In this document: piece by piece, positions 1 to 10,724 of the stretch | Numbering within the stretch: the first letter of the stretch is position 1 | Layout of the letters: every line of letters begins with the position of its first letter | UHGV virus genome: UHGV-1698711 | Length of the DNA: 10,724 nt | Strand: one strand, 5' to 3' | DNA from: a virus | Notes under the pieces: generated by a model | Database searches by the model: none | Told to the model about the DNA's origin: nothing | What the model saw: only the letters and a program-made list of their open reading frames with translations | Translations under genes and position numbers: made by a program

Positions 1-1646
1 TCATAGGTCGGGCGGTTGCCGCTGGCGGTAGTGGCGCGACGGATTGCCATAAATGATTGCGCAATGTCGGTGTGCCCGGCGTCAAACTCCAGACGGCGGT
101 GGCTGATAATGTCGTAGGCCTTGAGTACCAGGGCGTTTTTAACGTTGGGGTTGTAGACAAACTCCCGGACGGCAGGAAAGAACGCTTTCACGTTCTCGTA
201 AACCCCGTGACCAACGCCGGTTGAGTCGATACCGATATAAGTCACGTTGTACTGTTCGGTAAGTTTTTTGATGGCGTCAGCCTGGGCGCGGAAGTCCATC
301 CCGCGCCACTGGTGACGCTCAAGAATGCGGAACTTACCGCCCGGCACGGCTGGCGGTGCCACCACCACGCATCCAGCGCTGTCGCCGTTCTGCGTACCTT
401 TTGCCGGGTCATAACCGATCCACACTTCGCGCCAGCCAAACGGGCGCAGCGCCAGTGCATGAAAGTCGGTCCAGACTTCCCAGCTGTCCACCATGCACGC
501 CTGTAGTTCGCTGAGCGGGAACACGGACGCGAGATCGTCCACAAACTCGCACATCAGCAGGTTCTGGTATTCGTCCGGGCTGTATTCCATGCGCAACTGG
601 TTAAGGTCGAACAGGTTACAGCCGCCGCGCACCGCATCTTCCACGGTGACTATCTGGCGGTATTGCCCGTCAGCGCACAGCAGGCCGGGGGCCAGATTGC
701 TGTGGGACAGATCAATGTCCACCTTGTCGGCTTTGTTGCGTCCACGGTTGAACAGCGCACCGGACCAGAACGGATAAGCACTGTGGGTCAGGCTGGATGG
801 CGTGGAAAAATAGGTTTGTCGCCATTTTTTGTGAATAGCCATACCGGAAGCCACTTTGCGCAGCTCCTGGAATTTCGGTATCCAGAAATATTCATCCAGA
901 TACAGGTTGCCGTGGTAACTCTGGGCCGTGCGGGCATTGGTGCCGAGGAAGTAAAGCGTGGCCCCGTTGGGAAGCACCATCGGATCGCCTTTCAGCTCCA
1001 CCTCCACTTCTTTGGCGAAGTCGATGATGTACTGCTTAAAGACGTGAGCCTGTGCCTTACTGGCAGAAAGGAAAATCTGGTTACGTCCGGTAAGCAGAGC
1101 GTCAATCAGGGCTTCACGGGCAAAGTAAAAGGTCGCGCCGATCTGGCGAGACTTCAGCAGGTTGCGGATGCGGTTGGTTTTTCCGGCTTCCCACCAGTGG
1201 CGCTGGTAGTTGAACATGGAGGAATGGAAAATTTCTTCCAGCTTCTCAATCTGTTCATAGGTGAAAACGTTCTTTTCCGGCTGCCGGCGTGGGCCTTTGT
1301 TGCGGTTGGCGACGTTAGGGTTTAAGTCGGCTTCGTTGCCGCCATTGTTAAACTTGCCGATCCGCGCGTGGCGTTCCGACTGGCGCGCCAGCAGGTCAAT
1401 CTCTTTGAAATCTTTCCCTTCTTTGTGCTCCTTCATAATGAGCTGGCAGTAGCGTGCGGCGGTGGTGAGCTGCATCTGATCCAGCGGCCCATAGTCACCC
1501 CACTTGTCGCGTTTTTTCCAGCTGTGAACGGTTGCAACTTTCTCGCCCAGCATTTCAGCAATGCGGGCTACGCGGTATCCCTGAAAGTACAGCAGCATGG
1601 CCTGCCGACGGGGATCGAGATCTGCGGGTGTCAGTGTGGTGTTCAT
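1..1646 (-). CDS. P: Terminase large (ATPase) subunit, P2 gpP-like; 3' end (C-terminus) truncated by the window edge
   Basis: Reverse-complement translation from the ATG at 1646-1644 reads MNTTLTPADLDPRRQAMLLYFQGYRVARIAEMLGEKVATVHSWKKRDKW... and stays open to position 1 (about 548 codons, two bases left over). It is absent from the ORF track, consistent with having no stop inside the window. It is divergent from O, as in P2. Confidence 0.88.
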   Translation of the reverse strand, partial: MNTTLTPADLDPRRQAMLLYFQGYRVARIAEMLGEKVATVHSWKKRDKWGDYGPLDQMQLTTAARYCQLIMKEHKEGKDFKEIDLLARQSERHARIGKFNNGGNEADLNPNVANRNKGPRRQPEKNVFTYEQIEKLEEIFHSSMFNYQRHWWEAGKTNRIRNLLKSRQIGATFYFAREALIDALLTGRNQIFLSASKAQAHVFKQYIIDFAKEVEVELKGDPMVLPNGATLYFLGTNARTAQSYHGNLYLDEYFWIPKFQELRKVASGMAIHKKWRQTYFSTPSSLTHSAYPFWSGALFNRGRNKADKVDIDLSHSNLAPGLLCADGQYRQIVTVEDAVRGGCNLFDLNQLRMEYSPDEYQNLLMCEFVDDLASVFPLSELQACMVDSWEVWTDFHALALRPFGWREVWIGYDPAKGTQNGDSAGCVVVAPPAVPGGKFRILERHQWRGMDFRAQADAIKKLTEQYNVTYIGIDSTGVGHGVYENVKAFFPAVREFVYNPNVKNALVLKAYDIISHRRLEFDAGHTDIAQSFMAIRRATTASGNRPTY

Positions 1647-1692
1647 GGCACAAACCTACAGCCTTGAATGAAGGCTTTCCCCGCCTGCGGTT

Positions 1693-1710
1693 TGTGTGGT
1701 TGTCGGTACA
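1693..1710. promoter_or_regulatory. TGT-N12-ACA dyad (TGTgtggttgtcggtACA) in the divergent P/O intergenic region; candidate Ogr/Delta-type late activator site for the O-operon promoter
   Basis: The motif is read directly from the sequence. P2 late promoters carry a TGT-N12-ACA dyad centred near -55. This centre (about 1701/1702) would put a transcription start near 1756-1760, with a -10-like CATAAG at 1748-1753 and a GGAG ribosome-binding site at 1777-1780 before the O ATG at 1789. Confidence 0.45.
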
Positions 1711-1788
1711 AATACCGCGCATTGTTTCACTGCCCCCATCACCGCAAACATAAGGCTCCAGTAAGTTTTTTCTAACGGAGCACGGCTC

Positions 1789-2622
1789 ATGACAGTGAAA
1801 ACAAAGCGTTTTCGCATCGGGGTGGAAGGTGCCACCACCGACGGACGCGAAATCCAGCGTGAATGGCTGGAACAGATGGCAGCCAGCTACAACCCGGCGG
1901 TGTATACCGCGCTGATTAACCTTGAGCACATCAAGTCTTATCTGCCGGACAGCACCTTTAACCGTTACGGCAAGGTGACGGCGCTGTTTGCTGAAGAAAT
2001 CACGGAGGGTCCGCTGGCGGGCAAGATGGCACTGTATGCCGACGTTGAGCCAACGGAATCACTGGTGGAACTGGTGAAAAAAGGCCAGAAATTATTCACC
2101 TCTATGGAAGTCAGCCCGAAGTTTGCTGATACGGGCAAAGCCTACCTGGTCGGCCTGGCTGCCACTGATGACCCTGCCAGTCTGGGCACTGAAATGCTGA
2201 CATTCAGCGCCAGTGCAGCCCATAACCCGCTGGCAAACCGCAAGCAGAATCCCGCCAATCTTTTTACCGCTGCAGAGGAAACTGTGATCGAACTGGAAGA
2301 AATCCAGGATGACAAACCGTCCCTGTTTGCCCGTGTCACGGCGCTGTTCACCAAAAAAGAGCAGTCCGATGACGCCCGGTTCTCTGATGTGCATAAGGCC
2401 GTGGAACTGGTCGCCACTGAGCAGCAGAACCTGAGTGCGCGCACCGAAAAATCCCTGTCTGAGCAGGAAGAACGCCTGTCTGAGCTGGAGACTGCCCTGC
2501 AGGCACAGCAGACCGCCTTTAACGAACTGGTGGACAAGCTGAGCCAAGAAGACAGCCGCCAGGACTACCGCCAGCGTGCAACAGGCGGTAACGCCCCCGC
2601 TGACATTCTGACCAATTGCTGA
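1789..2622 (+). CDS. O: Capsid scaffolding protein, P2 gpO-like
   Basis: 277 aa ORF with GGAG 8 nt upstream. MTVKTKRFRIGVEGATTDGRE... and the C-terminal ...RATGGNAPADILTNC resemble P2 gpO (FRIGVEGDT..., ...ATGGGGDALMTNC). Central coiled-coil-like, acidic region. Position is immediately upstream of the capsid gene. Confidence 0.92.
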   Translation: MTVKTKRFRIGVEGATTDGREIQREWLEQMAASYNPAVYTALINLEHIKSYLPDSTFNRYGKVTALFAEEITEGPLAGKMALYADVEPTESLVELVKKGQKLFTSMEVSPKFADTGKAYLVGLAATDDPASLGTEMLTFSASAAHNPLANRKQNPANLFTAAEETVIELEEIQDDKPSLFARVTALFTKKEQSDDARFSDVHKAVELVATEQQNLSARTEKSLSEQEERLSELETALQAQQTAFNELVDKLSQEDSRQDYRQRATGGNAPADILTNC

Positions 2623-2638
2623 TGGAGCACAAAACCTG

Positions 2639-3697
2639 ATGAAGAAGAATACCCGCTTTGCTTTTAACGCTTACCTGCAGCAACTGGCGCGTCTGAACGG
2701 TGTGGCAGTTGAAGAACTGTCCAGCAAGTTCACCGTAGAGCCGTCCGTGCAGCAGACATTGGAAGACCAGATCCAGCAGTCCGCCGCTTTCCTGACGCTG
2801 ATTAACGTCACGCCAGTGACTGAGCAGTCTGGCCAGTTGCTGGGGTTGGGAGTTGGCAGCACCATTGCCGGAACCACTGATACCACCGCGAAAGAGCGTG
2901 AGCCTGTCGATCCGACGCTGATGGTCGATGTGGAATACAAATGCGAGCAGACCAACTTTGACACGATACTGACCTACGCGAAGCTGGACCTGTGGGCGAA
3001 GTTTCAGGATTTCCAGGTGCGTATCCGTAACGCCATCGTGAAACGTCAGGCACTGGACCGCATCATGATCGGCTTTAACGGCGTGAAGCGTGCGAAAACC
3101 TCCAACCGTAGCGAAAACCCGCTGCTGCAGGATGTGAATAAAGGCTGGCTGCAGAAAATCCGTGAGGATGCACCGGATCACGTCATGGGCAGCACCACCA
3201 CGGGCGGTGAAACCACACCGGGCGCAGTGAAAGTCGGGAAAGGTGGCGAATATGCCAACCTGGACGCCGTGGTGATGGATGCCGTCAATGAGCTTATCGA
3301 CGTGGTCTACCAGGACGATGACGATCTGGTGGTGATTTGCGGTCGTGAACTGCTGTCTGACAAGTATTTCCCGCTGGTCAACAAAGAGCAGGAAAACAGT
3401 GAAAAACTGGCTGCCGATATGATCATCAGTCAGAAACGCATGGGTGGCCTGCAGGCCGTGCGTGCGCCGTTCTTCCCGCCGAATGCGCTGCTGATCACCC
3501 GTCTGGATAACCTGTCCATTTACTGGCAGGAGGACACCCGCCGCCGTTCGGTTATCGACAACCCGAAACGTGACCGGATTGAAAACTTTGAATCCGTTAA
3601 CGAAGCCTATGTGGTTGAGGACTACCGCTGCGCAGCACTGGTGGAAAACATTCAGATTGGCGACTTCAGCGCCGCCGCCGCAGAAGCCGGAGCATAA
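2639..3697 (+). CDS. N: Major capsid protein, P2 gpN-like
   Basis: 352 aa ORF, 16 nt after O, with GGAG upstream. Size and position match P2 gpN (about 357 aa). Confidence 0.93.
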   Translation: MKKNTRFAFNAYLQQLARLNGVAVEELSSKFTVEPSVQQTLEDQIQQSAAFLTLINVTPVTEQSGQLLGLGVGSTIAGTTDTTAKEREPVDPTLMVDVEYKCEQTNFDTILTYAKLDLWAKFQDFQVRIRNAIVKRQALDRIMIGFNGVKRAKTSNRSENPLLQDVNKGWLQKIREDAPDHVMGSTTTGGETTPGAVKVGKGGEYANLDAVVMDAVNELIDVVYQDDDDLVVICGRELLSDKYFPLVNKEQENSEKLAADMIISQKRMGGLQAVRAPFFPPNALLITRLDNLSIYWQEDTRRRSVIDNPKRDRIENFESVNEAYVVEDYRCAALVENIQIGDFSAAAAEAGA

Positions 3698-3700
3698 ACC

Positions 3701-4351
3701 ATGAGCCTGAGTCCCGCACGGCAGCATCGCCTGCGCGTTCAGGCTGAACAGGCCGCCCGCGAGGGCGGCAGTGTTCGCCACGCATCGGGCTATGACCTGA
3801 TGCTGCTGCAACTGGCGGAAGACCGCCGCCGTCTCAAGGGCGTTCAGTCCACGGTCAAAAAAGCGGAAATCAAAGTGGAGCTGCTGCCGAAGTACGCCGC
3901 CTGGGCAGAGGGTGTCCTGGCTGCCGGAGGCGCTCAACAGGATGACGTGCTGATGTACGTGATGCTGTGGCGCATTGATGCCGGAGATTATGCCGGGGCG
4001 CTGGAGATCGGGCGTCATGCCCTGCGTCATGGCTGGGTGATGCCGCTGGGTAACCGCAACGTGCAGACCGTGCTGGCAGAGGAAATGGCAGACGCCGCGC
4101 AGAGCGCAATGCTTGCCGCCACCGGCTTTGATGCCGATCTGTTGCTGCAGACGCTGGAGCTGACAGACGGTCAGGATATGCCGGACCAGTCACGGGCGCG
4201 TCTGCATAAAGCGATTGGCGCGGTCCTGAGTGAAAGCAATCCGGCGTCCGCCCTTAACCATCTCAACCATGCGTTACAGCTCGATCCTCGCTGTGGCGTG
4301 AAAAAAGACAAACAGCAGCTGGAGCGCAGACTGCGCAATGACAGCCGCTGA
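3701..4351 (+). CDS. M: Terminase small (endonuclease) subunit, P2 gpM-like
   Basis: 216 aa ORF starting 3 nt after the N stop, GGAG upstream. Motifs such as LLPKYAAWAEGVL, GAQQDDVLMYVMLWRIDAGDYAGALEIGRHAL and LELTDGQDMPDQSRARLHK resemble P2 gpM. Confidence 0.88.
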   Translation: MSLSPARQHRLRVQAEQAAREGGSVRHASGYDLMLLQLAEDRRRLKGVQSTVKKAEIKVELLPKYAAWAEGVLAAGGAQQDDVLMYVMLWRIDAGDYAGALEIGRHALRHGWVMPLGNRNVQTVLAEEMADAAQSAMLAATGFDADLLLQTLELTDGQDMPDQSRARLHKAIGAVLSESNPASALNHLNHALQLDPRCGVKKDKQQLERRLRNDSR

Positions 4352-4446
4352 CAGAACGTGCCCCCGCGCACGGGCGGCACGGGGTGGCGAAAGGCACTGC
4401 CACATCAAAACCCCGTCCACCGCCCTCTATTTCAGGAGAAAGCAGC

Positions 4447-4911
4447 ATGAAGTTTGTTGCGCCAGAACAGGCACCGGAACAGGCGGAAATCATCAGAAAT
4501 ACGCCGTTCTGGCCTGATGTGGACCTGTCGGAGTTTCGCAGTGTGATGCGCACTGACGGCACGGTGACGCAGCCGCGTTTAAAGCAGGTTGCGCTGTCGG
4601 CAATTTCGGAGGTCAACGCAGAGCTGTATGAGTTTCGCAGACGCCAGCAGATGCTGGGGTATGCCTCGCTGGCAGAGGTTCCGGCGGAACAGCTGGACGG
4701 TAAAAGTGAGCGCATTCAGCACTATTTCAACGCGGTTTACTGCTGGGCACGCGCCATGCTCAACGAGCGTTATCAGGACTATGACGCCACGGCATCCGGT
4801 GTGAAGCGGGGCGAGGAACTGGCGGAAGCAAGCGGTGATTTGTGGCGTGACGCCCGCTGGGCCATCAGCCGGGTGCAGGATGCGCCGCACTGCACAGTGG
4901 AGCTTATCTGA
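4447..4911 (+). CDS. L: Head completion / stabilisation protein, P2 gpL-like
   Basis: Start chosen at ATG 4447 (MKFVAPEQAPEQ...) because AGGAG lies 8 nt upstream. The track's 4384 start would add 21 residues with no ribosome-binding site. Its stop overlaps the X start (TGATG-type overlap at 4909-4913). Confidence 0.85.
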   Translation: MKFVAPEQAPEQAEIIRNTPFWPDVDLSEFRSVMRTDGTVTQPRLKQVALSAISEVNAELYEFRRRQQMLGYASLAEVPAEQLDGKSERIQHYFNAVYCWARAMLNERYQDYDATASGVKRGEELAEASGDLWRDARWAISRVQDAPHCTVELI

Positions 4912-5114
4912 TGAAAGTGCGTGCGTATCAGTATGACACGGTGGACGCGCTTTGCTGGCGTCATTACGGGCGCACGCAGGGTGTCACGGAGCAGGTACTG
5001 AAGGCAAATCCGGGGCTTGCCGAATACGGCCCCTTTTTACCTCACGGGCTGCAGGTGGAGCTGCCGGACATACCGACAACCACCACCGGGCAGACCGTCC
5101 AGCTATGGGACTGA
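4911..5114 (+). CDS. X: Tail protein X, P2 gpX-like (LysM-like domain)
   Basis: 67 aa. MKVRAYQYDTVDALCWRHYGRTQGVTEQVLKANPGLAEYGPFLPHGLQVELPDI closely parallels P2 gpX in length and sequence pattern. Confidence 0.88.
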   Translation: MKVRAYQYDTVDALCWRHYGRTQGVTEQVLKANPGLAEYGPFLPHGLQVELPDIPTTTTGQTVQLWD

Positions 5115-5117
5115 ATT

Positions 5118-5333
5118 ATGACGCTTGAGCGAATCAGCGCCTTTATCACGTACTGCATCGCCGTTGTGCTGGCCTGGCTGGGCGATTTGTCCATCAAGGA
5201 TGCCTCAACGCTGGGCGGCCTGATGATTGGTGTGCTGATGCTGGCTATCAACTGGTACTACAAACACAAAGCCTACCAGCTTCTGCGCGACGGGCAGATC
5301 TCGCGGGAGGACTATGAATCCATCAATCGTTAA
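5118..5333 (+). CDS. Small class II-type holin (two predicted transmembrane helices, charged C-terminus); candidate pinholin
   Basis: 71 aa. Hydrophobic stretches ISAFITYCIAVVLAWLG and LGGLMIGVLMLAINWYY are followed by the charged tail KHKAYQLLRDGQISREDYESINR. It sits in the holin position (after X, before the endolysin) and overlaps the endolysin start by 20 nt. It is shorter than P2 gpY and of a different topology class. Confidence 0.7.
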   Translation: MTLERISAFITYCIAVVLAWLGDLSIKDASTLGGLMIGVLMLAINWYYKHKAYQLLRDGQISREDYESINR

Positions 5334-5826
5334 ACGCTGCCTTGTCGGGACCGTGCTGGCTATTGCTGCCACGCTGCCGGGTTTTCAGCAGCTTCACACC
5401 TCCGTGGAGGGGCTGAAACTGATTGCTGATTACGAAGGCTGTCGTCTGCAGCCGTATCAGTGCAGTGCGGGTGTCTGGACCGACGGCATTGGTAATACAT
5501 CGGGCGTCATCCCGGGCAAAACCATTACGGAACGACAGGCAGCGGAAGGGCTGATCTCCAACGTGCTACGTGTGGAGCGGGCGCTGGAAAGGTGTGTGAA
5601 GCAACAGCCGCCGCAGAAGGTATATGACGCTACGGTGTCGTTTGCCTTCAACGTGGGAACGGGCAGTGCCTGCAGTTCCACACTGGTGAAATTACTCAAT
5701 CAGCGGCGCTGGGAGGATGCATGCCGACAGTTGCCGCGCTGGGTTTATGTAAAAGGTGTGTTTAATCAGGGGCTGGATAACCGCCGTGCGCGGGAGATGG
5801 CCTGGTGTTTACAGGGAGCAAACTGA
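5314..5826 (+). CDS. SAR endolysin, T4-lysozyme fold (glycoside hydrolase family 24), phage P1 Lyz-like
   Basis: 170 aa. The N-terminus MNPSIVKRCLVGTVLAIAATLPG is a weakly hydrophobic Gly/Ala/Thr-rich signal-anchor-release-type segment. The catalytic region ADYEGCRLQPYQCSAGVWTDGIGNT matches my recollection of P1 Lyz (GNAEGCRRDPYMCPAGVWTDGIGNT). GGGAGG ribosome-binding site lies upstream. Confidence 0.9.
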   Translation: MNPSIVKRCLVGTVLAIAATLPGFQQLHTSVEGLKLIADYEGCRLQPYQCSAGVWTDGIGNTSGVIPGKTITERQAAEGLISNVLRVERALERCVKQQPPQKVYDATVSFAFNVGTGSACSSTLVKLLNQRRWEDACRQLPRWVYVKGVFNQGLDNRRAREMAWCLQGAN

Positions 5827-5827
5827 A

Positions 5828-6205
5828 ATGAAAAAGAAATTAATCAGCGGACTGTTTCTGATGTTATGGATGGCGCTGTTAATCGCAGCAATGGTGTATC
5901 CGCAGGGGATTTTTCCGGTACTGGCAGCGTCCGGCGTTTGGGTAGCCTGTTTGCTGACATGGGTGGTAATTCCGGTAGCACTGGCTGCGTTAATTAAGAA
6001 TGGCCCGCTCTGGCAGGAGTTAAGGGCATCTTTGCTGAAGACAATTACCCGAAAAGAAAACGTATTTATCAGTTGGGTGATGCGATTGCTGATTGTCGTC
6101 AGTCTCGCCTGGACGGGGTGGGCTATTACCCTGGTCTTTTATCTGCTGACCGTTATTGCCTTCTGGATCACCCGTAATCAGATGGCGCAACAGGTATCAG
6201 CATGA
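5828..6205 (+). CDS. Multi-pass inner-membrane protein in the P2 lysA position; putative lysis-timing / antiholin-like factor, function unproven
   Basis: 125 aa from ATG 5828 (GGAG at 5815-5818; the track's 5756 start lies inside the endolysin gene). Three to four hydrophobic helices (LISGLFLMLWMALLIAAMV, IFPVLAASGVWVACLLTWVVIPVALAALI, VFISWVMRLLIVVSLAWTGW, AITLVFYLLTVIAFWI). Its stop overlaps the lysB start (ATGA at 6202-6205). Confidence 0.55.
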   Translation: MKKKLISGLFLMLWMALLIAAMVYPQGIFPVLAASGVWVACLLTWVVIPVALAALIKNGPLWQELRASLLKTITRKENVFISWVMRLLIVVSLAWTGWAITLVFYLLTVIAFWITRNQMAQQVSA

Positions 6206-6630
6206 ACCGGTTGCTGCTGGTTGTGCTGGCGTTATTACTGGCGGCGCTGGGCTGGCAGACGTGGCGGCTGGCTGATGCCAGCCAGACCATCAGCACGCAG
6301 GCAGACGAGCTGCAGAGCAAAAGCCAGGCACTGGCAAAGAGCAACAGCCAGCTTATCAGCCTGTCCATTCTGACTGAAACCAATAACCGGGAGCAGGCGC
6401 GGCTCTATGCCGAAGCAGAACAGACCAGCGCGCTGCTGAGACAACGACAACACCGGATCGAGGAACTGAAACGTGAGAACGAGGATTTACGCCGCTGGGC
6501 TGATACTCCTTTGCCTGCTGACATTATCCGGCTGCGGGAACGTCCGGCACTCACCGGAGGTACAGCTTACCGTCAGTGGTTGTCCGCGAGTGACGCCGTG
6601 TCGGCTGGATCAGGCAACGCCGCGCACTAA
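6202..6630 (+). CDS. lysB: i-spanin (Rz-like; P2 LysB equivalent)
   Basis: 142 aa. N-terminal transmembrane segment LLLVVLALLLAALGW is followed by a long charged, coiled-coil-like periplasmic region (QADELQSKSQALAKSNSQL...RIEELKRENEDLRRW). It lies after the endolysin and membrane protein, as in P2. Confidence 0.75.
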   Translation: MNRLLLVVLALLLAALGWQTWRLADASQTISTQADELQSKSQALAKSNSQLISLSILTETNNREQARLYAEAEQTSALLRQRQHRIEELKRENEDLRRWADTPLPADIIRLRERPALTGGTAYRQWLSASDAVSAGSGNAAH

Positions 6631-6763
6631 CGGTGATCTGAACGCGTTGCTGGATGAAACGGAGGCCGCCTGGGCGGTCTGTGCAGACAAAGTGGACATG
6701 ATTATTGCGTGTCAGGAGCGAAACAGTGAACAAACCACAATCCCTGCGCCACGCCCTCAATAA
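6473..6763 (+). CDS. lysC: o-spanin (Rz1-like lipoprotein; P2 LysC equivalent), overlapped in the +1 frame with lysB and extending into R
   Basis: GTG start at 6473. Signal peptide with lipobox (V/M)RTRIYAAGLILLCLLTLSG|C, then a short Pro/Cys-containing mature region. It overlaps the last 158 nt of lysB in another frame and the first 38 nt of R. 96 codons, the size I recall for P2 LysC. Confidence 0.68.
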   Translation: MRTRIYAAGLILLCLLTLSGCGNVRHSPEVQLTVSGCPRVTPCRLDQATPRTNGDLNALLDETEAAWAVCADKVDMIIACQERNSEQTTIPAPRPQ

Positions 6764-7157
6764 AGCGGTGCCTTATGTCCGCAATAACCCGGACAAACTG
6801 CATCTGTTTGTGGATAACGGTTCGCTGGTTGCCACGGGGGCCAGCTCCATGTCGTGGGAGTACCGTTACACCCTGAACGCGGTGATTGAGGATTTCAGCG
6901 GCGACCAGAATCTGCTGATGGCCCCGGTTTTGCTGTGGCTGCGGGATAACCAGCCCGATGCCATCAATAACCCGGCGTTACGGGAAAAACTATTTACCTT
7001 TGAGGTGGATATTCTGCGCAACGATGTCTGTGATATCAGCCTTAACCTGCAACTGACGGAACGTGTGCTGGTCAGCACTGACGGCAGTGTGTCGAGCGTT
7101 GAAGCTGTAGCAGAACCCGATGAACCTGAAGAAATGTGGACGGTGAAACGTGGCTGA
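6726..7157 (+). CDS. R: Tail completion protein, P2 gpR-like
   Basis: Start chosen at GTG 6726 (VNKPQSLRHALNKAVPYVRNNPDKLHLFVDNG...) with AGGAG 7 nt upstream. The track's 6705 position is a TTG. 143 aa. Its stop overlaps the S start. Confidence 0.85.
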   Translation: MNKPQSLRHALNKAVPYVRNNPDKLHLFVDNGSLVATGASSMSWEYRYTLNAVIEDFSGDQNLLMAPVLLWLRDNQPDAINNPALREKLFTFEVDILRNDVCDISLNLQLTERVLVSTDGSVSSVEAVAEPDEPEEMWTVKRG

Positions 7158-7596
7158 ACTGCAGAAGGTGGACGACTGGCTGAGTGCCTTACTGGCGAAT
7201 CTGGAACCAGTCGCAAGAAGCCGCATGATGCGCCAGCTGGCGCAGGAACTGCGCCGGACACAGCAGCAGAATATCAGGATGCAGCGCAATCCAGATGGCA
7301 GCAGTTATGAACCGCGCAGGGTAACAGCACGCAGCAAGAAGGGGCGCATCAAACGTCAGATGTTTGCAAAGCTGCGCACCACAAAATACCTGAAAACTGC
7401 CGCCAGCGCCGACTCTGCCAGCGTACAGTTTGAAGGCAAGGTGCAGCGTATTGCCCGTGTTCACCATTACGGCCTGCGTGATCGCGTCAGTCGCAAAGGA
7501 CCGGAGGTCCGTTACGCAGAGCGCCGCCTGCTGGGTGTAAATGATGATGTTGAGGCAATGACCCGCGACATGATTCTGCAATGGCTGGCGGGGTGA
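7150..7596 (+). CDS. S: Tail completion protein, P2 gpS-like
   Basis: 148 aa ORF from GTG 7150, overlapping the R stop by 8 nt (translational coupling). It is the last gene before the S-V intergenic gap, as in P2. Confidence 0.85.
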   Translation: MAELQKVDDWLSALLANLEPVARSRMMRQLAQELRRTQQQNIRMQRNPDGSSYEPRRVTARSKKGRIKRQMFAKLRTTKYLKTAASADSASVQFEGKVQRIARVHHYGLRDRVSRKGPEVRYAERRLLGVNDDVEAMTRDMILQWLAG

Positions 7597-7599
7597 TCT

Positions 7600-7619
7600 T
7601 TGTATCAGCACTGATACAA
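7600..7619. promoter_or_regulatory. Dyad TTGTATCAG-ca-CTGATACAA containing TGT-N12-ACA; candidate Ogr/Delta-type activator site of the late promoter for the V-W-J-I-H operon
   Basis: 9-bp arms that are exact reverse complements around a 2-nt spacer, read directly from the sequence. TGT is at 7601-7603 and ACA at 7616-7618. It lies in the 68-bp gap between S and V, where P2 places its V-operon late promoter. Confidence 0.5.
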
Positions 7620-7664
7620 GTTGCAGCACTGCCGCCTTTCTTCCCCTGATGGCAACCTTTCCCT

Positions 7665-8243
7665 ATGAACGCACAATTAACCGAAATCATGCGCCTTATC
7701 ACCAACCTGATCCGCACAGGGGTAGTCACCGAAGTGGACAGGGAAAACTGGCTTTGCCGGGTGAAAACGGGCGAGCTTGAAACCAACTGGATCAGCTGGC
7801 TGACGCTGCGTGCCGGGAATGCCCGCACATGGTGGCGACCATCAGAAGGTGAGCAGGTGGTGCTGCTGAGTCTGGGCGGCAATCTGGAAACCGCCTTTGC
7901 GTTACCCGCCATCTATTCGAATCAGTTCGCGCCACCGTCGACGTCGGCGGACGCCTGCGTGACAGAACATCCTGACGGTGGCTGGTTTGAATACGAACCC
8001 GCCACCGGGCGCTGGTATGTCAGGGGCATCAAATCAATGGTCATTGAGGCCGCTGACAACATCACCATGAAAACCAGTGAGTTTGTACTGGAGGCTGACC
8101 GCACGCGCATTAACAGCGAAGTGGTGATCAATGGTGGCGTTACCCAGGGCGGCGGAGCGATGAGTTCTAACGGGATTGTGGTTGATGCGCATCAGCATAC
8201 TGGCGTCCTGAAAGGCGGCGATACAACCGGAGGCCCGGTATGA
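7665..8243 (+). CDS. V: Baseplate assembly / spike protein, P2 gpV-like
   Basis: 192 aa. MNAQLTEIMRLITNLIRTGVVTEVDRENWLCRVKTGELETNWISWLTLRAGNARTWWRPSEGEQV parallels P2 gpV, and a Gly-rich C-terminus is present. Its stop overlaps the W start (ATGA). Confidence 0.92.
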   Translation: MNAQLTEIMRLITNLIRTGVVTEVDRENWLCRVKTGELETNWISWLTLRAGNARTWWRPSEGEQVVLLSLGGNLETAFALPAIYSNQFAPPSTSADACVTEHPDGGWFEYEPATGRWYVRGIKSMVIEAADNITMKTSEFVLEADRTRINSEVVINGGVTQGGGAMSSNGIVVDAHQHTGVLKGGDTTGGPV

Positions 8244-8599
8244 CGCTTTATAGCGGGATGAACAATACCAGCGGCAAAGTCATTACTGATATTGACCATC
8301 TGCGCCAATCGGTGCGGGACATTCTGCTGACGCCGCAGGGTAGCCGCATTGCTCGTCGTGAATATGGTTCCCTGCTGTCGTCGCTAATAGACCAGCCACA
8401 AAATCCGGCATTACGCCTGCAGGTCATGTCGGCAGTGTATGTGGCGCTGAGTCGCTGGGAACCACGGCTGACGCTGGATTCCATCACTATTAACAGCAAT
8501 TTTGACGGTTCAATGGTGGTGGAGCTGACCGGGCGGCGTAATAACGGTGTGCCTGTTTCCCTTTCCGTATCAACAGGAGCAGAGAATGGCAGTGATTGA
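8240..8599 (+). CDS. W: Baseplate wedge protein, P2 gpW-like (T4 gp25 / GPW family)
   Basis: 119 aa. Position and size match P2 gpW. Overlaps V at its start and J at its end. Confidence 0.9.
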   Translation: MTLYSGMNNTSGKVITDIDHLRQSVRDILLTPQGSRIARREYGSLLSSLIDQPQNPALRLQVMSAVYVALSRWEPRLTLDSITINSNFDGSMVVELTGRRNNGVPVSLSVSTGAENGSD

Positions 8600-9494
8600 C
8601 CTTTCGCAGTTGCCTGCGCCGCAGATAGTGGATGTGCCGGACTTTGAGACGCTGCTTGCCGAACGCAAGGCAGAATTTGTGGCGCTTCATCCGAAAGATG
8701 AACAGGAGGCTGTGATGCGTACGCTGGAACTGGAATCTGAACCCGTCACCAAATTGTTGCAGGAGAACGCTTATCGTGAGCTGCTTCTGCGCCAGCGCAT
8801 TAACGAAGCCGCGCAGGCGGTGATGGTGGCTTATGCGATGGGCGGCGATCTGGACCAGCTCGCCGCCAATTACAACGTGAAACGCCTGACGGTGATACCT
8901 GCTGATGATGACGCTGTGCCGCCCGTTGCGGCTGTGATGGAAAGCGATGAAGCGTTACGCCTGCGTGTGCCTGCAGCCTTTGAGGGGCTTTCAGTTGCGG
9001 GGCCAACTGCAGCTTATGAATTTCATGCCCGAAGCGCCGACGGTCGGGTGGCGGATGCCAGTGCAACCAGTCCGGCCCCTGCAGAGGTGGTGCTGACTGT
9101 CCTGAGTCGCGAAGGCGACGGAACAGCAGAAAAAGACTTGCTGGATGTGGTGGAGAACGCCCTGAACAGTGAGAACGTCCGCCCGGTGGCTGACCGTCTG
9201 ACGGTTCGCAGCGCAGAAATCATCCCGTACCGCGTGGAAGCCACCATTTTTCTCTACCCGGGGCCGGAAGCAGAGCCGGTAATGGCAGCGGCAAAAGCCA
9301 GCCTGCAGAAGTACATCGCCAGTCAGACGCGTCTTGGTCGGGATATTCGCCGTAGCGCCATCTTTGCCGCCCTGCATGTTGAGGGTGTGCAGCGTGTGGA
9401 GCTGGCTTCTCCTCTGGCGGATGTGGTCCTGAACAAAACACAGGCGGCATCATGTACGCAGTGGAGCGTAACCAACGGAGGAACGGATGAATAG
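8586..9494 (+). CDS. J: Baseplate assembly protein, P2 gpJ-like
   Basis: Start chosen at ATG 8586 (MAVIDLSQLPAPQIVDVPDFETLLAERKAEF...), which overlaps the W stop by 14 nt. The track's 8547 start lies deep inside W. 302 aa. Confidence 0.92.
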   Translation: MAVIDLSQLPAPQIVDVPDFETLLAERKAEFVALHPKDEQEAVMRTLELESEPVTKLLQENAYRELLLRQRINEAAQAVMVAYAMGGDLDQLAANYNVKRLTVIPADDDAVPPVAAVMESDEALRLRVPAAFEGLSVAGPTAAYEFHARSADGRVADASATSPAPAEVVLTVLSREGDGTAEKDLLDVVENALNSENVRPVADRLTVRSAEIIPYRVEATIFLYPGPEAEPVMAAAKASLQKYIASQTRLGRDIRRSAIFAALHVEGVQRVELASPLADVVLNKTQAASCTQWSVTNGGTDE

Positions 9495-10092
9495 TCTGCT
9501 GCCACCGGGTTCAACTTCACTGGAGCGCCGACTGGCGCAAACCTGTAGCGGGATTTCTGATTTGCAGGTGCCGCTGCGTGACTTGTGGAATCCGGCTACC
9601 TGTCCGGTCAGCTTCCTGCCTTATCTCGCCTGGGCGTTCTCTGTGGATCGCTGGGACGAGGGCTGGACAGAAAGCGTCAAACGCCAGGTAGTGAAGGATG
9701 CTTTTTATATTCATCAGCACAAAGGAACCACCAGTGCCGTACGGCGGGTGGTGGAGCCGTTCGGCTTCCTGATCCGCATTATTGAGTGGTGGCAGACCGG
9801 AGAAACACCGGGCACGTTTCGTCTGGACATTGGTGTGCAGGACCAGGGCATCACTGAAGATACCTATCTGGAACTTGAGCGACTGATAAGCGATGCCAAA
9901 CCATGTAGCCGTCACATGATCGGCATGTCCATCAATCTGCAGACCAGCGGCCCGCATTGGGTGGGAGCCGCCAGCTATCTTGGCGAAGAAATCACGATCT
10001 ATCCGTATATCAACGAAACGATTATTTCCGGTGGCACCGCGCATGAAGGCGGGGCGGTCCATGTTATTGACACAATGAGAGTGAATCCATGA
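9487..10092 (+). CDS. I: Baseplate / tail-fibre attachment protein, P2 gpI-like
   Basis: 201 aa ORF starting 8 nt before the J stop and ending in an ATGA overlap with H. Position matches P2 gpI. Confidence 0.88.
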   Translation: MNSLLPPGSTSLERRLAQTCSGISDLQVPLRDLWNPATCPVSFLPYLAWAFSVDRWDEGWTESVKRQVVKDAFYIHQHKGTTSAVRRVVEPFGFLIRIIEWWQTGETPGTFRLDIGVQDQGITEDTYLELERLISDAKPCSRHMIGMSINLQTSGPHWVGAASYLGEEITIYPYINETIISGGTAHEGGAVHVIDTMRVNP

Positions 10093-10724
10093 GCACAAAA
10101 TTTTATACCCTGCTGACGGATATTGGCGCGGCGAAACTTGCCAGCGCCGCCGCGCTCGGTGTGCCGCTAAAAATTACCCATATGGCGGTGGGCGATGGCG
10201 GTGGAGTATTGCCAACGCCGGACGCAAAGCAGACGGCACTGGTAAATGAGAAACGCCGGGCTGCGCTGAATATGCTTTATATCGACCCGCAGAACAGCAG
10301 CCAGATTATTGCCGAACAGGTGATCCCTGAAAACGAGGGCGGTTGGTGGATACGTGAAGTGGGCTTGTTTGATGAGTCCGGGGCATTGATTGCCGTGGGC
10401 AACTGCCCGGAAAGCTATAAGCCGCAACTGGCTGAAGGTAGCGGGCGCACTCAGACCGTGCGCATGGTGCTGATTACCAGCAGCACGGACAATATCACCC
10501 TGAAAATCGACCCTGCTGTAGTACTGGCAACCCGCAAGTATGTGGATGACAAAATATCAGAGCACGAACAGTCACGACGTCACCCGGACGCCTCGCTGAC
10601 CGCAAAAGGTTTTACTCAGTTAAGCAGTGCGACCAACAGTGAATCCGAAATACTGGCCGCAACACCGAAGGCTGTGAAGGCTGCATATGATCTTGCAGCA
10701 GGTAAGGCACCTGTCAGTCACACG
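10089..10724 (+). CDS. H: Tail fibre protein, P2 gpH-like; conserved N-terminal part only, truncated by the window end
   Basis: MSTKFYTLLTDIGAAKLASAAALGVPLKITHMAVGDGGG... is the conserved N-terminal module I recall for P2-family tail fibres. The ORF is open to the last base. The receptor-binding C-terminus lies outside the window. Confidence 0.85.
   Translation, partial: MSTKFYTLLTDIGAAKLASAAALGVPLKITHMAVGDGGGVLPTPDAKQTALVNEKRRAALNMLYIDPQNSSQIIAEQVIPENEGGWWIREVGLFDESGALIAVGNCPESYKPQLAEGSGRTQTVRMVLITSSTDNITLKIDPAVVLATRKYVDDKISEHEQSRRHPDASLTAKGFTQLSSATNSESEILAATPKAVKAAYDLAAGKAPVSHT

Follow-up and report, generated by a model that had tools for sequence, protein, structure and literature searches.

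The late operon of a P2-like prophage carries an endolysin gene whose cysteines recall those of phage P1 Lyz. This locus raises the question of whether the gene product is a signal-anchor-release (SAR) endolysin controlled by a disulfide switch, and whether such a lysis module is exceptional in its surroundings. The window, which is the whole stretch of DNA analysed, comprises 10,724 nucleotides of the virus genome UHGV-1698711. Our analysis suggests that 5314-5826 most likely codes for a SAR endolysin of class I, the P1 Lyz type, in a P2-like prophage (Peduoviridae), and a disulfide-switch mechanism is predicted for this enzyme.

Organization of the lysis cassette

The endolysin gene resides within a complete lysis cassette, in which it is accompanied by a holin, a LysA-like protein, LysB and LysC:

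5118-5333, + strand: holin of 71 aa, class II with two transmembrane (TM) segments, HP1 family; PF16080 at E 4.3e-9 (above the cut-off) and phrog_20 at E 1.9e-26
5314-5826, + strand: endolysin gene, translated as 170 aa plus stop codon (TGA); likely class I (P1 Lyz-type) SAR endolysin, GH24/T4-lysozyme family
5828-6205, + strand: LysA-like protein of 125 aa with four hydrophobic helices; phrog_162 at E 1.6e-43, NF038378, four TM segments
6202-6630, + strand: LysB, Rz-like inner-membrane spanin; TIGR03495 at E 2.7e-52, phrog_89, 35% identity to P2 LysB
6473-6763, + strand: LysC, Rz1-like outer-membrane lipoprotein spanin; PF23793 at E 6e-16, NF038368 at E 2.9e-36, 42% identity to P2 LysC

The lysC gene overlaps both lysB and gpR. 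Identity to P2 is 40-66% for the flanking genes, in agreement with an earlier note on this DNA that had placed the endolysin in a P2-type late operon. A PF28015:LysA match is precomputed on endolysin-LysA fusion alleles. By analogy with P2 LysA, the LysA-like protein may act as an antiholin or lysis-timing factor.

The holin is presumed to be the trigger that depolarises the membrane. The PF04971 profile (phage 21 S) matches it at E 7e-5, below the cut-off, and pairwise BLAST detected no significant similarity to either phage 21 S or HP1 Hol. In a TM scan, TMD1 was strongly hydrophobic (-8.0) and TMD2 weakly so (-0.2), the reverse of S21. Pinholins of the phage 21 S68 type are two-TM class II proteins that possess a weakly hydrophobic, releasable TMD1 and form small heptameric holes. 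Since only profile searches place the present protein, with pairwise comparisons to S21 and HP1 Hol being null, we do not call it a pinholin.

Start codon of the endolysin gene

Two sequence elements bear on where translation of the endolysin begins:

5305-5310, + strand: Shine-Dalgarno-like GGGAGG, identified by direct reading, 3 nt before ATG 5314
5353-5355, + strand: internal GTG (V14), at which RefSeq NC_047818.1 (Klebsiella phage 4LV2017) starts the protein

Because of its short spacing, the GGGAGG by itself provides weak support for ATG 5314. The ATG lies within the holin gene, 20 nt from its 3' end, an overlap that points to translational coupling. Annotated starts within the SAR segment, namely the V14 equivalent in 4LV2017 and a start 11 codons downstream in the Fels-2 record, count against the assignment to class I. 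Initiation at V14 would cost the protein C9 together with half of its SAR domain. If these records were right, translation from GTG 5353 would yield a cytoplasmic canonical endolysin of 157 aa, which could reach the wall only through large holin holes. This is very unlikely, as no ribosome-binding site comparable to the GGGAGG before ATG 5314, a codon that overlaps the end of the holin gene, is found at GTG 5353, and homologs down to approximately 55% identity show protein-level conservation of residues 1-13 (M1, V6, R8 and C9 among them). Furthermore, the NCBI clusters with thousands of members contain proteins of 169-171 aa, and a V14 start would leave 11 hydrophobic residues of the helix, a half-helix without an obvious role. 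GTG 5353 is therefore probably not a real start.

Catalytic domain and cysteine arrangement

Two traits define class I among SAR endolysins: a triad that depends on cysteine and a cysteine within the SAR segment (bioRxiv 10.64898/2026.09.09.750462). The catalytic domain of the class is of the GH24/T4-lysozyme type, and so is that of the 5314-5826 protein: the Phage_lysozyme/GH24 profile search proposed in the earlier note returned PF00959 at E 9.4e-40, with residues 39-161 covering profile positions 2-125 of 125, and the protein also matches phrog_7 (endolysin) at E 9e-67. Its best relatives among PDB chains in an HMMER search are both P1 Lyz, 1xjt (E 4.6e-26) and 1xju (E 6.1e-25). A recent transfer from P1 was rejected as the origin of the gene, as the two proteins share only 37% identity (E 5e-33) in a pairwise comparison and all relatives at 60% identity or above occur in P2-like phages of approximately 30 kb.

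The translation of 5314-5826 bears out exactly the codons that had been assigned to C9, E41, C43, C50 and T56. The catalytic residues and cysteines downstream of the SAR segment are as follows:

5434-5436, + strand: E41 (GAA), catalytic glutamate; equivalent to P1 E42, T4 E11 and R21 E35; invariant in 20 homologs
5440-5442, + strand: C43 (TGT); equivalent to P1 C44; kept in 19 of 20 homologs, Gly in P0088
5461-5463, + strand: C50 (TGC), catalytic-triad cysteine; equivalent to T4 D20, R21 D44 and P1 C51; invariant in 20 homologs
5479-5481, + strand: T56 (ACC), triad threonine; equivalent to T4 T26, P1 T57 and R21 T50; invariant in 20 homologs
5593-5595, + strand: C94; invariant in close homologs; P1 C91 lies nearby in a different column
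5671-5673, + strand: C120; invariant in close homologs; P1 C118 lies nearby in a different column
5722-5724, + strand: C137; aligned with P1 C150 and R21 C132; invariant in 20 homologs
5806-5808, + strand: C165; aligned with P1 C178 and R21 C160; invariant in 20 homologs

In the HMMER search against PDB chains and in two MAFFT alignments, E41, C43, C50 and T56 fall on E42, C44, C51 and T57 of P1 Lyz. The correspondence of the triad residues extends to phage 21 R and T4 E, the further alignment partners proposed in the earlier note; the T4 residue under C43 is L13. The family triad has the form E-8X-C/D-5X-T, and the catalytic cysteine of the P1 enzyme is blocked by a disulfide until activation (PMC3556154). 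The endolysin retains this spacing, with E41, C50 and T56 forming a Glu-8X-Cys-5X-Thr triad that has cysteine in place of the canonical aspartate, as in class I. Likewise, the second cysteine that class I enzymes carry two residues past the catalytic glutamate is represented by C43, which is predicted to bond with C50.

The protein contains seven cysteines (9, 43, 50, 94, 120, 137 and 165), the same number as P1 Lyz. C94 and C120 probably form a structural disulfide, and C137 and C165 are probably a second disulfide pair. Since all seven are invariant or nearly so among 20 homologs at 79-96% identity, the cysteine pattern is inherited and not a product of chance. The close homolog P0088, which has glycine at position 43 and retains C9 and C50, counts against the assignment to class I. 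An AlphaFold2 model based on the endolysin and 19 close homologs (79-96% identity) reached a mean pLDDT of 55.9, with residues 1-73 below 50, and was too poor to judge cysteine proximity.

The putative N-terminal SAR segment

Three features define the N-terminal region:

5314-5337, + strand: N-region of the putative SAR domain, M1-R8, with the basic K7-R8 at its end; expected on the cytoplasmic side; M1, V6 and R8 invariant in 20 homologs
5338-5385, + strand: hydrophobic core of the putative SAR domain, C9-F24, CLVGTVLAIAATLPGF; weakly hydrophobic, with Gly, Ala and Thr accounting for 7 of 16 residues
5338-5340, + strand: C9 (TGC), SAR-domain cysteine; candidate functional counterpart of P1 Lyz C13; invariant in 20 homologs

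Class I enzymes have a weakly hydrophobic segment rich in small residues after basic residues, and this arrangement is found in K7-R8 followed by C9-F24. On the Wimley-White octanol scale, the best 17-residue stretch of the endolysin sums to +0.4, compared with -1.1 for P1 Lyz and +0.3 for R21, while the helices of the LysA-like protein, LysB and holin TMD1 in the window range from -8 to -12.5. On direct reading, the hydrophobic core is not followed by an Ala-X-Ala-type site, and C9 is not preceded by a lipobox. The earlier note had placed a SAR segment at the N-terminus, and the region is indeed SAR-like, being weakly hydrophobic and having neither an obvious signal-peptidase site nor a lipobox. 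A lipoprotein signal was considered and rejected: C9 is preceded by V-K-R. The SAR core is short, at 16 residues with P22 included, which counts against the assignment to class I.

The segment also contains a cysteine, C9, as in class I. MxxSIVKRC-like N-termini are retained in homologs at 53-63% identity. Among the more diverged relatives, below approximately 60% identity and having E-C-C together with an N-terminal helix, 19 distinct N-termini were compared. In 16 of these, a single cysteine precedes the column of T29 by 18-20 residues; the corresponding distance in P1 is 17. The three exceptions without that cysteine are probably truncated gene calls, since their N-termini are the shortest. 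The conservation of a cysteine in this segment argues that the segment remains in the mature protein, and sequence heuristics suggest that it is uncleaved.

The basic n-region, the hydrophobic h-region and the subsequent P22-G23 do resemble a cleavable Sec signal peptide, whose removal would leave a soluble periplasmic lysozyme restrained in some other way. This arrangement is highly improbable. The sole candidate cleavage sites are A16-I17-A18, inside the core, and L21-P22-G23, with proline at -2; a position-fixed conserved cysteine makes little sense in a discarded segment; and the hydrophobicity is like that of P1 and R21, whose SAR domains are proven. Moreover, a freely soluble periplasmic lysozyme from late expression would lyse the cell early.

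The earlier note had equated the whole layout with that of P1 Lyz. This holds for E41, C43, C50 and T56, but C9 lies off the column of P1 C13, which falls on L15. Within the N-terminal hydrophobic segment, both cysteines are nevertheless on the cytoplasm-proximal side. C9 follows K7-R8 directly and, relative to P1 C13, is displaced away from the catalytic domain by about one helical turn (three residues), which counts against the assignment to class I.

Comparison with P1 Lyz and other SAR endolysins

P1 Lyz (1XJT, active; 1XJU, inactive) is the prototype of class I. It and the endolysin share the GH24 fold, a SAR segment with one cysteine, a catalytic glutamate followed by Gly-Cys, a cysteine at E+9 in place of the T4 aspartate and a threonine at +15. 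The motif EGCRxxPYxCxAGVWTDGIGNT is nearly identical in both, and four of the seven cysteines in each protein occupy identical columns (C43/C44, C50/C51, C137/C150 and C165/C178). In contrast, the third cysteine pair is shifted (C94/C120 versus C91/C118 in P1), and the endolysin lacks an insertion of approximately 12 residues, RTYYSKARGMRVE, that is common to P1 and HP1. The partner holins differ as well. The endolysin is adjacent to an HP1-family two-TM protein, whereas P1 has LydA/LydB in an unlinked operon, together with LydC and the pinholin LydD (PMC9025707).

The earlier note had described the activation as "disulfide-caged", a term that belongs to the class of Era103 Lyz103 and had to be withdrawn here. 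Both Lyz103 and the endolysin are GH24 SAR enzymes with a cysteine in the SAR segment and another at E+2. Lyz103, however, has a further cysteine at E-1 (DCEGC) and keeps the catalytic aspartate (Y-K-D), whereas the endolysin reads Y40-E41-G42-C43 and has C50 at the aspartate position; the alignment thus finds no C-E-G-C with a canonical aspartate in it. Tyrosine at E-1 and cysteine in place of aspartate mean that "caging" does not describe the enzyme, whose arrangement is that of P1, where the disulfide engages the catalytic cysteine itself (PMC3556154).

The class II enzymes phage 21 R and DLP12 RrrD (3HDE, 3HDF, 4ZPU) share with the endolysin the GH24 fold, a marginally hydrophobic SAR N-terminus and the C-terminal cysteine pair (C132/C160). 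The endolysin could accordingly be a SAR enzyme whose activation is purely topological or conformational, as in phage 21 R, with C43 and C50 being a subfamily trait (catalytic cysteine plus neighbour) and the SAR cysteine unneeded for control. Of 148 family representatives, about 20 combine E-C-C-T with the lack of any N-terminal helix and resemble soluble enzymes; the C43/C50 pair exists outside SAR regulation and therefore is not diagnostic alone. The existence of a close homolog with G43 points the same way, as does the region where P1 and HP1 carry the 12-residue insertion, which in the endolysin resembles R21 and Lyz103. Nevertheless, we regard such a mode of control as unlikely. The SAR cysteine is invariant in close homologs and keeps a fixed distance in 16 of 19 diverged N-termini despite the drifted helix sequence. 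In addition, phage 21 R, with its purely conformational regulation, has an E-D-T triad, valine at E+2 and a cysteine-free SAR segment, in contrast to C50 and C9 of the endolysin.

Proposed activation mechanism

In P1 Lyz, C44 is joined by a disulfide to the catalytic cysteine in the tethered form and to the SAR cysteine in the active form. The residue-level mechanism involving C13, C44 and C51 was reportedly described by Xu et al. in 2005; a literature search on endolysin papers that mention Cys13, Cys44 and Cys51 returned nothing relevant.

For the class I endolysin proposed here, translation would start at ATG 5314, coupled to the upstream two-TM holin as the sequence layout suggests. The lysozyme domain would be exported by Sec, and the sequence features predict that K7-R8 and C9-F24 remain uncleaved in the inner membrane. 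C9 would then be located at the cytoplasmic edge, beyond the reach of periplasmic DsbA. In this tethered form, the enzyme would be inactive with C50 in a disulfide with C43, as the correspondence to C51-C44 of P1 Lyz suggests. Following the P1 model, holin triggering and depolarisation, or slow spontaneous exit, would bring the SAR segment out of the bilayer. The C9 thiol may subsequently attack the C43-C50 bond, by which C9-C43 would form and C50 would be freed, and the freed enzyme would refold and then cut peptidoglycan. The LysB/LysC spanins would then disrupt the outer membrane, with the LysA-like protein modulating the timing, if these proteins act as their family assignments indicate. 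Thiol-disulfide isomerisation by the SAR cysteine as the activating step is proposed here from residue correspondence only.

A bolder and improbable reading holds that the Fels-2/4LV2017 lineage runs a variant of the P1 disulfide switch. Given the edge-placed SAR thiol, the missing P1/HP1 insertion and the shifted third disulfide, the geometry of isomerisation or the cysteine serving as partner could differ from those of P1; the G43 homolog, for instance, hints that C9 might pair directly with C50. Separately, the same reading holds that recurrent one-base deletions fusing the endolysin to the four-helix LysA might give a selected, permanently anchored enzyme and not mere prophage decay. The 296-aa endolysin-LysA fusions were rejected as the normal form of the gene: the intact 169-171-aa clusters comprise thousands of proteins, and almost every fusion cluster has a single member.

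Distribution among P2-like phages

Orthologs at 90-97.6% identity are found in Fels-2 (STM2715.S), Klebsiella 4LV2017/KP12, Salmonella RE2010/SEN8/SopEPhi and other P2-like phages. Their position in the operon is the same, in the order gpX, holin, endolysin, LysA-like, LysB/LysC and gpR. They are separated from the present protein by a few substitutions (e.g., T13, S118, E134 and a C-terminal QGAN), and some records annotate a truncated N-terminus. The Fels-2 record already states similarity to P1 Lyz. The KP12 endolysin (record OM835953.1) is 97.6% identical to the present protein. KP12.peg.319, which appears to be this endolysin, was modelled on 1XJT (TM-align 0.83) with the SAR domain stated as conserved, and the protein, once purified, caused lysis in spot tests, which demonstrate muralytic activity only (PMC9902359).

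A more distant parallel is found in Haemophilus phage HP1 (Peduoviridae), whose Hol is the namesake of PF16080, the family matched by the holin in the window. HP1 Lys has the same triad, with C11 in an N-terminal helix, E47-G-C49, C56 and T62. It differs from the endolysin in sharing only 34% identity, in having the P1-type insertion and in the location of the lysis genes, which lie elsewhere in the late region of HP1.

In P2, the same late-operon position, between X and lysA/lysB/lysC, is occupied by the holin gpY and the endolysin gpK. P2 K is a soluble enzyme and is not known to carry an N-terminal helix. BLASTP showed no significant similarity between the present endolysin and P2 K (a 24-residue match, E 0.014-0.25), which gives no ground for a gpK-type assignment, and none between the holin in the window and P2 Y (28% over 54 residues). 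The lysis-module mosaicism claimed in the earlier note is therefore real, in that the holin and endolysin are not homologs of P2 Y and K, but it is old and family-wide and not special to this locus. Endolysins of this type are the norm in Fels-2, RE2010, SEN8, ENT90 and the P2-like phages of Yersinia and Klebsiella, and they also occur in HP1 and many P2-like phages of 30 kb.

Implications

The reading as a P1-type SAR endolysin appears correct but is an ordinary one, given that descriptions of near-identical proteins exist. Its value lies mainly in annotation, where we recommend the label SAR endolysin and a start at ATG 5314, as several public records start inside the SAR segment and thereby lose the regulatory cysteine. 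For antibacterial use, as with KP12, the full-length protein would comprise a membrane anchor and a redox switch, so that its activity would depend on the cysteines present and on the redox state. The locus opens no new question, and it provides one more example of the split of P2-like phages into K-type and Lyz-type lysis-cassette groups.

Family and active-site residues of the endolysin

Endolysin gene
5314-5826, + strand: endolysin ORF of 170 residues ending in TGA, from translation

The protein is a GH24/T4-type lysozyme, and the profile search suggested by the earlier note bears this out: PF00959 is matched over its entire profile (E 9.4e-40), and phrog_7 'endolysin' is hit at E 9e-67. 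In a HMMER search against PDB chains, the active (1xjt, E 4.6e-26) and inactive (1xju) forms of P1 Lyz are the top two of all solved structures, phage 21 R and RrrD (3hde, 3hdf, 4zpu) rank below them, and T4 lysozyme lies far below. The pairwise identity to P1 Lyz is 37% (E 5e-33). The P1 Lyz sequence used matches 1xjt chain A exactly, and the R21 sequence is the RrrD/R21 chain. Residue correspondences were taken from HMMER and two independent MAFFT alignments, all of which were concordant. E41, C43, C50 and T56 fall on P1 E42, C44, C51 and T57, the first three as the earlier note had proposed, and its residue coordinates all proved exact at the codon level.

Residues of the cysteine triad and active site, from the codon check
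5338-5340, + strand: C9 (TGC)
5434-5436, + strand: E41 (GAA), equivalent to P1 E42, T4 E11 and phage 21 R E35
5440-5442, + strand: C43 (TGT), equivalent to P1 C44, T4 Leu and phage 21 R Val
5461-5463, + strand: C50 (TGC), equivalent to P1 C51, T4 D20 and phage 21 R D44
5479-5481, + strand: T56 (ACC), equivalent to P1 T57, T4 T26 and phage 21 R T50

The endolysin contains seven cysteines in total, the other four being at 94, 120, 137 and 165. In the alignment, C137 shares a column with P1 C150 and R21 C132, and C165 with P1 C178 and R21 C160, while C94 and C120 lie near P1 C91 and C118 but out of register. All seven are invariant across 20 full-length homologs (79-96% identity), with the sole exception of P0088, a 170-aa protein from Dryocola sp., which alone among the close homologs has Gly in place of C43 (column of codon 5440-5442) and keeps the signal-anchor-release (SAR) and catalytic cysteines. 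P0088 may be a natural test of the need for the blocking disulfide, or else a defective allele.

Alignment of Era103 Lyz103 (from NC_009014) with P1, HP1, Fels-2, R21 and the present protein separates three types. P1, HP1, Fels-2 and the present protein share E-G-C ... Y-x-C, with a catalytic Cys, whereas Lyz103 has C-E-G-C plus the canonical Asp, and R21 has E-G-V plus Asp and no SAR Cys. Kuty et al. are said to have described disulfide caging, in 2010, as the mechanism of Lyz103. The P1-type activation put forward in the earlier note is right in substance, but its label 'disulfide-caged' is wrong here, because caging belongs to Lyz103. In P1 the catalytic Cys itself is covalently occupied by the disulfide (PMC3556154). 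A recent preprint divides the SAR endolysin classes in the same way (bioRxiv 10.64898/2026.09.09.750462).

The C43/C50 pair is not by itself diagnostic of the P1-type circuit, since about 20 family representatives show E-C-C-T without any N-terminal helix; the circuit is marked by the third, SAR-borne cysteine. These diverged GH24 lysozymes (among P0163-P0266) carry E-G-C ... C ... T without an N-terminal hydrophobic segment, and many have C-terminal extensions. A catalytic Cys with a partner at E+2 is therefore common outside SAR endolysins, in line with a proposal published for phiCbK gp104, in which SAR proteins resembling P1 Lyz may be the ancestors of soluble enzymes (PMC3556154).

The N-terminus as a probable SAR segment

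The N-terminus reads MNPSIVKR-CLVGTVLAIAATLPGF-QQLHTS, in which the basic K7-R8 precede a 16-residue hydrophobic stretch with 7 of 16 residues being Gly, Ala or Thr. The Wimley-White octanol sum of its best 17-residue stretch is +0.4, as marginal as the sums for P1 Lyz (-1.1) and R21 (+0.3), whose SAR domains are proven; true membrane helices in the same window (holin TMD1 and those of LysB and the LysA-like protein) give -8 to -12.5. Reading of the sequence revealed no Ala-X-Ala-type site downstream of the hydrophobic core and no lipobox ahead of C9. Among family representatives with E-C-C and an N-terminal helix at less than about 60% identity, 19 distinct N-termini were compared. Exactly one Cys occurs in 16 of them, always 18-20 residues upstream of the T29 column (17 in P1 Lyz); the three exceptions are the shortest, and their gene calls are probably truncated. 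A Cys would not be expected to persist in a signal peptide that is cleaved off, and its conservation at a fixed place makes a cleavable signal peptide highly improbable. This conservation is the strongest argument, albeit an indirect one, from which we infer that the segment stays uncleaved.

ATG 5314 is taken as the start codon. It is preceded by GGGAGG, with a 20-nt overlap with the holin stop, and is favoured because residues 1-13 are conserved at the protein level to about 55% identity; lengths of 169-171 aa prevail in the large NCBI clusters, which comprise thousands of members. RefSeq places the start in Klebsiella phage 4LV2017 at the codon equivalent to V14 (GTG, window 5353) and in the Fels-2 ortholog 11 codons in, yielding forms of about 157-158 aa that begin inside the SAR segment (L001 3540; L006 2534). 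Against the conserved residues 1-13, the GGGAGG and the cluster lengths, a short cytoplasmic form has very little to recommend it.

Proposed activation

A P1 Lyz-type, Sec-exported, cysteine-switched SAR endolysin is the best-supported reading, and a likely one. After Sec export, the SAR segment would be kept in the membrane with C9 at the cytoplasmic face, and C43 would block C50 in the tethered form. Depolarisation by the holin would release the segment, allowing C9 to attack the disulfide and yield C9-C43 and a free C50, and spanins would complete lysis. Sequence analysis shows the family, the matching residues, the SAR-like composition, the conserved triad and the cassette context, and from these the topology, the lack of cleavage, the disulfides themselves and the trigger are inferred. 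Control by conformation alone, in place of this switch, is unlikely.

Fusions with LysA

In about 33 of the best 120 homolog clusters, a one-base deletion joins the SAR endolysin in frame with LysA downstream of it, giving proteins of 276-296 aa (endolysin 3' end 5790-5826, open LysA frame 5756-6205; loci L003, L004 3001-3891). At least four distinct junctions occur (...RRARRWPGVY..., ...REMACVY..., ...REMPGVY... and ...AWCLQEQTEM...), and C165 is lost in most fusion alleles. Some fusions are in complete NCBI genomes, and one recurs in public assemblies, in 48 blocks. Since intact clusters have thousands of members and almost every fusion cluster has a single one, the fusions are most simply read as prophage decay plus ascertainment; it is conceivable that an anchored enzyme is selected for. 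Further disrupted alleles include P0109 and P0052, the latter with a fusion to gpD.

Operon context and origin

Genes flanking the endolysin
5118-5333, + strand: holin of the HP1 family, 71 aa, two TM helices (PF16080 above cut-off, phage 21 S family below)
5828-6205, + strand: LysA-like protein, 125 aa, four helices, 3' of the endolysin (phrog_162, NF038378, PF28015)

The genes of the window form a late operon of the P2 type. In BLASTP against P2, gpO, N, M, L, X, R, S, V, W, J and I show 39-66% identity to their counterparts, LysB 35% and LysC 42%, whereas no significant pairwise similarity links the holin, endolysin and LysA-like protein to Y, K and LysA. Relative to P2 itself, the lysis-module mosaicism claimed earlier is thus present, but it reflects no special event here. 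The entire window is about 97% identical to dozens of P2-like phages of Klebsiella and E. coli, and holin/endolysin/antiholin swaps in P2-like phages have been described (PMC3091744).

Of the two holin helices, TMD1 (residues 6-22) has strong hydrophobicity, while that of TMD2 (28-44, GGLMIG motif) is only marginal. In the phage 21 pinholin, TMD1 is the weak, releasable helix; the order is thus reversed here. The holin sequence revealed no dual-start motif. The LysA-like protein and P2 lysA are labelled 'endolysin' in RefSeq and phrog_162 despite having no enzyme domain, an error propagated across databases. A 503-aa ORF (2519-4030, minus strand) antisense to gpN and gpM, the capsid and terminase genes, is probably a codon-composition by-product of the sense strand, not a gene.

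Endolysins of at least 60% identity all occur in ~30-kb P2-like phages (Fels-2, RE2010, SEN8, SopEPhi, ENT90, EtG and Yersinia/Klebsiella phages); some are already annotated as 'SAR-endolysin', and the Fels-2 record mentions similarity to P1 Lyz. The triad also occurs in HP1, another of the Peduoviridae (C11, E47-G-C49, C56, T62). Recent import from P1 was ruled out by the 37% identity to P1 Lyz and the lack of an insertion common to P1 and HP1; sequence comparison points to an old lineage.

KP12.peg.319, the endolysin of Klebsiella phage KP12, was modelled on 1XJT (TM-align 0.83), its Lyz signal anchor/SAR domain was stated to be conserved, a pinholin partner was sought, and the purified enzyme was lytic in spot tests; the cysteines were not discussed (PMC9902359). 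The present protein shares 97.6% identity with the endolysin entered in the KP12 GenBank record, and the P2-type cassette with overlapped spanins in that paper suggests that this entry is peg.319. A near-identical protein has already been published as a SAR endolysin. The protein belongs to a textbook endolysin class within a very common prophage family, and its SAR nature is masked in 4LV2017 and Fels-2 by RefSeq starts that delete C9.

Follow-up and report, generated by a model that had tools for sequence, protein, structure and literature searches.

Positions 5118–6763 of the window, by which we mean the whole 10,724-nucleotide stretch of the virus genome UHGV-1698711, very probably represent the lysis cassette of a P2-like (Peduoviridae) Klebsiella/E. 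coli prophage of the 4LV2017/Cartapus/Fels-2 type, with a LysA protein that most likely delays holin triggering. Five genes are encoded in the order HP1-family class II holin, P1-Lyz-like SAR endolysin, LysA-family protein and LysB/LysC spanins. This cassette is already known, near-identical ones having been deposited and partly annotated, and it leaves the knowledge of phage lysis unchanged. An earlier note on the same DNA, made from the letters alone, had set its lysis genes apart from those of P2 and had described the third of them as an unassigned multi-pass membrane protein, whose identity and role are therefore treated in most detail below.

Layout of the cassette and its closest relatives

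Three open reading frames fill positions 5118–6205 and encode the 71-aa holin, the 170-aa SAR lysozyme and a 125-aa membrane protein. This trio is flanked by the tail gene X on one side and by the LysB/LysC spanins on the other, and all of these genes lie on the plus strand. Gene X (4911–5114, PF05489 Phage_tail_X, E = 5.9e-34), which encodes a tail/baseplate protein, marks the upstream edge of the cassette and ends with a stop codon 3 nt ahead of the holin ATG. The holin gene (5118–5333) has one Met start codon, directly after the X stop, does not contain a dual-start motif and overlaps by 20 nt with the endolysin gene (5314–5826). Shine-Dalgarno-like motifs were found ahead of 5314 (GGGAGG) and 10 nt ahead of 5828 (GGGAG), where the gene for the 125-aa protein (5828–6205) begins. 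Its stop codon overlaps the start codon of lysB in the motif ATGA at 6202–6205. The Rz-like inner-membrane spanin LysB (6202–6630) reaches 176.6 bits against TIGR03495 phage_LysB, with a cutoff of 92.75, and matches phrog_89, while the Rz1-like outer-membrane lipoprotein spanin LysC (6473–6763) is recognized by NF038368 P2_Rz1 with 123.5 bits and by PF23793 LysC. The lysC gene starts in the +1 frame within lysB, and a lipobox, LSGC, is seen in the LysC translation. Scanning positions 4300–8000 for promoters and terminators returned nothing exceeding shuffled expectation.

The collinearity with P2 that the earlier note had claimed for the backbone is borne out by the gene order M, L, X, then R, S, V, and the 125-aa ORF does occupy the lysA slot, as it sits between the endolysin gene and lysB. 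Equally sound was the statement that the cassette is not of the P2 Y/K type: its holin belongs to PF16080/phrog_20 and its endolysin to PF00959/phrog_7, whereas Y falls into PF04550/phrog_175 and K into phrog_90. The lysis genes are real and under purifying selection, with a pN/pS of 0.07 for the holin and of 0.21 for the 125-aa gene, the latter being intact in 55 of 55 distinct close alleles.

Over positions 4900–6800, the nucleotide identity to Klebsiella phage 4LV2017 is 97.6 %. The cassettes of 4LV2017, Escherichia phages Cartapus and vB_EcoM-813R9, Yersinia phage vB_YpM_MLG42 and Salmonella phage Fels-2 contain the gene families of the window cassette in an identical order, although the lysA slot of the Fels-2 reference is split by a frameshift. 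In vB_EcoM-813R9 the 125-aa gene is annotated as 'lysis regulatory protein, LysA', in Yersinia phage MLG42 the annotation reads 'antiholin; P2 LysA-like', and in Midge it reads 'putative antiholin'.

The holin and the SAR endolysin

The 71-aa protein can be assigned by its family matches to the class II holins of the HP1 family, a type of holin found as a partner of SAR endolysins. The comparison with holin families that the earlier note had proposed gave 36.7 bits against PF16080, above the gathering score of 28.8, and E = 1.9e-26 against phrog_20 'holin'. Its two predicted transmembrane helices also hold up, since the hydropathy profile displays two hydrophobic segments at residues ~6–24 and ~26–48, ahead of a charged C-terminal tail. 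The protein shares 100 % identity with its counterpart in Escherichia phage Cartapus and 80 % with that in Salmonella phage Fels-2. The PF04971 (P21 S) profile scored 23.2 bits, under its cutoff of 26, and the P2 Y family (PF04550/phrog_175), which P2 Y itself matches at E = 2.6e-42, did not match the window holin at all. Pairwise BLASTP of the window holin and endolysin against P2 Y and K likewise returned nothing meaningful.

Hol of Haemophilus phage HP1, the founder of PF16080 and its only characterised member, was found experimentally to be a pinholin working with a SAR endolysin and is the one family member whose holes are known to be small, depolarising and closed to proteins (PMC7312051), from which we infer that the window holin would be a pinholin making small depolarising holes as well. 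HP1 shares with the window the PF16080 holin, the overlap of the holin and endolysin genes without a dual-start motif and a SAR-type GH24 muramidase (PMC7312051). It differs, however, in that this holin/SAR arrangement is not accompanied by a LysA gene, that its lysis genes are located elsewhere in the late region, and that the pairwise similarity of the two holins is not significant (BLASTP, 21 % identity, E = 0.19). A SAR endolysin does not need a pinholin; the holin that works with Lyz in P1 is LydA (PMC9025707).

The 170-aa endolysin matches PF00959 at E = 9.4e-40, and its best solved relatives are the structures of the GH24 muramidase P1 Lyz, 1XJT and 1XJU (E = 4.6e-26). It carries the triad E-x8-C-x5-T (E41, C50, T56) together with both regulatory cysteines, and K7, R8, C9, E41, C43, C50 and T56 are invariant among 10 diverse homologues. 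The N-terminus contains one weakly hydrophobic segment, whose Kyte-Doolittle 19-residue maximum of 1.51 lies just under the threshold of 1.6 for a transmembrane helix. The putative SAR domain, CLVGTVLAIAATLPGF, spans residues ~9–24 (5338–5385, plus strand) as an uncharged, Gly/Ala/Thr-rich run after K7 R8, and this uncharged segment, which is not a strong helix of the signal-peptidase type, is conserved across all endolysin homologues aligned. Cys9 sits inside it at the same relative position as Cys13 of P1 Lyz; C9 and C43 correspond to C13 and C44 in the P1 numbering. Such a segment, along with the invariant C9 and C43, agrees with the earlier designation as a SAR endolysin.

The enzyme is unrelated to P2 K. 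By analogy with characterised relatives, Sec export, tethering, release on depolarisation and a disulfide switch can be expected for it. The triad, the caging Cys two residues past the catalytic Glu and the Cys of the SAR domain are all conserved between the window endolysin and P1 Lyz, a SAR endolysin activated by disulfide isomerisation, whereas the sequence of the SAR domain is unlike that of P1 Lyz, whose partners are the holin LydA and the antiholin LydB (PMC9025707).

The 125-aa protein as a divergent LysA

The family matches identify the 125-aa protein as a full-length member of the LysA family and a divergent copy of the P2 lysA product. It reaches 123.8 bits against NF038378 (cutoff 40), aligning residues 1–123 to positions 1–123 of the 124 in the model, and P2 LysA matches the same model over its full length with 120.9 bits. 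Against phrog_162, which P2 LysA also matches, the window protein obtains E = 1.6e-43. PF28015 'LysA' is the precomputed annotation on all close and distant relatives and is carried by P2 LysA too; it was seen through these precomputed annotations only, and a Pfam model search matched no family to either the 125-aa protein or P2 LysA. When the window LysA subfamily was aligned to the P2 LysA subfamily by hhalign, a probability of 93.3 % and E = 2.7e-7 were obtained over 118 columns (1–122 vs 1–128). Both proteins furthermore share an N-terminal MKK, YPQ at the end of helix 1 and G-W...Y at the turn between helices 3 and 4.

The label 'unassigned' thus does not hold, as curated families exist for this ORF and cover its full length. 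The homology to LysA, which the earlier note could not show by eye, is invisible at that level because the pairwise identity to P2 LysA amounts to only ~18–26 %, but it emerges from the profile searches and hhalign; by the note's own reasoning such homology makes the protein ordinary. In BLASTP the two proteins align with a marginal 29 % identity over 35 residues (E = 0.002), so that the homology rests on profiles. When 1.84 billion representative proteins were searched by phmmer with the single sequence, only 58 matches were obtained, of which the full-length ones measure 125–129 aa, and P2-type LysA (~141 aa) was not among the 58. Taken by itself, pairwise BLASTP against P2 LysA would wrongly favour 'not LysA'.

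The 125-aa protein does not match any of the holin families in Pfam and PHROGs, the PADLOC defence models match neither LysA nor the holin, and a PDB sequence search with the LysA family profile found nothing. A fold search of PDB and BFVD with the AlphaFold2 model gave no significant match, the structures retrieved all being generic helical membrane proteins without a known function. The model itself (mean pLDDT 82.8) comprises four long helices at residues 2–23, 29–56, 79–96 and 99–124 and a short connecting helix at 60–73 and leaves almost no soluble part, in line with the three to four hydrophobic helices proposed before. The hydropathy profile agrees with this model of four transmembrane helices, featuring strongly hydrophobic stretches, and the charge distribution suggests an N-in/C-in orientation by the positive-inside rule.

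P2 LysA (UniProt ANTIH_BPP2) resembles the window protein in its slot between endolysin and lysB, its full-length matches to the same curated models and its four helices. It is, however, longer, with 141 aa vs 125 aa, the window protein having a shorter central loop and C-terminus, and it partners the class I holin Y and the cytoplasmic endolysin K, whereas the window LysA partners a class II holin and a SAR endolysin. Direct genetic support for an antiholin role exists in P2 only, whose class I holin is unrelated to the one in the window.

LysA is the fastest-diverging gene of the cassette, with 35–44 % identity where holin, endolysin and spanin show 70–94 %. In MLG42 and many Klebsiella/Citrobacter prophages, for instance, LysA is ~40 % identical to that of the window, whereas the adjoining genes are 76–94 % identical. 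Five divergent LysA representatives (27–36 % identity) are found in one and the same arrangement of X, PF16080, PF00959, PF28015, lysB, R and S. The window-type holin and endolysin lie alongside the window LysA subtype in 93 of 94 loci. Nearly all loci retrieved by the viral-contig scans were near-identical, so that the two co-occurrence counts, 93 and 79 loci, represent few independent lineages. The remaining locus lacks a holin match and begins within ~90 nt of its endolysin match (L039). The membrane ORF accompanies a SAR endolysin in every complete-cassette locus of the window LysA subtype.

Across phages, the LysA family occurs with both lysis systems: P2 combines it with the class I holin Y and the cytoplasmic K, and in the window, Erwinia phage EtG, Escherichia phage Midge and ENT4 its partners are a SAR endolysin and a class II holin. 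In the latter three phages, the LysA is of the P2 type and the holin beside it of the HP1 type. EtG and Midge share with the window the five-gene order of class II holin, SAR endolysin, LysA, inner- and then outer-membrane spanin, which the authors of Midge annotated as such. They differ from it in a 143-aa LysA of the P2-like subtype, ~40 % identical to P2 LysA and 22–26 % identical to window LysA, and in a holin that is only ~30 % identical to that of the window. The LysA subtype goes with the LysB subtype in EtG. The record of phage 186 shows genes of the Y and K types but lacks a LysA, and the P2 record lists lysA as nonessential, whereas lysis is stated to require Y. The absence of LysA from 186 and HP1 and the frameshifted slot of the Fels-2 reference lend indirect support to a putative non-essential role.

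Proposed role of LysA in lysis timing

In the lysis mechanism we propose by reference to characterised relatives, the Sec system would export the endolysin, whose SAR domain would anchor it in the inner membrane, where a disulfide bond between the catalytic Cys50 and Cys43 would keep it caged. The holin would build up harmlessly in the membrane until triggering, and would then form small depolarising holes. Upon the loss of the proton-motive force, the SAR domain would leave the bilayer, allowing the thiol of Cys9 to isomerise the disulfide, by which Cys50 would be freed and the muramidase activated. LysA would act as a non-essential, wholly membrane-embedded accessory that exerts an antiholin-like delay on holin triggering and in this way tunes the timing of lysis.

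That the window LysA delays holin triggering is the most likely reading, with P2 serving as the model from which we infer both the direction and the target of the timing effect. A P2 lysA amber mutant reportedly lyses slightly early (Ziermann et al. 1994). P2 LysA, with four transmembrane domains (PMC3091744), is treated in the literature as a lysis-delaying antiholin (PMC3091744; PMC13056207). Among the functions offered in the earlier note, an antiholin or lysis-timing factor is thus the favoured one, whereas a second holin and a release factor for the SAR endolysin are disfavoured.

LysA-family proteins might instead be portable, holin-agnostic lysis timers that bind no specific holin and work on a target shared by both lysis pathways, maybe membrane energetics or the coupled spanin. 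Their pairing with both systems, their absence from 186 and HP1 and their fast divergence could point this way, but we regard this reading as unlikely. If this were true, the rapid turnover of LysA might reflect diversifying selection and not drift. Less probable still is a holin-independent timing or envelope factor that acts, perhaps, on membrane energetics or on LysB and not by holin binding. Such a factor would be consistent with the pairing of the LysA family with both holin/endolysin systems, with its dispensability in 186 and HP1, with the coupling of lysA and lysB by the ATGA overlap and with the tracking of LysA and LysB subtypes in EtG. Holins that are 89–94 % identical to each other adjoin LysA proteins that are only 35–43 % identical, which sits uneasily with a binder that is specific to the holin and co-evolves tightly with it; the fast divergence may, however, simply stem from weak constraint on a non-essential membrane protein. 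Among the pairwise-identity matrices the LysA–LysB correlation is the best (Spearman 0.91), but it is tied with holin–LysB, and all pairs are high (0.81–0.91) and confounded by shared ancestry and physical linkage. In addition, no experimental hint ties LysA to the spanin, and in the published view LysA regulates Y (PMC3091744; PMC13056207).

We consider it very improbable that the 125-aa protein is a release factor that helps the SAR domain to exit the membrane, like the 'releasin' gp25 of Mu, even though its gene lies directly downstream of that of the SAR endolysin and every complete cassette with the window LysA subtype contains such an enzyme. The LysA family also serves P2, whose K does not have a hydrophobic N-terminus, and HP1 uses the holin/SAR arrangement without any LysA. 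The loss of P2 lysA reportedly speeds lysis (Ziermann et al. 1994), which is the opposite of the effect of releasin loss and counts against a release factor. Releasins are a documented kind of protein, but in Mu gp25 a single N-terminal transmembrane helix is joined to an acidic cytoplasmic domain of 73 aa (PMC9239132), whereas the window protein has four transmembrane helices and, matching no family in the Pfam model search, has no match to DUF2730 (PF10805).

Just as doubtful is a role as an additional holin or as a subunit that forms the membrane lesion jointly with the holin: the protein is a small multi-pass membrane protein encoded within a lysis cassette, its P2 homologue is sometimes labelled 'holin' in RefSeq-style annotation, and some phages encode two holin-like proteins (PMC9025707; PMC13056207), but it lacks both a holin family match in Pfam or PHROGs and the strongly charged C-terminus that holins typically have, Y and not lysA is the essential gene in the P2 record, and phage 186, with Y and K, and HP1 both lyse without LysA.

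With the delay of holin triggering as the preferred reading, the pairing of a single LysA family with two holin/endolysin systems that are not related offers a natural test of holin specificity. For annotation, we suggest the labels HP1-family class II holin, P1-Lyz-type SAR endolysin, LysA-family putative antiholin and LysB/LysC spanins, in this order. It is worth mentioning that phrog_162, the LysA family, is labelled 'endolysin' in PHROG, an error that has been passed into RefSeq, including the P2 entry, although LysA does not contain an enzymatic domain.

The lysis locus, its holin and its endolysin

The window covers part of the late genes of a P2-like (Peduoviridae) prophage, in which M (3701-4351), L (ending at 4911) and X (4911-5114) are followed by the genes of a holin (71 aa, 5118-5333; PF16080, phrog_20), a GH24 Phage_lysozyme endolysin (170 aa, 5314-5826) and LysA (125 aa, 5828-6205; NF038378, phrog_162), and further by lysB (6202-6630), lysC (6473-6763), which starts in a different frame within lysB, and R, S, V, W, J and I, all on the plus strand. 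The coordinates and lengths that the earlier note gave proved exact. Positions 4900-6800 share 97.6% nucleotide identity with Klebsiella phage 4LV2017 and >97% with about 30 further deposited Klebsiella and E. coli phages, and the whole cassette is already known, being deposited and annotated in public phage genomes. The intergenic gap between S and V measures only 68 nt (7597-7664) in the window, while in close relatives it holds minus-strand cargo genes: an 852-nt hypothetical gene and a 'putative enzyme with ATPase activity' in vB_EcoM-813R9 (L002, 4295-5375), a 258-aa gene in locus L094 (4293-5069) and orf30 in P2 (L001, 3940-4725). The gap seems to be a site of variable cargo, with none in the window.

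The 71-aa protein scores above the gathering threshold of PF16080 'Bacteriophage holin family HP1' (36.7 against 28.8 bits), lies just below the cutoff of the phage 21 S family (23.2 against 26 bits) and matches phrog_20 'holin' with E = 1.9e-26. P2 Y belongs to distinct families, PF04550 and phrog_175, and BLASTP found no meaningful similarity between the two holins. Hydropathy analysis gave two hydrophobic segments and, after them, a charged tail, and as the gene has a single start codon, 3 nt past the X stop, it does not encode a dual-start antiholin. HP1 Hol, the founder of the HP1 holin family, was found experimentally to kill cells without lysis and without beta-galactosidase leakage, is needed for lysis by a SAR endolysin and is a pinholin (PMC7312051). 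Because pairwise comparison of HP1 Hol with the window holin gave E = 0.19 and their kinship holds at the profile level only, we infer, rather than take as demonstrated, that the latter is a pinholin. For two further holins, annotation differs in the chosen start: that of phage EtG (L176, 1287-1508) is annotated from the upstream Met (MGLTMEK...), that of phage Midge (L178, 1807-2016) from the second (MEK...). These two in-frame starts lie four codons apart without a basic residue between them, which is not the classical dual-start motif.

The 170-aa protein is assigned to GH24 'Phage_lysozyme' with E = 9.4e-40, and its closest solved structures are those of P1 Lyz (1XJT and 1XJU, the inactive and active forms; E = 4.6e-26). 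Its N-terminus carries K7 and R8 followed by CLVGTVLAIAATLPGF, which is uncharged and weakly hydrophobic, as in SAR domains. Among ten homologues, down to 61% identity, K7, R8, C9, E41, G42, C43, C50 and T56 are invariant; they include the E-x8-C-x5-T triad together with the caging cysteine and that of the SAR domain. In P1 Lyz these residues bring about activation via disulfide isomerisation. P2 K, a member of phrog_90, has no Pfam match and no hydrophobic N-terminus, and judged from sequence the two endolysins are unrelated. The earlier reading of a pinholin-like protein and SAR endolysin in place of the P2 Y/K type is supported.

Assignment and structure of LysA

The 125-aa membrane protein, which the earlier note had left unassigned, can be identified as LysA by sequence comparison. 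It matches NCBIfam NF038378 over its full length (123.8 bits, cutoff 40) and phrog_162 with E = 1.6e-43, P2 LysA matches both full-length (120.9 bits and E = 1.8e-67), and PF28015 'LysA' is precomputed on relatives of both proteins. When the window-type and P2-type subfamilies were aligned separately and then compared profile to profile, they matched nearly end to end over 118 columns (93.3% probability, E = 2.7e-7). Both proteins share the N-terminal MKK, a YPQ that closes helix 1 and, in the helix 3/4 turn, a G-W...Y motif. Their homology is invisible by eye because pairwise identity is only about 18-26%, and phmmer, run with the single sequence against 1.84 billion proteins, gave only 58 matches, the full-length ones of 125-129 aa, without P2-type (141-aa) LysA. 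Here the interpretation in the earlier note does not hold, and homology to LysA is what, by that note's own account, would make the gene ordinary.

An AlphaFold2 model of the protein consists of four long helices and a short connecting helix (pLDDT 82.8, pTM 0.69). Basic charges are found in the N-terminal MKKK and at five positions in the central loop, and from this distribution an N-in/C-in topology with almost nothing exposed is predicted. The window lysA is under purifying selection, with a pN/pS of 0.21 and all 55 of 55 alleles intact. A GGGAG motif lies 10 nt upstream of its start, and its stop and the lysB start overlap within ATGA. With the in-frame GTG at 5756 as its start, the ORF would be 149 aa long (5756-6205) and reach into the end of the endolysin gene, and such or similar starts are found in the database (P0001, 150 aa; P0003, 149 aa; P0009, 139 aa). 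The MKK N-terminus is nevertheless conserved throughout the family, which favours the ATG at 5828 as true start.

Module pairing and the probable role of LysA

Window-type LysA accompanies window-type holin and endolysin at 93 of 94 loci and P2-type LysA accompanies Y and K at 79 of 81, both sets consisting mostly of near-identical sequences and hence of few independent lineages. The remaining window-type locus, L039, has no holin match, and no more than about 90 nt separate its start from the endolysin match. Five divergent window-type representatives from genomes and metagenomes (27-36% identity) all lie in the arrangement X, PF16080, PF00959, PF28015, lysB, R, S. The pairing of subtype and module is not strict: EtG (Erwinia), Midge (Escherichia) and ENT4 (Enterobacter) combine P2-type LysA, about 40% identical to that of P2, with an HP1-type holin and a SAR endolysin. 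In phage 186 (L181, NC_001317, 2453-3643), P2-type Y and K are directly followed by lysB, and the LysA profile found no match in the six frames of its late region, so LysA is dispensable even in a Y/K-type cassette. HP1 has a pinholin and SAR pair but no LysA. Given this loose pairing and the absences in 186 and HP1, LysA is an optional accessory to either holin/endolysin module.

By analogy to characterised relatives, Sec would export the endolysin, which would stay tethered by its SAR domain and caged by a disulfide, while the holin would accumulate, trigger and depolarise the membrane; release of the SAR domain would then allow disulfide isomerisation through Cys9 to the active enzyme, and wall degradation would be followed by fusion of the two membranes by LysB/LysC. 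A P2 lysA amber mutant reportedly lysed early in a 1994 study, which is one ground on which LysA would most likely delay holin triggering. The other is that P2 LysA is regarded as an antiholin regulating Y (PMC3091744; PMC13056207). Since LysA occurs with two unrelated holin classes, holin-specific binding becomes less likely, and the family is apparently holin-independent. That LysA acts without regard to the holin, on membrane energetics or the spanin, is nonetheless improbable, the patterns behind this idea being confounded by linkage. We disfavour a releasin-like factor, as the 125-aa protein has no DUF2730 match and a topology opposite to that of releasin, its family also occurs beside K, an endolysin that is not of the SAR type, and HP1 lyses without it. 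A second holin is disfavoured by the lack of a holin-family match and of a charged tail, by Y being essential but LysA non-essential in P2, and by the missing LysA in 186 and HP1.

Divergence and annotation of LysA

No gene of the cassette diverges nearly as fast as lysA: between the window and its relatives (L003, L085-L095), LysA is 40-44% identical, against 70-94% for L, X, holin, endolysin, LysB, LysC, R and S. Holins of 89-94% identity adjoin LysA proteins of 35-43% identity, and between L085 and L090 the values are 94% and 35%. The helix 3/4 hairpin (SGW.ITLVFYLLT) is the best-conserved segment and the only one with good conservation, and the divergence reflects either weak constraint outside this hairpin or replacement or diversification of the gene. 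In the Fels-2 reference (L179, NC_010463, 2511-2886), two hypothetical ORFs of 77 and 49 aa are annotated where LysA would be, and the frame break falls on a run of nine G (2684-2692). The joined frames look like a very divergent LysA (GG..R...L...W...LLAGW.LT), while the LysA profile detected neither piece; candidate explanations are a sequencing error, a pseudogene and a slippage-prone tract.

GenBank submitters named the protein 'lysis regulatory protein, LysA' in vB_EcoM-813R9 and 'antiholin; P2 LysA-like protein' in MLG42, and the P2-like subtype of Midge 'putative antiholin'. The family phrog_162 itself is labelled 'endolysin', which was copied to RefSeq for P2 lysA (L001, NC_001895, 2010-2435) and for 4LV2017 (NC_047818, 'endolysin (x2)'); other records call LysA 'holin' or 'lysin'. 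As LysA is a four-helix membrane protein without an enzymatic domain, the 'endolysin' label is a propagating annotation error. In the database proteins P0013, P0018, P0022, P0026, P0029, P0030 and P0061, the LysA domain is fused to unrelated phage domains, including PF06892, PF05926, PF04965, PF06528 and PF05954. These fusions occur mostly on one or a few contigs, with P0013 on 18, and look like artefacts of frameshift, assembly or gene calling instead of real fusions.

Follow-up and report, generated by a model that had tools for sequence, protein, structure and literature searches.

The gap between late genes S and V of the window (the whole stretch of 10,724 nucleotides analysed here) holds a palindrome almost directly in front of the V start codon, which raises the question whether this element marks a late promoter, acts as a hairpin in the RNA or lies there by chance. 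The genes from P to H are ordered as in the P2 late region, and Klebsiella and E. coli phages of the P2 family (Kp4845-2, KP12, 500465-1) share 95-98% identity with the region; judged from its sequence, the window stems from the late part of a P2-family prophage. Searches against Pfam assigned the ORF before the gap to gene S (Phage_tail_S, PF05069, E 1.2e-41), with coordinates that equal, by offset, those of the annotated CDS in phage 500465-1. The ORF behind the gap was assigned to gene V (Phage_base_V, E 6e-18; GpV Apex motif, E 7e-6). In an alignment, the N-terminal residues M1-N2 of V coincide with the beginnings of P2 V and 186 orf32. The palindrome adjoins the head of a late morphogenetic operon, with V-W-J-I directly downstream. 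Antisense ORFs across the gap (7189-7629 and 7487-7912, minus strand) were taken as spurious; relatives with a 98-100% identical V carry wholly different DNA upstream of the palindrome, so that a gap-spanning ORF cannot be conserved. The coordinates of the features are collected in Table 1.

Table 1. Genes and predicted promoter features at the S-V and P/O gaps, in window coordinates
Feature	Position	Strand	Description
Gene P start codon	1644..1646	minus	Terminase large subunit; A at 1646, 55.5 bp from the centre (1701.5) of the 1692-1711 site
Second activator site (predicted)	1692..1711	none	TTGTGTGGTTGTCGGTACAA; in the divergent P/O gap, shared by P_P and P_O
Gene S	7150..7596	plus	Tail completion / virion morphogenesis, last gene of the O operon; from ORF list and Pfam
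S-V intergenic gap	7597..7664	plus	68 bp; empty state of an accessory-gene locus
Predicted activator (Ogr/Delta/B-type) dyad	7600..7619	none	Core TGT-N12-ACA at 7601-7618
-35 position	7630..7635	plus	TGCCGC; no match to TTGACA
Extended -10 (predicted)	7650..7658	plus	TG at 7650-7651 (-15/-14), hexamer CAACCT at 7653-7658 (-12..-7)
Predicted transcription start	7665	plus	A of the V start codon; from geometry, uncertainty about 1-2 nt
Gene V	7665..8243	plus	Baseplate spike, first gene of the V-W-J-I-H operon

The palindrome (TTGTATCAGCACTGATACAA) is a perfect inverted repeat of 9 + 2 + 9 bases, TTGTATCAG-ca-CTGATACAA, and begins 4 bp beyond the TGA stop codon of S (7594-7596). Its core (TGTATCAGCACTGATACA) consists of TGT (7601-7603), 12 bases and ACA (7616-7618) and is an exact match to TGT-N12-ACA, the consensus of the P2 late promoters P_P, P_O, P_V and P_F (PMC3931495); the full 20 bases also match the extended form TTGT-N12-ACAA exactly. 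The dyad is centred at 7609.5, which is position -55.5 when the A of the V ATG is counted as +1.

We consider it highly probable that this dyad is the binding site of a zinc-finger late activator of the Ogr/Delta/B family in the P_V promoter of a P2-family prophage, and that the V mRNA is leaderless. After the late-expression switch, the activator would bind the dyad at -55.5 and recruit host sigma-70 RNA polymerase to a promoter that lacks a -35 element and whose extended -10 (TG-g-CAACCT) is weak. In P2, recruitment by Ogr-type activators proceeds via the polymerase alpha subunit. Transcription would then begin at A7665 or within 1-2 bases of it, and the V-W-J-I-H mRNA would start with the V AUG and be translated as a leaderless message lacking a Shine-Dalgarno (SD) sequence. 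For the phage of the window we infer activator binding, the exact start and leaderless translation from the anatomy of the site, its P2 homology and its relatives.

The hexamer at the -35 position does not resemble TTGACA, as expected of an activator-dependent promoter. CAACCT has A at -11 and T at -7 and agrees with the -10 consensus at two positions only, plus the upstream TG; the window thus combines the unrecognisable -35 and the weak -10 that characterise late promoters. A constitutive sigma-70 promoter was rejected, as a scan of 7300-7900 with the sigma-70 consensus revealed no promoter. A7665 lies 7 nt past the -10 hexamer, which is the usual start position. No SD sequence was found before V (anti-SD duplex energy -1.8 kcal/mol in the interval -20..-4), and an in-frame TGA at 7647-7649, 15 nt ahead of the ATG, excludes a longer V or an upstream start. 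V accordingly displays the sequence features of a leaderless mRNA: an ATG, no SD and no in-frame start upstream. ATG is needed as the start codon of leaderless mRNAs. The initial annotation had described a near-perfect dyad about 55 bp before the V ATG, with an Ogr/Delta-type activator core and no strong SD before V. The repeat proved to be perfect, the distance of 55.5 bp to A7665 and the lack of a strong SD were confirmed, and the assignment of the core as a putative Ogr/Delta-type motif gained support from P2 homology, from the geometry kept in the family and from an Ogr/Delta gene in a close relative. The extremely short or absent leader that had been proposed stands as a prediction, consistent with the P2 start on the V ATG, the fixed geometry and the missing SD.

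Comparison with P2 revealed the same arrangement. The RefSeq record (NC_001895) places the P_V activator site at 10239-10266 (centre 10252.5), the V-operon start at 10308 and the V CDS at 10308-10943; the annotated start is the first base of the CDS and lies 55.5 bp from the centre of the site. This equals the distance from 7609.5 to 7665 in the window, so that the absent leader is the known leaderless V mRNA of P2 and not an oddity. P2 is named among the classic leaderless genes of E. coli in a passage of a later article that cites Christie and Calendar 1985 (PMC4633059); we base the leaderless status of P2 V on the RefSeq annotation and on this secondary citation. The P2 promoter occupies the same place upstream of V, there the first gene of the V-W-J-I-H-G operon, the V start codons are homologous, and P2 likewise has a TG with a CAAyCT-type -10 and no SD. 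However, the P2 site is imperfect (TTGT-N11-ACAA, L001 10240-10260), whereas the window has a perfect TGT-N12-ACA within its 9+2+9 palindrome; the P2 hexamer CAATCT lies at -13..-8 from the annotated start, one base further away than CAACCT; and in P2 orf30 and the O-operon terminator (9397-9433) separate S from P_V, whereas in the window only 4 bp separate S from the dyad.

In phage 186, the gap between gene O (the P2 S homologue) and orf32 (the P2 V homologue) measures 69 bp compared to 68 bp in the window, has no insert of the orf30 type, and shows TTGT at the same offset, a -10-like CATTCT and no SD before the ATG. In contrast to the window, 186 has only the left half of the dyad (TTGTGTG...CGG, L002 9660-9685), its activator is the B protein, and RefSeq annotates no promoter in the O-orf32 gap. 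P2 and 186 both fit the P_V consensus less well than the window does. As the N11 spacing of P2 and the half-site of 186 indicate, the motif is not strictly required in the family, and a perfect match is no proof of strength. A B-dependent promoter probably exists in the O-orf32 gap of 186; searches of open-access text yielded nothing relevant on a 186 promoter there or on leaderless late operons in P2-like phages. Other leaderless mRNAs from mobile elements of E. coli, namely lambda cI transcribed from P_RM and tetR of Tn1721, similarly begin with the AUG and have no SD (PMC4633059), but these are regulatory genes with monocistronic or short messages, whereas V stands first in a long structural operon, and the genes that follow it there have normal SDs. 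The leaderless arrangement of V is already documented for P2, and the finding in the window is correct but ordinary.

A comparison with the S-V regions of P2, 186 and related prophages, as proposed at the outset, was carried out on 162 loci: 80 viral contigs with a nearly identical V, 80 genomes from different species (V identity from 99% down to 42%), P2 and 186. These loci yielded 101 unique V-upstream sequences, which fell into 48 classes upon clustering at 70% identity. An exact TGT-N12-ACA is centred at -55.5 from the A of the V ATG in 79 of the 101 unique sequences, at -56.5 in eight, at -54.5 in three and at -57.5 in one. By class, the motif occurs within -54.5..-57.5 in 41 of 48, compared to a background of 0.0006 per position elsewhere in the same sequences, and the late-promoter geometry is kept to this extent. 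The spacers at -45..-16 are unrelated between classes (mean identity 0.269, against 0.255 after shuffling), yet their length is fixed. With the ATG as +1, A is found at -11 in 42/48 classes and T at -7 in 42/48 (both in 38/48), and TG stands at -15/-14 in 21/48. The median anti-SD energy before V is -1.35 kcal/mol, and values of -6 or below occur in 2/48 classes, against a median of -10.0 kcal/mol for the next gene W, with -6 or below in 40/47.

Individual deviations from this pattern were inspected as well. In a Scandinavium lactucae prophage (L097) the dyad lies 13 bp further upstream (centre -68.5) and V is preceded by an AGAGGA SD; this points to a leaderless V that has become leadered. 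The other class with an SD before V (L104) is without the dyad. Two Xenorhabdus prophages (L155 and L160) contain a further ATGAA ahead of the V start aligned by tblastn, at a distance of 29 and 26 nt. Counted from this upstream ATG, their dyads are centred at -56.5 (L155) and -55.5 (L160) and the -10 is also in register; it appears that the start region has been duplicated or that the V start has been mis-set.

These data bear on a reading in which the dyad is an activator site but V is translated from a leadered message, made from a start further upstream or mainly by read-through from P_O, so that the coincidence with the ATG has no translational meaning. Such a reading, which we regard as improbable, could draw on the weak -10 hexamer, on the start at 7665 being a prediction and on the probable lack of a terminator in the gap, with which read-through transcripts containing V probably exist. 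It is opposed by the missing SD before V, here and in 46/48 classes, while W retains one, by the in-frame stop ahead of the ATG and by the P2 record, which sets the start on the ATG. Moreover, the sole relative with a shifted dyad has gained an SD, and across unrelated spacers both dyad and -10 keep their spacing to the ATG to within about 1 base, a constancy that would not be selected if the ATG were internal to a leader. On the main reading, too, P_O transcripts probably read through into V, where they would present an internal AUG without a ribosome-binding site. If there is no terminator between S and V, and with no SD on such transcripts, efficient translation of V would depend on transcripts initiated at P_V.

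The initial annotation had also considered that the same palindrome might form a hairpin at the end of the O-to-S transcript. Whether as a terminator or as a 3'-end stabilising stem-loop, and whether instead of a promoter or besides it, a role of the palindrome in RNA is very unlikely. The dyad lies just past the S stop and could pair into a 9-bp stem with a 4-nt loop, but three of its nine pairs are G-C and it is followed by GUUGCAGC and not by a U-run. Folding of 7585-7664 and 7597-7630 gave -7.9 kcal/mol for the stem (z -1.0), and 28 of 200 shuffled sequences folded at least as well. In P2, the O-operon terminator after S is a separate hairpin of -26.8 kcal/mol (z -5.8). A terminator scan reported nothing in the S-V gap, and an Rfam search of 7300-7900 revealed no match at E up to 1; the sole terminator-like match lies inside S (7573-7594) and is at chance level (1 found, 0.7 expected). 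The stable G+C-rich stem and the U-run of a rho-independent terminator are both missing from the dyad.

The arms of the palindrome were also compared across the relatives. Long arms of 9-10 bases are peculiar to the compact-gap lineage of the window, against the usual 4-5, and this could be read as a sign of pairing in RNA. However, most relatives, including those with compact gaps, have TTGT/ACAA plus at most one base, other compact-gap lineages have arms of 4-5 bases and 186 has half a site. The mean arm length is 5.2 in compact gaps and 4.0 in the others, a difference driven by three sequences, and a link between compact gap and longer arms as a sign of a terminator was found unconvincing for that reason. 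One variant (L063) has one arm broken without a compensating change. Another (L085, TTGTGCCAccacTGGCACAA) has changes on both arms that preserve the symmetry, which is equally expected of a symmetric protein-binding site. A terminator or RNA-hairpin role of the dyad was rejected on the weak, non-significant stem without a U-run, and the gap between S and V, going by its sequence, probably contains no terminator. The proposal that the hairpin ends the O-to-S transcript is left unsupported, and of the idea that 68 bp compress terminator and promoter functions the promoter part is supported whereas the terminator part falls, as nothing shows a terminator there.

The lengths of the S-V gap are bimodal among related loci: in 86 of them S and V stand 65-79 bp apart, in another 29 the distance is 550 bp or more; a gap of 68 bp is ordinary, given the 69 bp of 186 and these 86 loci. 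P2 does carry orf30 between S and V, as had been stated (RefSeq 9439-10224, minus strand). The inserts in related loci measure 550-1420 bp, are on the minus strand like orf30, are mutually unrelated and always lie between the S stop and the dyad (for example L003, L029, L049, L058, L076, L078, L081, L110, L125 and L159; equivalent to 7597-7599 in the window). They include an FRG domain, a HigB toxin, DUF2971 and DUF6216 proteins and several without a Pfam match. Among loci with a 98-100% identical V there are about ten unrelated inserts upstream, while the dyad keeps its place next to V and its distance from it. That the P2 late region has variable accessory loci is known from earlier work.

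The frequency of the repeat was compared with chance. No other perfect inverted repeat in the window has arms of 9 bases or more and a spacer of up to 4, but a repeat of this kind occurs somewhere in 18% of shuffled windows. The bare TGT-N12-ACA is not enriched (3 found, 2.63 expected). The extended TTGT-N12-ACAA was found twice compared to 0.18 expected, a count of two being reached in just 3/200 shuffles, and one copy is found in the S/V gap, the other in the divergent P/O gap; within the window, these are the two late-promoter positions of P2. The third TGT-N12-ACA (1635-1652, TGTGGTGTTCATGGCACA) overlaps the P start codon and is absent from Fels-2; with about 2.6 matches expected per window it is probably due to chance. 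The significance of the dyad comes from its position and its conservation in relatives, and not from the palindrome by itself.

The relative Escherichia phage 500465-1 (L163), 96.9% identical over window positions 7100-8300, allowed the search to be extended to 39 kb. It contains three TTGT-N12-ACAA only: one lies between P and O, one between S and V, where it equals the dyad of the window, and one 85.5 bp before the tail-sheath ATG. Their positions match those of the four P2 late promoters, of which P_P and P_O use a site in common; P2 also has a single annotated activator site (3057-3087) for both. The 10.7-kb window ends before the activator-gene region, and an Ogr/Delta gene was seen in 500465-1 only, where a 72-aa protein encoded after gene D matches Ogr_Delta (PF04606, E 9e-21) and has the motif CX2CX22CX4C. 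That the palindrome arose by chance, or serves another DNA-binding protein as an operator unrelated to late activation, is scarcely credible: the rates in shuffled windows and of the bare motif would allow it, but the dyad, within a gap of 68 bp, occupies the place that corresponds to P2 P_V, keeps its offset in 41/48 otherwise unrelated classes, and is one of three extended sites in 500465-1, all at late-promoter positions.

With the dyad read as the activator site of P_V, the other late promoters can be compared. P_P/P_O and P_F of P2 and the late promoters of P4 likewise have a TGT-N12-ACA dyad about 55 bp upstream of the start. P_O and P_F differ from P_V in having leaders of about 30 nt with an SD (GGAG before O, GGAGG before the sheath gene), whereas P_V has none. 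On the P side of the second site, a -10-like TAGGTT is located at 1658-1653 (-12..-7 from the P start codon) and no SD precedes P, whose start is the annotated CDS start in 500465-1. From its sequence, the P mRNA of the window appears to be leaderless too, unlike that of P2 and 186. An alignment of the window (TAGGTT-tgtgcc-ATG) with P2 (TAGCCT-tgccgt-G) places the P start codon at the G annotated as the start of the P2 P transcript (3016); in P2 a 23-nt leader with GAGG follows, and 186 likewise has a 23-nt leader with GAGG before P. This comparison was done by eye on nine enterobacterial phages. The leaderless P geometry was also found in Fels-2 (L164), in Yersinia phage vB_YenM_06.16-2 (L165) and, counted from an in-frame ATG 9 nt before the annotated start, in Klebsiella phage ST258-KPC3phi16.1 (L166). 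It is absent from Kp4887-2, BIS20 and Chuche, and the P leader is kept in P2, 186, Kp4887-2 and BIS20.

As the orthologue of a P2 promoter described in 1985, with a textbook leaderless transcript, the P_V of the window carries little weight as a discovery. Its use for annotation is to settle the V start codon and the V-operon boundary, and to identify the 68-bp gap as an accessory-gene insertion site in its empty state. The computational results that go beyond this are modest, namely a promoter-to-ATG geometry kept within about 1 base in at least 41 unrelated classes and a P that is seemingly leaderless in Fels-2-type relatives. They lead to a tentative proposal, which we rate slightly below even, that leaderless initiation has been selected for as a design of the late operons of this lineage and is not a quirk of P2 gene V. 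Its basis is that the V ATG lies at the predicted +1 of P_V whatever the upstream sequence, in dozens of unrelated cases, and despite repeated accessory-gene insertions, and that phages with the Fels-2-type head module (the window, Fels-2 and the Yersinia and Klebsiella phages named above) are without the 23-nt SD leader of P and have P at the predicted +1 of P_P. If this is true, leaderless cistrons would head two of the four late transcripts, leaderless starts could keep the output of low-copy proteins low, and the translation of these proteins could depend on transcripts initiated at the promoter and not on those produced by read-through.
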